Counted from the first letter of the stretch, positions 1-64,000 are shown. The stretch: 64,000 nt of DNA from Chloroflexota bacterium (GCA_965261345.1 OZ253449.1:288001-352000); one strand, 5' to 3'. Notes: generated by a model not told the origin, from the letters alone. Translations and numbers: made by a program.

Positions 1-225
1 ATCGCCGGCCAGATCTGGGCCATCGGACCGGGCCCCGATGCAAAAGCGAGCGGTGCGGCCAGGGAATTGGCCGCCGAACTGAAGGCGCGATCGGCCGCCG
101 AATGGGCGCCCGGCGGTGATCGGCAAGGCCAATTGCAGAAGATCAGCCGGCAATGTCGAGACCTCCATGACCTGGTAACGCGGTGCTATTTCGAATATTT
201 GGTCGATGATGGCCCTCGACCCTGA
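1..225 (+). CDS. C-terminal end of a probable alpha-E (DUF403-like) domain protein, truncated by the window edge
   Basis: Frame 1 is open from base 1 to TGA 223-225 and ends ...QCRDLHDLVTRCYFEYLVDDGPRP, resembling alpha-E C-termini. It overlaps the start of a transglutaminase gene, the usual neighbour. Confidence 0.55.
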   Translation: MAGQIWAIGPGPDAKASGAARELAAELKARSAAEWAPGGDRQGQLQKISRQCRDLHDLVTRCYFEYLVDDGPRP

Positions 226-1096
226 CGACAACTCCGGTCCGATTCGATACGCTATTGAGCATTCGACCAACTATCGGTACAGTTTGCCGGTTCGAAACAG
301 CGGCATGGCATTGCATCTGCGGCCACGCAGCGACCACCAGCAGCAATTGCTTGGCTTTGAGGTTGTAACCGACCCGGCGGGGTCATTGAGCTGCGCGACC
401 GATGCATTCGGCAACACCAAGCACCAACTCAACATCCACCGGCCCCACCAAACATTGGCGGTCATCGCACGCTCGCGGGTCGAAACGGTTTCGTTGCCGG
501 AATTGCCGCTAAAGCTGGACCTGGACAGCTGGCGCGAAATCCGTACTTGGAAAAAATCACCTGCCTATTGGGACTTTGTCAATCCGAGCACATTTGCTCG
601 ACCATCGCCGGCTCTGTCCAATTTTTTGGATCAGGGTGGAATTGCCCATCCTGAGGGAGACCCCCTTGGCGCATTGCAACGTCTCGCCCGCACCCTGCAC
701 AACAGCTTCCAGTTCACTCCAGGTAGTACATCGGCGGCTTCGCCAATTGAGCATCTGCTCGAATCGCGCCAAGGAGTTTGCCAGGACTATGCCCATGTGA
801 TGATCGCGGTGGCGCGCGAGTGGGGCATTCCGGCGCGGTATGTTTCCGGCTATTTGTATGTGAGCGACGCGAACGACCGACCCGTACTCGGAACCGCAAC
901 CCACGCTTGGGTTGAGTGCCGTCTACCCGGATTGGGTTGGGTTGGGTTTGACCCCGCAAACGACCAAATTGCCGGTGCAGCCTGCGTGCAAATCGCCATC
1001 GGCCGGGATTACTGTGACGTGGCTCCGACCAAGGGGATATATCAGGGATTCGCCCAATCCCAACTTGAGGTTTCGGTGCGAATGGAATGCATTTAG
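206..1096 (+). CDS. Transglutaminase-like family protein
   Basis: N-terminal IEHSTNYRY...LHLRPR and DAFGN; catalytic triad motifs GVCQDYAH, THAWVE, GFDPAN; GRDYxDVAP. Confidence 0.92.
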   Translation: MMALDPDDNSGPIRYAIEHSTNYRYSLPVRNSGMALHLRPRSDHQQQLLGFEVVTDPAGSLSCATDAFGNTKHQLNIHRPHQTLAVIARSRVETVSLPELPLKLDLDSWREIRTWKKSPAYWDFVNPSTFARPSPALSNFLDQGGIAHPEGDPLGALQRLARTLHNSFQFTPGSTSAASPIEHLLESRQGVCQDYAHVMIAVAREWGIPARYVSGYLYVSDANDRPVLGTATHAWVECRLPGLGWVGFDPANDQIAGAACVQIAIGRDYCDVAPTKGIYQGFAQSQLEVSVRMECI

Positions 1097-1531
1097 GTCA
1101 ATCGCCCGGGGGCGCTGCGCTGGATCGGCGACCTGAAGGCTGAAAGCATCGGCGCCGGCTGAAAGCCCCGCAATCGCCTCAATTTCGCATGAGAACCGCT
1201 TTGCGACGACGCTCCGGCGAAGGCGAATGTTGACGCCACTTAGCTCCGGGCCGCGGTCGAACACCCGTGGTTGCCGGAGTCTTACACCTAGGAGTCGATG
1301 CATCAAGCCATCACGACATTGCGCCCACAGAGCAGGTAGTGGTAGGGTAAACACATTCGAGGAACTATTCCCCCAGGATGAATTGTTGAAGCTCAACATC
1401 AAATTCGCCACCGAGACCGGTCAACCGTCCTGGCGCCGGCATTTGGGCTTTCCCAGCTACCGACGACGACGGTTATCGTCATGCTGCTGCCTGAGCCTGA
1501 TTCCGGCTCGGTGCCGGTTTCAGGCCCGGCG

Positions 1532-2419
1532 ATGAGGGTTCGAGTCACGCCCGACAGCGGCGCCATCGGCCTGCTTCATCCTGGCGCGATGGGCGCGTCA
1601 GTCGGGGCGGCGCTGGTGGGGCGTGGAAGGCGTGTAATCTGGGCGAGTGATGGAAGGAGCCCGGCCACGCAGTCCCGCGCCAAGCGGGCGCGGTTGGAAG
1701 ACGCAGGTTGCCTTGAGGCACTCGCCGAATCGAGTGAAACACTGTTTAGCGTCTGTCCTCCCGAGGCTGCGCTCGACCTGGCCAAGAGCGTTGCGCAAAC
1801 CGGTTTTCGAGGGGTATATGTCGATGCAAACGCGGTGTCCCCGTCACGGGCATTGGCCGTCGGAGACGCGGTGTTGGGCGGCGGCGCACGTGCTTTTGTC
1901 GATGGGGGCATCATCGGTCCGCCGCCGTGGAATTCGGAGACCTCGCGCCTGTATCTTGCCGGGAACGAGGCGGCCAGCGTCGCTGCGATGTTCGCAGGGA
2001 GCCCGCTCCGAGCCATTGCGATTGGGGAAAAGCCGGGCGCGGCCTCCGCATTGAAGATGGCATATGCCGCCTGGACCAAGGGCACCTCCGCGCTGTTGGC
2101 CGGAATACTTGCGCTGGCCCAACGCGAGGGCGTGGCGGATGCGCTTAGCAGCGAATGGACTCTCTCGCAACCGGACCTGGCCTCGGGCGGGGAGGGGCGC
2201 GCACTCGGCAGCGCGGCTAAGGCGTGGCGCTTCGCCGGCGAGATGGAGGAGATCGCCGACACATTCGCAGGATCGGGTCTACCCGACGGGTTCCACCGAG
2301 CGGCCGCCGAGATCTACCGCCGCCTCAGCGAATTTAAGGACGTGCCCGAGCCCCCCATGCTGGAAGCTGCGCTGGCCGCCCTGCTCGCCGAACGCCCAGG
2401 TGCCGTCCACGACCAGTAA
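1532..2419 (+). CDS. NAD(P)-dependent oxidoreductase, 6-phosphogluconate/3-hydroxyisobutyrate dehydrogenase-like (DUF1932-type C-terminus)
   Basis: GLLHPGAMGASVG Rossmann motif, YVDANAVSP, VDGGIIGPPP, ASALKMAYAAWTKG, KAWRFAGEMEEIA. Start could be 1481 or 1532. Confidence 0.85.
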   Translation: MRVRVTPDSGAIGLLHPGAMGASVGAALVGRGRRVIWASDGRSPATQSRAKRARLEDAGCLEALAESSETLFSVCPPEAALDLAKSVAQTGFRGVYVDANAVSPSRALAVGDAVLGGGARAFVDGGIIGPPPWNSETSRLYLAGNEAASVAAMFAGSPLRAIAIGEKPGAASALKMAYAAWTKGTSALLAGILALAQREGVADALSSEWTLSQPDLASGGEGRALGSAAKAWRFAGEMEEIADTFAGSGLPDGFHRAAAEIYRRLSEFKDVPEPPMLEAALAALLAERPGAVHDQ

Positions 2420-2780
2420 TTGATGCCCGGCCGGTAATTCCCCGAGTAGAGAGAGCCGGTAGCAGGATCATCCAAGTCGCTTTTCGATCTTAAGTTCGAA
2501 ATCCACGCAAGCGCTAGTGGTCCACCGCCGGCTCGCGCTCTGGTTGCCGATCAAATTCACGATAAATTGCCGTTCGCGGTCAATTCGGACACGGGCGATA
2601 AATGCATTTATGTGGACCGATTGATCAATCCCTTGATGGATACCGTGGACTCGCCTATTCCTACCCTAGCAACTTGCCGGCTTACCTTTCAACCAGTATC
2701 CGGACGTTTCACCAAGATTTCGATCAACGCGTGCTAGGCCTGTTGCTGCCAAGCTTTGCAATCGTCCCTGCAACAAACTC

Positions 2781-4136
2781 CTAGCCGTGCGACAGATGCA
2801 TGTCGGCGAACTCCAGGAAACATTCCCAGTCGTATGCGGTCACATCGTGACCCCCGGTCCGCACGTGGTACCCAACGGTGTGCATTACGGGTTCGTCTAC
2901 TGGCGGCCGCTCGGATACACCCAGGCCACGTTTGCCCAAAAGCTCGTAGGCCTGGCCCGCCTCCCGCGTCGCCAGGAACTCACCGTGGGGGTCGGCCCAA
3001 CCGTCGTCTTTTCCGCTGGCCACATACAGCGGTCGGGGCGCGACCAGCGCCAGCAACATATGTTGATCGATCGGCAGGTCGTTTACCCGGCCGTTAAATG
3101 CCTTGCAATTTCCGGCGTACCAGTGCGGGAACCTAACGTTGCTTATCTCCAATGTTTCGCCGGAGACATGGCGGCTTAGAGCCGCGCCGCCGCCGCCCGA
3201 ATTAATTGGGATAACCATCGCGATTCGCGTGTCAGTTACCCCGGCCCAGAGCGCGACTTTGCCCAGACGTGAGTGTCCCAAGGCGGCCACCTGGGCAGCG
3301 TTCACCATAGCGTCGGATTCGAGGTAGTCCAGCGCCCGACTCAGCCCCCACGCCCACGCGGCGATGCTGCCCCAATCGCTATCAGATTGAGGCGGCGCCA
3401 ACTGGTGGACGCCATTTTTAAAGCCATCGTCAAAATCTGGATCGATGTCACCATAGCAAACGGTGGCCAGTCCGTATCCCCGCTCGAGTACCCGCTCCAA
3501 CTGCCATCGGGACATCGATCGGCCACGGGCTACCGAGGTCACCCCCTCCTGGGGCAGCACCCAGCCGGACGCCCGACGGATCGCGGGATCGGTGTGTACG
3601 CCGTGATTGCCACGGAAATTTAGGCCGAGGAACGTTGCTACCGGACCCGGAGCGTTGGCGGGTGTGTAGAGCAGAAGTTCCATGCTTGGACCATCGTCGG
3701 CGGAGGAAAAGTCGATCCGTACCTGCTTTCGGCAGGCCAAGCCCCCTAGGGCGGCCGGGTCCTGTTCAAGTACCGTAAATCGCAGGTCCGCCGGAGCGCC
3801 CGGCGCAGCTCCGTACATGTATTCAATGAACAGCTGCAAAATCTCCGCTCGGCGGGCTTCCCATTGGGCTGGCGTCTCTACCGTCGTCCCGTCGCGCATG
3901 CGAAGAATCTCCGGCAGCTCGTAGGGCGGTACCTTCGCTTCATCGAAATTGAAACCCGCGGGATGACCCGATATGGAGAAATCGGCCAGTTGTTCCGGAT
4001 TTAGCGAAACCAGTTCGGCCCAGAATTCGGCTCCGCCGCCCCGCTTGGCCCAAATTGCCAGCGCCTGCTCGGAAATAAATTTCTCATTGGCAGATTCGTC
4101 ACCCGATACCGCCCCCACGTCCTCGTCTGCTGCCAC
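2781..4136 (-). CDS. Carbohydrate esterase family 15 (glucuronoyl esterase-like) alpha/beta hydrolase
   Basis: GHSRLGK nucleophile motif, WGSIAAWAWGLSRALDYL, LPIDQHMLLALVAPRP, WADPHGE, GGHDVTAYDW. GTG 4136 follows GGGGGAG; ORF is open to 4166. Confidence 0.88.
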   Translation of the reverse strand: MAADEDVGAVSGDESANEKFISEQALAIWAKRGGGAEFWAELVSLNPEQLADFSISGHPAGFNFDEAKVPPYELPEILRMRDGTTVETPAQWEARRAEILQLFIEYMYGAAPGAPADLRFTVLEQDPAALGGLACRKQVRIDFSSADDGPSMELLLYTPANAPGPVATFLGLNFRGNHGVHTDPAIRRASGWVLPQEGVTSVARGRSMSRWQLERVLERGYGLATVCYGDIDPDFDDGFKNGVHQLAPPQSDSDWGSIAAWAWGLSRALDYLESDAMVNAAQVAALGHSRLGKVALWAGVTDTRIAMVIPINSGGGGAALSRHVSGETLEISNVRFPHWYAGNCKAFNGRVNDLPIDQHMLLALVAPRPLYVASGKDDGWADPHGEFLATREAGQAYELLGKRGLGVSERPPVDEPVMHTVGYHVRTGGHDVTAYDWECFLEFADMHLSHG

Positions 4137-4816
4137 CAAGCATCTCCCCCTCAAGCGCGACGCCAAGAATGCCCGCTGACTGCGGTGACGCCACTGAAGC
4201 CAAGTTCATCATTATTGCCGAGTCGCTTTGGTCGTTCATCTGCGGGATGGCTCCGAGGTCGAGGTTTTTGGTGGGATGCAGCCCGCCGCCCGGGGCTGAT
4301 TGACATCCAACCCGCGGGCTTTATCTTTTTCCCGGGCGGTAAAAAATCCGCCGCCGCCGTTTGATAGGCAATTCATACAGGAGCTTTCCCACCATTTAAT
4401 AGGCCGCGTCGGGCAGTTTTTTCCGCAGTGCCGGTTGGCGAAATCTCCGATCGAGCAGCAGTGCCGGAATTGTGCAATGCGATTTGCCCGAAATCATGTC
4501 GGCAGACCGGTCCGTTCCATCGGTCCAGCTTTCCCGATCGATCCCACAATTTCGGATTTACCTAGAGCCAAGCGCGAGGCTGGGATCTCACGCCGCGGGA
4601 AAAACCGGCAAGGTTTGCCGACGCAAGCAGGCAAGGTGATGGGAACCCGACAACTGCGTCGGGCAAATTCTCAGATTCCAACAATGAACGCGAATCCTTC
4701 GATTGGCGCGGCATCGAAAAACCGAAGCGACGCAGATAGGTAATTTACTCAGTGACCTACAAATTCAAATCACGATCACTCGATAGTGGTTGGGCTTTCG
4801 GTCAAGCGTTTTCCGG

Positions 4817-5221
4817 TCAGCGGTCAGCGTCCGCAGCCGGTTTGATTGCGTCGACTTCTGCGAAAACCTGGCGAGCCACCCGGGATCCGTCCAGGGCCGC
4901 CGGTGCCCCGCAATAAACTGCCACTTGCAGAAACACTTCGCGGAGTTCTTCGCGAGTGACTCCGTTGTTGAGAGCGCCGCGTACATGCAACACCAATTCG
5001 TGCGGGCGGTTGAGCGCCGACAGCATCGCCACGTTCAGCAGGCTTCTGGTCTTGCGGGTCAAACCGGGTCGACTCCAGATGTCGCCCCAGGCATGTTCGG
5101 TTACCAGTTCTTGCAATGGCAGGGCAAATTCGTCGGCCTCTGCTATCGAGCGGGCGACGTAGTCACTGCCCAAGACCTCTCGCCGAATTGCCAAACCCTT
5201 CTCAAACAACTCCGAGGGCAT
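4817..5221 (-). CDS. Carboxymuconolactone decarboxylase family protein
   Basis: GLAIRREVLG, AWGDIWSRPGL, HVRGALNNG, QVAVYCGAPAA. Confidence 0.9.
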   Translation of the reverse strand: MPSELFEKGLAIRREVLGSDYVARSIAEADEFALPLQELVTEHAWGDIWSRPGLTRKTRSLLNVAMLSALNRPHELVLHVRGALNNGVTREELREVFLQVAVYCGAPAALDGSRVARQVFAEVDAIKPAADADR

Positions 5222-5855
5222 TTCAATTCCTTTCCCCGCAGCTGAGTGCGGGCCTATTTAACCGGTATGGCAATTCTTGCTTGATTCGAAATGGGTTCAG
5301 GGAAAAACGTATGGATCGCGGCGTCCCGTGCAAAAGTTCTTGGGGTGCCTCAAACTCCGAACTTGAGCTGTCGGGACCGAGTGTGCCGCCGCTTTTGCGG
5401 CAATTGCGTCCCCGGCAGCTTACAAAAAGAGGTGCATGCCGATGAGTTTAGGTAAGCTGCCCGACCCGTCGTTAGATTGCCTTTTTTAAGGGGTAGCGCC
5501 GGCGCCGTTGCCCGGCTGGCATCAGCGACAGGAACGCCAGCTTTGACTGCCCTCAGGCGGCGGCTAACCCCATTGGCCATCGCGCCACACCGCCGGTCTA
5601 CGGCTCGCTTAAGCAGCGCGTCTGGACCTTGCTGGCAATACGACTTAGGCGATCAGATCAAATTGCATCATCCAATCCGCCAGGGGTCCGCAATCGGTGC
5701 GATGAACGGCGGCCCGGGGGTAAAGTTCCGCCCCCGCGGTGTGATCGACGCTTTTTGATCGGGACCTAGCCGGTTGGCGAAAACCGCAAAAATACAATTG
5801 CTAACGAAGTGAAAAAGCGCCGGTTGACCAACCGTGACGTGGGCTGGAGTATTGC

Positions 5856-7082
5856 GTGAAGATCTGTTGGTTCCATCTGATGCCCTATCGGCACCTTCCA
5901 CCCGATTTCGAGAAGAAATATCGAAGTGTTTGGGTCGATCCGCCAAGCCATCTTTTTGACGCAGAAAAGGCGCACGTCCTATACAACGAATATCTCGACG
6001 AGTTGGAACAGGCCGCAGCCGAGGGCTTTGACGGCATCTGCGTCAACGAGCATCACAACAACGCCTATGGGATCATGCCATCGCCAAACCTGATGGCGGC
6101 GGCGTTGGCTCGGAGGACCTCCGATGCCGCGCTTATCGTGATGGGTAACAGCTTGGCTCTGTACAACCCGCCGCTCCGCGTGGCCGAGGAATTTGCAATG
6201 CTGGATGTGACCAGCGGAGGCAGGCTGGTCGCCGGCTTCCCGACCGGAACGTCGATGGACACGAATTTCGCCTACGGCGCTAATCCGGCCACCCTCCGGG
6301 AAAAGTACTACGAGGCCCATGACCTGATCATTCAGGCGTGGACCAAGCCGGAAGCGTTCGCGTTTAACGGCAAGCACACCCAAGTCCGGTACGTGAACAT
6401 CTGGCCGCGCCCGCTGCAAAAGCCGCACCCACCGGTTTGGATTCCCGGCGGCGGCAGCGTCGAGACCTGGGAGTGGACCAGCCGGATGAATTACGTCTAC
6501 TGCTATCTGAGCTACTCCGGCTACAAACACGGCATCCGAGTGATGAACGGCTTCTGGAAAGAGATGGAAAGCCTGGGCGTGGATGATAACCCGTACCGGG
6601 CCGGATTTCTCCAACTGGTCGCCGTCTCCGAAACCGACGAGCAGGCGGAGAAGGATTACGCCCCGCACATCGATTACTTCTACAAGAAGAACCTGCACGT
6701 CTACCAGGGATTTACCGAAGCGCCGGGTTATCGAACGGTAAGGACATTAAAAAAAGGCGTGGGCAGTCAACTCGGCTCCAGCCACTCGCGTCGACGGCAG
6801 AACATGCGGTGGAAGGATTTTGTCGATCAGGGCTACGTGATCGCCGGCAGTCCTGAGACGGTCGCGAAAAACTTGCGAAAAGCCGCCGAGGGCCTAAGGG
6901 TCGGGCACCTCATGGTGCTGCTGCAGATCGGCAGCATGCCCAAGGACTTGACCATGAAGAACACCGAACTTTTCGCCCGCGAGGTGATGCCCCACGTTAA
7001 GGACATGTGGAGCGATTACGAAGATCATTGGTGGCCCACACCCATCGCGGATCGCGCCGTCCCCGACCCGATAGCGACCTAA
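5856..7082 (+). CDS. LLM-class (luciferase-like) flavin-dependent oxidoreductase
   Basis: GFDGICVNEHH, PLRVAEEFAMLD, GRLVAGFPTG, WPRPLQKPHPPVWIPG, GSPETV. Confidence 0.92.
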   Translation: MKICWFHLMPYRHLPPDFEKKYRSVWVDPPSHLFDAEKAHVLYNEYLDELEQAAAEGFDGICVNEHHNNAYGIMPSPNLMAAALARRTSDAALIVMGNSLALYNPPLRVAEEFAMLDVTSGGRLVAGFPTGTSMDTNFAYGANPATLREKYYEAHDLIIQAWTKPEAFAFNGKHTQVRYVNIWPRPLQKPHPPVWIPGGGSVETWEWTSRMNYVYCYLSYSGYKHGIRVMNGFWKEMESLGVDDNPYRAGFLQLVAVSETDEQAEKDYAPHIDYFYKKNLHVYQGFTEAPGYRTVRTLKKGVGSQLGSSHSRRRQNMRWKDFVDQGYVIAGSPETVAKNLRKAAEGLRVGHLMVLLQIGSMPKDLTMKNTELFAREVMPHVKDMWSDYEDHWWPTPIADRAVPDPIAT

Positions 7083-7088
7083 GTGGCC

Positions 7089-7883
7089 ATGGCTGCAAGC
7101 GATCCGGTCACGCACTCGGTAAGGGTTGGACCGGCGACCGTCCAGGTGGCCGAGGCCGGATCGGGCCCGCCGTTGGTGTATCTACACGGCGCATTCGGAT
7201 ACGTGGGATGGCCTGTTTTCTTAGACAAATTGGCGCAGAACCATACCGTGTTTGCGCCCATATGCCCCGGCTTCGGGGAGTCTGAGGGGATCGAGCATAT
7301 CGACGACATCCTGGACCTGACCCTGTTCTACCTGGACCTGCTAGACGAGTTGGGCCTGGACCGGTCGCATCTTGTCGGACACTTTTTCGGCTCCATGATT
7401 GCGGCCGAGCTGGCCAGCATCGCCGGACAGCGCGTCGACCGCCTGGTCCTGGCATCGCCCGCCGGCCTATGGCTTGACCACGAGCCGGGAGTCGATTACT
7501 TTACGACGCCGCCAGGCGAACTCAGATCGGTGTTGTTTGCTTCTCCCGATTCGGAAGTCGCACGGCATTTGCTGCCTGAAAAACTTTCGGACGAACAGAC
7601 CCAGATTCAGACGATCGAACGGGTAAAGTCCCTGGCCACCGTGGCAAAGTTCCTGTGGCCGATTCCCGACAAAGGTTTAAAGAAGCGCCTGCGCCGGATC
7701 CGACGCCCGACATTGATCGCAACCGGCGGGAACGACCAAATCGTGCCCCCGGCCTACGGGGTGGAATTCGCCGATCGAATCAGCGGGGCCCGGCATCAGA
7801 CAATCCAGGGATCGGGCCACTTAATGCAGTTGGAGAGGCCGGCTGAGTTTGCCGAGCTGGTAACAGACTTCCTAAACGACTAG
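7089..7883 (+). CDS. Alpha/beta-hydrolase fold protein with atypical nucleophile elbow (GHFFG)
   Basis: PLVYLHGA, PGFGES, RLVLASPAG, GGNDQIV, GSGHLMQLERP. Starts immediately after the LLM stop codon. Confidence 0.85.
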   Translation: MAASDPVTHSVRVGPATVQVAEAGSGPPLVYLHGAFGYVGWPVFLDKLAQNHTVFAPICPGFGESEGIEHIDDILDLTLFYLDLLDELGLDRSHLVGHFFGSMIAAELASIAGQRVDRLVLASPAGLWLDHEPGVDYFTTPPGELRSVLFASPDSEVARHLLPEKLSDEQTQIQTIERVKSLATVAKFLWPIPDKGLKKRLRRIRRPTLIATGGNDQIVPPAYGVEFADRISGARHQTIQGSGHLMQLERPAEFAELVTDFLND

Positions 7884-8201
7884 AAAGTTTTTACAAACCC
7901 CGCTTGGCACTTCCACCCCCGCCAAACTCGTAGCGCCGACGCGTAACCACCCGGCGGCCGGCGGCAATTTGGCCAATAGTCCCCGCCCCGCTCGCCCAGG
8001 TGCATCGTTTACTCCAAACCGGTTGCTGGCAAATGCCGGTGGACTCGGCCATTGGGCGGCCCAACCGCGCCGCGCCGAATCAGATTGACCGCATAAGGCC
8101 TATTGGTCGCGGGTGGACTGTCACTGATTGCAATTGGCAGGGAACGGCCGATGCCCCGGCATATGCGATTTCAACTCCTTGAACAAAGCGGCAATCGTAG
8201 G

Positions 8202-8999
8202 TCATTGAACTTCGACCACTCCAATAACCCGAGAGCCCAAGGGTTGGATGGGCCGATTGTTGGGCCCGCCATTGAGCTTCACAAGGTCTTCGATCTGTTG
8301 GGGAGAAACGGTCTGTATTTCCCGCTGGACAAACCAGTCGACCGGTTCTTGGCACGGCGGAGTCGTTATTGACCCCGCATACCGATAAAAGGCTGATCCG
8401 GCCGGCCGGAAAGCGGCCGAATTGATGCTGACCCCCTCGACAACGGTTGCCCCGGCCTTCGGAGCGACGAGAAGAATTTCCTGGACTGCCACCCTGGGTT
8501 CACCAGAATGGAATAGCACCGCGACAGCGGCCAAGCGCCCATCTTTGTGGGCGTGCACAAGGTGCAATTCAGCTGCAAAGGTCTCGCTGTTGACGCGATG
8601 TTCTGCGGGCGAATGCACATGCGCCGACTTTAATTCGAATTCGCCCTGATCGATCACAAGAGCGTTCCCTGGCAGGAAGTCAACAAAGGTCAGATGCGCG
8701 TCGCTGCGAACCGCCTGCGCGTCACCGCCGTAAGTAAACCGCAGCGATGTCAAATCGTCGGCCACGTATCCGGTCAAGTCGATCGGCGATTGCTGCCGAC
8801 CGGCCGCACAAGCGGCATATTCTTCCGAGAGAGTGGCCCAATGTTCGGGCCCACTTGGGCCGTCGTACGACCATGCCGATGCGTCATTAGCATCGGCAAC
8901 GGCGATGCCGCTATCGCAGGCCGCAACCGCAAATATCGCCAGGAGTGAAAGCAAAAAAGCTGCCGGAAACGGTCGGGTCTTAACTAGCTGGATTTTCAT
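8202..8999 (-). CDS. Alpha-class carbonic anhydrase, probable lipoprotein
   Basis: WSYDGPSGPEHW, QQSPIDL, Zn ligands HVHSPAEH and ELHLVH, YRYAGSITTPPC, NNRPIQP; hydrophobic signal ending AVAAC. Confidence 0.93.
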   Translation of the reverse strand: MKIQLVKTRPFPAAFLLSLLAIFAVAACDSGIAVADANDASAWSYDGPSGPEHWATLSEEYAACAAGRQQSPIDLTGYVADDLTSLRFTYGGDAQAVRSDAHLTFVDFLPGNALVIDQGEFELKSAHVHSPAEHRVNSETFAAELHLVHAHKDGRLAAVAVLFHSGEPRVAVQEILLVAPKAGATVVEGVSINSAAFRPAGSAFYRYAGSITTPPCQEPVDWFVQREIQTVSPQQIEDLVKLNGGPNNRPIQPLGSRVIGVVEVQ

Positions 9000-9053
9000 T
9001 GATGGCCAATCCCTCAGGCAACACTTCAGCCCTGGCGCAGAAGGTTACTTTGA

Positions 9054-9130
9054 GGCCATCCAAGGCAAATCCAACGCGGTATCTGGCGTCCCCGACCCCC
9101 CAGGGGCCATCCAAGGCAAATCCAACGCGG
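9054..9130. repeat. Two identical 26-bp direct repeats (GGCCATCCAAGGCAAATCCAACGCGG) separated by 25 bp
   Basis: Copies read at 9054-9079 and 9105-9130, in the divergent intergenic region between the carbonic anhydrase and the NCS2 permease. Confidence 0.9.
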
Positions 9131-9417
9131 GGGAATTTTTGACTCGTTCCGCTCGGTGCGAAGATTCATCGATTTGTTTGCATCATCGCCGAAAGAATCC
9201 GCCGCCCGCTTGATAAAGCGGCAGAATGATTCTTACAGGGCAAGCGCGCGGCCGATGGCCAGACGGCGGCCATTTTCGGCTTCGCCACGCCCGCCCAGAG
9301 CCGTGCGCCCGGAGCGTCTGGCAGCTTCCGCAAAAAGCAGTTAACGGCGCGGCAAAACCGTCAAACAACACAAAATTAGCGGCGCCAAACAACACCGGAA
9401 TGCGGCCCACTGCGGAT

Positions 9418-11148
9418 ATGAATTCGAACGAACACATCCGTTTCGAACCTCACGAGAACCCTCCACCGGCGCTTACCTTCGGCGCCGGGTTGCAGGCGGC
9501 TTCGGTCATCCTGGCCCCGGTGGTATTGACCGTGGTCATCGTCGCGCGGATCGCCGAGCAACCCGAGAACTACATTTCGTGGGCAGTATTTGCGGCCCTG
9601 GCGATAAGCGGCGCCACCACTGTGCTCCAGGCGGTCCGGGTTGGCCGCGTCGGCGCCGCCCACGTTTTGATTATGGGAACATCCGGAGCCTTTATTGCAG
9701 TGTGCGTGGCGGCGTTGGTACAGGCTGGACCGGCCACGATGGCAAGCCTGATCGTCGTATCGTCGCTATTCCAGTTCGCGTTGGCCGCGCGGCTTGCCCT
9801 GCTGCGGCGGATTTTTACGCCGATCGTTTCCGGAACGGTGATCATGCTTATCGGCGTTACGGTGATGCCAATACTTTTCGATACTCTCCAGGACGTGCCC
9901 GCGGACACGTTGCCGGCCGCGGCCCCGATTGTGGCCCTGGTAACGCTGATCACAGTGGCGGCGCTGGTCATCCGCGGTCCACCGGCTTGGCGACTCTGGT
10001 CGCCATTGATCGGTGTGGTGGTGGGCTGTGCGGTCTCCGCGCCATTGGGACTTTACGACGCCCAGGCGGTGCTTGACGCACCGTGGTTTGGCGTGCCGCT
10101 GGATTCGTGGCCGGGATTCGACCTGACTCCAGGACCCGAATTTTGGGGGCTCCTTCCGGCTTTCGTGATGGTCACGATGGTCGGCGCGGTGGAGACAATC
10201 GGCGACGCGGTGGCTATCCAGACGATCTCGCGAAGGCGGCCGCGGGCGACCGACTTTCGGTTGGTGCAGGGCGCCCTGAACGCCGACGGGGTTGGCAACC
10301 TGCTCTCCGGCATCGCCGGGACGATGCCCAACACGACCTATTCGACCAGTATTTCGCTCGCCGAGGTAACCGGAATCGCTGCCAGACGGGTGGGAGTGGT
10401 AGTAGGGGTCGTATTCTTCACGCTGGCATTCCTGCCCAAGGTCGCCGCGATGCTGATCGCGATCCCGGGTCCGGTGGCCGCTGCTTACATCGCGGTGCTG
10501 GTGGCGCTGCTGTTTGTCCAGGGAATGCGAATCATCGTCCGCGACGGATTGGACCACCGCAAGGCCACGGTAGTTGGGTTGTCCTTTTGGATCGGCGTTG
10601 GCTTCCAGAACCAAGTGATATTCCCGGACCTGCTAGGCGACGGATTCGCGGGTATCCTGCTCGGTAACGGAATGACGGCCGGGGCCCTGACCGCGTTCCT
10701 GCTGATGTCATTCATGGAGATGTTCGGGCCCCGCCGCCAGAAGCTCCAGGTCAACCTGGAAGAATCCGCCCTCGGCAGGGTTGACCAGTTCTTGCGCGAA
10801 TTCGCCAAACGCCGCGGTTGGAACGCGGCATCCACCGATCGGTTGGCCTCAGCTGGCGAAGAGACTCTGGCGGTGCTACTACAGGACGGCGATGAACGCC
10901 GCGTCGGCCCCGAGCGGCGGTTGGTCATTGCCGCCCACGTCGAAAGCAATTCGGCGGAATTGGAATTTACGACTGCGCTGGCCGGTGAGAACATGCAGGA
11001 CCAATTGGCCCTGCTCGGCGACCTGCCGCCGATCCCGGATGAGCGCGAGGCGCCGTACAGGCTGCTGCGCCATTACGCTTCATCGGTGCGACACCATAAA
11101 TATCATGACGCAGATTATGTAACGGTGATCGTCGACCACCAGACTTAG
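9418..11148 (+). CDS. NCS2/SLC23 (xanthine/uracil permease-like) transporter with a ~135-aa C-terminal soluble domain
   Basis: ENPPPALTFGAGLQ, LRRIFTPIVSGTVIMLIG, VETIGD, GALNADGVGNLLSG, PNTTYS; soluble tail from about 10732. ATG 9418 chosen over upstream in-frame starts. Confidence 0.88.
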   Translation: MNSNEHIRFEPHENPPPALTFGAGLQAASVILAPVVLTVVIVARIAEQPENYISWAVFAALAISGATTVLQAVRVGRVGAAHVLIMGTSGAFIAVCVAALVQAGPATMASLIVVSSLFQFALAARLALLRRIFTPIVSGTVIMLIGVTVMPILFDTLQDVPADTLPAAAPIVALVTLITVAALVIRGPPAWRLWSPLIGVVVGCAVSAPLGLYDAQAVLDAPWFGVPLDSWPGFDLTPGPEFWGLLPAFVMVTMVGAVETIGDAVAIQTISRRRPRATDFRLVQGALNADGVGNLLSGIAGTMPNTTYSTSISLAEVTGIAARRVGVVVGVVFFTLAFLPKVAAMLIAIPGPVAAAYIAVLVALLFVQGMRIIVRDGLDHRKATVVGLSFWIGVGFQNQVIFPDLLGDGFAGILLGNGMTAGALTAFLLMSFMEMFGPRRQKLQVNLEESALGRVDQFLREFAKRRGWNAASTDRLASAGEETLAVLLQDGDERRVGPERRLVIAAHVESNSAELEFTTALAGENMQDQLALLGDLPPIPDEREAPYRLLRHYASSVRHHKYHDADYVTVIVDHQT

Positions 11149-11452
11149 CGCCTTTGGGAATTTAAGAACCCTGGCGGCTGACCGACCATTTACCGCTCGC
11201 CCGTCGGCTTTCCCGCAAACCCGCTGTTCGGCCGGCGACGATCCTTCGGCGGTGGGACGCAATCGATCGCCGCCGGATTTTTGAAATGCTCGCCCGCGGT
11301 TCCAGCCTGCGGCCCAAGCGGGCGATCCTCGTCTTTGGCTCACACCGAACCGGTCAGAACTCAGATCGTCGCAAATAACGCGCATCCCAATTGGTTCGGA
11401 CAGACCCGTCCAACGCAGAATTGCCGACGCTCGGATTCGACCGGAAATCAAA

Positions 11453-12400
11453 ATGCCGCTTGACCACACCCTGTTCCTGCCCGAGTCCATCAGCCCGCAA
11501 ACGGCCGCGTTCAATGCCGAATTGGGCCGACTGATGGCCAAAGCCCCACCCGCCGGTGACGATCCGGTTGAAATGCGGCGACGACACCGCGAGGGTCGGC
11601 CCTGGCAACCGGCGGCACCCAAGCTTGACTGGGCCCAGGAAGATAGTTGCCCCGGAACGGGCGGTCCCATCCCGCTGCGGATCTTTACCCCCGATGTATG
11701 CAACGGCACCCATCTTCACATCCACGGCGGGGGATTCATCTTTGGCGGATATGACCTGCAGAACGACATCCTCTGGCGAATGACCCAAGCCGGCAGCGTC
11801 GCGGTTGTAAGTGTCGAATACCGCCTGGCACCGGAACATCCGTACCCGGCCGGGCCCGACGACTGTGAGGTAGCAGCGCATTGGTTGATTTCCAATTCAA
11901 GATCTCGTTTTGGGACCGATCGCTTGCTGAACGGTGGTGAATCAGCCGGCGGCAATCTGTCGGCGGTAACGGTGCTGCGCATGCGCGATCGTTATGGGTA
12001 CACCGATTGGGCGGGCGTGGACCTCGTCTACGGAGCGTTCGATTTCACCGGTGCCTGCCCCTCGCGCGAACTGATCGGGCGCAACGGCCTGGTCTTAAGC
12101 AAACCGGGAATGGAACGGGTGCAGGCCCAATATCTCGGCGATGCGGACCGGGACGATCCCTACGTGTCACCCATGCGCGCCTCCCTGGACGGCCTTCCGC
12201 CGGCCCGGTTTAGTTGCGGAACCAGTGATCGGCTTATCGACGACACACTATTTATGTATTCGCGCTGGATGGCGGCCGGCAATCCCGCCGAAATCGCAAT
12301 CTATCCCGGCGGAACCCACGCCTTCGACGAATTCCGCACCCCACTCACCGACGCATCCTATGAGCGCCGCTACAAGTTCATTCCCCAAGTGTTGGGTTGA
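11453..12400 (+). CDS. HSL-family (family IV) esterase/lipase
   Basis: HIHGGGF, VEYRLAPEHPYPAGPDD, GESAGG, terminal GGTHAF. Confidence 0.9.
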   Translation: MPLDHTLFLPESISPQTAAFNAELGRLMAKAPPAGDDPVEMRRRHREGRPWQPAAPKLDWAQEDSCPGTGGPIPLRIFTPDVCNGTHLHIHGGGFIFGGYDLQNDILWRMTQAGSVAVVSVEYRLAPEHPYPAGPDDCEVAAHWLISNSRSRFGTDRLLNGGESAGGNLSAVTVLRMRDRYGYTDWAGVDLVYGAFDFTGACPSRELIGRNGLVLSKPGMERVQAQYLGDADRDDPYVSPMRASLDGLPPARFSCGTSDRLIDDTLFMYSRWMAAGNPAEIAIYPGGTHAFDEFRTPLTDASYERRYKFIPQVLG

Positions 12401-12593
12401 TACGCCTTCGTTGCAATGTTTGGTGGTCGGGCAACATGGCCTGTCAATCGAGAGGTTGACCGGTTGCTGGGCTCATGGCTTGCGCTGCGTTGACCGGTGA
12501 GGGCGCTTAGGGTGGTTGGCGCAATTGGATAGGCTTTCCGTATCCGCCAGCACCGGTTGATTGCCCCTGTAGCTGCCCTGGCGGCTGATCGGG

Positions 12594-13981
12594 GGTTGTG
12601 TCCCAATAGTTATGCAAAAAGCAGGCCCGTAAAAAGAAGCGGGCCACGGCGTCTCCTTAAATTCTTGAGTTAGCACAACTCGGAGCCTTAAGGGAGGCAA
12701 CCAGTGACCCGATTGAAGAATAACCACAACGCTATTGACTGGCGCCAAGAGCTCAAAAGTGATCCCGAGCTCTTCCGCGGCATCATCCACCAGACCGTCC
12801 AGGAGATCGGAGGAAGCCGAGATGGACGAGGCGTTGGGAGCCGGTAAGAGTGAGCGTACCGCTGGCCGTCGCGGCTACCGGAGCGGCTACTACGGCCGCG
12901 GACTTATCACCCGGGTGGGCAAGATCAGACTCAGGGTGCTGACAGGACCGCCAGGGACGCTTTAGCACCGAGATCTTTAAAGCGCTACCAGCGCAGTGAA
13001 AAAGCCTTGGTGAGCGCCCTGGCTAAAGATGTACGTCCAGGGGGTATCGACCAGGAAAGTCAAGGCCATTACCGAAGAGCTGTGTGGTCACGCATTCTGA
13101 AGCCTCCAACATCTCCCGGATTAATAAGCAGCTAGATGCCGCTCTGGAAATTGCCCGAGCGCCCACTGGAGGCCAACTATCCCTACCTGATCCTTGATGC
13201 CCGCTACGAAAAGGTACGCGAGGAGGGAGTCATCCGGTCCCAGGCGGTCCAGATCGCCATCGGCATCAACTGGGAGGGCAGACGCTCGGTACTGGCAGTC
13301 GAGCTGGTAAACCGTGAGAGTAAGAGCAGCTGGCGCGACTTTCTGTCCCGGATGCGCGATCGCGGCCTCAGCGCCGTGCAGTTTGTCGTTACCGATAACC
13401 ACGCCGGACTAAAGCAGGCGATCGCCGAGTACTTACCCGAAGCCATCTGGCAACGCTGCTATGTCCACTTCCTGCGCAATGCTCAGCGACTACCTGCCGC
13501 GAAGGGCCGATGACGACTGTCTCCAAGAACTTCGCTGGCTCTACGATCGGCGCGATCTCTCCGAGGCCCGTCGGGACCTCTTAGCCTGGCTGGGCAAATG
13601 GCAGGGCCGCTATCCCAGGCTCTGCGACTGGGTAGAGAGCGGCATTGAGGAGACTTTCAGCTTTTACCGTCTGCCGCGGCAGCACTACAAGCACCTTAAA
13701 TCCACCAACATGCTGGAGCGGTTAAACGAGGAGATAAAGCGCCGGACGCACGTGGTGCGGATCTTTCTTGGGTCGTGCGAGTTGCCTGCGCTTGGTCAGG
13801 GCGCTTGCGGTCGAACAGCACGAGAACTGGATTGAGGCCAGCCGCTACCTGAACATGGCATTCCTGAAAGAGCAACGCAGAGAACTGGAGTTGATCGTTA
13901 CCGCCTAAATTTCAGCGAACAATCAAGCTAAATTCGATAAGGTGACGCCAAAGCTAATTGCAGAACTTTCGGCACATAACT
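12594..13981 (+). mobile_element. IS256-family insertion sequence with terminal inverted repeats and 8-bp target-site duplication
   Basis: Left IR 12595-12618 and right IR 13957-13980 match at 18/24 positions. TGATCGGG is duplicated at 12586-12593 and 13982-13989. Confidence 0.9.
12704..13908 (+). pseudogene. IS256-family (Mutator-type DDE) transposase, multiply frameshifted
   Basis: Fragments EAEMDEALGA..GYRSGYY, RYQRSEKALV, MYVQGVSTRKV, YPYLILDARYEKVR, WQRCYVHFLRN, KSTNMLERLNEEIKRRT are spread over different frames; GGAGG precedes GTG 12704. Confidence 0.9.
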
Positions 13982-14140
13982 TGATCGGGCCCGCGGGCGG
14001 GCGTGCCGGCAAGGCACCTTGGCAACTAAATTGACTTTGAGTCCATGCATCGCAATGGCGAACTGCGATACGGCCGGGTAAATTCCTAGCGCTTGCAGAT
14101 TCTTGAGGAAATCTGCCTTGGAACGCCGGTCTCTGCGCGT

Positions 14141-15127
14141 TCAACCAACCTTGACGAGCAGCTTGCCCCGTGACTTGCCTTGCTCTAACTGCCGATGGGC
14201 GTCGGCCGCCTCCGGCAGGTCAAAAATACCGCCGATCTGGACCGTTAGTTGGCCCGCACGGTAGAAATCGAACATTGCATTCACCCGTGCCAACAGCTGA
14301 TCGCGATCACGCACGTAGAAGAATGAAACCCCCACCGTTAAGAAAACAGTGCCGGGCGCCAGCATTCCGGTATCAAAAGCAGTTGCCAGCCCGTCGCGAT
14401 GTCCGCCCGACTTGTAGCCATACAGGACGCAACGGCCGCCGCGGCGACAGGCTTTGATCGAACCGGGCAAGGTGGAGTTACCGATCCCGTCGTAGACCAG
14501 GTCCACGCCCCCGCCGCTGGCCGCGCGCACCTGCTCAACCCAGTCGCCGGAGCGGTAGTCGATTGCCGCACTGGCCCCCAACCCGGTCACAAACTCAAAC
14601 TTTCCCGGCGAGGTGGTTGTCAAGACCTGGCCCGCGCCGGCCAGCCCGGCCAGTTGGATCGCAAGGTGTCCCGTTCCCCCGCCACCGGAATGGATGAGAA
14701 CCGATTGGCCCGCACTCACCGGGGCGATATCAAAAATTAGGGAATGGGCCATGATGCCCTGCAGCATCAACGCCACCGCAATCTCCGGCGGTACACCGTC
14801 TGGGATCGGAACCGCACGCTCGGCTGGAATCGCCGCCAGCTCGCTGCAACTGCTCGGCAGCCCGGGCAACCACCAGACCACCGGGTCGCCAACCGTAAAC
14901 CCAGGGGCCTTCCCGCCGACTTCGACGACCGTTCCGCAACCCTCGGTGCCCAGGATCATTGGCAGCGGGGTTCCGCGTTCGCCGCGGCGATGGTCAACAT
15001 CGGAAAAATTGAGACCGGCGTACTCGACCCGCACCAACAACTGATCGGGTTCGATTTTGGGGTCAGGAACCTCCCCAACCTCCAAAACCTCGGGCCCGCC
15101 GTATCTGGCGGCCATGAGTGCCTTCAA
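14141..15127 (-). CDS. NADPH:quinone oxidoreductase (MDR/zeta-crystallin family)
   Basis: YGGPEVL, AGLNFSD, LGTEGCG, LIHSGGGGTG, GVDLVYDGIG, SRGKLLV. Confidence 0.9.
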   Translation of the reverse strand: MKALMAARYGGPEVLEVGEVPDPKIEPDQLLVRVEYAGLNFSDVDHRRGERGTPLPMILGTEGCGTVVEVGGKAPGFTVGDPVVWWLPGLPSSCSELAAIPAERAVPIPDGVPPEIAVALMLQGIMAHSLIFDIAPVSAGQSVLIHSGGGGTGHLAIQLAGLAGAGQVLTTTSPGKFEFVTGLGASAAIDYRSGDWVEQVRAASGGGVDLVYDGIGNSTLPGSIKACRRGGRCVLYGYKSGGHRDGLATAFDTGMLAPGTVFLTVGVSFFYVRDRDQLLARVNAMFDFYRAGQLTVQIGGIFDLPEAADAHRQLEQGKSRGKLLVKVG

Positions 15128-15413
15128 TATTCAACTCCAATAAACGGACCGGTTGTGGGGCTCATATTTTGCTCGGCCGATTGTTGGCCCGGCAAACCAC
15201 GGTTGCCCAACTCCCTGCCACGCAGACGGAAAAACGGATTTCAAACGGGAGCTTCACCGGTCGGGATAGTGGGTCGCAATCGACCGGATTTAGATGCATG
15301 GCAATTTACTCAATATGGACTACCCGCCGGAACGTCCAGCGGTTGACCACCTCAGGGTTGGGCAGTTTCCGCAATGGGTCAGCGCCGATAGACTGGGCTG
15401 GCCATTTTGACGA

Positions 15414-16253
15414 GTGAATGGACTTGACGCGATAGCAAATCGAGTGCCCGTCACCAAGTTGCTGGCGATGAAACGGGCCAGGGAACCGATAGTTTGCGTT
15501 ACGGCCTACGATCATGCCGTCGCCCGCCTGGTCGACCAGGCGCAAATCCCGGTGATATTGGTCGGCGACAGCCTGGGCCAGGCGGTGCTTGGGCACGCTA
15601 CGACAATTCCGGTTACCTTGGGCGACATCATCCACCACACCAGGGCGGTTGTGCGCGGGGCTCAGCGGGCGCTGGTTGTGGCCGACATGCCTTTCCTGAC
15701 GTACCAGATAAACGCTTCCGAAGCATTGCGAAATGCGAGTCGGTTGCTGCAGGAGGGGGGAGCGCAGGCGGTAAAGCTTGAAGGCGGAAAAAGTGTAGCC
15801 GCGATCATTGGCCGGCTTACCGACAGCGGCATTCCGGTCATGGGCCACGTCGGCCTCACCCCGCAGTCGGTACACCAACTCGGCGGTTACCGGGTCCAGG
15901 GGCGCACCGCCGCCCAGGCCCAGCGGATCATCGAAGACGCCCAGGCCGTGCAGGAGGCGGGAGCGTTCGCGGTCGTTTTGGAATTGATACCGGCGGAACT
16001 GGCCCGCGAGATCTCCCAGACGGTGGCCATCCCCACAATTGGAATCGGTTCGGGGGGCGGTTGCGACGGCCAGATTCAGGTGATAAACGACATCCTTGGC
16101 CTGGGCGCCTGGCAGCCCCGCCATGCCAGGAAATACGCCGATCTCAACGCCGAGGTACTAAGGGCGCTGCAAGCCTACGCGGCCGAAGTTGCCAGCGGGC
16201 AGTTTCCGGGTGTCGGTCCACGGTCCCAGGCCCCAACGCATGACGCGGGATAG
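15414..16253 (+). CDS. panB: 3-methyl-2-oxobutanoate hydroxymethyltransferase
   Basis: VTAYD, ILVGDSLG, VVADMPF, AVKLEGG, MGHVGLTPQS, IGIGSG..CDGQ. Confidence 0.96.
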   Translation: MNGLDAIANRVPVTKLLAMKRAREPIVCVTAYDHAVARLVDQAQIPVILVGDSLGQAVLGHATTIPVTLGDIIHHTRAVVRGAQRALVVADMPFLTYQINASEALRNASRLLQEGGAQAVKLEGGKSVAAIIGRLTDSGIPVMGHVGLTPQSVHQLGGYRVQGRTAAQAQRIIEDAQAVQEAGAFAVVLELIPAELAREISQTVAIPTIGIGSGGGCDGQIQVINDILGLGAWQPRHARKYADLNAEVLRALQAYAAEVASGQFPGVGPRSQAPTHDAG

Positions 16254-16263
16254 GCGATAAGAA

Positions 16264-17118
16264 CTGATTCAGCAGGTTTCAAGGATCGCCGGGCTAAGGG
16301 CCATATTGCGCCACGCCCACCGGCCAATCGGCCTAGTGCCGACGATGGGTGCGATCCATCGGGGGCATATTTCATTGGCTCGCGCCGCTCGCTCCGAGTG
16401 CGCGACGGTCGTGGCCTCGATATTTGTCAATCCCACTCAATTCGGGGCCGCTGACGACCTGAACGAATACCCGCGTCCGTTAGATAACGATTTGCAAAAG
16501 CTAGCGGCGGTCGATGTCGACGTCGCGTTCACACCCACCACGGCGGAAATGTACCCCGTTGGGTTCGCGGTACAAGTGCGGGTTGGGGGCCCGGCGCTGC
16601 CGCTGGAAGGTGCGGCGCGACCCGGGCATTTCGACGGCGTGGCCGCCGTGGTGGCCAAATTGCTCATCCAATCGGACGCTGATCGAGCTTACTTTGGCCT
16701 AAAGGACGGCCAGCAGGTCGCCGTCGTGAAGCGGGTCGCCCGGGACCTGGATATTGCAACCGAGATCGTCGCCCTACCGACCGTGCGTGAACCGGACGGG
16801 CTTGCCGTCAGTAGCCGCAATCAATTCCTAACGCCGCCGCAGCGGGCGGCGGCGGCGGTCATCTACCGGGCGCTGGCCGCGGCTCGGACCGCTCATGCGG
16901 ACGGCTTGCGCGACCCCAGTGAACTTGTGGCTGCCTGTCGGCAAACGATCGAAGCCGAATCGCTAATCGACGCGATCGACTACGTGGCGGTAGTGGATCC
17001 GGCAACGATTGAATCGTGGCCCGGCCACGGCGATTGCATGCTGGCGGTAGCAGTGCGGCTGGGGAGCGTCCGGCTGATCGACAACTTCATCTTGGAAGGC
17101 TGCCGCGATCTGATCTGA
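16264..17118 (+). CDS. panC: Pantoate--beta-alanine ligase
   Basis: VPTMGAIHRGH, SIFVNPTQF, RPGHFDGV, VREPDGLAVSSRN, RLIDN. N-terminal similarity extends upstream of TTG 16306 to about CTG 16264; start uncertain. Confidence 0.94.
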   Translation: MIQQVSRIAGLRAILRHAHRPIGLVPTMGAIHRGHISLARAARSECATVVASIFVNPTQFGAADDLNEYPRPLDNDLQKLAAVDVDVAFTPTTAEMYPVGFAVQVRVGGPALPLEGAARPGHFDGVAAVVAKLLIQSDADRAYFGLKDGQQVAVVKRVARDLDIATEIVALPTVREPDGLAVSSRNQFLTPPQRAAAAVIYRALAAARTAHADGLRDPSELVAACRQTIEAESLIDAIDYVAVVDPATIESWPGHGDCMLAVAVRLGSVRLIDNFILEGCRDLI

Positions 17119-17512
17119 TCCCGTGGCCGGCCGATGAAGCGGGCGCCGGAAAACGGGAATGCGCCATTGGGGCATCTGCCTACGCCAGCGGTTCAATTTC
17201 TTGACCGCCACTGAAGGTGCTTGAGCTTGGAATCGTGATTATTGCGCAGGCGGCAGTCTGGTAATTACCAGATCCGGCGCCCTTTACGCCGGTCACGTGA
17301 ACCTTGGCAACATCGGATCGGGCTACACCCTGCAAAACGTGAACCTCCAACCGCTGAAGTGGTTCGGCCGCTGTTGAATGTCCGCGCTCACCGATCAACC
17401 CGACCCAATCGTCGCCCTCCCATAATCTCGGGCCCGCGTCGCGGGCAACCGGTGGAGCAATTTGTTGGACGGGTTCCGGCGGTTACAAAAATTTCATTTC
17501 CATTCACCGCCT

Positions 17513-19426
17513 CTAGATGCCGGAAAAGGTCGGTTGCGGTTCCCGGTCCGGAGTGGTCTGCAGCGGCAGCACCACGCAGGAAGGACGCTCTGAGTCGTGA
17601 AATATCGACTGCACCGCGTTTACGTAGGACCGATCGATCCCCAGCGGGCCGCCAGTATTGGGGTTTACGTCAAAGCGCGGGAAATTGCTTGAGGAGATGT
17701 CAACCCTGATCCGGTGACCCGCCTTGAAAAGGTTCGAGGTCGGGAACAACTCAAATTCAAACAGGTACGGTGTGCCGGGTTCCATGAGCACCTCGCGGTC
17801 CCAGCCGCAACGGAAGCGGGCCCGGATGATCGAATCGGTTATGTTGATTGCCAGGCCGTTCGGGTACCGCTCCGTCGGTGGCAGCACTTCGATCAGCTTG
17901 GCGGTAAAGTCGGTATCGACCGCCGTTGAAGACGCCCACAGCCGTACCGAAATCGGGCCGGTGGCCGCAACGTCGGATTCGAGCTCCCCGGTCTGGAAGG
18001 TAAGCACGTCCGGGCGCATATTTAGCGCCGAATCGTCCTTCGAACCGATGAACCTGGGGCCGCCCCGCTGGTCGTAGGCCCCTGCATTCATCCAGGGTTG
18101 GGCCGCCGATATCGACCCGCCGATGGTTGGCACCGGGTTGGTCGGATCGAATGTGAATCGGCTGGGCCGTATATCAGATTTCGCCGGGGGCGCGGTTGAC
18201 AGCCCGCCGCCGGCCTGCAGGTAGTGCTCGGTCGGCCGCATCCCGGGCGGAGGCCAGGTCTCGGCCTCGCGCCAGAAACCGCCGCGGTTCAATCGGCCGG
18301 ACGGGTTGAGCGAATCGTTCCCGGTCCCCATGGTGAAGTAACGAACCGACGGGAAACGCGCTGCGGCCGAATCCATTCCTTTTAGGTAATGGTCAAACCA
18401 GCTGAGCCGGAGATCCTTGTAGTTGATGTGTGATCCGGTGCCAAAGTCCGAATCACCCGAGTTGGTGATCTCGTACTGGCCGTGGGTCCACGGCCCCATC
18501 AGCAGGCGCTGGTCGCTGCGCTTGGTGCGGCGGTAGTCGAGAAAGTTCTGGATGGTGTTGCGCGGATAGGTATCGTACCAGCCCCCAAGGTACAGGGTGG
18601 GCACGTCGGCATGCTCTTCAACGTACTCGCCGGGGGCATATCCGCGTTGCTTCCAGTATTTCCCGAAGGTGCCGTTGGTGAGGATGTCGATCGCCCAGCG
18701 CTCATAGCTGGGCAGTCGGCGCAGTACAGTCGCTCCCTCCCTGAGAGGGAACGACTCGATGATCTTGCTAAATGCGATCGCGTCCCGGCTTTCGTAGGTT
18801 GGAAAGGCCACGATGTCATTGAGCACGTGCGGATAGATGCTTTCAAGTTCGGCTCGCAGGCCCGGATCGGCGGCCGCTTCCTTGCTGTCAACCGCCATGC
18901 GGAAGGCGTAGATTAGAAATCGCTGCTCCAACGCCCCGTTCTGCCGCATCGCGGAGTGGAAGTAGTTGGACGCCCCTACTGCGACGATCATGGTCGAAAG
19001 GTGCGGCGGGTCAAGTGTTGCCAACGCCGACTGGACGCTGCCGGGGTAGGAGTCGCCCATCGTGCCGACTTGGCCATCGGACCATGGCTGGGTCGCCAAC
19101 CACTCGACGGTATCGTAACCGTCCGGCGCCTCGTGGGCGAACGCGTACCACTGTCCCTCGGACGCAAAACGTCCCCGAACATCCTGGATAGCGCATACGT
19201 AGCCGCGCCGAGCGAAATATTTGCCCTTGGTCACGTTGACCGCTGAAGCTTTGTTGTAAGGCGTGCGTTCCAGCACGGTCGGGAACGGCCCCGCCAGGGC
19301 CTCCCCCTCCATGGCCGGGAGGTAGATGTCGGTGGCCAGGCCAATTCCATCGCGGGCCTCCACCATCACGTTGGAATGGCAGTGGACTTCATACCCCTGG
19401 GCCGAGCCTTGATATTTTTTGGTCAT
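17513..19426 (-). CDS. CocE/NonD family hydrolase
   Basis: RDGIGLATDIYLP, ERTPYNK, QDVRGRFASEG, GDSYPG, GGWYD, GPWTHG, SSNFPRFDVNPNTG. Confidence 0.92.
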   Translation of the reverse strand: MTKKYQGSAQGYEVHCHSNVMVEARDGIGLATDIYLPAMEGEALAGPFPTVLERTPYNKASAVNVTKGKYFARRGYVCAIQDVRGRFASEGQWYAFAHEAPDGYDTVEWLATQPWSDGQVGTMGDSYPGSVQSALATLDPPHLSTMIVAVGASNYFHSAMRQNGALEQRFLIYAFRMAVDSKEAAADPGLRAELESIYPHVLNDIVAFPTYESRDAIAFSKIIESFPLREGATVLRRLPSYERWAIDILTNGTFGKYWKQRGYAPGEYVEEHADVPTLYLGGWYDTYPRNTIQNFLDYRRTKRSDQRLLMGPWTHGQYEITNSGDSDFGTGSHINYKDLRLSWFDHYLKGMDSAAARFPSVRYFTMGTGNDSLNPSGRLNRGGFWREAETWPPPGMRPTEHYLQAGGGLSTAPPAKSDIRPSRFTFDPTNPVPTIGGSISAAQPWMNAGAYDQRGGPRFIGSKDDSALNMRPDVLTFQTGELESDVAATGPISVRLWASSTAVDTDFTAKLIEVLPPTERYPNGLAINITDSIIRARFRCGWDREVLMEPGTPYLFEFELFPTSNLFKAGHRIRVDISSSNFPRFDVNPNTGGPLGIDRSYVNAVQSIFHDSERPSCVVLPLQTTPDREPQPTFSGI

Positions 19427-20060
19427 TGGGGTAATGCGCCTGTCCTTGATGTCGCAGCGGGTTAACGGTGCGCTCGGCGGGCCCCGGGTCATTCCCACCG
19501 GGGGCCATCGATGCCATTTCGGCCTCGCCTATGGAAAGTATGTGGCCAACTGGATCTCGACTACCACTCTGTTGGTCAATCCCGCGAATACGACCCAACG
19601 GGACGGTCAACTCCGCGCCGCGATCATCCTGGATCGATTGCGCGACGGTCAATATCGCAAATCGCCCCATCGGGGTATCAACGTCCCGGACCCGAACCGG
19701 CGGGATCGAATTGAGCGATCCGTTGGAGCCAGTGGGCTGTACCCTATTTGCTCAACCTGAAGAGAATTCGAATACGGTTTAATTCTTCGGTAGGTGAGAG
19801 GTTTGAACGGCTTCCGTTGATTGACCATCCTGCAGCCGGGCAAAAAACGCCGATCGCTTTGACCAAATCGGTTGCGCGTCGGGCCGAAAATTGCGGCCGT
19901 GCTCGGATTTCGGCAGATCCGACATGACACCGGAAGTGCCCGGGCCGGCCACGGCCAATGCTCGGGGTCTGGAAAGTTCATTTTTCCCGGCCAACCCCGG
20001 CAGTCCGGTCGAAGGATTTCCAATCCAGATCCCTCTGACGCCGATGCGCGAGGCGTTTTA

Positions 20061-21801
20061 GTGGCGGCCCTAGTTTCCCCAAATCCCCGAAACGAGGCCC
20101 ACGAGAACCCACCGCTTGCGCGATCGATTGGCCTCGGTCTGCAGTTCAGCGTAATTGCGTCCGCCACCCTGTTGGTTACGCCGGTCATCGTGGCTACGGC
20201 CTCGGGGAGGGGAGAAGCATATCTGATATGGATGGTCTTTGCCTCGCTGGTGGTCGTTGGCATTTCAACCCTGGTTCAGGTCCGCCGGTTGGGGCTGGTT
20301 GGAATGGGGGCGGTATTGCCGATGTTTACCGCCGCCTTCTCCATCCCTTTCTGCATTACCGCGGTCGTGGACGGTGGCCCGGCGACCCTGACCGCCCTGA
20401 TGATCGTTGCGGCGGCGGTCCAGTTGGTAATTTCCCGGTGGCTGTTCATCCTGCGACGAATCGTGACGCCGACCGTGGGCGGAATAGTAATGATGATCCT
20501 CTCCATCACCCTGGCCTCGGTCGTATTCGGACTGCTCGATGAGGCATCAACTATCGAGCCGGTTTCGGCGCCCCTAACCGCCCTGGCAACACTGGTGGTG
20601 GTCGGGGCCCTCACGCTGCGCGGCAATGCGGTGTTGCGACTCTGGGGGCCGGTTATTGGAATCGTTGCTGGCTGCCTGGTTGCCGCAGCTTTCGGCGTTT
20701 ACGACTTTGAACGGGTCGTTCAAGCCCCCTGGGTGGGCATCCCCAACGAGTGGCCGGGGGTGGCGGTGGATTTTGGCGTCGCCTTCTGGACGCTGCTGCC
20801 GGCGTTCATGTTCCTGGGCGTGATCATTTCGATCCAGATGAACGGGGCGGCCATCGCGCTGCAGCGAGTTTCCCACCGGGAGGCCCAGGCGGTCAATTTC
20901 CGGGAGGTGCAGGGGGCACTGTCAGGTGGCGCGTTGAGCAATCTGCTCGCGGGTGTTAGCGGGGCGGTGCCCAACATCGCCAATCCGGGTATCGTCTCGT
21001 TTACCCAAATTACCGGGGTTGCGGCACGCCGGGTGGGATACATCGTTGGCTGCACATTCATTGCTGGTTGCATTCCTACCCAAGGTGTCCGGGCTGCTAA
21101 GCACCATTCCCGGACCGGTTATGACCGGATACCTGGTCCTGATCACCGGCACGCTTTTCGTTGACGGTGCGCGCACGGTAATCCAGACCGAGCGGAACCA
21201 GCACAAACTCCTGGTCGCCGGCGTCTCGTTCTGGATTGGAGCGGCGTTTCAATTTGATCTGTTCACCCTTCCGAACGTCGGCGCGGTTTGGGGCGCGATG
21301 CTAAAGAGCGGAGTAACCACCGGCGGGCTAACCGCGATGGCGGCGGTCCTGTTCCTTGAACTGACCAACAAGCGGCGTATGCGGTTCGAATCGCGGCTGC
21401 ACATCGACGCGCTTCCGGATCTAAACGAGTTCATTGCCCGGTTCGCGCGCGACCGCCGTTGGGGCGAGTCGATCCAGGACCGCCTCGGCGCGGTGGCCGA
21501 AGAGACCCTGCTGACCCTGGCGCCATTGGATCTCAGTTCCGATGGAGGGTCGCAGGATGAACGGCGTCTGGTCGTGCTGGCGACCAGCGATGGCCCGGTG
21601 GCCGACCTCGAATTCATCGGCGGCGGTAACGAGGAGAACCTGGAGGACCAAATCCGCCAGCTGCAACTGCACGACGAAGAAAGCCCCGCCGAAAACGAGA
21701 TTTCGCTGCGGCTACTGCGTCAGTACGCGGCATCGGTCCAGCACCAACAGTACTTTGACAAGGACATCATTACGGTCCGGGTGGAGCCACCCGGAAATTG
21801 A
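20061..21801 (+). pseudogene. Second NCS2/SLC23 permease with the same C-terminal domain, split by an apparent 1-nt insertion near 21060-21063 (true pseudogene or sequencing error)
   Basis: ORF 19872-21164 matches the N-terminal part of 9418-11148 (HENPP..GLQ, LRRIVTPTVGG). ORF 20953-21801 continues from LVAFLPKV through the C-terminal domain. Confidence 0.82.
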
Positions 21802-22271
21802 TTTGCCAGGGACTCTGGCAGAGCCTGGCCCGCGCCAATCAAGGCACCCCGAATTGCAATAGGATTTCGACCGCCGGCAGCGCGAGCGCCCACCGATATG
21901 ACCGTAATTTCTCTTCAATAAGCGCGTGCGAGCACCGTAATTTGCGATCACATCTCCCAAAGACCTTTCACGCTGTCGGCGGCATCGTCCATGCGGGACT
22001 CCCAGGCACACTCGGCGGGTCCTGCGAGATCTGACGGCATTGTTTGGCCCGGCACTGGCGCAATCGTTGGGGTTGCCGCAATTACCCGCGAGGCTTGCGC
22101 CACGGTTGGGTTCCCTGCACTTTGGAACACTCGCTGAACAGAGGCTGGGCAGCAGGAGGCGGTAGCTTCCCCGATGCCCCTACGGTGCCCGAGATTGTTG
22201 AAAACATTTGGATGCAACATTGGGCTCTCTCACAACCATCGGCAACGCCAATTACGGTGTTCGGTTCGGTT

Positions 22272-24059
22272 TTACCCCGGCCAAACCAGCTGAACCGTAA
22301 CGACCGTTACGCCCAACACGAGCAGCGTGAGCGGTGCACCCGCCCGCGCAAATTCGAGATAACGGTATCCGGCCACGTTGTAAACGAGCAGGTTGGCCTG
22401 ATGACCAAATGGCGTCAAAAAAGCGGTTGAGGCGGAGATCGCCACCGTAATCATTAGCCCGGTTGCCGAAATCCCCACATCTTGACCGGCCAGGGATAGT
22501 GCTATCGGGGCCATGATCACGACCGCGGTGGCATTGGCGGTGGCCTGAGTGAGGAGCGCGGTAGTTAGAAAAAGGCCCGCCACCAACGCATGCGGACCGT
22601 AACCGGCGATGGCGGCCGCCAGCTGCTCGGCGACAGCCGCAGCCACCCCGGTAGATTGCATCGCTCCCCCGATTGGAATCATCGCCCCGATAAGGATTGG
22701 CAACTGCCAATCGACGGCATCATACAGGCGGCGGCGGGAGATGACCCTGAGCGCGAGCATCGCCAGGATTCCGGCCATCACCGCAATTGCAATGTGGGTC
22801 AGACCAAGGGCCGCCACCGCAATTACGGCAACTAGCACCAGCAGCGCCCGCGGTGCGCTGGGCGAGGCATTTTCCCGATGGTCGGTTCGCTGCCCCAGCA
22901 ATAGGAAGTGGGAATCCTGGGCCAGCGCGTTTAAACCATGGCGCGGGAATTGCACCAGCAACACATCGCCGGAGCGAATGCGCAGCCGCGCCAGATTGGT
23001 GTGCAATCGTTCGCCGTGGCGCCAAATCCCCAGCACCAGGCCTCCGAAACGCTGGCCGAAACCGTATTTGGCAAGCGAGGTGTCGGCGGTGTCAAACCAG
23101 GGAGTGGCCACGATTTCGGCCACGATGGTGTTGGCGTCGTCGGCGATCGAGCCATGCCATGCCCGCGCGTGCCCGACTCCGGGGAGTTTGGCCAGGGCCA
23201 TCACATCGTCATATTCACCGGCAACCACCAACGTGTCATTGATAAAAATCTGATCGTTTGAAGTGACCGTTCGTTGGCGCGACCCGCGGCGGCGGATCTC
23301 CAACACCGAGAGGCCGTATTTGGCCCTCCAGCCGAGCTCATATAAGCGGGCGCCCGGGTCGGCAAACGAGCCGGATATCTGCAGTTCAAACAGGAAGGTG
23401 CGTACCTGTTCAACCAATCCGGCATCGCCCTGGGCCGGTCGCGAGGGCAACAGGCGATGACCGATAAGGACAAAATAAATGATCCCGGTGACCGCCACCG
23501 CCAATCCGGTGGGGGCGAAGTCGAACATCGTCAGCCGCCCTTGGCCCGACTCGTTTAGCAGGTCTGCGGCGATTATGTTAGGCGGCGTGCCGATCAGGGT
23601 GGCCAGGCCTCCAAGCAGCGATCCGAACGAAAGCGGCATCAGCAGCTTCAGGCTGGAAATCCGTGCGGTCCGCGCCATGCCGGTGACTGCCGGTAGCAGG
23701 ATGAGGGTAGCGGCAATGTTGTTGATGAACGCCGACATGGCCCCCACGCTGGCCATCGTCATGGCCAGCAGGCCGCTGCGCGATCCACCGGCCACGCGCG
23801 AGAGGAACGAGGCGATAGCCTGGGGAACGTCGGCGTCGGTGATCGCGGCTGAAAGAATGAAGAATGCGACCACCGTCACCACCGCCGGGTGGGCAAATCC
23901 CGCCAAGGCGGTGACCGGTTCGATGACGCCGGTTAGGGCCATGAGCACCAGGCCGATAACCGCCACGATTTCGGGCCTTATTTTTTCGGTAGCAAACAGA
24001 ATCACCATTCCGGTCAGGACGGCGATCGTGATCCAAGCCGAGGGGGAGAGCGATTCCAT
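22272..24059 (-). CDS. SLC13 (di/tricarboxylate/sulfate) permease with TrkA-C (RCK_C) domains
   Basis: SAFINNIAA, LGGLATLIGTPPNII, central soluble repeats, FLTPFGHQANLLVY..GY. Confidence 0.92.
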   Translation of the reverse strand: MESLSPSAWITIAVLTGMVILFATEKIRPEIVAVIGLVLMALTGVIEPVTALAGFAHPAVVTVVAFFILSAAITDADVPQAIASFLSRVAGGSRSGLLAMTMASVGAMSAFINNIAATLILLPAVTGMARTARISSLKLLMPLSFGSLLGGLATLIGTPPNIIAADLLNESGQGRLTMFDFAPTGLAVAVTGIIYFVLIGHRLLPSRPAQGDAGLVEQVRTFLFELQISGSFADPGARLYELGWRAKYGLSVLEIRRRGSRQRTVTSNDQIFINDTLVVAGEYDDVMALAKLPGVGHARAWHGSIADDANTIVAEIVATPWFDTADTSLAKYGFGQRFGGLVLGIWRHGERLHTNLARLRIRSGDVLLVQFPRHGLNALAQDSHFLLLGQRTDHRENASPSAPRALLVLVAVIAVAALGLTHIAIAVMAGILAMLALRVISRRRLYDAVDWQLPILIGAMIPIGGAMQSTGVAAAVAEQLAAAIAGYGPHALVAGLFLTTALLTQATANATAVVIMAPIALSLAGQDVGISATGLMITVAISASTAFLTPFGHQANLLVYNVAGYRYLEFARAGAPLTLLVLGVTVVTVQLVWPG

Positions 24060-24929
24060 GAGTGGGTCGGGCCGCAGTTTGGGCTAAGGGGTTCTTATCT
24101 GGTGGGACCTACTTGATTGCGCCCGCCCGGGCGCAATCGGCCCCCGCATTTTGCCCGGCCTGCGGTTGTAGCGCTGGCTCACTTGCAAAATCCCTGGGCG
24201 ATAGCGGTTCCAGCGGAAACTTTTCCGCCCCGGCCAAAATCCGGGCGGACCAGAAAACATATGCCCGGTTGCAGTCACGGATTCGACGAATACACACTGT
24301 GTCCACTTATCGACTTGGATTTTTCATCCTTTAAGCGTCGATCGCGGCTTGAACCGGATGTGGGTCGGGAATTTCGGATGCGGCAGGCTCGAAACATTGT
24401 GACTACAAATATGGAGCCGTTGCGGGCAGGTTGGGGCGAAATAGTTGGTCCAAATTACCGGGTGGAAACAGCGCCCCGAAACAGTTGCAGCGCCGACGCG
24501 GCGTTGGCCAAACGGCCAACCCGGATCGTTCCGCATTCGCGGGTGAAAACCATCGCCCCATTTCGGGATCGCGCACCCATTGAAAACGATTGCGGCGGCA
24601 GGGTGGGCGCAGAACTTTTATTTTGCCGCCTGCGGGCATTTCGGGGCATGGCCGGCGCCTCAACCGGAATCCTAAAACACCGGGAGAGTAGTCAATTGAC
24701 CCAATCCGGCCCGGGCCCAAATAGCATGGCAATCCGCTGCCGCCAGTGCGATCAAGTGACCATGCAACATCGCATCGGCGGCGCGAATCTGGGCCAGCGG
24801 GCCGGCTCGCCTTAGGGACCATTGGGCCGTACCGCCAATCGGCCTGGGCGATTCGATAACATGATCCTGCGGCGACGTAAATTAGGTCGTAAGTCGATCG
24901 GACCCTACTGCCGCCGCGTCGATCGCGCT

Positions 24930-25850
24930 ATGCATCATCACCACGGCAGGGGTGGGGACCACGGCCACGGCGTCGTAGACCCATCCATCGCTACCACCGA
25001 TCGTGGCATTTGGGCGATCAAATGGTCGTTCATCGGGTTGGCGATAACCGCCGCCGTCCAGGTGGCCGTCGTGGTTCTTTCGGGCAGCGTGGCGCTGCTT
25101 GCCGACACCATCCACAACGTGGGCGACGCCCTTACCGCGGTACCACTCTGGATCGCTTTCTGGTTCGCCCGGCTGCCTCCCAGCCGGAGGTTCAACTACG
25201 GTTTCGGCCGGGTCGAAGACCTGGCCGGAGCGGCAATTGTTTTGGTGATTGTTTTTAGCGCCGCAACCGCCCTTTACCAATCGATCGACCGATTGATTAA
25301 TCCGCGCGAGGTTGAATTCCTCTGGGCGGTTGGCGCCGCCGGTGCGATTGGATTCATCGGCAACGAGGTGGTGGCCCTCTTTCGAATCCGGGTCGGTAGA
25401 GAGATCAACAGCGCGGCCTTAATTGCCGACGGTCACCACGCAAGGATCGACGGGTTCACCAGCCTGGCGGTCGTAGCCGGGGTGATTGCAATCTGGGCCG
25501 GCTTCCCGATCGCCGACCCGATCGCCGGGCTGATCATCACCGCAGTTATTGCCAAGATCGTCTACGATTCGATCAAGTCCGTCTTCGGGCGCATGCTTGA
25601 CGGAGTGGACCCGGCGATACTGGGCGAACTTGAGCACCTTGCCGGCCATGTCGACGGTGTGGTCGCGGTCATCGATTCGCGGGCCCGCTGGATCGGGCAC
25701 CGCCTGCATGCTGAGATCCGGGTCAATCCTGACGGCAATCCCTGCCTTGCCGAGGTTCATCAATTAGAGCTCCGGGTTGCGGCTGCGCTAGGCGATGCAA
25801 TTCCTTATTTGGGCGACATCGTAGTCCGGGTTCAACCACGAGATGTTTAA
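24930..25850 (+). CDS. Cation diffusion facilitator (CDF) family transporter
   Basis: His-rich N-terminus, SVALLADTIHNVGD, FNYGFGRVEDLAG, ADGHHARIDG, ADPIAGLII. Confidence 0.93.
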   Translation: MHHHHGRGGDHGHGVVDPSIATTDRGIWAIKWSFIGLAITAAVQVAVVVLSGSVALLADTIHNVGDALTAVPLWIAFWFARLPPSRRFNYGFGRVEDLAGAAIVLVIVFSAATALYQSIDRLINPREVEFLWAVGAAGAIGFIGNEVVALFRIRVGREINSAALIADGHHARIDGFTSLAVVAGVIAIWAGFPIADPIAGLIITAVIAKIVYDSIKSVFGRMLDGVDPAILGELEHLAGHVDGVVAVIDSRARWIGHRLHAEIRVNPDGNPCLAEVHQLELRVAAALGDAIPYLGDIVVRVQPRDV

Positions 25851-25980
25851 GAATTGGACATCCTGCGGCCGCCGACCGGCGCGCCCGGGGACCATGGCCG
25901 ACGGCGGCATCACCCGGGCGGGCACCCGAATCGGGGCGCCCGCCCGGAAATCGATGTAGGCGAACTAACGCGTGGCCTAG

Positions 25981-27111
25981 TCAGCGCCGACCGGTGCGCG
26001 AGTAGGCGACGATTTCCGGCTCCAGCCAGGGCTCGACCAGCCCGGGTGCATAGCGGGCGGCCCGGTAGACATTGATGTATTGGCCGCCAAAGTAGGGCGA
26101 GTAGTAGTCCCAGACGGTCCGTCCTTTGGGGGTGACCTCAAAGAGGTGCCCGCAATCGGATTCGCAGATCAGGGTATTGCCGTTGGGAAGGCGCTGCTGG
26201 CCGGCCCGGAAGGGCGAGAAAAAGTCGGCGCCGGCGGAATATTCCCAAACCATCTGATCGGGATTGCGGGGGTCGAATTCGCGAACCGACGACCACCCGC
26301 GACGGGTTCCGTTGTCAAAGAGGAGGATATTGCCGTTAGTGAGCATCTGGGCCTGGTGTTGGCCGTCGAGCACGCCCGGCCCCCAGGCCCAGACAATTTC
26401 GCGACTGTCCTGGTCAACGATCGAAATAACATCCAGCTGCCGATGTGAGAGCAGGTAGTTTCCGGCCCGAAAACGCCGGTCGGATTGCCCCAGCGGATTT
26501 TTGGGCAGAACGGTCACGGTGTTGGTGTGTGCCCAATCGGCACGTTGCTGGCGGTGCGGGATGCCGGCGAGGTCCACAAGCTCTTCAATATGGTCGGAGA
26601 GCCACCACTCCCAGTGCACCCGCGTGTCACGGTCGATCATCAGCAACAGGTCATCCTGGATCGGCCCGCCGGCAAAGATGTCCGGGCGGTGGCGGTCTTT
26701 TTGGTAGAGCGTGAGGATGGACCCGTCCTGATAGCGGTGGAAATCGTGGTGGGTTCGCCCATGCCAGCCCCAGACGACGTTGCCATTGACATCTGATTCA
26801 AAGACGCCGCCGAAGTAGTTGTCCCAGAAAAGGGTGCCGCCAGGTTCGAGTTCGGCCCATTGGCTGTGCACCACCGGCCACTCATGAACGACCCGCCCAT
26901 TCATGTCGATGAGGTATTCGGTGCTCCCGAAAGCCGGCGAGAAAAGCGTGTAACCCTCGAAAGCAGCATCACGGTCCCAGCTCCGCACCCCAACCGGTCC
27001 GCTGTAGACCCGTGGCGGCAGGTGTTCCGACGGCGGGCCGTAATCGCGCCCTGCTTGACGTTCGGTACCGGTGCCTACCCGGTAGGGAATTCGGTGGCGC
27101 GGAATCGGCAT
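25981..27111 (-). CDS. Arylsulfotransferase (ASST)-like beta-propeller protein
   Basis: GYTLF..YLIDMNGRVVHEW, HHDF, DWAHTNTV, GQHQAQML..LLFDNG, QRLPNGNTLICE, VYRAARY. Confidence 0.85.
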   Translation of the reverse strand: MPIPRHRIPYRVGTGTERQAGRDYGPPSEHLPPRVYSGPVGVRSWDRDAAFEGYTLFSPAFGSTEYLIDMNGRVVHEWPVVHSQWAELEPGGTLFWDNYFGGVFESDVNGNVVWGWHGRTHHDFHRYQDGSILTLYQKDRHRPDIFAGGPIQDDLLLMIDRDTRVHWEWWLSDHIEELVDLAGIPHRQQRADWAHTNTVTVLPKNPLGQSDRRFRAGNYLLSHRQLDVISIVDQDSREIVWAWGPGVLDGQHQAQMLTNGNILLFDNGTRRGWSSVREFDPRNPDQMVWEYSAGADFFSPFRAGQQRLPNGNTLICESDCGHLFEVTPKGRTVWDYYSPYFGGQYINVYRAARYAPGLVEPWLEPEIVAYSRTGRR

Positions 27112-27191
27112 CTAATTTAAGTCCTTGCAGTTGACAAATGGCAAATCGGCGTTTCTAGTTTTTACAGTCGGCGGGCCGACGAAACCCCCGC

Positions 27192-28041
27192 TCACTCGAA
27201 ATTATCAAAACTCTGCCCCACCACCCGGTCGATTAGCCGCTCGCCGCAACCGCGGCAGGTAACCCATTCGTACATCCGCCAACCAACGCTGTCTTGGAGC
27301 TGGGCGGTCAACCCGCCGTCGGCCACCACCGTCGATCCGGTCATATACGACGCATCGGAGCTAGCCAGAAACGAGATGGCCGCGGTCATCTCATCCGGTC
27401 GACCGCCGCGCCCCAGGGGGAAATTTTGCGACCAGCTTTCATCACGCCCGGGTGGGCGTTAATCCCGGCCTGTAAGCGGTCGGTGAAGATCAGCCCCGGA
27501 CAGATCGCATTGACCCGTATCCCACGCAGACCCAGGTCGATCGCGGCAACCCTGGTAGGCGCGATCGCCGCGTGTCGTAAATGGTGCGGTCGGTTTCGGT
27601 CAGCGACCCGTGAGCCGAGGCCACGTTTACGATCGCGCCGTCGCCATTGCGCTCGAGCGCTGCGGTGGCGTGGCGCATCAGCAACTGGGTGGCCATCATC
27701 ATCACCTTGAATTGTTCCTGCCAATCCTCGGCCTCGACCTGGCTTATCCGGACCAATCCCCGTTTCGGGGCGGCATTGTTGACCAGGATGTCTAGCTGGC
27801 CGAATCGAGCCAGCCCCGCATCGACGACCGCGGCCGGACTTTCTGGGTCGGTCAGGTCGGCGTGCAGGTAGGCGGCCTGGCCACCGTCCGCCTGCAGGCG
27901 TTGGGCCTCAAGCTCGCCCTTTTCGTCTTGGAGGTCAACCATCGGTACCGCCGCCCTTTCATTGGCCAACCGGCGCGCGGAAGCCAGGCCGATATTCTGG
28001 GTAGCACCGGTCGCTATTGCCACACGGTTCTGATGTCGCAT
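27192..28041 (-). pseudogene. SDR family oxidoreductase, frameshifted at least twice
   Basis: TGATQNIG, LDILVNNA and IVNVASAHG in ORF 27490-28041; GIRVNAICPGLI in a second frame; FLASSDASYMTG..VADGG in a third. The YxxxK region is disrupted. Confidence 0.85.
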
Positions 28042-28203
28042 AACCGACCCTTCCGATCCTGGCTTGGTTGACGGGAATCGCAGCGATCAATTTCGCGCGT
28101 TAACGCCAGATCGTTTATCGCAGACGGGGCTAATTTTTCAGTCGGCGGCCGCGGAGCGAGCGTCGCTTCGCTCGCCGCCAACCCTTGGGCGCTAGCTGCT
28201 CAC

Positions 28204-28800
28204 CTATCCGTTGCGCAAGTCTGCCAGGTATTGATCGCCGCTCATCCGGTGGGTGGCATGCCAGCGGAATCCGGCCCGGACGGCCATCGCTTCCAGTTCG
28301 TCGGGGTCGATCCGCCGTTCCAGCGGCGGCCCGTCTTCGGAACCCCTGCGATACCATTCCACCACCGTGCAGCGTCCCTTGGGCAGCAGCAGCCGGCGAA
28401 CCGCCACCAGGAACCGGACCCGGTCGTCGGCGTGATGAACTACGCAGGCTAGCAGCAAGGCGTCAATCGACCCTTCGTCCGGCGGAAATTGGTACTCGCC
28501 GCACTTGAGCACCTCCACGTTTCCCAGCCGCGCTTCTCCCACCCGGCGGCGGCAGATCTCCAACATCTCGTCGTCCGGGTCAAGGGCAATAACCTTGCCG
28601 CGGCCCAGCGCCCGGGCCAGTGCGACCGTGTAATAGCCGGGGCCACATCCGATGTCGGCGACCGTGACGTTATCGCCCGCCAGGCAAAGTTCCAGGATCG
28701 TGGCGGTGCCGGCCCGGTGCTCGCGCTCGGGTGACAGCAGGCGCTCGATATAGCTGGTTTGGGAACTTCCGGGCGCGGGGCCGGTCGTGTCATTCGTCAT
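28204..28800 (-). CDS. Class I SAM-dependent methyltransferase
   Basis: VADIGCGPGYY, VIALD, VVHH..D, VEW..GPP..RI. Confidence 0.9.
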   Translation of the reverse strand: MTNDTTGPAPGSSQTSYIERLLSPEREHRAGTATILELCLAGDNVTVADIGCGPGYYTVALARALGRGKVIALDPDDEMLEICRRRVGEARLGNVEVLKCGEYQFPPDEGSIDALLLACVVHHADDRVRFLVAVRRLLLPKGRCTVVEWYRRGSEDGPPLERRIDPDELEAMAVRAGFRWHATHRMSGDQYLADLRNG

Positions 28801-29138
28801 GGGACCCGAGATTCCTTTGCGGCCGGATTATTTTGTCGCCAATGGGAATTTGCCGGTCGGCGCGGATCGACGCCGCCCCATTTGGAGGGGTTGGGTCTTT
28901 GCCGCTTGCCGCCCAGCGCCCGCAACGTTACCAAATTTTCAGAGCAGGTCACTGCGGCGCACTCCGATACCGGTTCAAAGTATGAGCCCCGCGGGACGGA
29001 CGTTTCCACGACCGGGCAATCGGTCGCCCTGCTCGGAGGTGATTTTGACACCCGCCGCGTCCCACGTTAGCCTCCGGTTGGCATCAGCGTGGCGGCCGCA
29101 GCACCGGCGGCTCCGAACCCGACAAGGACCCCAATTAA

Positions 29139-30104
29139 GTGTCAGTTGCCCGGCCCAAAATTGTTGTCCCAGGCGACGACCCGCCCCAGATTCAAGGGTC
29201 ACCGCACCTTGACCGGCTGCAAACCTACGGCGATGTCCGCGTTTACCGCGACCACCCATCGAACTTAGACGATCAACTTCGGCGTGTGTCCGGCGCCGGG
29301 GTCATCATTAACTCCCGCAGCAGCGTTCGGTGGCCCGGCGGTGCCCTTAGAGCGCTGCCGCAGCTTGGGTTGATCGCGACCTGTTCAATCGGCGTTGACA
29401 TGATCGATATCGAGGCAGCGCGGGAATGCGGCATCACCGTTAGCAACCAACCCGGACGCACGGCGCCGGTGGTGGCCGAACACGCGATTGGCCTGATGTT
29501 TGCAGCGGCCAAACGGGCCGCCTTCCAAACTCAAGAACTCAAGGCCGGCCGCTGGAGCCCCAGGCAAAACGTCATGCTGGCCGGCAAGACTATTGGCATC
29601 GTCGGCGTCGGCAGCGTAGGCGCAGCGGTCGCCCGGATCGCTCGCGCCCTGGGTATGGAATGCCTGGCCTGGACGTTTAACCCGTCGCCGCAACGGGAGG
29701 TTGAACTCGGCGTCGAATTCGTCGATCTTGACCGGCTCCTTGGCCAGTCCGATGTTGTCAGCCTTCACCTGCGTCTTAGCCCGCAGAGCCGCAACCTGAT
29801 CGGCGCTCGCGAACTTGGGCTGATGAAACCGGGCGCGCTGCTGGTCAATACCGGGCGCGGGGCGCTGGTGGATGAAACCGCCCTGGTGGATGCCCTCCGT
29901 AACGGGCACCTGGCGGGCGCCGGCCTGGATGTTTTCTGCCGGGAACCGCTCCCGCCTGATCATCCGATCCTGACCTGTGACCAGGTGGCTCTGACCCCAC
30001 ATGCAGCCGACCAGACCCCGGAAGGCGTCGAACTGCTTAACGAAGGCGCCGTCGCCAACGTCATCGCATTTCTTGAGGGGCGTCCGAACAATGTCGTTAC
30101 CTGA
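29139..30104 (+). CDS. D-isomer-specific 2-hydroxyacid dehydrogenase
   Basis: GVDMID, VAEHAIGL, GIVGVGSVG, DVVSLH, LVNTGRG, GLDVF..EP, TPHAA. Confidence 0.93.
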   Translation: MSVARPKIVVPGDDPPQIQGSPHLDRLQTYGDVRVYRDHPSNLDDQLRRVSGAGVIINSRSSVRWPGGALRALPQLGLIATCSIGVDMIDIEAARECGITVSNQPGRTAPVVAEHAIGLMFAAAKRAAFQTQELKAGRWSPRQNVMLAGKTIGIVGVGSVGAAVARIARALGMECLAWTFNPSPQREVELGVEFVDLDRLLGQSDVVSLHLRLSPQSRNLIGARELGLMKPGALLVNTGRGALVDETALVDALRNGHLAGAGLDVFCREPLPPDHPILTCDQVALTPHAADQTPEGVELLNEGAVANVIAFLEGRPNNVVT

Positions 30105-30945
30105 GCGATCGTTCGGCCGGCGGTCGGCCACCGGCAACGACAACCCGCATATGGTCGACCCGATGGCGGTCAACCGCGTCAACTGGAACGAGCGGACCGC
30201 CGTGCACGCGCGATCTTCGTTCTACGACCTGCAAGGTTTTCGGGACGGTCGAACTTCACTCAAATCAATCGAGCTTGGCGAGATCGGCGATGTCGCCGGC
30301 AAGGCCCTCCTCCACCTTCAGTGCCATTTCGGAATGGACACCATTTCCTGGGCACGCCGCGGTGCAAGGGCCACCGGAGTTGATTTTTCCGACGCCGCAA
30401 TCGATCTGGCGCGGTCCTTAAATGACGAGATCGGGACGGATGTGCGCTTTATTTGCTCCAACATCTACGACCTGGCGGGCCAGATCGAGGAGGATTTTGA
30501 CTTCGTCTTTACCTCCTATGGCGCCTTAGCCTGGCTGCCGGACGTAAACGCGTGGGCCGATGTGGTGGCTGAGAAACTCAAGCCGGGCGGAGTCTTCTAC
30601 ATCATCGATTTCCACCCATACCTGGGTACGCTCGGGCAGTTGGAATCCGGTCATCTCGGGCCGGAATACAACTACTTCCATGAGCGGCGCTTCATGGAGG
30701 GAAATCTGCCGAGCTACACCGGAGCTGACCTGGTCAAAAGCCCCTGTTGGGAGTGGCAGCACAGCCTGGGCGAAATCGTAACCGCCTTATCTGAGGTTGG
30801 CCTAAATATCGAGTTTCTGCATGAATTTGCATTTTGCGGATTTCGGGCATTTCCGGAAATGGAGCTCTGCCCGGACGGCTGGTGGCGATTTCCCAGCCGC
30901 AACGAATCAATCCCGCAGATGTTCTCAATCAGGGCCCGCAAATAG
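30091..30945 (+). CDS. Class I SAM-dependent methyltransferase
   Basis: NRVNWNERTAVH, LLHLQCHFGMDTISW, FTSYGALAWLPD, DFHP, EWQHSLGE. Start uncertain (30091 or slightly later). Confidence 0.9.
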   Translation: MSLPERSFGRRSATGNDNPHMVDPMAVNRVNWNERTAVHARSSFYDLQGFRDGRTSLKSIELGEIGDVAGKALLHLQCHFGMDTISWARRGARATGVDFSDAAIDLARSLNDEIGTDVRFICSNIYDLAGQIEEDFDFVFTSYGALAWLPDVNAWADVVAEKLKPGGVFYIIDFHPYLGTLGQLESGHLGPEYNYFHERRFMEGNLPSYTGADLVKSPCWEWQHSLGEIVTALSEVGLNIEFLHEFAFCGFRAFPEMELCPDGWWRFPSRNESIPQMFSIRARK

Positions 30946-31347
30946 CTGCCGGATTGCGATTGGCGCCCGTAGTCGATTGCCAATTCGGGCGCAATGGACG
31001 ATGGGGAACCGCTGCTCGGCCGGTTCGGCCGCAATGCCCAAATTCGCCGCGGGCTCAGAGCCGGCTGAAGACATTTGGGGCGGCGGCGCAATCCCGACCG
31101 GTCCGGTCTTTCAGATTGACCGGGCCGTCATCGAGGCAATCGGCCGACCCGCTGAGACTGCACCGTCACCCAAAGCAGATCCAGATTTTCGGCCGGGCCG
31201 TCGACCGGGCCGCAGCCCGATCCGAATGAACCTCGCTTCCATCGAATTGCATCCAGGGGTAACTACGGCTTGAGGCAATTGGCTAGGTAGCTGTCCGCCA
31301 TGATTGGTAAGACCGACGCCCGGCCGGACCGGCAAGGAAATATCGAC

Positions 31348-31632
31348 ATGGCCAACCCGGAATTAGGGCGCTACAGCACCGTAGGAACGATCGCCGTCGC
31401 CCGAATAAACGCGGTAGGCCGGTTGGCGGCGGCCGGTCTCAATGCGGTCGGTCTGGTGGCCGTGAGCATCTTCAGCGCGATCGGCATGGTCACCTTCGGA
31501 CCCATCAACGCAATCGGTCTGGTGGCAATCGGGGGAGTGAACGCAATCGGCATCGTCGCCGTTGGCGGCCTGAACTCGACCGGTATCATCGCCGTCGGGG
31601 GCAACGCCAAAAGCCTTCTGCCGGTCGCCTAG
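31348..31632 (+). CDS. Small hydrophobic Gly/Ala-rich protein made of about seven 11-residue repeats
   Basis: AAGGAAA precedes ATG 31348; repeats such as NAVGLVAVSIF, NAIGLVAIGGV, NAIGIVAVGGL. Confidence 0.7.
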   Translation: MANPELGRYSTVGTIAVARINAVGRLAAAGLNAVGLVAVSIFSAIGMVTFGPINAIGLVAIGGVNAIGIVAVGGLNSTGIIAVGGNAKSLLPVA

Positions 31633-31706
31633 CCGCATCGATGGCGCCGCAAGCTGCGCCACCCGGTAATTCCGGCGGATCCTTCGAAAACTAGAAGCGT
31701 CAGCTG

Positions 31707-34103
31707 TTAGGACAACCGACCGGTTCGCGATCGACCGGCCTGGCCGTTGGCGACCGGCGAGCTGGGCGGCGCCCCGACCGGCGGTTCCGACTGCATCCGG
31801 GCCCGGATGTCATCGACTGCCTTTAGGACCGCCTCGGGAGTGGCCGGCGGGTCCAGGTCCGGCAAAAGCCGGTAGTTCGACAGACTGGTTACCGCATCAC
31901 GGATGGCCAGCCATACCGAGATCGCCAGCATCAGCGGCGGTTCGCCGATCGCTTTGGATCGGAAGATTGTCGGCTCGCGGTTGGGCGCGTCTTCGAGGAT
32001 GTGGACATTGAAAATCGGCGGCACATCGCGGCTGCCGGGAATCTTGTAGGTTGACGGGCCGCGGGTGCCCAGCGCGCCATTGGCATCCCACCAAAGCTCT
32101 TCCATGGTCAGCCAGCCCATGCCCTGGACAAACGCGCCCTCGATCTGGCCGAGATCGATTGCCGGGTTGAGCGAATTGCCGCAATCCTGGAGGATGTCGG
32201 TGCGCAGGACCCGGCTCTCGCCGGTCAGGGTGTCGATCGCCACCTCGGAGACGCAGGCGCCGTAGCAGTAATAGAAGAACGGTCGATCGGTCTTGGTCTC
32301 TTCATTCCAGCCGATCTTGGGCGTTGCGTAGAAGCCGGTGGCCGAGAGCGACACGCGGGCCTGCCAGGCAAGTTTGGCCAACTCGGAAAACTGGATCTTC
32401 TCACCACCAGCGTGTACGTAATTGTTCCGAAATGCGACCTCGGCCTCGTCCACTCCAAAATGGCGGGCGGCCACCGCGGTCATCCGCGCCTTGATTTTTC
32501 GCGCCGCCGCCAGAGCCGCCATGCCATTTAGGTCGGAACCCGCCGAGGCCGAGGTCGCCGATGTGTTGGGCACCTTTCCGGTATTGGTCGGCGAATTTGC
32601 AATGCGCTGGAGATCGATCTGGAAAGTCGAGGCCACGACCTGGGCGATCTTTGTAAAGAGCCCCTGGCCCATCTCGACCCCACCGTGACTTAAATGCACG
32701 CTGCCGTCGGTGTAGACATGAACCAGCGCGCCGGCCTGGTTTAAGGTCGGAACGTTGAACGAGATGCCGAATTTGACCGGCATCAGGGCGATGCCCCGCT
32801 TAATCGCCTTGCTTTGGCGGTTGAAAGATCGCACCGCCTCTTTGCGCGCTGGCAAGTTGATTTCGGAGGTGAGGCGATCCACGATCTCAACGATTATGTT
32901 GTCTTCAACAACCTGACCATATGGGGCGATGTCGCGCTCGCCTACGCCGTAGTAGTTCACCTGCCGCACCGCGTCCAGATCGAGCCCGCGCTCGCGCGCG
33001 ATGTGCTCGATCACCGCTTCGATTGCCAGCATCCCCTGCGGTCCGCCAAAGCCCCGGAAGGCGGTGTTGGAAACCGTATTGGTCCGACACGGATATCCGT
33101 GGATGTGCGCCTCGGGCAGGAAATAGCAGTTGTCGGCGTGGTAGAGTGCCCGGCGAAGCACCGCCGACGAGAGATCGGCGACATTGCCGGCGCGGCTCGC
33201 CAGCATGAGGTCGATGCCCTCGATCCGCCCCTCGTCGCTAAATCCGACCTCGTAGCGGATCAGAAAGTCATGCCGCTTGCCGGTAATGACCATGTCGGCC
33301 TCGCGATTTAGCCGCAGTTTCACCGGCCGGCCGGTAGCGGCCGCGGCGAGGGCGGAAGCCGCGGCGATGATCGTGGCCTGGCTCTCCTTACCGCCGAATC
33401 CGCCGCCCAGACGGCGGGTCTCGGCGGTAACTGCGTTAGCTGGCAACCCGAGCACGCTGGCCACGACCTGCTGGACCTCGGTCGGGTGCTGGGTCGCCGA
33501 AAAGATCAGCATGCCGCCATCCTCCTGAGGGATTGCCAGGGAAACCTGGCCCTCAAGATAGAAATGGTCCTGGCCGCCGCAGCCCAGGCTCCCGCTGATC
33601 CGATGCTTGGCATTTTTCATCGCTCCCGCCGGGTCGCCGCGTCGTATCACCTGCGGGGGCGAAGTGAACTGCTCTAGCTCGAACGCCTGTTCGATATCTA
33701 GAACTGGCTGAAGTGGGCGGTAGTCGATACCGACAAGATCTGCGCCGGAGCGGGCGATATCCGTTGTTTCGGCCACAACGATCGCCAGCGGCTGGCCCAG
33801 ATAGGTTGCCACCGCCTCGGCAAGCAGCGGCTCGTTGGCAAATATCGGCGCGACATCGTTGTTGCCCGGGATGTCGTCGGCGGTAAGTACCGCCCGGACT
33901 CCGGGCAGGCTGATGGCATCGGCAGCATCGATTGCCGAAATCTCGGCGTAGGCCGCAGGTGACGTTACCAACGCGGCATGCAGGATACCGGCCGGCTCCG
34001 GGATGTCGTCAACAAAGACCGAACCGCCGCTCACGTGAAGTGGTGCACTGTCATGACCGGTAGCGGCGTGGACCCCGCCCCTAATTGGGGTGCAATCGGT
34101 CAC
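31707..34103 (-). CDS. xdhB: Xanthine dehydrogenase molybdopterin-binding subunit
   Basis: HDSAPLHVSG, GQDHFYLEGQ, RLGGGFGGKESQ, SNTAFRGFGGPQG, GVEMGQGL, SKAIGEPP. Confidence 0.95.
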   Translation of the reverse strand: MTDCTPIRGGVHAATGHDSAPLHVSGGSVFVDDIPEPAGILHAALVTSPAAYAEISAIDAADAISLPGVRAVLTADDIPGNNDVAPIFANEPLLAEAVATYLGQPLAIVVAETTDIARSGADLVGIDYRPLQPVLDIEQAFELEQFTSPPQVIRRGDPAGAMKNAKHRISGSLGCGGQDHFYLEGQVSLAIPQEDGGMLIFSATQHPTEVQQVVASVLGLPANAVTAETRRLGGGFGGKESQATIIAAASALAAAATGRPVKLRLNREADMVITGKRHDFLIRYEVGFSDEGRIEGIDLMLASRAGNVADLSSAVLRRALYHADNCYFLPEAHIHGYPCRTNTVSNTAFRGFGGPQGMLAIEAVIEHIARERGLDLDAVRQVNYYGVGERDIAPYGQVVEDNIIVEIVDRLTSEINLPARKEAVRSFNRQSKAIKRGIALMPVKFGISFNVPTLNQAGALVHVYTDGSVHLSHGGVEMGQGLFTKIAQVVASTFQIDLQRIANSPTNTGKVPNTSATSASAGSDLNGMAALAAARKIKARMTAVAARHFGVDEAEVAFRNNYVHAGGEKIQFSELAKLAWQARVSLSATGFYATPKIGWNEETKTDRPFFYYCYGACVSEVAIDTLTGESRVLRTDILQDCGNSLNPAIDLGQIEGAFVQGMGWLTMEELWWDANGALGTRGPSTYKIPGSRDVPPIFNVHILEDAPNREPTIFRSKAIGEPPLMLAISVWLAIRDAVTSLSNYRLLPDLDPPATPEAVLKAVDDIRARMQSEPPVGAPPSSPVANGQAGRSRTGRLS

Positions 34104-35521
34104 AGTGCCATTACCTCGGTTGGCTGATCGAAGTTGGTGGTCTCAGCATGGAGGCGCCAGAGCAGATTTCCGGCCACCCGGCGGCGATAGCCGGCGCTGG
34201 CCCGCAGATCGGAGATCGGGGCAAATTCGCGCTCCAGTTCGGCGGAAGCCGCAGCGACGGTGGCCGGCGACCAGAGTGCCCCCTGCAGGACCGCCTCGCA
34301 ACCGCGGGCGCGGACCGGCGTCGCGGCCATTCCGCCGAATGCAATCCGGGCGCTATCTACGCGGCCTGCGCGTATGGTCAAAGCAAAGGCGCCGATTACC
34401 GCCGCGATATCCTGATCGAAGCGTTTGGATATCTTGTAGACCCTAAAGACCGAATCCGGCTGGGGTCGGGGCAGGATTACAGCTTCCAGCACCTCGTCGC
34501 CGGCCAGCGCAGTCTGCCGGTAATCGAGGAAGAATTCAACCGCCGGGATGTGACGAACTCCGCTTTGCGATCGGGCGACAAAGGACGCGTCAAGGGCCAA
34601 CAGGCAGGGGAGGGTATCGCCGATCGGGGAGGCGGTGCACACGTTTCCGCCGAACGTTCCCAGGTTGCGGATCTGACGTGACCCGATCCGCCGGATCAGT
34701 CCGGCAAACGACGGATAGTCCTCATCGATCACCGACAGAGCCTGCGTGTAGGTGATCGCGGCGCCGATGGTAAGAACCGATCCATCGCGCTCGATCCGGT
34801 TGAGTTCGGGAACCCGGCCGGTCCAGATGACTTGGTCAAAACGGCGCCGATCGCGACTCGCCAGAACCCCCAGATCGGTACCGCCGCCCAGCAGCACAGC
34901 GCGGCGATGCTCGGTGCGCAAGGCCAGCAGGCGATTCAGGCTGGCCGGCGCGTAAAACCGCTCTCCACCCTGTTCATAAATTTCATCGATCCCTGTGCCG
35001 GCCAGCGCCTGGGCGATATCCGACGCACCAGCGTCGGGCAGCGGCGGCAGCGTCATTGCGGCGTCGACGATTGGCCGGTAGCCGGTGCAGCGGCACAGAT
35101 TGCCAGCCAGCGCGTCGTGCACATTGGCAAGATTTCTCGGCTCGGAGGACCGGTAGAAGGCGAAAAGCGCCATCACGAATCCCGGGGTGCAGAACCCGCA
35201 TTGGGTTCCGTGGGTCGCAAGCAGGGCTGATTGCACCGGATGCGGTCGGCCGGCGCCATCGGAAACACCCTCGACGGTCCAGACCGCCTTGCCGCCAAGC
35301 TGGGGCACCAGCATCAGGCAGGCATTGGCCGCGCCAAAATCCGTTCGGCCTTCGCAGCATTCGGCGGTAACGATTGTGCAGGCCCCGCAGTCGCCCTCGG
35401 CGCAACCCTCCTTGGTGCCCTTGAGGCCCCGCGTCTCGCGCAAATAGTCGAGCACGGTAGTCGACGGAGAAACCGAGGATTCGGTGCAGATTTTCCCATT
35501 TAGGAGAAATCGGATCGGCAT
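34100..35521 (-). CDS. xdhA: Xanthine dehydrogenase small (2Fe-2S/FAD) subunit
   Basis: GTKEGCAEGDCGACT, QCGFCTPG, GNLCRCTGY, GGGTDLG, YKISKRFDQDI; overlaps the xdhB start by GTGA. Confidence 0.95.
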   Translation of the reverse strand: MPIRFLLNGKICTESSVSPSTTVLDYLRETRGLKGTKEGCAEGDCGACTIVTAECCEGRTDFGAANACLMLVPQLGGKAVWTVEGVSDGAGRPHPVQSALLATHGTQCGFCTPGFVMALFAFYRSSEPRNLANVHDALAGNLCRCTGYRPIVDAAMTLPPLPDAGASDIAQALAGTGIDEIYEQGGERFYAPASLNRLLALRTEHRRAVLLGGGTDLGVLASRDRRRFDQVIWTGRVPELNRIERDGSVLTIGAAITYTQALSVIDEDYPSFAGLIRRIGSRQIRNLGTFGGNVCTASPIGDTLPCLLALDASFVARSQSGVRHIPAVEFFLDYRQTALAGDEVLEAVILPRPQPDSVFRVYKISKRFDQDIAAVIGAFALTIRAGRVDSARIAFGGMAATPVRARGCEAVLQGALWSPATVAAASAELEREFAPISDLRASAGYRRRVAGNLLWRLHAETTNFDQPTEVMAL

Positions 35522-35528
35522 GATGGAT

Positions 35529-35587
35529 CCTTACATCGCCCACCGGCCACCCACCGGCCGGGACCCCGCCACCCGATGGGCGTAAGG
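35529..35587 (-). promoter_or_regulatory. 5'-UTR hairpin that would sequester the xdhA Shine-Dalgarno sequence
   Basis: On the minus strand CCTTAC-GCCCATCGG pairs with CCGGTGGGC-GAT-GTAAGG. The 3' arm overlaps AAGGA, 6 nt before the ATG at 35521. Confidence 0.45.
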
Positions 35588-35915
35588 CTTAGTCGGGCCG
35601 GGTGCCCCGGTGGCAAGCTGGTGCGGACCTGGAAATCGCGCATTTAGCAGTTATAGCCTATCAACCGGGCCGGCCTATCATGACGGGTCCGCAGGTCAAT
35701 CGGGGCCGTGTTGCAGTCGCGCCGGGAGCGGTGCCTGGTGGACTGCGCCGGGCCGCAATTTAACGTCGCTGATTGACGGCGGCTCTCCCGACCAACCCGG
35801 CATCATCTAATTCGCGGCAGTTGTTTCCAGCCTATATAACGATGCCCGTGGGCACACTTAAGCTAACGCTGCTTTATCGCCCGCGAAATGATCCGGGGGG
35901 CCATGGGAGACGCCG

Positions 35916-36548
35916 ATGTTTTATGAGATTGGGAAAGACGGGCAAGCATCATATAGCGCCCTTAATACCATTGTGATTCCGCGTCCGATTGGCTGGATAT
36001 CTACGCTCAGCGCCGATGGCGTCGCCAATCTTGCGCCCTACTCTTTTTTCAACGGGATCGCCTATGACCCTCCGCAGGTAATGTTCGCCGCCACCGGCAA
36101 CCACCCCTTCGGCGGACTCAAGGATGCCGTCCTCGACGCCCAGACCACCGGGGAGTTCACGGTAAACATCGCAACCTGGGAGCTACGAGAGCAGATGAAC
36201 GCGTCATCGGTACCGGCTCCGCGCGAAGTCGACGAATTTGAGTATGCCGGGTTGACGAAGGCTGACGGAACCCTCGTGCGGTGCCCGTGCGTGGCCGAAA
36301 GTCCGGTGCATCTCGAATGCCGGCACATCAAGTCGCTGAGCATGCTCTCCAATGACCCTGAAGAACCCAATACGGTCGTCTTCGGGCAGGTAATCGGGGT
36401 CCACATCGAAGACCGCGTGCTATCTAACGGACGCGTCGATTGGCTCAAGCTGCGTCCGGTGGGAAGGCTCGGATACCTGGATTTCGTAGCGGTCGAGAAC
36501 GTGTTCGCAATGGCCCGGCCCACGTGGCGAGAGCCGCCAAGTGCTTGA
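35916..36548 (+). CDS. Flavin reductase family protein (DIM6/NTAB-like)
   Basis: VIPRPIGWIST, NLAPYSFFN, GEFTVNIA, DEFEYAGL, ESPVHLEC, GRLGYLD. Confidence 0.92.
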   Translation: MFYEIGKDGQASYSALNTIVIPRPIGWISTLSADGVANLAPYSFFNGIAYDPPQVMFAATGNHPFGGLKDAVLDAQTTGEFTVNIATWELREQMNASSVPAPREVDEFEYAGLTKADGTLVRCPCVAESPVHLECRHIKSLSMLSNDPEEPNTVVFGQVIGVHIEDRVLSNGRVDWLKLRPVGRLGYLDFVAVENVFAMARPTWREPPSA

Positions 36549-37152
36549 TCTGATTCCGCCTCCAAGGCGAAGTCCGCCCTTGGGAGCAAACCGGCGCGAT
36601 GCCGGCCCAATCCTAAATCACGTCCAGGGAGGGATCGCTTCGACATGCCGCAACGGCGCGCTGCGGGAGATCTAATTGGAATTGGCGGGGGTAAATTGGG
36701 CGCCCGCACCGAGTAGCGACGGCAGATTTCGGTGGTTGCCAAACAGCACATTTCGCGCGGCTATCGACCAGCATTTTTGGCCCAGCTTGTTAAATTGGCA
36801 ACCACATTGGGCCCACTTAGCAAATCAGCGACGCGATTTATCGACTGGCAATCCGGCTAACCCTCGTGTGCGCGCGGCCAACCGCTGCCCCGCCGATCGG
36901 CGCTTGATACCAGTTCGCTATGCCAAATGCCCACCGGAGCAATCCAATCGGCGACGGCGCCGTACCCTGGCGGCGACGCCGATTGGGAAATCGGCACATT
37001 TGATCGGCGGTTGTCCATCCCGGTTAAAGTCCAGCGCGTGCAGCAAACCGAATCCGGTTGTCAATCCCGCGCAGGCAAGAATCCGCGGATAAATTTCGGG
37101 CCGCGGCGAGTCAAGCATAATCTTGGGCGCAAATCATTAACCGGAGCGCGAA

Positions 37153-37518
37153 ATGGCCAATAACGTAGTTCACTTTGAGATTGTCGGGAGGGATGGCGCT
37201 GCCAGCCAGCGGTTTTACGGAGACCTTTTCGATTGGAAGGTCAACGCCGACAACCCGATGGGTTACGGGGTAGTGAGCGCGGATCCAGATTCCGCCAACC
37301 GGGTAAGTGGTGGAATATGCCAGGCTCCGGGCGCCAAATTCGCAAAAGTCACCGTCTACGTTTCGGTAGACGACATTGCCAAATACCTGGCCAAGGTCGA
37401 AAAGCTGGGCGGCGAGGTGTTGATGGAGGAAACCGAAGTCATGGACGGTTGGACGATCGGAATGTTTGCCGATCCGGAAGGAAATTGGATCGGCCTTACC
37501 AACAACGGTCCGATGTAG
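37153..37518 (+). CDS. VOC (glyoxalase/bleomycin resistance) family protein
   Basis: VVHFEI, FYGDLFDW, YVSVDDI, EKLGG, FADPEGNWIGL; GGAG precedes the start. Confidence 0.9.
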   Translation: MANNVVHFEIVGRDGAASQRFYGDLFDWKVNADNPMGYGVVSADPDSANRVSGGICQAPGAKFAKVTVYVSVDDIAKYLAKVEKLGGEVLMEETEVMDGWTIGMFADPEGNWIGLTNNGPM

Positions 37519-37533
37519 GCGATCGCGGCAATC

Positions 37534-37630
37534 AATCGGCCGAGCGCAACGCCCGGCCGATTCGCCAGATAAGCGGCGCAAACCACGGTACGGGAAGCAA
37601 TCTATCGGACGCACCGCCGAATTCGGCGGT
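37534..37630. terminator. Two hairpins between convergent genes (possible terminators or REP-like elements)
   Basis: AATCGGCCGAGCG-CAA-CGCCCGGCCGATT (37534-37562) and perfect palindrome ACCGCCGAATTCGGCGGT (37613-37630). No U-tract seen. Confidence 0.4.
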
Positions 37631-37655
37631 CGGTCCATGCTGCCGGTGCGGCCCG

Positions 37656-38594
37656 CTACCAGCCGATTTCGTAGCTGAGCAGCTTCGAATTTATTACGGT
37701 TACCACCGCGATCACCATAAACAGGGTAAAAGATAGGGCCGCGGCAAACCCCATCTTCAGGGCAAGGAACGCTTCCAGATAGATGAGCATCACTATGGTG
37801 ATGGTCGAATCCACCGGTCCACCACAGATTCGAGTTCCGTCGTCGCAGGCCATGATGAACACTTGGGTAAACATCTGCAAGGCGCCGATGAAATAAACGA
37901 TCACAACGAAGTAGGTGGTGGGTGCCAACAGCGGGATCGTGATCCGCCTCAGCTTGGAAAGACGGCCGGCGCCGTCAATGTCGGAGGCCTCGTAGATGTG
38001 GGGCGGAATCCCCTGTAAGCCGGCCAGATAGATGACCATGTTAAGACCCATGTTTTTCCAGATGCTCATCAGGATGATGGCCAGCAAAGCGGTATCGGGA
38101 CTGCGCAACCACTTGATCGGCGGTTGGCCAAAGACCTTGAGAACCTCGCCGATGACGCCAAGCTGTGGTTCGTACATCCACAGAAAAATCACCGAGACTG
38201 CCACGAACGAAGAGACCACCGGCATGTAGAACATGGCCCGGAAAAAGTAGATTCCACGGATCGCCCGGTTAATCAGGACCGCCAGCAACAGCGACGTGAT
38301 AACCCCCGCTGGGACAGTCCCGATCGCAAAAAGGATGGTGTTACGAATAGCCGGCGGAAAGCGTGGTTCGGTAGCGATCGCCTGGTAGTTCTTGATACCG
38401 TGCAGGGTTGGAGCGGTTAGGAGGTCATAGCTGCTGAAGCTGTAGTACAGCGCGCCGATGATCGGCACGATGATAAACAGCAAGATGAAGAGGATCGACG
38501 GGAGGACAAATAGATAGGCCGAGAGTCCGCCACGGAAAGTTAGCCCCAGGCGCCTTCGCGTCCCGCGTTGCTGCTCCCCGGTAATTGCCGCCAT
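37656..38594 (-). CDS. Carbohydrate ABC transporter permease (MalF/UgpA-like), copy 1
   Basis: AYLFVLPS, FRAMFYMPVV, IWKNMGLNMVIYLAGLQGIP..YEASDIDGA (EAA motif). Confidence 0.93.
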   Translation of the reverse strand: MAAITGEQQRGTRRRLGLTFRGGLSAYLFVLPSILFILLFIIVPIIGALYYSFSSYDLLTAPTLHGIKNYQAIATEPRFPPAIRNTILFAIGTVPAGVITSLLLAVLINRAIRGIYFFRAMFYMPVVSSFVAVSVIFLWMYEPQLGVIGEVLKVFGQPPIKWLRSPDTALLAIILMSIWKNMGLNMVIYLAGLQGIPPHIYEASDIDGAGRLSKLRRITIPLLAPTTYFVVIVYFIGALQMFTQVFIMACDDGTRICGGPVDSTITIVMLIYLEAFLALKMGFAAALSFTLFMVIAVVTVINSKLLSYEIGW

Positions 38595-38944
38595 ATCCAC
38601 CAAACGCGCGCGAAATACTTGCCCAAACTTCCCAAATTATCCAAACTGTGATTCGACTAAGTAGGCCAATCATTGCGGATCGCCCGCGGTTGATCGGCAT
38701 GCCCACACCCCCGCTCCCTCCGGGGCGGACCGGATCAGCCGGCCGGCCGCTGCTGGTCGGTTTCCACCGGCGATCGACCGTAGCATTTAGCTGCTGATTG
38801 GGAATCTGCGGGCTGGCGGTTGGAACTGAGGGATCACTCCTAGGTTCGGCGACGCCGCTTTCGCGGGCGGGATTTTGACCCGATGCTGAGGAACCCGGCA
38901 ACGCAGAATTGCCGACGATGCTTGTCCGGCGGGGGTGGACGCGG

Positions 38945-40126
38945 ATGGCGCGAGCGCCGCAGTTACTAAATATCGACCGTGCGCGGATGCGGATGCGGGA
39001 TCGCGGAATCGACATCCTCCTGGCCGGCGGGTATGTCAATTTCGGCTACCTCACCGACTTTTTCACCCACTTCGGCCGCGATTTTCCCGGGCCGCTATAC
39101 AACGGCCTCCCATTGGTGAGGTTTGCCGGCCTGCCGGCGGAGCCGCACACCCCGCCGTTCCTTATTTCGTGCCCCGACGAATCCGAGGACGCCCGAGTCC
39201 AGGGAACCTGGATCGCCGACTGCCAATTCCCGGGTCCGGCAAGCGAATTGCCAGGCCCCGGGGTCGTGCCCAACACCGAACAGGAGCCCTATATCGTGCT
39301 GATCCGGTCGCTTCGCGAACGAGGACTTGACCGATCGGTAATCGGGATCGACCTCGTCGATCTGCCGGCGCTGACCGCCGAGCGGCTGCGGGCCGCGTTG
39401 CCGCAGGCCCAGTTGGTCGACGCCTCAAGCGATTTCGCATTCATCCGAATGGTCAAGACCGGGGGCGAATTGGAACGGTTGCGCGGCGCGGTGGCCGGGT
39501 CCGAGCGTGGCCATGCGGCGGTCGCCGCCAACCTGCGGGCCGGAATGACCGAACGCGAACTGGCGGCAATCACCAAAAGGGGGGTAACTGACGCCGACAC
39601 GACTTCCTACATCCTGCACCTGAACGCCGGCGCCCCGACCGACACCCTGCTACCGCCAACCGATCGCCTGGTCGAGTCCGGCTCGGTCGTCTCAGTAGAC
39701 ATTGGCTGCATCCACCGCAATTACATCGGCGACAAGTTTCACACCTACGCGCTGGGCCGGCCCGATGAGCGCGCCTACGACATCCATGTCCGCCTGGACC
39801 AGGTAAACGAGGCCCTGCTAGCGGCGGTGCGGCCCGGAGTTACCGGCGCCGAGTTCTTTGCATTCGGCCGCGCCCAGATGGAATCACGCGGCCTGCAACT
39901 GGCCGGAGCATACATCGGTCACGGAATCGGGATCGACGTGCACGAACCGCCCTACCTGGCACCGATCGATCCGACCCCTTTACAACCAGGGATGGTGATC
40001 ATCCTGGAGGCCGGCACCCGGGCCGAGTCGATCGGGTTCTTCTGTTCCGAGATCGCCTGCCTGGTTGAGGCCGACGGGTGCCAGGTCCTAACCCAGATCG
40101 GGTATTCAATTACTCAGGTTGGTTGA
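38945..40126 (+). CDS. M24 family (Xaa-Pro) peptidase/creatinase-like protein
   Basis: RMVKTGGELERLR, DIGC..YIGD, GHGIGIDVHEPP, LQPGMVIILE. Confidence 0.88.
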   Translation: MARAPQLLNIDRARMRMRDRGIDILLAGGYVNFGYLTDFFTHFGRDFPGPLYNGLPLVRFAGLPAEPHTPPFLISCPDESEDARVQGTWIADCQFPGPASELPGPGVVPNTEQEPYIVLIRSLRERGLDRSVIGIDLVDLPALTAERLRAALPQAQLVDASSDFAFIRMVKTGGELERLRGAVAGSERGHAAVAANLRAGMTERELAAITKRGVTDADTTSYILHLNAGAPTDTLLPPTDRLVESGSVVSVDIGCIHRNYIGDKFHTYALGRPDERAYDIHVRLDQVNEALLAAVRPGVTGAEFFAFGRAQMESRGLQLAGAYIGHGIGIDVHEPPYLAPIDPTPLQPGMVIILEAGTRAESIGFFCSEIACLVEADGCQVLTQIGYSITQVG

Positions 40127-40264
40127 CTACACGGGGATTGGCGGGTCCGTTCGAAATCGACCGCAGGTGCTCTGGCCGGCCGCTGCCATATTGGCTAGTT
40201 GGGTGGCTCCGAAAATTGGCGCTGGAACGCCGGGCGGGTCCGCGACCCTGAGAAGGTGGGTATC

Positions 40265-40681
40265 GTGAACGCATTCAAGCGCCTGGCAGGCGCTTATCTG
40301 GTCGGACTGGGCGCAATTGTCGCGGTCCACTTCATTACCACCCAGTTTTACGATCCAACCTGGACCGGCGACTCGATCGCGGTTTGGCAGGTGCTCGACC
40401 CGCTGATGGCGATCGGCATCGTGATCGTCTTAATCACCGCTTTTCAGGGCAAATGCGGTTTGGATCGCCAATCAAACGGCGCCACCGTGAGTCGCCAATA
40501 CCTGGAGACCAATTTCACCTTCTATTTCGGGATCGTGCTGTTTATCGGCCTGCTCTGGAATTGGATTGGCGTCGGCTTCATCGAACCCACCAATGACAAC
40601 GTGCTGCTCTGGTTGCTAATTGACACGACCCTCCCGCCCTTTGTTGGAGCGGCCGGAATACGTCTGCTTCGCGGCATCTAG
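40265..40681 (+). CDS. Hypothetical membrane protein with about four hydrophobic segments
   Basis: Natural-looking 138-aa ORF from GTG 40265 with four hydrophobic stretches; no family recognised. Confidence 0.7.
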   Translation: MNAFKRLAGAYLVGLGAIVAVHFITTQFYDPTWTGDSIAVWQVLDPLMAIGIVIVLITAFQGKCGLDRQSNGATVSRQYLETNFTFYFGIVLFIGLLWNWIGVGFIEPTNDNVLLWLLIDTTLPPFVGAAGIRLLRGI

Positions 40682-40889
40682 AGTTGGCGCCCGGCAGGGC
40701 GGATCCCGTTGGCAGCGACCGACCCCTAACCCCGACGGCCAGGTCAACGCCTATATGCGCCGCTAGCGGAGCGCTCGGGTATTAGGCCGTCCCAAGCAGG
40801 ACGATTCGACGTCTCGGCCCAAGGTCAGCCAACACGGGTTGCCAGGCCGATTTGGGCATCGATCCCGCCCCGGCGGGCGGGAAAGGGAA

Positions 40890-41828
40890 TCAGTGGCCGA
40901 TCTCATAGCGCAGCAGGCGCGCGTTGATGACGGTAACGGCGGCGATCACCGCAAATAGGGCCACCGAGACCGCCGCGGCGTAGCCCATCTTTAGCGCCAG
41001 AAAAGCTTCTAAGTAGACGAGCATGACGATCGTGACGGTCGAATCGAGCGGGCCGCCGCAGATTCCGATCCCGCCGCCGCACGACATTATGAAAACCTGG
41101 GTGAACATCTGCAGCGCGCCGATGAAATAGACGATGACGACGAAATAGGTGGTCGGGGCGAGCAGGGGCAGCGTGATCCGCCAGAACTTTGAGATCCGAC
41201 CGGCGCCGTCGATTTCGGCGGCCTCGTATAGATGGGGCGCAATTCCCTGCAATCCCGCCAGGTAGATCACCATGTTGAGGCCCATGTTTTTCCAGATGCT
41301 CATCAAGATGATTGCCAAGAGGGAGGTGTCAGGGCTGCGCAACCATTTAAGGATCGGCAAGCCGAGCACATCGAGGATCTGATTGCCGAGTCCAAATTGT
41401 GGTTCGTAGATCCAAAGGAATATCACCGACACCGCCACGAAGGACGAGACCACCGGCATGTAGAACATGGCCCGGAAAAGGTAGATACCGCGGATCGCGC
41501 GATCGATGAGCACCGCCAGCAGAAGCGAGGATGTGACCCCGGCCGGCACCGTGCCCAGGGCGAAGAGCAGGGTGTTGCGCATCGCCGGCAGAAAGCGCGG
41601 GTCCCTGCCGATGTCGGTGAAGTTGTCAACGCCGTTCCAAGTCGGCGCGGTTAGCAGGTCGTAATCGGTCAATGAATAGTAGATCGCACCGACAATCGGG
41701 GCAATTACAAAAATCCCGATAGCTACGACCGATGGCAGTACGAACAGGTAGGCGGTCAGCCCACCGCGGCTGGTCAGCCCGAATCGGCGGCGCCACGTCG
41801 GGCTGCGCCCGCCAACGGCGGTTGACAT
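40890..41828 (-). CDS. Carbohydrate ABC transporter permease (MalF/UgpA-like), copy 2
   Basis: Same motifs and the same 939-nt length as 37656-38594; LYEAAEIDGA. Confidence 0.93.
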   Translation of the reverse strand: MSTAVGGRSPTWRRRFGLTSRGGLTAYLFVLPSVVAIGIFVIAPIVGAIYYSLTDYDLLTAPTWNGVDNFTDIGRDPRFLPAMRNTLLFALGTVPAGVTSSLLLAVLIDRAIRGIYLFRAMFYMPVVSSFVAVSVIFLWIYEPQFGLGNQILDVLGLPILKWLRSPDTSLLAIILMSIWKNMGLNMVIYLAGLQGIAPHLYEAAEIDGAGRISKFWRITLPLLAPTTYFVVIVYFIGALQMFTQVFIMSCGGGIGICGGPLDSTVTIVMLVYLEAFLALKMGYAAAVSVALFAVIAAVTVINARLLRYEIGH

Positions 41829-41992
41829 GGGCCGCTCCGAGTATTTGATTTGAACGCTGTGCGCGATTATCAGGTTTGCCGCTGGAGAGGTCGGGCGATA
41901 TTGCCAGCGCGGATCTATTCGGTTTCCGGCCGTTGGACAAAATTGCTGTACCGGCCAAAACGCATCATCCGGTCGCCTGCAGGAGAAACCTG

Positions 41993-44035
41993 ATGAGAAT
42001 CCCGAGATGGCCCAAAGGGCCAATGGTGTTCGCGGGGCTGCTGATCGGCTCGATCATGGCGTTGTCCCTGGCCGGTTGTGACCAGGACGCCGAAGCGCCG
42101 GCGCCCGATCCAGCACCGAGCGCCCAGTCGAGTCCGCTGGTCGCCATCGAACCCGAAACTGGCCAGGACCAGCCGGCCATCCAAGTTCCGTCGGCGCGGG
42201 CGGCCACCTATGCGATGGGGGTCTTTTCCGAACCCATTACCGGCAACTACTGGAATTACGTGGGCGGGCCGGGTGGATCGGTGTGGACCGGTTACGCGAT
42301 CGGCGGCTACCATTCGAGCCTTTTTGCCCTTTCCGACCAGCGGTTCGACTGGGTCCCAGCGCTGGCCGCCGATTTTCCCAGTGAGCTGGTGTTAGAGAGC
42401 TTGGTCGGTCGGAACTATTGGACCACCGAGGTCAGCCTACGTCCGGGCGTGCTCTGGAGTGATGGTGGCGAAGTTGACGCCGAAGATGTCAGATTCACGG
42501 TCGAGACGGTGTTGGATCTGAACCTGGGCGCCGGCTGGTCCAATTTTGTTCATCCGGATTTCGTCGACCATATCGAAGTGATCGATTCGCACACCATAAA
42601 GATCTATTTCAGGGCGGCCGATGCCGATGGTCAACCGCAGGTCCCGGGCCTTAGCGTATGGCAGTTCGGACTTGGGTTCATGCCGGTCCTGCCGGAACAC
42701 TACTGGCGGCCGGTGGTGGAGGCCGCCCGGAACGCCGGCGACCAGGTTGCCCAGGTCGAGGCACTCTACGCGCACGTCCCGGTCGGCGAACCTACCAACG
42801 GCGGGTTCGAGCACGTCAAATGGGAGCGCGGAGCGTTTTTCCAGAACACGGCGGCCGAAAATTATTCGTTCGCCGGAACCCAGGTCACCCAGCTCGACGA
42901 CGGATCGATCCGGCGCGTCAACCCCGTGCTTGGATACGAAGAGACGATCTTGGGCGAGGGTGGCGGCGAGGTCGTTCTCGACTATGTGATAGGGCCACAT
43001 TTCGGCGACTCCTATTTCTATGTTTACGGCAACCAGGACACGGCGATATTGGCGCTGACCGACGGTGAGGTCGATTACGTGTTCAATCCACTCGGGCTGG
43101 AGCGGGGATTTCGCGATCGGGCCCAGGCGGCCGGCGATCTGCAAATCGTGTCCAACGCCCCCAATGGCACCCGCTATCTCGGCTTCAACGTCCGCAAGCC
43201 GCCATTTGATTCGATCGCATTCCGCCAAGCGGTGGCAACCCTCATCGACAAAGAGTTCGTGACCCAAACGGTTCTGCAGGCGTCCGCCTTCCCGCAGTAT
43301 TCGATGGTGCCGGAAGGCAATTCGTTCTGGCACAACCCCGACGCCGATCGGATCGGTGAGGGACTGAGCCGGGCCGAGAGGATCGCGCGTGCGGTCGCCC
43401 TGCTCGAGGGCGCCGGATTCCGCTTCGAGCAGAGACCGGTGGTCAGCGAGGACGGCAATTTCGTCGAGATCCGCGGCAGTGGGTTGACAATGCCCGATGG
43501 CCAACCGGTGCCGCCGATGGAATTGATCGCCCCCAGTGCCGGCTACGATCCACTACGGGCCACGTTTGCAATCTGGATCGAGCGCTGGCTCAACGATGTC
43601 GGGATTCCGGCGCGGGCCAACCTGGCCGGCTTCAATGTGATCGTCGACCGGCTGTATTCCGATACGGTGACCGAGGACCTGGACATGTGGATTCTGGGCT
43701 GGGCGTTTGGCATATTCCCCGACCATTTACAGAATTTTTTCCATTCCCGTTACGCGCCCGAGAACCAGAAGGGCGGCAACAACTGGGGAGGATTCGCCGA
43801 TCCGGAATTTGACGCCCTGGCCGATGAGTTCTTAGAAGCTACGACCTTTCCCCGGGCCCAGGAACTGGCGCGGCAGATGCAAGCGTTGATCGCCACCAAG
43901 CTGCCCTATGTGACCCTTTTCGAAACCGCGACTGTCGATGTCTTTCGCCCTTCCAAGGTGGAATTTCCCTATACCGAGGTGCTCGGTGGTATCGAACAGG
44001 CCGGCGGCATGCAGCTAATTGCGCTGATTAAATAA
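41993..44035 (+). CDS. Opp/Dpp-type ABC transporter substrate-binding lipoprotein (family 5)
   Basis: AGGAG RBS, lipobox LAGC, LRPGVLWSDG..AEDVRFT, YLGFNVRKPPF..FRQAVATLID. Confidence 0.92.
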   Translation: MRIPRWPKGPMVFAGLLIGSIMALSLAGCDQDAEAPAPDPAPSAQSSPLVAIEPETGQDQPAIQVPSARAATYAMGVFSEPITGNYWNYVGGPGGSVWTGYAIGGYHSSLFALSDQRFDWVPALAADFPSELVLESLVGRNYWTTEVSLRPGVLWSDGGEVDAEDVRFTVETVLDLNLGAGWSNFVHPDFVDHIEVIDSHTIKIYFRAADADGQPQVPGLSVWQFGLGFMPVLPEHYWRPVVEAARNAGDQVAQVEALYAHVPVGEPTNGGFEHVKWERGAFFQNTAAENYSFAGTQVTQLDDGSIRRVNPVLGYEETILGEGGGEVVLDYVIGPHFGDSYFYVYGNQDTAILALTDGEVDYVFNPLGLERGFRDRAQAAGDLQIVSNAPNGTRYLGFNVRKPPFDSIAFRQAVATLIDKEFVTQTVLQASAFPQYSMVPEGNSFWHNPDADRIGEGLSRAERIARAVALLEGAGFRFEQRPVVSEDGNFVEIRGSGLTMPDGQPVPPMELIAPSAGYDPLRATFAIWIERWLNDVGIPARANLAGFNVIVDRLYSDTVTEDLDMWILGWAFGIFPDHLQNFFHSRYAPENQKGGNNWGGFADPEFDALADEFLEATTFPRAQELARQMQALIATKLPYVTLFETATVDVFRPSKVEFPYTEVLGGIEQAGGMQLIALIK

Positions 44036-44088
44036 TTCGGTCGCCAACGGCCGCGACGCACGTGTTGAAAAACGACCCGGGGTAACCG

Positions 44089-45237
44089 ATGAAAAGCTAC
44101 CTGTTGCGCCGTGGATTGCAGATGCTTGTCACCCTGTTCCTGTTCATCACCGCGGTTTTTTTCCTGGTCAACGCCCAGCCCGGCGACGTGAGCAATTTTT
44201 TTGCCCTGGACCCCAACGTCCCGCCGGAGACCCGGGCGCTGATCCAGGCTCGGTTCGGCCTCGACCAACCGCTCTGGCGGCAATACCTTAGCTACCTGGG
44301 CAACATCGTAACCGGAGATTTCGGCACCTCGTTTTCGCTGTATCCGCGCAGCGTCGGCGAGATCATTGCCGAGCGCCTGCCGCGAACGGTGATGCTGTTT
44401 TCCACCGCCGCGGTGGCCTCCTTTTATCTGGGATTTGCGCTCGGCAAAATATTGGCCTGGCGGCGCGGTGAGTTTTTCGAATATGCGGCCACCATTGGCG
44501 GGGTTTCGCTCTATACCGTTTTCACGCCCTGGTTTGCGCTGATGATGATCTGGTTTTTCGCCCACCAGCTGGATTGGTTTCCGATCGGCAAATTCCTTGA
44601 CCCCCAGGTCTGGTCCAACGCCCCGATCGAGGCCAACACGCTGTTTGGGCAACTGCTGCTGGCGGTCCTGGCATCCACGGTCGTTGGCACCGCCGTGCTG
44701 CTGGTAGCCCGCCGGCGGCGCTGGCCCAACCCGGTTCCGATCGCGGCCGCATCGGTGGGAGTTTCGCTGGCGGTCGCATTCGGTATCTGGTCTGGCACGG
44801 GCACCGCCTATCTGGCCTTCGACATCGTTTCACACATGGCCTTGCCGGTGGCCACCCTGACCCTCATCTCGTTTGCCGGAACGATGCTGCTGACCCGCAA
44901 CAGCATGCTGGAGACCATGTCGGAGGACTACGTCTTGGCGGCCCGCGCCAAGGGCCTGCCGGAAGCGGTCGTGCGCGACCGCCACGTGGCCCGCAACGCG
45001 ATGTTGCCGGTGATAACCAGCCTGGTTTTCTCACTCGCGTTTGCCATCGATGGCGGTGTGATCATCGAGACGATCTTTTCCTGGCCGGGCATGGGGCAGA
45101 CGCTGGTGGCGGCCGCCCTGGCCGAAGACCTGCCGCTGGCGGTCGGGGCCTTCGTGTTTGTTGGCCTGTTCGTCCTGGCGGCGCATTTGGTCGTCGATGT
45201 GCTCTACGTAGTACTCGACCCGCGGATCCGCTACTAG
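44089..45237 (+). CDS. Opp/Dpp-type ABC transporter permease (OppB-like)
   Basis: YLLRR, QPGD, FGLDQPLWRQY, EDYVLAARAKGL, IETIFSWPGMG, DPRIRY. Confidence 0.93.
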   Translation: MKSYLLRRGLQMLVTLFLFITAVFFLVNAQPGDVSNFFALDPNVPPETRALIQARFGLDQPLWRQYLSYLGNIVTGDFGTSFSLYPRSVGEIIAERLPRTVMLFSTAAVASFYLGFALGKILAWRRGEFFEYAATIGGVSLYTVFTPWFALMMIWFFAHQLDWFPIGKFLDPQVWSNAPIEANTLFGQLLLAVLASTVVGTAVLLVARRRRWPNPVPIAAASVGVSLAVAFGIWSGTGTAYLAFDIVSHMALPVATLTLISFAGTMLLTRNSMLETMSEDYVLAARAKGLPEAVVRDRHVARNAMLPVITSLVFSLAFAIDGGVIIETIFSWPGMGQTLVAAALAEDLPLAVGAFVFVGLFVLAAHLVVDVLYVVLDPRIRY

Positions 45238-46188
45238 ATGCGCTCGGCAACCGCTCCGCCGGCCGGTTCGATCGACATCTTGCGGATGCGATTGGGGTTA
45301 TTGGGTCAAACCTCCAAACGGAACTGGCGCCTTTTCGCCGCCACCCGCATCGGCATCGTCGGGTTGGTCATCATCGCCGCCTACGCATTGATGGCGATCG
45401 CCCACCCGCTGCTAATGGCAACCCTGTGGGATCCGGCGATATACGATCCGGTGGTCGGCTACGCATTCGACTCGACCGTCCAGCCGGCGCCACCCAGCGC
45501 CGCGCACCTTCTCGGGACCGATCCGCTGGGGCGCGATATTTTTTCGCAGCTGATGTTTTCGGCCAGAACCGAATTTCTACTCGGATTGGCCGCCGCGGTC
45601 ATAACCGTGACCATCGGCACCACCGTAGGGGCGATCGCCGCCTACTTCGGCGGGGCGGTCGACGCAATCCTGATGCGACTGGCCGACATCATGATCATGA
45701 TTCCCGGGATAAGCGTGCTGATTGTGCTCTCGGCCCTGATCGGCGTTCAGCATTTTGAATTGGCCCTAATAATCGGCATCCTCTCCGGATTCGGCGGGAC
45801 CGCGGTGCTGCTTAAAGCGCAGGCCCTGAGCGTGGTGGTCAGGCCCTATATCGAGGCCGCCCGGGCCGCCGGTGGCGGCCCGCTGCACATCATCTTCATT
45901 CACATCGTGCCCAACCTGCTACCACTGTCATTTCTCTATATGATGTTCACCGTCACCGCGGCAATTTTTTCCGAAGCGGTGCTCTCGTTCCTGGGACTGC
46001 TCGACGTGCGCATGTCCTGGGGGCTGATGATCCACACCACCGAGTCGGCCGGTTATCTGGTCGATACCGGACGGTACTGGTGGCTGGTGCTGCCGGCCAG
46101 CCTGTCGATAACCCTGCTCTGTTCGTCGTTCTATCTGGTCGGCCGGGCACTGGACGAGGTCGTTAATCCAAGATTGCGGCGCCGGTGA
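45238..46188 (+). CDS. Opp/Dpp-type ABC transporter permease (OppC-like)
   Basis: PPSAAHLLGTDPLGRD, YIEAARAAG, HIVPN, EAVLSFLG, NPRLR. Confidence 0.93.
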   Translation: MRSATAPPAGSIDILRMRLGLLGQTSKRNWRLFAATRIGIVGLVIIAAYALMAIAHPLLMATLWDPAIYDPVVGYAFDSTVQPAPPSAAHLLGTDPLGRDIFSQLMFSARTEFLLGLAAAVITVTIGTTVGAIAAYFGGAVDAILMRLADIMIMIPGISVLIVLSALIGVQHFELALIIGILSGFGGTAVLLKAQALSVVVRPYIEAARAAGGGPLHIIFIHIVPNLLPLSFLYMMFTVTAAIFSEAVLSFLGLLDVRMSWGLMIHTTESAGYLVDTGRYWWLVLPASLSITLLCSSFYLVGRALDEVVNPRLRRR

Positions 46189-47147
46189 GCGGGCAACCGC
46201 TCCTGGCGGTGGAGAACCTGTCGGTCGAATACGCGACCGCGGCCGGTCCAATCCGGGCGGTAAGCCAAGCCTCGTTCACCGTGAACGCGGGAGAGGCGCT
46301 GGGAATAGTTGGCGAATCGGGCTGCGGAAAATCCACCATCGCCAATTCGTTGCTGCGGCTCCTGCCCGGGAACGGCCAGATCACCGCCGGAAGAATAAGT
46401 CTGGATGGGCATGACCTGGTCACGCTGCCTGAGCCGGAGTTGCGCCAGATCCGCGGCAACCAGGTCGCGATGGTTTTCCAGGCGGCCATGAACTCGCTCA
46501 ACCCGGTCTACCGGGTCGGCGACCAGATCGTCGAGGCGATGGAGCAGCACCTTGACCGGCCGCGTCCGTCGTTGATCGCGCGGATGGAAGAACTCTACGA
46601 TTTGGTCGGATTGGATCGCTCGGCGATTTGGCGTTACCCGCACCAGTACAGCGGCGGGATGAAGCAACGCGCCGTCATCGCCATGGCGCTCTCGTGCGAC
46701 CCGGCGCTGCTGGTTGCCGACGAACCAACCACCGCACTTGACGTGATTGTCCAAGACCAGATTCTTAGAAAACTGCAACAAATCCGGCAGCAGCGATCGA
46801 CCGCGATGATCTTGATCTCGCACGACTTGGGCGTCATTGCCCGGGTCTGCGACCATCTCGCGATCATGTACGCCGGTCAGGTGATCGAATTCGGGCCGAC
46901 CGGGCAGGTCCTGGCCAATCCGATTCACCGCTATTCGCAAGCTCTGATCGCCGGCATCCCCAATCTGCACGGTCCAAAAAGCGAACTCGCGTTGGTTGCC
47001 GGGGAACCGCCCGACCTGCTTGAAACCCCGCCCGGCTGCCGGTTTCACCCTCGCTGCCCGCACCTTACCACCGACTGCCCGGTCGGTCCCGCACCGACGG
47101 TGGTACGCGGACTACACTGGGCGCTGTGCTGGAATCCGGCCAATTGA
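46185..47147 (+). CDS. Opp/Dpp-type ABC transporter ATP-binding protein (OppD-like)
   Basis: GESGCGKST, YPHQYSGGMKQR, ADEPTTALD, GCRFHPRC. Confidence 0.94.
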   Translation: MSGQPLLAVENLSVEYATAAGPIRAVSQASFTVNAGEALGIVGESGCGKSTIANSLLRLLPGNGQITAGRISLDGHDLVTLPEPELRQIRGNQVAMVFQAAMNSLNPVYRVGDQIVEAMEQHLDRPRPSLIARMEELYDLVGLDRSAIWRYPHQYSGGMKQRAVIAMALSCDPALLVADEPTTALDVIVQDQILRKLQQIRQQRSTAMILISHDLGVIARVCDHLAIMYAGQVIEFGPTGQVLANPIHRYSQALIAGIPNLHGPKSELALVAGEPPDLLETPPGCRFHPRCPHLTTDCPVGPAPTVVRGLHWALCWNPAN

Positions 47148-47160
47148 TAGCGGTTCGCAG

Positions 47161-48012
47161 GTGAGCTCAGATCGGCCGCTGGTCCAGGTAATCGAACTGA
47201 CCAAGCAGTTTCCGGCCGGATCCGACCTGTTCGGGAAGCGCGGGGGAAGCCTCACCGCCGTTGACGCGGTCAGTTTCACGATCGCTGCCGGGGAGAGCTT
47301 CGGGCTGGTCGGTGGATCGGGCAGCGGCAAGACCACCACCGGCCGCATGCTGGTCCGGCTCGAGAACCCCAGCGGCGGCCGCATCCTGTTTGACCAGGGC
47401 GCAGGCGGGGTGGTTGATGTCGCCAGTCTGCGCCGAGGCTCGTTGAAGGCGTTCCGGCGCCAGGTGCAGATCATATTCCAGGACCCCTACGAATCGCTGA
47501 ACCCACGCCGAACTGTGTTCGACAGCGTTGTCGAACCGTTGCGGGTGCATCGCATCGGCGGACCGGCGCAATGGATTGACCGGGCCGGCGCGGTCCTTGA
47601 CCAGGTCGGCCTCGCACCGCCGCCGACATTCCTGTTCCGCTATCCGCACGAGCTCTCCGGCGGCCAGCGGCAGCGGGTGGCGATCGCCCGGGCGCTGGTG
47701 ATTGAGCCGCTATTGGTAGTGGCCGATGAGCCGACTTCGATGCTCGACGTCTCGGTCCGGGCCGGGGTGATCGAGTTGCTGCGACGGCTGGGCCGACAAC
47801 TGGGTGTCGCCTACCTGTTCATCACCCACGATCTGGCGGTCGCACGCTACATGTGCGACCGAATGGCGGTAATGGAGCGGGGCCGGATCGTCGAGCAGGG
47901 ACCAGTTGAACAGATCCTGCAGCAACCGCAACACCCCTATTCGCGGGCACTACTGGCCGCGGCCGATTATTTCGGGCCCGCCGGTCGGGCGAGCGATCCT
48001 CCCGTCCGATAA
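47161..48012 (+). CDS. Opp/Dpp-type ABC transporter ATP-binding protein (OppF-like)
   Basis: GGSGSGKTT, IFQDPYESLNPR, YPHELSGGQRQR, ADEPTSMLD, PQHPYSRALL. Confidence 0.93.
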   Translation: MSSDRPLVQVIELTKQFPAGSDLFGKRGGSLTAVDAVSFTIAAGESFGLVGGSGSGKTTTGRMLVRLENPSGGRILFDQGAGGVVDVASLRRGSLKAFRRQVQIIFQDPYESLNPRRTVFDSVVEPLRVHRIGGPAQWIDRAGAVLDQVGLAPPPTFLFRYPHELSGGQRQRVAIARALVIEPLLVVADEPTSMLDVSVRAGVIELLRRLGRQLGVAYLFITHDLAVARYMCDRMAVMERGRIVEQGPVEQILQQPQHPYSRALLAAADYFGPAGRASDPPVR

Positions 48013-48049
48013 AGGGGCGGCTACGGGCCGGCCCGTAGCCCGGTTGCCG

Positions 48050-48931
48050 TTAGTTGTAATCCCCGTGAGCGCCGGTTCCGCTGGGGTCGATCAATTCATC
48101 GGCCCCGCAGAGATACCTCCACCAGCGGGCCCGTTCCGACACCAGCCAGGCGTTTTCTCCAGTGAGGGCATGGGTGTCCTTGCTCATTAGAAACAGGCGC
48201 CGGATTTGCCGGCTGTCCCATCCCTCGGTATTGAAGGTTGCGCGCTGGGCGGTGCGCGGGTTGTAGCGGATCTTGAACATGAAGCGATGCTGGTCGGTCG
48301 CGTTGGTTTGAGCACAGTGCCAGATCGCCTCGTGCATGAAGCAGATCCGACCGCCGCGCCCGGCCAGACGCTTTTGTCCGACGATGTTCTTGTAGCGGCC
48401 GGTGTCGGGGCCCAGCATTGAGCGCATGTGCGATCCCGGCAGGACCAGGGTCGGGCCCATCTCATAGGGAACGCCGTGGGCAAAGTAGGCGGTGAGGATA
48501 TCGAATGAATAGGGATGGATGCCGGGCAGCCGGACCTGGCGACGACCCCCGGAATCCACGTGCCACATCTGGGCCTCTTGCTGATTGGGGTAGGTCACGT
48601 GCAGCGCCGAGTGGTTCTGCACATGACCTGGCCCCAACAGGCTCTGCAGAATCCCCCGCACCGCCGGGAGCTGATGAATCTTGCGGATTGCCGCCGAATG
48701 ATTGAAAAATCCGTCCTTGTTGTCGGTAATGTGCCAGGCAAATTCGGCCTTGCGACCGGAATCGTCGACCGCCGTCTGCTCGTCGGCAAAGGCCTGTTGG
48801 TTGAGTTCGTCCGGGATCAGACCGTCAAATTCCAAGTAACCGTCGATGACGAACCTGGCCATTTGTTCAACGCCCAGCAGGTGTTCGCTACCAACTGGCG
48901 CCAATTCCGGCCGCGTGTCCAACGTTGTCAA
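48050..48931 (-). CDS. Phytanoyl-CoA dioxygenase (PhyH) family Fe(II)/2-oxoglutarate oxygenase
   Basis: FVIDGYL, WHVD (HxD), GPTLVLPGSH, distal IWHCA, RFMFKIR; GGAGG precedes the TTG start. Confidence 0.88.
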   Translation of the reverse strand: MTTLDTRPELAPVGSEHLLGVEQMARFVIDGYLEFDGLIPDELNQQAFADEQTAVDDSGRKAEFAWHITDNKDGFFNHSAAIRKIHQLPAVRGILQSLLGPGHVQNHSALHVTYPNQQEAQMWHVDSGGRRQVRLPGIHPYSFDILTAYFAHGVPYEMGPTLVLPGSHMRSMLGPDTGRYKNIVGQKRLAGRGGRICFMHEAIWHCAQTNATDQHRFMFKIRYNPRTAQRATFNTEGWDSRQIRRLFLMSKDTHALTGENAWLVSERARWWRYLCGADELIDPSGTGAHGDYN

Positions 48932-48968
48932 GGATTAGCCTCCGCCCGGTGGCGCGCGTTTTTAGCCG

Positions 48969-49235
48969 TCAATCGACCAGTTTTTCAAGCATGTATTCGT
49001 TGGCCAGGCCGCCCAGTCCCTGGCCCGCGCTGCGCTCGGGCACGGGCGAGGCCTGGAGAACCCGCCAGCCGTCGCGCAAGGCCGCCATCGCGGTCGGATA
49101 AGGCGGGATGTTTTCACTTCCGGCCTGCATCTGCACCTCGTCGGCGTTCAGCGACCCGTCGTAGAGCGCCCAGGCAACGACCTCAGAGTTGAGATCGCCG
49201 TTGCGAAGGTTTAGGAAAAGGAGTTTTTGCCGCAC
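48969..49235 (-). CDS. Small hypothetical protein upstream of the PhyH gene
   Basis: 88-aa ORF MRQKLLFL..WALYDG..PPY..ALRDGWRVLQ..EYMLEKL that fills the gap between lipB and the PhyH gene on the same strand. Confidence 0.75.
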   Translation of the reverse strand: MRQKLLFLNLRNGDLNSEVVAWALYDGSLNADEVQMQAGSENIPPYPTAMAALRDGWRVLQASPVPERSAGQGLGGLANEYMLEKLVD

Positions 49236-49292
49236 TGTTATCCGGGTGTTGCAACGTTGGCCGTGAGTCTCCGAAAATGTTACCCACGCAAG

Positions 49293-50000
49293 TTATTCGG
49301 CGGCGGCGGCTTGCTGCGGCGGCAGGGGCGGCGGCGAAATTTGGCCGGGTTGACCCAGAGACGGCTCGAACCCGAAGCTGCTGGCAAAAACGAACCGGAA
49401 TTGCTCGGCAGCGGCGGCCACCGTCACCGGTTGGCGCAACTGCTCGGCAATCGTGGTCACCGGCGCCCCGGCCAACCCGCAGGGAATGATCGCCGCGAAA
49501 GGGTTCAGGTCCAGATCGACATTAATCGCCACCCCGTGGCGGGTCACGCCGCGCTGGCAGCGCACTCCGACTGCGGCGATCTTGGCGCCGCCAACCCAGA
49601 CGCCGGGGCGCCGCGGATCGGCGGAAGCCGCGATTGCAAATCGGTCGAGGACCGCGATGATTGCGTCCTCGAGGCGGTGCACGTAGTCCGATGGTCCAAG
49701 GCCGAGCCGGCTCAACAGCAGGATCGGGTAGGCCACCAGTTGACCGGGCCCATGGTAGGTGATGTCCCCGCCGCGATCAACGTCCACAACCTCCACCCCA
49801 CTGGCGCTCAACTCCTCTTCGGCAGCCAGCAGATTGGCCCGCCCGCCACGCGCGCCCATCGTATAAACCGGTTCGTGCTCAAGCAGCCCGAGGGTGTCCG
49901 GGGAACTTCCCGAGCGCACGCGGTTGGCGGTGGCATACTGCCAAGCCAAGCCGTCCCGGTAGGCAATCCGGCCCAGATGATGGACGTGGAGATCTAGCAT
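49293..50000 (-). CDS. lipB: Lipoyl(octanoyl) transferase
   Basis: LEHEPVYTMG, DRGGDITYHGPGQLVAYPI, KIAAVG, HGVAIN, IIPCG. Confidence 0.95.
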   Translation of the reverse strand: MLDLHVHHLGRIAYRDGLAWQYATANRVRSGSSPDTLGLLEHEPVYTMGARGGRANLLAAEEELSASGVEVVDVDRGGDITYHGPGQLVAYPILLLSRLGLGPSDYVHRLEDAIIAVLDRFAIAASADPRRPGVWVGGAKIAAVGVRCQRGVTRHGVAINVDLDLNPFAAIIPCGLAGAPVTTIAEQLRQPVTVAAAAEQFRFVFASSFGFEPSLGQPGQISPPPLPPQQAAAAE

Positions 50001-50120
50001 GTTCGTACTTTAAAGTGTGCGACGCATCCTCACCGGCGGCGGGCCGATGCCCAATTAACATTAATTCGGAAGTCATTTTCAGCGACGGCGCCACACGGCC
50101 AAACGGGTAACGCTTAATCG

Positions 50121-52814
50121 ATGAACACCGATCCGGTGAGTGCCGCCAACGGCCAGTTTTCAATCGACGATCTCGAGTTGCACGATTGGACCCAGGCTCT
50201 CAAGGATGTCCTGCACGCGCGCGGCCCCGACCGGGTCAAGCGCTTACTGGAAGATCTGCAGATTTATGCCCAGCGCGCCGGGGTCTGGTCACCGGAAGCT
50301 CTAAACACCCCGTACGTGAACACGATTCCGGTCAACCTGCAGCCCGATTACCCCGGCAACCAGTCGCTGGAAAGGCGCATTAAGAGCTACATCCGCTGGA
50401 ATGCGATGGCCATGGTGGTGCGCTCTAACATGGCATCCGACGGCATCGGCGGCCACATTTCCACCTATGCCTCGGCCGCCACCCTCTATGAGGTCGCCCA
50501 GAATCACTTCTTCAAGGGCCCCGATCATCCCGAGGGCGGCGACATGGTCTATTTCCAGGGTCATTGCTCGCCCGGCATGTACGCCCGCGCCTACCTTGAG
50601 GGGCGCCTTTCCGAGTCGCACCTTAAGAATTTCCGCCGCGAGCTTCAAGACGAGCCTGGACTCTCTTCCTATCCGCACCCGTGGCTGATGCCCGAATTTT
50701 GGAATTTTCCGACCGTTTCGATGGGCCTCGGGCCGCTGATGTCGGTCTACCAGGCCCGTTTCATGCGCTACTTGCAGGCGCGCCAGCTCACCCCCGTATC
50801 CGACCGCAAGGTCTGGGCCTTTGTGGGCGACGGTGAAATCGACGAACCCGAGAGCCTGGCCGGAATTTCACTGGCCACCCGCGCCCGGCTCGACAACCTC
50901 ATCTGGGTCGTAAATTGCAACCTGCAGCGGCTCGACGGGCCGGTGCGGGGCAATTCCAAGATCATCCAGGAACTGGAGGCCATTTTCCGTGGGGCTGGCT
51001 GGCACGTTATCAAGGTGCTCTGGGGGTCCGATTGGGACGAGTTGTTCGAGCGTGACCAGCGCGGGGTGATCGCCCGTCGCCTGGGCGACGTGGTCGACGG
51101 CGATTTCCAGAAGTATTCGGTGTCCGACGGCGCTTACCTGCGCGAGCATTTCTGGAATTCCGACCCCGAACTGGCCGAGCTGGTGGCCGACAAGAGCGAC
51201 GACCAGCTGTGGCGACTGACTCTGGGTGGACACGACCCGATCAAGGTCTATGCCGCCTACTACCAGGCGCTGCGCAACCGGGGCGCGCCGACCGTGATCC
51301 TGGCCCGCACGATCAAGGGTTACGGTCTCGGCGAGGCGGGTGAGGGCCGCAACATCACCCACCAGCAGAAAAAACTCAATCAGGATGAGCTGATCGCTTT
51401 CCGCGATCGATTCGAAATTCCGATCTCGGACCGGATAGCCTCCGAAATCGACTTTCACCATCCCGGACCTGACAGCTCGGAGGCTATCTACTTACAGGAG
51501 CGCCGCCGTCAGCTTGGCGGTTTCGTCCCGGCGCGAACGGTCAAACCGAGCACCATCTCCGCCCCCGACGACCAGCTGATCGATGAATTCCTGCAGAGTT
51601 CGGGCGAGCGCACGGTGTCGACCACCATGGCCTACGTCCGCATCCTGACCAAGCTGCTGCGCGACCCGAAGCTGGGCCGCTACATCGTCCCGATCGTGCC
51701 GGACGAGGCACGCACCTTCGGGATGGAGGCGCTGTTCCGCCAATGCGGAATTTTTTCGCCGCTCGGGCAGCGTTACGACCCGGTCGATTCGGCCAGCCTG
51801 CTCTCCTATCGCGAGACCGTCGACGGGCAGATCCTGCAGGAGGGGATCAACGAGGCCGGAGCGATGGCCTCGTTCATTGCCGCCGGTACCGCGCTGAGCA
51901 ATTACGGCCAGCCGATGATCCCGTTCTTTACCCTCTATTCAATGTTCGGGATGCAACGGGTGGGCGATCTGGTTTGGGCGGCGGGCGACTCCCGCACGCG
52001 CGGCTTTCTGGTCGGCGGCACCGCCGGCAGGACCACCCTGGCCGGCGAGGGGCTCCAGCACCAGGACGGTCACAGTCATCTATTGGCCTCGGCCGTGCCC
52101 AATCTGCGCAGCTACGACCCTGCCTTTGCCTATGAGATTGCGGTGATCATCCAGGACGGCATCCGGCGGATGTTCCAGTGCGACGAGGAAATCTGGTACT
52201 ACCTCACTGTCGGCAACGAGAACTACGCTCAACCGGCAATGCCCACTTCCCCCGGCGTTAAGGAAGGGATCGTCAATGGCCTTTACAAGATTTCGCCATC
52301 GCCGATACCCGAGGCGCCACTGCAGGTCAACCTGCTGGGCAGCGGTGCGCTCCTCAACGAAGCACTGCTGGCCCAGACGCAGCTGGCCGAGCGGTTCGAC
52401 ATCGGATCCGATGTCTGGTCGGCAACCAGCCTGACCGGGCTGCGCCGGCAAGGCAACGCGGTCGAGCGTTGGAACATGCTCCACCCCAACCAGCCGCGCC
52501 GGGTGCCCTATGTTCGGCAGTGCCTGGGCGACGACCCGCGGGTCACGGTGGCGACATCAGATTATGTCAAGTCTCTCGCCGATTCGCTGGGTCGCTGGAT
52601 TCCCGGGCCGTTTGTCACCCTCGGTACCGACGGGTTCGGCCGCTCAGAAGCTCGGGCCGAGCTGCGCGATTTCTTCGAGGTTGATCATCGCTACGTGACC
52701 CTGGCGGCGCTCGGCGAACTGGCTCATCGCGGCGATATCGAATCCTCACTTGCCCGCGCCGCGATCGCCCACTTCGACCTGGACCCCGAAAAAGCCAACC
52801 CGGTGATCTCTTGA
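50121..52814 (+). CDS. aceE: Pyruvate dehydrogenase E1, homodimeric type
   Basis: GGHISTYAS, SSYPHPWLMP, PTVSMGLGP, GDGEIDEPES, NCNLQRLDGPV, GEGLQHQDG, LGTDGFGRS. Confidence 0.96.
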   Translation: MNTDPVSAANGQFSIDDLELHDWTQALKDVLHARGPDRVKRLLEDLQIYAQRAGVWSPEALNTPYVNTIPVNLQPDYPGNQSLERRIKSYIRWNAMAMVVRSNMASDGIGGHISTYASAATLYEVAQNHFFKGPDHPEGGDMVYFQGHCSPGMYARAYLEGRLSESHLKNFRRELQDEPGLSSYPHPWLMPEFWNFPTVSMGLGPLMSVYQARFMRYLQARQLTPVSDRKVWAFVGDGEIDEPESLAGISLATRARLDNLIWVVNCNLQRLDGPVRGNSKIIQELEAIFRGAGWHVIKVLWGSDWDELFERDQRGVIARRLGDVVDGDFQKYSVSDGAYLREHFWNSDPELAELVADKSDDQLWRLTLGGHDPIKVYAAYYQALRNRGAPTVILARTIKGYGLGEAGEGRNITHQQKKLNQDELIAFRDRFEIPISDRIASEIDFHHPGPDSSEAIYLQERRRQLGGFVPARTVKPSTISAPDDQLIDEFLQSSGERTVSTTMAYVRILTKLLRDPKLGRYIVPIVPDEARTFGMEALFRQCGIFSPLGQRYDPVDSASLLSYRETVDGQILQEGINEAGAMASFIAAGTALSNYGQPMIPFFTLYSMFGMQRVGDLVWAAGDSRTRGFLVGGTAGRTTLAGEGLQHQDGHSHLLASAVPNLRSYDPAFAYEIAVIIQDGIRRMFQCDEEIWYYLTVGNENYAQPAMPTSPGVKEGIVNGLYKISPSPIPEAPLQVNLLGSGALLNEALLAQTQLAERFDIGSDVWSATSLTGLRRQGNAVERWNMLHPNQPRRVPYVRQCLGDDPRVTVATSDYVKSLADSLGRWIPGPFVTLGTDGFGRSEARAELRDFFEVDHRYVTLAALGELAHRGDIESSLARAAIAHFDLDPEKANPVIS

Positions 52815-54121
52815 CCGGTAAACAACCCGTCAAGGCCGATCCGACCGTGGTGAGCGACCTAAAGATGCCCTCGCTGGGGGAGGGCGCCGGGGCCGCCGAC
52901 ATCCTCAAGGTGCTAGTTCGCGAAGGCGACCAGATCGCAATCGAACAGGCCGTAATCGAGGTAGAGACCGACAAAGCCACGGTGGAGGTGCCTTCGGAAT
53001 TGGCCGGCAAGGTGCTCAAGCTGCTGGTTGCCCCGGGTGACCAGATCACCACCGGGCAGGCGATCCTCTCGCTGGCCGCCGAGGCCGCGGCGCCGGCCGC
53101 CGCGCCGGCACCATCACCGGCCGGCCCAAGCGCCCAGCAGGCATCCCCATCCGCCCAAGCGGCAGGGACCGGTTACGGACGGGCACCGGTCCGCACCCCG
53201 CAGCCGGTGAGCTCGCCGTTGCCATCGCGGCCGCCGACCGGTAGCGGCCCCGTCTTCGCTTCGCCCAGCGTGCGTGGATTGGCCCGCGAAATCGGAGTTG
53301 ATATCTACGCGGTGGCTGGAAGCGGACCCAGCGGACGGATATCGGCCGACGACGTTAAGGCCCATGCCCGCCAGGCAGCGGTGTCCCACGCCTCCCGGGC
53401 GGCGACCGCCCAGCCGCCCGAATTGCCCGATTTTTCAGCCTATGGGCCGACTGAATCGGTAGAGCTCTCCCGCCTGCGACGCACCATCGCCCGCAACCTG
53501 GGCCAATCCTGGACCACCATCCCACATGTGACGCTGCATGCACGGGCGAATATTTCCGAGCTCCAGCGCCAACGGGCGCGCCTAAAAGAGACCGGAGCCA
53601 ATGCCAGTGTTACGGCGATCCTGATTCAAAAGGTGGTTGCCGCGTTGCAGGCCGAACCGGCCCTCAACGCCAGCTTCGACGCTTCGTCGGGGTCACTGGT
53701 CCACAAGCGGTACTGGAATATCGGTATAGCCGTGGATACCGATCGCGGCCTGGTTGTTCCGGTAGTCCGATCCGCCGAGGGCAAGGATCTTGCCCAATTG
53801 GCCGAAGAACTGGCCGATCTGGCCGGACGGGCGCGCCGCGCCCAGATAAAACCGGACGAGCTGACCGGCGCCAGTTTTACGATCACCAATCTGGGGACGC
53901 TTGGGATCGGTGAATTTACGCCGATCATCAATCCCCCGGAAGTGGCAATTCTCGGCGTCGGGACGGCAGAAACCATCCCGGTTTGGGCCGGCGGGGCATT
54001 CGCCCCGCAGCTGACGATTCCCCTTTCGCTGTCAATTGATCACCGCGCAGTCGACGGGGCCGACGGCGCGCGATTCCTCACCGCCCTAACCCAAGGACTA
54101 GCCGATCCGGGCCTGGTCTAA
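52811..54121 (+). CDS. aceF: Dihydrolipoamide acetyltransferase E2 (single lipoyl domain)
   Basis: VETDKAT lipoyl site, ASPSVRGLARE E3-binding domain, FTPIINPPEVAILG, DHRAVDGA. Confidence 0.93.
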   Translation: MTGKQPVKADPTVVSDLKMPSLGEGAGAADILKVLVREGDQIAIEQAVIEVETDKATVEVPSELAGKVLKLLVAPGDQITTGQAILSLAAEAAAPAAAPAPSPAGPSAQQASPSAQAAGTGYGRAPVRTPQPVSSPLPSRPPTGSGPVFASPSVRGLAREIGVDIYAVAGSGPSGRISADDVKAHARQAAVSHASRAATAQPPELPDFSAYGPTESVELSRLRRTIARNLGQSWTTIPHVTLHARANISELQRQRARLKETGANASVTAILIQKVVAALQAEPALNASFDASSGSLVHKRYWNIGIAVDTDRGLVVPVVRSAEGKDLAQLAEELADLAGRARRAQIKPDELTGASFTITNLGTLGIGEFTPIINPPEVAILGVGTAETIPVWAGGAFAPQLTIPLSLSIDHRAVDGADGARFLTALTQGLADPGLV

Positions 54122-54160
54122 CCAGCCATGCCGCCGGGGTCTACCGAAAAGAACTAACCA

Positions 54161-55576
54161 ATGAGCGAGCAGACTTTGCGAGTGGCCGTAATAGGCGGCG
54201 GTCCCGGCGGATATCCGGCGGCGTTTGCCGCCGCCCGGGCGGGATTCGACGTAACCCTAATTGATGAGAACGAACGCCTCGGCGGGGTTTGCCTGCGCTG
54301 CGGTTGCATCCCGTCTAAGACCCTGCTGCATGCTGCCGACATAATGGCCGCCGCGCGCGGCGCCAAGCAGTTCGGGATTGATTTCGGCCAGCCGGAAGTT
54401 GCGCTGGAAGGCCTATTGTCCTGGAAAGAAAAGGTGATCGACCGCATGGCCGGCGGGGTTGCAATGCTGGCGCGTCAACAAAAGGTGCGGGTAATTTGCG
54501 GACGGGCGCGTTTCGCCGGGCCCGGAAAACTGCAGATCACAGGTGAAAATCCCGAGCTGGTCGAATACGATCAGGCGATCATCGCAACCGGTTCGCAGCC
54601 GACCCGTTTGCCATTCTTTGACTATTCCGATGCGCGAATCCTGGACTCGACTTCGGCGCTAGACATCAAGGGCCCGCCGCGGCGCCTGCTGGTCGTCGGC
54701 GGCGGCTACATCGGCTTGGAGCTGGGCTCGGTATATGCCGCGCTGGGCACTAAGGTCTCAGTGGTGGAGATGACCGGCGGCCTGCTGCCGGGCGCCGACC
54801 GCGATCTAGTCCGGCCGCTGCAGCGCCGCCTGCAGGGAGAGTTCGCGCAAATCCTGTTGCGCACCAGAGTTACCGCCGCCAACGGTTTCCCGGGCGGCAT
54901 TCGGGTGGAATTTCGCGGCGAGGACAGCGATGTTCCGGCCGCCTGGTTCGATCAGGTCCTGGTGGCCGTCGGGCGGCGACCCAACAGCACTGGCCTGGGC
55001 CTGGAGGATGTCGGCGTCGAGCTCGACCGCCAGGGATTTATCCAGACCGACCTGCAACAGCGCACCACCAATCCCGAGATTCTTGCGATCGGCGACGTTG
55101 TCGGCGGTTCGATGCTGGCCCACAAGGCCACCGCCGAGGCCAAGGTCGCCATCGAGGTAATCGCCGGCCATCCCACGCACTTTGACCACGCCGCAATTCC
55201 GGCGGTCGTTTTTACCGACCCGGAAATCGCCTGGTGCGGCCTGACCGAGACCCAAGCGCGGGCCGAGGGCCGTGAGATCCGGATCGTGCGGTTCCCCTGG
55301 GCCGCGCTCGGGCGGGCCACCGCGATGGACCGGACCGAAGGCCTGACCAAGTTGATAATCGACCCGGTCGATGAACGGGTGCTGGGCGCCGGGATAGTTG
55401 GGGCCGGGGCCGGTGAACTCATCGCCGCCCAGGTGATCGCCATTGAAATGGGTGCGATAGCCAGCGAAATCGGACACGCGATCCATCCGCACCCCACGGT
55501 CTCCGAATCGCTCATGGAGGCATCCGAAGTTTTCTACGGGTCCAGCCCGCACTACCTGGGAAGAGTAGCCAAATGA
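54161..55576 (+). CDS. lpdA: Dihydrolipoyl dehydrogenase E3
   Basis: GGGPGG, GGVCLRCGCIPSK, GGGYIGLE, IHPHPTVSE. Confidence 0.96.
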   Translation: MSEQTLRVAVIGGGPGGYPAAFAAARAGFDVTLIDENERLGGVCLRCGCIPSKTLLHAADIMAAARGAKQFGIDFGQPEVALEGLLSWKEKVIDRMAGGVAMLARQQKVRVICGRARFAGPGKLQITGENPELVEYDQAIIATGSQPTRLPFFDYSDARILDSTSALDIKGPPRRLLVVGGGYIGLELGSVYAALGTKVSVVEMTGGLLPGADRDLVRPLQRRLQGEFAQILLRTRVTAANGFPGGIRVEFRGEDSDVPAAWFDQVLVAVGRRPNSTGLGLEDVGVELDRQGFIQTDLQQRTTNPEILAIGDVVGGSMLAHKATAEAKVAIEVIAGHPTHFDHAAIPAVVFTDPEIAWCGLTETQARAEGREIRIVRFPWAALGRATAMDRTEGLTKLIIDPVDERVLGAGIVGAGAGELIAAQVIAIEMGAIASEIGHAIHPHPTVSESLMEASEVFYGSSPHYLGRVAK

Positions 55577-56715
55577 TCCCAAATCTCGATCCGGCCGCCT
55601 GCCGCAATCGGCGCCGGCGCTTGCTCGAAGCGGTCAAGGGCGTCTCTCCGGAACTGGACGGACTGCTGATCGCGCGCCCTGAACACGTCTACTACCTGAC
55701 CGGATTCCTGCATGACCCGAACAACATTTCCAGCCGGGCGCCGCAGTATTTGCTAATCGACGCCGACGGGGCCGCCACGGTGTTCCTGGATGGGTTCGCG
55801 CGCGATCGCGACGGGGTCCTGGACGCAACCGGTTGCAGTGCCGTTAGTGCCCAATGGCAGGCCTTTGATCCGCTGGTGCCGCGCACCATCGCAACTGCGC
55901 GCGCGGTTGCGGCCGAACTCGAACGCCTCGGCATCGGCCACCTCGGTACCGAACCGGCTTGCGTCGCAGCCAAGGCGTTGCAACCGATTGCCCAGGTTTT
56001 CGACATAGAGCCGACCATCACCGCCATGCGGCGGCGCAAGGACCCGGACGAACTGGCGGTGATCAGGGCGGCGATCGCGGTAGGGGAACGATTTCACGGC
56101 GCGGCCCGTGAATTGGTCCGTCCCGGCGTTACTGAGGTTGAACTCTACGCCGAAGTCGTGGCCGAGGCCACCAAGCAGGCCGAGCAACCGATCGTGATGA
56201 TGTGCGATTTCCGGGCCGGTTCGCACATGCGTCTAGGTGGGACACCGACCAACCGGGTAATTGAGCGCGGTGACAACCTGCTGCTCGACATCTACCCCTA
56301 CATGAACGGTTACCGCTGCGATATCACCAATACCCTCAACGTTGGCGGCAACCCCAGCGCCCTGCAACAGAAAGCAATGGAGGCCGCCATTGCCGGGCTG
56401 CAGGCATCGGCAGCATTTGCCAGGCCGGGCGTTAGCGCACACGAAATTTTCGAGGTGCAAACCGACGCAATCGCCGAATTTGATTCGGGGTGGAAGAAGA
56501 TGCAGGGCCACGCCGGGCACGCCCTGGGCCTGGAACATCCCGAGGGCCCCGACTTTCGACCTGGCAACATGGAGACGATCACCGAGGGCGACGTGATCAC
56601 CTTTGAGCCGCATGTGTTCGGCGAGCCGTTCCAGGGCTGCCGAGTCGAGCACAACTATCTGGTTACGGCAGACGGGCTCGATTGCCTCTCACACCACCAG
56701 ATTGGGCTCTGTTAG
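55573..56715 (+). CDS. M24 family (Xaa-Pro) peptidase-like protein, translationally coupled to lpdA
   Basis: VYYLTGF, RRRKDPDEL, LDIYP..GYRCDITNT, HAGHALGL, FEP, RVEHNYLVT; ATGA overlap with the lpdA stop. Confidence 0.88.
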   Translation: MIPNLDPAACRNRRRRLLEAVKGVSPELDGLLIARPEHVYYLTGFLHDPNNISSRAPQYLLIDADGAATVFLDGFARDRDGVLDATGCSAVSAQWQAFDPLVPRTIATARAVAAELERLGIGHLGTEPACVAAKALQPIAQVFDIEPTITAMRRRKDPDELAVIRAAIAVGERFHGAARELVRPGVTEVELYAEVVAEATKQAEQPIVMMCDFRAGSHMRLGGTPTNRVIERGDNLLLDIYPYMNGYRCDITNTLNVGGNPSALQQKAMEAAIAGLQASAAFARPGVSAHEIFEVQTDAIAEFDSGWKKMQGHAGHALGLEHPEGPDFRPGNMETITEGDVITFEPHVFGEPFQGCRVEHNYLVTADGLDCLSHHQIGLC

Positions 56716-57226
56716 GCGATTGCGGGGCGCCTTCGCAAGCCAGAACCCTCCTTTCGAAAGCCGGTACCACCCTCCTTGCGGCAGGCCGCTTCGACGGCCT
56801 TTCGTTAAGCAGGCCAGGAGGCAAAAGATGGAGGGTTAATTGATCGGGCTTACGGTAGCCTGGCCTGCATATTTCACCGGCTCGGCTGATCGGGCCGAAT
56901 TAGGCTGATTTGTCGCCATGAACGACCGGCCGCGTCCATTGCGGCCGCCAGCCTATCCGAAAGCGCCCTTGGGGCGAAATCGGTTCACAAGTCCGTCGGC
57001 GCTGACATTGGTAATTGACAATAAGTAGGGAAAATTGCGGACTCACTCGATGCAGTGTGCACACCTCCGGAAGCGTGTTCGCTTGTTCGGGTGATGACTC
57101 TATATGCGGGCTGCGCGCTGGCAAGTCCCCGATGGCAGCCCGGGTGGGAAATGCGTGCCGTTTACTGGTCACAAAGAACAGGCAGCTATGCTCGGCACCG
57201 TACGCAATGTCAATGAAAGAGGTACC

Positions 57227-59329
57227 GTGAACGGCGACATCTCCTGGATCACGAATTTCATTTGGGGCATCGCGGATGACGTGCTGCGCGACCTCTATGT
57301 GCGCGGCAAATATCGCGATGTGATCCTACCGATGACAGTGCTCCGCCGACTTGACGTAGTGCTTGAACCGACGAGTGCCGCAGTGCTTGAGATGAAGCGG
57401 GCGCTTGATGAAGCGGGCATCGTCAATCAGGACGGGGCACTCCGACAGGCGGCCAGGCAGTCCTTCTACAACACCTCTGCGTTCACGATGCGGGACTTGC
57501 GAGCGCGGACGAGCCAGCAGCAGCTGCGCGCCGATTTTGGCGCCTACCTTGAAGGGTTCTCGCCGAACGTCCAGGAGATTCTCGACAGCTTCGAATTCCG
57601 CAATCAGATCCCGCGGCTCTCGCGGGCAGACGCGCTCGGCACACTGATCGAGAAGTTCACCGATCCGGCGATCGATCTGAGTCCAACCCCCGGCACGGGG
57701 ATCGACAACCACACAATGGGCACCATTTTCGAAGAGCTGGTGCGTCGCTTCAATGAGGAGAACAACGAGGAGGCCGGGGAGCACTGGACGCCCCGGGACG
57801 CCGTGCGGTTGATGGCGAACCTGGTGTTCCTGCCCGTTGCAGCCGACATCGAGTCCGGCACCTACTTGTTGTACGACGGCGCCTGTGGCACCGGTGGCAT
57901 GCTGACGGTCGCCGAGGAGACGCTCGAGCATTTGGCCGAGGAGCACGGCAAGGAAATCTCAGCGCACCTCTACGGTCAGGAGATCAACGCGGAGACGGCG
58001 GCGATTGCCAAGTCCGACTTTCTGCTCAAGGGGGAAGGGGATGCCGCCGACAACCTCGTCGGTGGGCCCGAGCACTCGACGCTCTCGAACGATGCGTTTA
58101 TGGCGCACGAGTTCGACTTCATGCTTTCCAATCCACCCTACGGAAAGAGTTGGAAGAGCGATCTCGAGCGGATGGGCGGCAAGGGCGGCATCCACGATCC
58201 CCGTTTCGTGATCCAGCACGCGGGCGATCCTGAGTACTCGTTGGTGACGCGTTCGAGCGACGGGCAAATGCTGTTTCTCGCCAACATGCTCTCAAAGATG
58301 AAGCACGGTACCAAGCTCGGCAGCCGCATCGCCGAGGTGCATAACGGCTCGTCGCTATTTACCGGCGACGCCGGGCAAGGCGAGAGCAACATCCGTCGTT
58401 GGATCATCGAGAACGACTGGCTCGAGGCAATCGTCGCGTTGCCGCTGAACATGTTCTACAACACCGGCATCGCTACTTATATATGGGTGCTGACGAATCG
58501 CAAGTCGGAGCGGCGTCGTGGCAAGGTGCAGCTGATCGACGCCACGCGGTGGCACAGTCCGCTGCGCAAGAACCTCGGCAACAAGAATTGCGAGCTCTCG
58601 GAAATTGACATCGCTCGGATCTGCGATGCCTTTCTCGGGCTCGAGGAGAGCGAGCAGTCTAAGTTTTTTCCGAACGCCGCCTTCGGCTATCAGAAGGTGA
58701 CCGTAGAGCGGCCACTGCGGCTCCGCGTTGATCTCGGCCCGGCGCGGCGGCGAGTATTCCGGGATGGATGCAGCATGGCGGGTGAGGAAGCGTTGGCGGA
58801 TCTTGTCGATGCCGCCACTGAACATCTCGGCGGTGGCTCATCCGACGACTTCAGCGCATTCCTTGACAAACTCGCGCCGCTGGCGCGCGCGGCGAGCCTG
58901 AAGCTGACTGCCAGGCGCAAGAAGCTTTTGAAAAGCAATCTGGCTGAGCGCGATGAGGCGGCGAGTCCGGTTGTCAAGAGGGTGCACCGAGCTGGGAGCG
59001 TTGCACCGGACCCACTGCGCGGTCTATTCGAAGTCACTTTGGCCGGCGTGGTGCGCGTCGTGGAGTACGAGCCGGACAGCGAACTGCGCGACAGCGAGCA
59101 GGTGCCGCTGCTCGAAGACGGCGGGATTGATGCGTTCTTCCGCCGTGAGGTGTTGCCCTATGCGCCAGACGCTTGGTTCGTCGCTTCTAGCGTCAAAGTC
59201 GGGTACGAGATCAGTTTCACACGTTACTTCTACAAGCCCGCGCTGCTGCGCCCCCTTGACGAGATCCGTGCCGAAATCCTCGCGCTCGAGCAGGAGACCG
59301 ATGGATTGCTCGCAGAGATCGTCGGGTGA
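57227..59329 (+). CDS. hsdM: Type I restriction-modification methyltransferase subunit
   Basis: FIWGIADDVLRD, GEHWTPRD, YDGACGTGGML, NPPYG, LFTGDAG.GES, FYNTGI; GAGG precedes GTG 57227. Confidence 0.95.
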   Translation: MNGDISWITNFIWGIADDVLRDLYVRGKYRDVILPMTVLRRLDVVLEPTSAAVLEMKRALDEAGIVNQDGALRQAARQSFYNTSAFTMRDLRARTSQQQLRADFGAYLEGFSPNVQEILDSFEFRNQIPRLSRADALGTLIEKFTDPAIDLSPTPGTGIDNHTMGTIFEELVRRFNEENNEEAGEHWTPRDAVRLMANLVFLPVAADIESGTYLLYDGACGTGGMLTVAEETLEHLAEEHGKEISAHLYGQEINAETAAIAKSDFLLKGEGDAADNLVGGPEHSTLSNDAFMAHEFDFMLSNPPYGKSWKSDLERMGGKGGIHDPRFVIQHAGDPEYSLVTRSSDGQMLFLANMLSKMKHGTKLGSRIAEVHNGSSLFTGDAGQGESNIRRWIIENDWLEAIVALPLNMFYNTGIATYIWVLTNRKSERRRGKVQLIDATRWHSPLRKNLGNKNCELSEIDIARICDAFLGLEESEQSKFFPNAAFGYQKVTVERPLRLRVDLGPARRRVFRDGCSMAGEEALADLVDAATEHLGGGSSDDFSAFLDKLAPLARAASLKLTARRKKLLKSNLAERDEAASPVVKRVHRAGSVAPDPLRGLFEVTLAGVVRVVEYEPDSELRDSEQVPLLEDGGIDAFFRREVLPYAPDAWFVASSVKVGYEISFTRYFYKPALLRPLDEIRAEILALEQETDGLLAEIVG

Positions 59330-60750
59330 CGCGCTTGATCGCTGGGGTAAATCCTTATCCGGCCATGAAGCCCGCGGGCGTGGAATGGCTGGGGGACGTG
59401 CCGGAGCACTGGGAGGTGCGGCGGCTCGTGACCTCGATCCAAGGATGCATCAATGGCATCTGGGGTAGTGAGTCTAACGGTCACCAGGATTTGCCTTGTG
59501 TACGTGTTGCAGACTTTGATCGAATGCGATTCAGAGTTAGGCTCGCTGAACCTACGATTCGAGCAATAACGCCGAAAGAGCGGAATCGTCGATTGTTACA
59601 GAATGGGGACTTACTCCTTGAGAAGTCCGGTGGAGGGGACTCGCAACCGGTCGGCGCAGTGATGCTGTACGACCACGATGTTGAGGCTGTCTGTTCGAAC
59701 TTCGTGGCCCGAATGCCAGTTGCCGTTGACTGTGACTCAGGCTTCTTGACATATCTTCACTCGCACTTGTACGCCATCCGCCTCAATGTTCGCTCGATCA
59801 AGCAAACCACTGGCATACAGAATATCGATTCCTCGTCATACCTAAGTGAACGCGTTGCCTTCCCGCCTTTCGGTGAGCAGGTTTCAATTGCCCGCTACCT
59901 CGACCACGTCGACCTGCGGATCAACCGCTACATCCGAGCGAAGCGACGCCTATTAGAACTGCTCACGGAGCAGAAGCAGGCGATCATCCACCGCGCCGTG
60001 ACACGTGGTCTTGACCCTGATGTGCGACTCAAACCCTCGGGCGTGGAGTGGCTGGGTCACATGCCGGAGCATTGGGACGTTGCTCGACTTGCCGAGACCG
60101 CCGCGTTGGTCAACGGGTTCCCTTTCGATTCGGAGCTCTTTGATCCGTCCAACGGCATTCCACTCGTGCGCATCCGGGACTTATTCAAAGAGAAGACTGC
60201 GGTCCGGTGGACTGGTGGCTCCATTCCTGAAGCTTCGATCGCGGACAGAGATGTCTTGATCGGTATGGATGGAGACTTCAACGTTGCTTGGTGGGACCGG
60301 GGGCCAGCATTGTTGAACCAGCGCCTTTGTTGCGTCCGAGCTCTGCCGTCCCGCGCGAGCCAACGTTATCTGTTCTATTGCCTGCGCTTCCCGCTCACGG
60401 CGTTGAACGAAGTCACCTACGCAACGACCGTGAAACACCTTTCCTCGTTGGATGTCCTTAAATTCCGCCTACCCCTTCCGCCTCTCCCTGAACAGACCGC
60501 CATCATCCGCTACCTCGACCGCGAGACTGCCAGAATCGATACTGCAATCGGCACTGCGCGCCGCGAGATCGCCTTATTCAATGAATACCAAACCCGCCTG
60601 ATCGCAGATGTGGTCACTGGTAAGCTCGACGTCAGGGAAGCGGCAGCCGCCCTGCCTGAGATCCACTCCACAGATCTCGAAGACATCATCAAAATCGACG
60701 AAGTGGCAACTGACGCGCTCGCCCCCGAACTTGCGGAATTCGCTACGTGA
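59326..60750 (+). CDS. hsdS: Type I restriction-modification specificity subunit
   Basis: Duplicated conserved regions KPAGVEWLGDVPEHW and KPSGVEWLGHMPEHW, PPxxEQ motifs, two variable target recognition domains, LIADVVTGKLDV. Confidence 0.95.
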   Translation: MTRLIAGVNPYPAMKPAGVEWLGDVPEHWEVRRLVTSIQGCINGIWGSESNGHQDLPCVRVADFDRMRFRVRLAEPTIRAITPKERNRRLLQNGDLLLEKSGGGDSQPVGAVMLYDHDVEAVCSNFVARMPVAVDCDSGFLTYLHSHLYAIRLNVRSIKQTTGIQNIDSSSYLSERVAFPPFGEQVSIARYLDHVDLRINRYIRAKRRLLELLTEQKQAIIHRAVTRGLDPDVRLKPSGVEWLGHMPEHWDVARLAETAALVNGFPFDSELFDPSNGIPLVRIRDLFKEKTAVRWTGGSIPEASIADRDVLIGMDGDFNVAWWDRGPALLNQRLCCVRALPSRASQRYLFYCLRFPLTALNEVTYATTVKHLSSLDVLKFRLPLPPLPEQTAIIRYLDRETARIDTAIGTARREIALFNEYQTRLIADVVTGKLDVREAAAALPEIHSTDLEDIIKIDEVATDALAPELAEFAT

Positions 60751-63725
60751 CCACCGATACGAGCGAGCTTGGCCTTGAACGCCTGATCGTCGAGGCGATG
60801 ACGTGCGTCACACGCTCTCCCAACGGTGAGGTAGCCGGGACGCCCAATACGGACGGTGAGAGGCGCTGGATCGAGGGCAGCCCAAGTGACTACGACCGCG
60901 AGCATGCGATCGACCTGGTCCAATTCGCCGCGTTTCTCCGGGAGACCCAGCCCGATATTGCAACGGCACTCGACCTTGAGCAAGACGGGCCGACCCGGCG
61001 GAACTTCCTGGCGCGCCTGCAGGGCGAGGTCACAAAGCGCGGCACGATCGACGTGCTGCGCGCCGGCGTAAAGCACCGCCAGCACAATCTCGATCTTTTC
61101 TACGGGACGCCCAGCCCCGGGAACACGGCCGCCGCGGAGCGCTTCGCACTCAACCGTTTCACTGTTACAAGGCAGCTTCGCTACAGCAATGATGAGACGC
61201 AGCTCGCGCTTGACCTCGTTACCTTCATCAACGGGCTTCCGATATTCACGTTCGAGCTGAAGAACAATCTAACCAAGCAGACCGTGGCCGATGCGGTGCA
61301 GCAGTACCAGCGCGACCGCAACCCACGCGAATTGCTGTTCCAGCTGGGGCGGTGCGTCGCCCACTTCGCCGTAGACGACCAGGAGGTGCGGTTCTGCACG
61401 CACCTCACCGGCAAGGACTCCTGGTTCCTACCGTTCAATCGAGGCTGGAATGACGGAGCTGGTAACCCGCCGAACCCGAACGGAATCAAGACTGAATACT
61501 TGTGGAACCAGATCCTTTCGCCATCGGGACTCACCAACATCCTTGAGCGTTACGCTCAGGTGGTCGAGGAGCGAGACGACAAGACTGGCAAGAGGAAGCG
61601 GGTCCAGATCTTTCCGCGCTACCACCAACTCGCCGTGGTGCGGAAGCTACTTGCGGCGGCCGAGGAGCACGGAGCAGGGAAGCGCTATCTCGTGCAGCAT
61701 TCCGCTGGCAGCGGCAAAAGCAACTCCATCGCCTGGCTCGCCCACCAGGTCGTCGGGCTCGAACGCAGAGGCACACGGGTGTTCGATTCGGTAGTAGTTG
61801 TCACCGATCGCCGCATCCTCGACAGGCAGATCCGCGACACCATCAAACAGTTTGCCCAGGTCAGCGCCACGCTCGGCCACGCCAATCGTTCGGGCGATCT
61901 TCGTCGCTTCATCGAGGACGGTAAGAAGATCATCATCACGACCGTCCAGAAATTCCCGTTCGTGCTCGACGACATCGGAACGACGCACGCCGGCCGCAAC
62001 TTCGCAATCATCATCGACGAAGCCCATTCCAGCCAGGGTGGGAAGACCGCCGGGGCGATGAGCCGGGCACTTTTGGGTGCGGCCACCGACGACGACGAAA
62101 CGACCGAGGACATCATCAATCGACTGATGGAGTCGCGGCAGATGCTCCCCAACGCGAGCTATTTCGCGTTCACGGCCACGCCCAAGAACAAGACGCTGGA
62201 GATCTTCGGCGAGCGGTCGGAGAAAGCTGGTGAGCCCAAGTACCGGCCTTTCCACAGTTACACGATGAAGCAGGCGATCCAAGAAGGCTTCATCCTCGAC
62301 GTGCTCAAGTACTACACGCCGGTGAACAGCTACTACCGTCTCATAAAGACCGTGGAGATCGATCCGAAGTTCGACACGAAGCGCGCACACAAAAAACTCC
62401 GCCTATATGTCGAGGGCCACGAACATGCGATCCGACTCAAAGCAGAAATCATGGTCGATCACTTCCATGAGCAGGTGAGCGGCCTCAACAAAATCGGCGG
62501 CCAAGCTCGCGCGATGGTGGTAACCGGCGGCGTTGAACGCGCAATCCAGTACTTCCACCAAATCCGGAGCTATTTGCGAGAGCGCAAGAGCCCGTACGAG
62601 GCGATCGTCGCTTTCTCTGGCGAACACGAGTACCACAGCAGCATGGTCACTGAAGCGTCTCTCAACGGATTCCCGTCGAATGCTATCCCCGACAAGATTC
62701 AAGAGCACCCCTACCGGTTCCTGATCGCCGCCGACAAGTTCCAGACCGGCTACGACGAGCCGCTTCTCCACACGATGTACGTTGACAAGCCGCTGTCCGG
62801 CGTCAAGGCGGTTCAGACGCTCTCGCGCCTCAATCGCGCGCACCCCAAAAAGCACGACGCGTTCGTTCTCGATTTCTTGAACGATAGCGACAGCATCGAA
62901 CTCGCGTTCTCGGACTATTACCGGACGACGATCCTTAGCGGCGAGACCGACGCCAACAAACTACACGACCTCGTGGCTGCGCTCGCCGGTGCGGAAACCT
63001 ATTCCGAAGACCAGGTCAATGAGTTCGTGACGCGGTATCTCGCAGGTGCGGACGTAGAGCAACTGCACCCGATCCTCGACGCATGCGTTGCACGTTACAA
63101 GGAAGATCTCGACGAAGACGGGCAGGTCGGATTTAAGGGGAACGCGAAGGCTTTCACCCGAACGTATGGATTCCTATCCGCGATCTTGCCTTACACGAAC
63201 CCAGAGTGGGAAAAGTTGTCCATCTTCCTCAACTTCCTGATCCCGAAACTACCCGCACCGGAGGAGGACGACCTTTCGAAAGGCATTCTCGAGACGATAG
63301 ATATGGGCAGCTATCGCGTCGAAAAGCAGGCTGCGATCGCGATCCAGATTGCGGACTCCGATGCCGAGATCGACCCGGTGCCGACGAGTGTGGGTGGCGG
63401 CAAGCCCGAGCCAGAACTTGACCGACTCTCGAACATCGTTGCCGTGTTCAACGACGAATTTGGTGACATTTCTTGGGAGGATGCCGACCGAGTCCGCCAA
63501 TTGATCACCAAGGAGATCCCCGAACGTGTGGCGGCGGACACGGCTTTTCAGCACGCCAGAGCCAATTCAGACAAGCAGAACGCGCGGATCGAACATGACA
63601 AGGCCCTCGGGCGCGTCGTCCTCGACCTGATGAAGGACAACACGCAGCTCTTTAAGCAGTTCAGCGACAACGAGCAATTTAAGCGTTGGCTCGGTACAAC
63701 GGTGTTCGCCCTAACCTGCTCCTGA
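60747..63725 (+). CDS. hsdR: Type I restriction endonuclease/translocase subunit
   Basis: D-x-ELK nuclease motif, HSAGSGKS Walker A, IIDEAHSSQ, FTATPK, KFQTGYDEP, QTLSRLNR. Confidence 0.95.
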   Translation: MTTDTSELGLERLIVEAMTCVTRSPNGEVAGTPNTDGERRWIEGSPSDYDREHAIDLVQFAAFLRETQPDIATALDLEQDGPTRRNFLARLQGEVTKRGTIDVLRAGVKHRQHNLDLFYGTPSPGNTAAAERFALNRFTVTRQLRYSNDETQLALDLVTFINGLPIFTFELKNNLTKQTVADAVQQYQRDRNPRELLFQLGRCVAHFAVDDQEVRFCTHLTGKDSWFLPFNRGWNDGAGNPPNPNGIKTEYLWNQILSPSGLTNILERYAQVVEERDDKTGKRKRVQIFPRYHQLAVVRKLLAAAEEHGAGKRYLVQHSAGSGKSNSIAWLAHQVVGLERRGTRVFDSVVVVTDRRILDRQIRDTIKQFAQVSATLGHANRSGDLRRFIEDGKKIIITTVQKFPFVLDDIGTTHAGRNFAIIIDEAHSSQGGKTAGAMSRALLGAATDDDETTEDIINRLMESRQMLPNASYFAFTATPKNKTLEIFGERSEKAGEPKYRPFHSYTMKQAIQEGFILDVLKYYTPVNSYYRLIKTVEIDPKFDTKRAHKKLRLYVEGHEHAIRLKAEIMVDHFHEQVSGLNKIGGQARAMVVTGGVERAIQYFHQIRSYLRERKSPYEAIVAFSGEHEYHSSMVTEASLNGFPSNAIPDKIQEHPYRFLIAADKFQTGYDEPLLHTMYVDKPLSGVKAVQTLSRLNRAHPKKHDAFVLDFLNDSDSIELAFSDYYRTTILSGETDANKLHDLVAALAGAETYSEDQVNEFVTRYLAGADVEQLHPILDACVARYKEDLDEDGQVGFKGNAKAFTRTYGFLSAILPYTNPEWEKLSIFLNFLIPKLPAPEEDDLSKGILETIDMGSYRVEKQAAIAIQIADSDAEIDPVPTSVGGGKPEPELDRLSNIVAVFNDEFGDISWEDADRVRQLITKEIPERVAADTAFQHARANSDKQNARIEHDKALGRVVLDLMKDNTQLFKQFSDNEQFKRWLGTTVFALTCS

Positions 63726-63905
63726 GGCTCATGTTCCGTGCTTGGGCGAATTTCTCGACCACAGGGCTTTGTGGCGCCGCCTCCGGCGGACCTTTAGCAA
63801 TTCCATAGCGGCGGTACGCGCACGGATCGGAGAACATGCAGCCCTGGATTGCGACGTGCCCTCAAAGTTGGTACAACGGTGTCCAATTCGGGTCCCCATC
63901 GCGCA

Positions 63906-63995
63906 TTTGTCGCTCTTGGTCGCCCGCACGTAGCGGCCCCGAAAAGCGGTCAGCAGCTCCTTCCGCGCCGCCCGGCTCAGCTTCTTGCCTGCCAT
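63906..63995 (-). pseudogene. N-terminal stub of an integrase-core (ISNCY-like) transposase
   Basis: MAGKKLSRAARKELLTAFRGRYVRATKSDK resembles the N-termini of such transposases, which continue with ILDEF..GYHRK. Similarity stops abruptly here. Confidence 0.5.
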
Positions 63996-64000
63996 CGGTT

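Follow-up and report, generated by a model that had tools for sequence, protein, structure and literature searches.

Tailed permease genes in the window

The window analyzed here, a stretch of 64,000 nucleotides from a Chloroflexota genome, holds two related genes on the plus strand, both of which encode an NCS2-type permease core followed by a soluble C-terminal tail. The features are as follows, with the basis of each assignment in parentheses.

9400..11148, plus strand: copy 1, intact NCS2-type permease gene, 582 aa, with a C-terminal RsbW-like tail (ORF, translation, database protein, PF00860)
9484..10605, plus strand: transmembrane core of copy 1, a UapA/UraA homolog (PF00860 match)
10732..11145, plus strand: tail of copy 1, predicted degenerate RsbW/SpoIIAB-type GHKL domain (AlphaFold2, Foldseek, VIA-align, hhalign)
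20061..21063, plus strand: 5' part of copy 2, permease core, with a GTG start and ending at the extra base (ORFs, Pfam, read contigs)
21064..21801, plus strand: 3' part of copy 2, in the +1 frame, with the last transmembrane segments and the tail (ORF, Pfam, tail alignment)
21373..21798, plus strand: tail of copy 2, homologous to that of copy 1 (38% identity, E 1e-23)

Copy 1 lies in an open frame (9226 to 11148, plus strand) that matches PF00860 at 153.7 bits against a gathering score of 27 (residues 87 to 460) and then continues into a soluble tail of about 135 aa, in agreement with its initial annotation as an NCS2-type permease with a tail. No Pfam match at E ≤ 1 was found in the approximately 140 residues C-terminal to PF00860. 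The gene had been started at 9418, where there is indeed an in-frame ATG, but the gene call of an identical 582-aa protein in the database begins six codons upstream, which places the start at 9400. An alpha-carbonic anhydrase gene adjoins copy 1, and Pro_CA was detected in 3 of 100 neighbor ORFs in a Pfam scan; bicarbonate was considered as a substrate on these grounds and set aside, the basis being too thin.

The region from 20061 to 21801 had been described as a second tailed permease. The same tail is present, but a single extra base at 21063 disrupts the frame, with the 5' part in the frame of ORF 19872 to 21164 and the 3' part and tail in that of ORF 20953 to 21801; PF00860 matches the two pieces at 69.9 and 33.3 bits. 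The extra base is present in runs X1 and X2 (depth 2 to 3), from which this assembly may derive. A contig of run X6, from another study and 99.4% identical, lacks it, and contigs of run X9 end exactly at the frameshift site. A third tailed-permease copy elsewhere in the genome carries two in-frame TGA stops. Recoding of these codons was considered and rejected, as TGA terminates 21 of the 50 long ORFs in the window, and they are therefore taken as nonsense mutations. That only one of three copies is intact in this genome, and that the two window copies have no conserved neighbors in common, speaks against the suggestion that the two paralogs work as one system. No STAS, SpoIIE, or sigma factor gene was found between or beside the two window copies.

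A divergent NCS2/NAT core

The transmembrane core is homologous to UraA, UapA, and XanQ (NCS2/NAT, PF00860, TC 2.A.40), with matches to UapA (5i6c) at E 1e-17 and to UraA (3qe7) at E 4e-13. The window protein nevertheless falls below every NCBIfam cutoff (all six core matches, among them pbuX at 201.9 against 414 and TIGR00801 [ncs2] at 180.7 against 291.8). Neither the window protein nor the family consensus retains the NAT signature, [Q/E/P]-N-x-G-x-x-x-x-T-[R/K/G] in TM10: copy 1 has T-S-I-S-L-A-E-V-T-G when aligned to UapA, and the consensus of 22 family members reads x-x-S-x-S-x-x-x-x-T-G. At the TM8 glutamate of UapA and UraA, a substrate-binding residue, copy 1 has E-T-I-G-D opposite E-C-I-G-D of UapA, and Glu falls short of a majority in the family consensus. 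Judged from its sequence, the tailed permease is a divergent secondary transporter of the NCS2/NAT superfamily, and its substrate is probably something other than a canonical nucleobase. As the family abounds in uncultured Chloroflexota and Latescibacterota, with several copies to a genome and the nucleobase-binding signature gone, that substrate is probably important to the bacteria concerned. UraA chains of 429 to 437 aa have no folded C-terminal domain, whereas the tailed permease has one of 135 aa.

The tail is predicted to be a degenerate RsbW/SpoIIAB-type domain

The tails of copies 1 and 2 align over 141 residues with 38% identity (E 1e-23), and the motifs initially listed for them are common to both (F..FA..R.W, DRL, EETL, ERRLV, LEF, EN..DQ, and RLLR.YA.SV.H..Y.D.D..TV.V). 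Across 53 tails, E48 is invariant, and conservation is 90% or higher at E47, E82, F83, N91, S112, R114, L115, L116, A120, V123, H125, and Y128. Direct sequence searches gave little: the Pfam PF13581 model found no match at E ≤ 1 on the translations of copies 1 and 2 (three ORFs, of which two include a tail); its matches in the whole genome were three other genes, the tails being absent; an NCBIfam search left the tail without a match; and a phmmer search of the PDB returned a best match of only E 0.85. In a PDB profile search the best match was a GAL4 fragment (E 0.017), which we judged to be due to chance.

Structure prediction was more informative. The AlphaFold2 model of the copy 1 tail (pLDDT 87.7, pTM 0.81) has the element order beta-alpha-alpha-beta-beta-alpha-alpha-beta-beta, and its top Foldseek matches are RsbW (6m37; E 9e-8, probability 1.00), UsfX (8ih8), and SpoIIAB (1l0o, 1tid, and 1th8). 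VIA-align superposes it on RsbW with a Z score of 16.2 and an rmsd of 1.9 Å over 114 of 115 residues, and on UsfX, SpoIIAB (Z 14.5), and the RsbW domain of Rv1364c with Z scores of 13.6 to 15.3 (rmsd 1.8 to 2.8 Å overall), against Z scores of at most 7.8 for the ATP domains of histidine kinases, the next fold class. An hhalign comparison of the 53 tails with 16 canonical small HATPase_c_2 proteins gave probabilities of 50 to 75% (E 2.5e-5 to 7.8e-5 for a single comparison) and lined up the invariant W and EE, a motif common to the tail and the small RsbW kinase type; the nearest ESM Atlas clusters carry PF13581. The HATPase_c_2 anti-sigma kinase layout that had been assigned by eye is thus supported by structure prediction, Foldseek, and VIA-align, which give an RsbW/SpoIIAB-type GHKL fold.

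The initial annotation also noted that the N-box Asn, DxG, and GxG motifs are missing, and profile-profile alignment to the 16 canonical HATPase_c_2 proteins bears this out. The N-box Asn of the canonical kinases (N41) aligns to V52 of the tail, the D-x-G residues (D71/G73) align to T85/L87, the GGLG glycines G97-G98 fall in a gap, and kinase G100 aligns to column 112, which is Ser in the family and Pro in the window copy. The modeled fold and these alignments show the tail as a putative cytoplasmic RsbW/SpoIIAB-type GHKL domain, predicted from the lost motifs to have lost ATP binding. It shares its fold with RsbW, SpoIIAB, and UsfX (PF13581) across the whole domain, as well as the W and EE motif; those proteins are free-standing, whereas the tail is fused to a 14-helix carrier, is unseen by PF13581, and is without the N-box Asn, DxG, and GxG. 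The tail loses all three ATP-binding motifs yet is strongly conserved.

Distribution and gene neighborhoods

A search for related loci with a 13-row tail alignment, from whose results table taxon figures were counted by hand, places the tailed-permease architecture at at least 591 loci, mostly in Chloroflexota and also in Latescibacterota and Acidimicrobiia, with 1 to 7 copies per genome. It amounts to a large family that borrows the RsbW-type half of the partner-switching toolkit in a dead form and that is not in Pfam or NCBIfam. The initial annotation knew of no characterized example, and none was found in Pfam, in NCBIfam, or by full-text search of the literature, passages of PMC12879404 included.

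The neighborhoods of 80 related loci (306 flanking ORFs) were surveyed, with Pfam scans of 203 of these ORFs, two on either side at loci L009 to L062, and with RsbW and STAS profiles alone at loci L063 to L088. Clustering of all ORFs at the 80 loci revealed no neighbor family in more than 10 loci. The commonest neighbors are paralogous permeases, Peripla_BP_6 proteins, ABC ATPases, and subtilases; within 8 kb, an RsbW gene occurs at 2 loci and a STAS gene at 4, and neither window copy has a neighbor of these kinds. One ECF sigma gene, two genes away in L016, was present among 103 individually listed neighbor ORFs, and no sigma family was among the 25 most frequent families of the other 100 scanned.

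A partner-switching operon accompanies the tails

Co-occurrence with STAS, SpoIIE, and sigma genes had been proposed as a line of inquiry. What accompanies the tails, in two phyla, is a conserved operon for a STAS protein, a REC-PP2C phosphatase, an RsbW-type kinase, a Peripla_BP_6 binding protein, and a HAMP histidine kinase, but it comes without a sigma gene (G000 and G013). Gene order is identical in these two genomes, and the proteins are 39 to 62% identical; the STAS gene of the operon is at G000:C1:1987487-1987834. Among 84 genomes of the window's class, 66 have both the tail and the small RsbW, 1 the tail only, 3 RsbW only, and 14 neither; among 101 genomes of Latescibacterota the corresponding numbers are 40, 0, 10, and 51. 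The RsbW type was found in all five tail-bearing Latescibacterota, Acidimicrobiia, and Caldilineaceae genomes searched (E 3e-27 to 1.5e-46). Individual genomes vary: G050, G016, and G045 are without tail and RsbW, and also STAS, though their genus-mates have both; G061 has the operon and no tail; and in G026, an assembly of 170 contigs, tails are present and a small RsbW was not found. These are counts over related genomes, with kinship ignored and without an unrelated control family, so clade or habitat could explain the co-occurrence.

Gene linkage adds to this picture. In G088, a latescibacterotal genome, the permease is flanked by two operon copies, with 51 to 81 bp separating it from an RsbW gene; in G138 it has STAS-PP2C-RsbW on one side and RsbW-PBP-HK on the other; and in G150 the STAS gene of the operon is 4.6 kb away. 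In 10 of the 40 tail-positive Latescibacterota genomes a tail has an RsbW gene no more than 10.5 kb away, and these cases represent at least four arrangements. An orphan STAS gene lies 111 bp from the permease gene in L070 and about 650 bp from it in L087, and no kinase gene was found near either. These neighbors, like the co-occurrence, lend indirect support to the initially proposed link with STAS proteins. A STAS search of the whole window genome returned two small genes, the permeases not being among them. The binding protein of the operon is only distantly related to the Peripla_BP_6 proteins sometimes encoded beside permeases (28% identity over 155 residues). The active kinase could have its real target elsewhere, as genome G000 encodes a second, region 3-containing sigma factor that might serve as such.

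Possible roles of the tail

Co-occurrence and gene linkage together suggest a new wiring of a transporter to a phosphorylation switch. In the reading that we favor, which we consider quite possible while still short of probable, the dead kinase domain would be a docking site for the STAS protein of the sigma-less partner-switching operon, and docking would switch transport. An extracellular ligand, perceived through the binding protein and histidine kinase, would control how active the phosphatase is; this enzyme and the active RsbW kinase would then jointly determine the phosphorylation state of STAS; and unphosphorylated STAS would bind the permease tails much as RsbV binds RsbW, the tails being unable to phosphorylate it, so that transport is turned on or off. 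The reverse flow, in which the transport state governs the availability of STAS and the permease is a transceptor, fits the data equally well. More broadly, and with much the same probability, this could be a partner-switching module with a set of transporters, in place of a sigma factor, as its output. Each permease would carry a dead copy of the kinase as a landing pad for STAS, and a single phospho-switch, fed by binding protein and histidine kinase, would gate the 1 to 7 paralogous carriers of a cell or be informed by them, a mirror image of SLC26-STAS in at least three phyla.

RsbW and SpoIIAB are homodimers, and NCS2 carriers function as dimers. As the tail exits the last transmembrane helix, it could instead be an autonomous module that dimerizes or allosterically gates its own permease, like the STAS domain of SLC26/SulP carriers, with no partner in the operon and with the association arising from shared clade or habitat. 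In favor of such a module, a STAS or RsbW neighbor is missing at most loci, and the co-occurrence counts ignore phylogeny; it would leave unexplained, however, the placement of the permease within the duplicated operons of G088 and G138, the permeases adjoining orphan STAS genes in L070 and L087, and the presence of the kinase in all 40 tail-positive Latescibacterota genomes. We regard this explanation as rather unlikely, if a serious one.

It could further be speculated that the RsbW dimer interface joins the dead tail to the active kinase, so that the kinase is tethered to the membrane or modulated by transport state and the permease is the sensor (again a transceptor). Co-occurrence and linkage involve the kinase gene as much as that of STAS, and the invariant W and EE are common to the tail and this kinase type, but in L070 and L087 the permease adjoins an orphan STAS gene and a kinase gene is absent from the vicinity, and we hold such a pairing to be improbable. 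More doubtful still is a remodeled nucleotide pocket that binds a small ligand other than ATP, so that the tail would sense an intracellular metabolite on behalf of the carrier: the conserved polar residues E47, E48, E82, N91, S112, R114, H125, and Y128 coincide with or adjoin the N, G1, and G2 boxes in the sequence alignment, a placement read from sequence and not from coordinates, but E47/E48 and W34 are also kept in active kinases and may be structural. Retention of an anti-sigma function, with a sigma factor sequestered at the membrane, is very unlikely; the SpoIIAB-sigma-F (1l0o) and UsfX-SigF (8jzt) complexes are among the best structural matches, and the second sigma factor of G000 is non-primary, but neither the operon nor the surroundings of the window copies include a sigma gene, and the ECF gene in L016 was the one sigma gene among the 103 neighbor ORFs listed individually.

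Should STAS dock on the tails, as we favor, secondary transporters would have a new mode of posttranslational control and partner-switching systems a new class of output, and widespread orphan STAS genes would gain a function.

Comparison with known systems

HptB-HsbR-HsbA of Pseudomonas is a sigma-independent partner-switching system with a REC-PP2C phosphatase. The operon described here likewise encodes STAS, REC-SpoIIE, an HATPase_c_2 kinase, and a histidine kinase, with no sigma gene; it differs in having its kinase as a small protein on its own and in including a periplasmic binding protein. To our knowledge, no transporter tail has been described as the output of a sigma-independent partner-switching system. 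In GlnK-AmtB and in inducer exclusion by EIIA-Glc, the covalent modification state of a small protein decides transporter binding and gating; the resemblance would be a functional analogy alone, with no kinship in sequence or fold, and depends wholly on the proposed STAS-tail binding.

SLC26/SulP proteins are carriers of the 7+7 fold with a C-terminal cytoplasmic STAS domain from the partner-switching toolkit. The tailed permeases similarly combine a carrier of the 7+7-fold class with a borrowed C-terminal cytoplasmic partner-switching domain, but SLC26/SulP proteins borrow the STAS antagonist, whereas the tailed permeases borrow its RsbW-like kinase/anti-sigma partner. The cores also differ, being PF00916 with PF01740 in SLC26/SulP, while PF00860 alone was found in the tailed permease. 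At one locus, L066, a SulP-STAS gene lies 3.4 kb from a tailed permease.

The tailed permeases of the window and genome

A divergent NCS2-type carrier joined to a conserved C-terminal domain of RsbW/SpoIIAB fold that lacks the ATP-binding motifs is encoded by two genes in the window and by a third elsewhere in the same genome (G000). Full-text literature searches turned up no description of this architecture. The corresponding frames are as follows.

9226-11148, + strand: ORF of copy 1, with PF00860 (Xan_ur_permease) at residues 87-460, 153.7 bits
19872-21164, + strand: ORF with the permease core of copy 2, PF00860, 69.9 bits
20953-21801, + strand: ORF with the last helices and tail of copy 2, one base out of frame relative to the core ORF
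approximately G000:C1:1566294-1568100 (locus L002, 1489-3200), - strand: copy 3, outside the window, with two in-frame TGA codons

Copy 1 starts at 9400, as the identical database protein has 582 aa; the ATG at 9418 is in the same frame, six codons further on. The ~140 residues that follow its PF00860 match fall in no Pfam family at E<=1. The initial annotation had described two tailed paralogues, at 9418-11148 and 20061-21801. Tails are indeed present in both, but copy 2 is not a single frame, being split between the two ORFs, with the frame shift located within TTCATTGCTGGTTGC of the window DNA. Two public sequencing runs that may be the window's own source (X1 and X2) match it exactly, at a depth of 2-3. 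A 30-kb contig from a run of another study (X6) differs by 11 substitutions in 1741 bases (99.4% identical) and is without base 21063, which places the core and tail of copy 2 in a single frame there; it is also without one G of the GGGG run at 20209. The contigs of a further run (X9) stop at 21062 and resume at 21064. Positions 21063 and 20209 are single-base length differences between strains, and in either strain copy 2 loses its frame at one of them. Copy 2 is therefore interrupted in this assembly, at a strain-variable site. The TGA codons of copy 3 lie at L002 2991 and 1989, one of them at a position often occupied by Trp in homologues; TGA serves here as a normal stop codon, terminating 21 of 50 long ORFs. 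Copy 1 is the sole intact copy among the three.

Fold and conservation of the tail

The tails of copies 1 and 2 are homologous: aligned over 141 residues, they are 38% identical (E 1e-23). A phmmer search of 1.84 billion representative proteins with the tail returned 479 clusters at E<=1e-3, 229 of them at E<=1e-10. Among the 150 matches listed, the proteins have ~570-597 aa or are shorter fragments, and nearly all that reach the tail end stop within ~15 residues of the protein C terminus, the exceptions being P0202, P0203, and P0167, which extend ~100-200 residues past it. E48 is the same in all of 53 aligned tails, and conservation is 90% or higher at L13, F24, W34, R41, L42, E47, L53, L68, E82, F83, N91, S112, R114, L115, L116, A120, V123, H125, Y128, and V138.

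The assignment of an RsbW/SpoIIAB-type fold, proposed in the initial annotation by eye, is confirmed by structure prediction. The AlphaFold2 model built from the 53-tail alignment (pLDDT 87.7, pTM 0.81) has the order beta-alpha-alpha-beta-beta-alpha-alpha-beta-beta, and the top Foldseek match in the PDB is RsbW in the RsbV/RsbW complex 6m37 (E 9e-8, probability 1.00), followed by UsfX (8ih8, 8jzt), SpoIIAB (1l0o, 1tid, 1til, 1th8, 1thn), and the RsbW domain of Rv1364c. VIA-align superposes the tail on RsbW with Z 16.2 and an rmsd of 1.9 Å over 114 of 115 residues; UsfX (15.3), SpoIIAB (14.5), Rv1364c (14.3), and SiaB (11.6) follow, and after a gap the ATP domains of histidine kinases and PDK/BCK reach Z<=7.8. 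An ESM Atlas feature search places the tail next to clusters with PF13581 in 26% and 39% of members (score 0.97).

At the level of sequence, the relation to RsbW is faint. PF13581 does not match the tails, either in the translated ORFs of copies 1 and 2 or in a genome-wide search, the tail has no model in Pfam or NCBIfam, and sequence and profile searches of the PDB with it returned nothing credible. With hhalign, the 53 tails align to 16 canonical small HATPase_c_2 proteins of relatives at a probability of 62% (E 7.8e-5, 74 columns), or over the full length at 50-75% (E 2.5e-5, 116 columns). These alignments pair W34 and E47/E48 of the tail with the invariant W23 and E36/E37 of the kinases. 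They place V52 opposite the N-box Asn and T85 and L87 opposite D-x-G; G97-G98 of the kinases fall in a gap, and G100 lies opposite column 112, which is Ser in the family and Pro in the window copy. The earlier reading that the N-box Asn, DxG, and GxG motifs are gone is therefore correct, and the tail should not bind Mg-ATP. The tail has its fold in common with RsbW, but it neither matches the Pfam model nor keeps any of the catalytic motifs.

Divergence of the carrier core

The core is related to UapA (5i6c, E 1e-17) and UraA (3qe7, E 4e-13), and the permease would be expected to work as NCS2 carriers do, but it fails the signature motif of the family and every NCBIfam cut-off (pbuX, 202 versus 414; ncs2 superfamily, 181 versus 292). 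The NAT signature reads [Q/E/P]-N-x-G-x-x-x-x-T-[R/K/G]. At its position in UapA, the window protein has T-S-I-S-L-A-E-V-T-G, and the consensus of 22 full-length family members is x-x-S-x-S-x-x-x-x-T-G. In TM8 the window protein has the Glu (E-T-I-G-D), which falls below a majority in the 22 members. A canonical nucleobase is therefore an improbable substrate.

Distribution

When 185,579 species were scanned, each represented by one genome, at least 591 loci were found to encode a relative of the tail. By a hand count of record titles, the best 80 of these comprise 71 from Chloroflexota (54 Dehalococcoidia, 3 Caldilineaceae, and 14 unclassified), 6 from Latescibacterota, 2 from Acidimicrobiia/Acidimicrobiales, and 1 unclassified 'bacterium'. 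An ORF of 520-675 aa ends with the tail in 67 of the 80; of the others, 8 have shorter frames (3 at contig ends) and 5 lie outside the ORF filter. Within the window's class, tailed permeases are present in 67 of 84 genomes at 1-7 copies each, and almost all of their frames have 575-620 aa. Among the closest 21 relatives of the window's genome, 16 have tailed permeases. Some Latescibacterota members have ~350 extra N-terminal residues ahead of the PF00860 core (such as L119 4224-7028, - strand, in genome G189; 850-aa and 975-aa frames also occur), and this extension has no Pfam match. At the L119 locus, an RsbW-type gene directly adjoins an ammonium transporter gene.

Association with a partner-switching operon

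The tailed permeases co-occur, and are sometimes tightly linked, with a sigma-less operon for STAS, PP2C, RsbW, binding protein, and histidine kinase. In the window's own genome this canonical partner-switching operon lies far from the window, and a lone STAS gene is found at another site.

G000:C1:1982271-1987834 (L110 1272-6835), - strand: five-gene operon encoding STAS, a REC-SpoIIE phosphatase, a 138-aa HATPase_c_2 kinase, Peripla_BP_6, and a HAMP-HisKA-HATPase_c kinase
G000:C1:1150070-1150465 (L004 1486-1881), - strand: orphan STAS gene, 131 aa, adjoining an enolase-superfamily gene

The operon contains no sigma gene. Its five genes occur in the same order in a genome of a different family (G013; 39-62% identity), and the order is also seen in Latescibacterota genomes. 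No kinase or phosphatase gene lies near the orphan STAS, which could be a second partner of the tails.

The initial annotation had suggested surveying co-occurrence with STAS and SpoIIE genes, and across related genomes the small kinase of this operon tracks the tailed permeases. In the window's class (84 genomes), 66 have both, 1 the tail only (G026, 170 contigs), 3 the kinase only (G061, G064, G067), and 14 neither; in the phylum of G088 (101 genomes), which is Latescibacterota according to the record title of L066, the corresponding numbers are 40, 0, 10, and 51. Three genomes (G050, G016, G045) are without tail and kinase though their genus-mates have both, and STAS is absent from them too. 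All five tail-bearing genomes searched from Latescibacterota, Acidimicrobiia, and Caldilineaceae carry an operon-type kinase (E 3e-27 to 1.5e-46, with a profile built from the window's relatives only). Clade or habitat could produce such counts.

Physical linkage is harder to dismiss. In one Latescibacterota genome (G088), the permease (L066 6666-8417, + strand) lies between STAS-REC_SpoIIE-RsbW (10722 to 8471, - strand) and STAS-RsbW-Peripla_BP_6 (5693 to 3637, - strand), with the end of one kinase gene 51 bp (ORF calls) to 81 bp (search matches) from the 3' end of the permease and a SulP-STAS gene 3.4 kb away. In G138, STAS-REC_SpoIIE-RsbW is on one side of the permease and RsbW-Peripla_BP_6-HK on the other. 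In G150 it is 4.6 kb from the operon's STAS gene, separated by a sulfatase, a gene matching Glycos_trans_3N, and a divergent Na:Ala symporter, the operon being flanked by this symporter and an ammonium transporter. The kinase is within 10.5 kb of a tail in 10 of 40 tail-positive Latescibacterota genomes and within 20 kb in 12, versus ~1% expected by our own arithmetic for random placement in 5-6 Mb genomes, and the close pairs show at least four kinds of arrangement. In the window's class, the distance is 7 kb in G013 and 4.9 kb at L085. Orphan STAS genes with no kinase nearby occur 111 bp from the permease 3' end, convergent (L070), and ~650 bp upstream on the same strand (L087).

Within 8 kb of the permease, a kinase is found in 2 and a STAS gene in 4 of 80 loci, and no cluster recurs in more than 10 of them; a single operon would have to act on several permease genes at scattered sites. 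Of 306 flanking ORFs, 203 (loci L009-L062) were scanned with Pfam. The 103 examined protein by protein include one ECF sigma gene, two genes from the permease at L016, and neither STAS nor SpoIIE; STAS, SpoIIE, and sigma are not among the 25 commonest families of the other 100.

Possible role of the tail

Besides catalysis, RsbW-type domains do one thing, which is to bind their unphosphorylated STAS partner. If the dead domain retains this binding, the tail would be the output site of the switch, and this is the reading that we tentatively favor. The REC-PP2C phosphatase would be controlled by the binding protein and histidine kinase, and the phosphorylation of STAS by this phosphatase together with the active kinase; docking of STAS on the tails would then gate transport. 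In the alternative direction, the transport state would change the amount of free STAS. The nearest concept is the SLC26/SulP-STAS architecture, and the PF00860 core with its RsbW-fold tail can be regarded as the complementary case, in agreement with the mirror image drawn in the initial annotation.

By analogy with STAS in SLC26, the tail might instead be an autonomous dimerizing or allosteric module, a possibility that we consider somewhat unlikely. It is improbable that the dead tail pairs with the active kinase that accompanies it, and more doubtful still that it senses a ligand other than ATP. Sequestration of a sigma factor by the tail is very improbable. The window's genome has a second region-3 sigma factor, at 540 kb from the operon.

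Neighboring genes in the window

Copy 1 has a carbonic anhydrase and an esterase as neighbors, copy 2 an S15 peptidase and a CitMHS carrier; a split transposase, panB, and panC lie between the two copies, and no STAS, SpoIIE, or sigma genes are found beside or between them.

8202-8999, - strand: alpha-type carbonic anhydrase (PF00194), divergent from copy 1
13136-13835, + strand: Mutator-family (PF00872) transposase, two overlapping ORFs (13136-13513 and 13461-13835; profile positions 153-262 and 262-355)
22272-24059, - strand: CitMHS-family carrier with an internal TrkA_C

The transposase is a frameshifted or decaying IS element. Pro_CA, the beta-type carbonic anhydrase, occurs in 3 of 100 scanned neighbor ORFs of related permeases, and the carbonic anhydrase neighbors may be a hint to the substrate or chance. 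The CitMHS-family carrier is another transporter of the window with a cytoplasmic regulatory domain.
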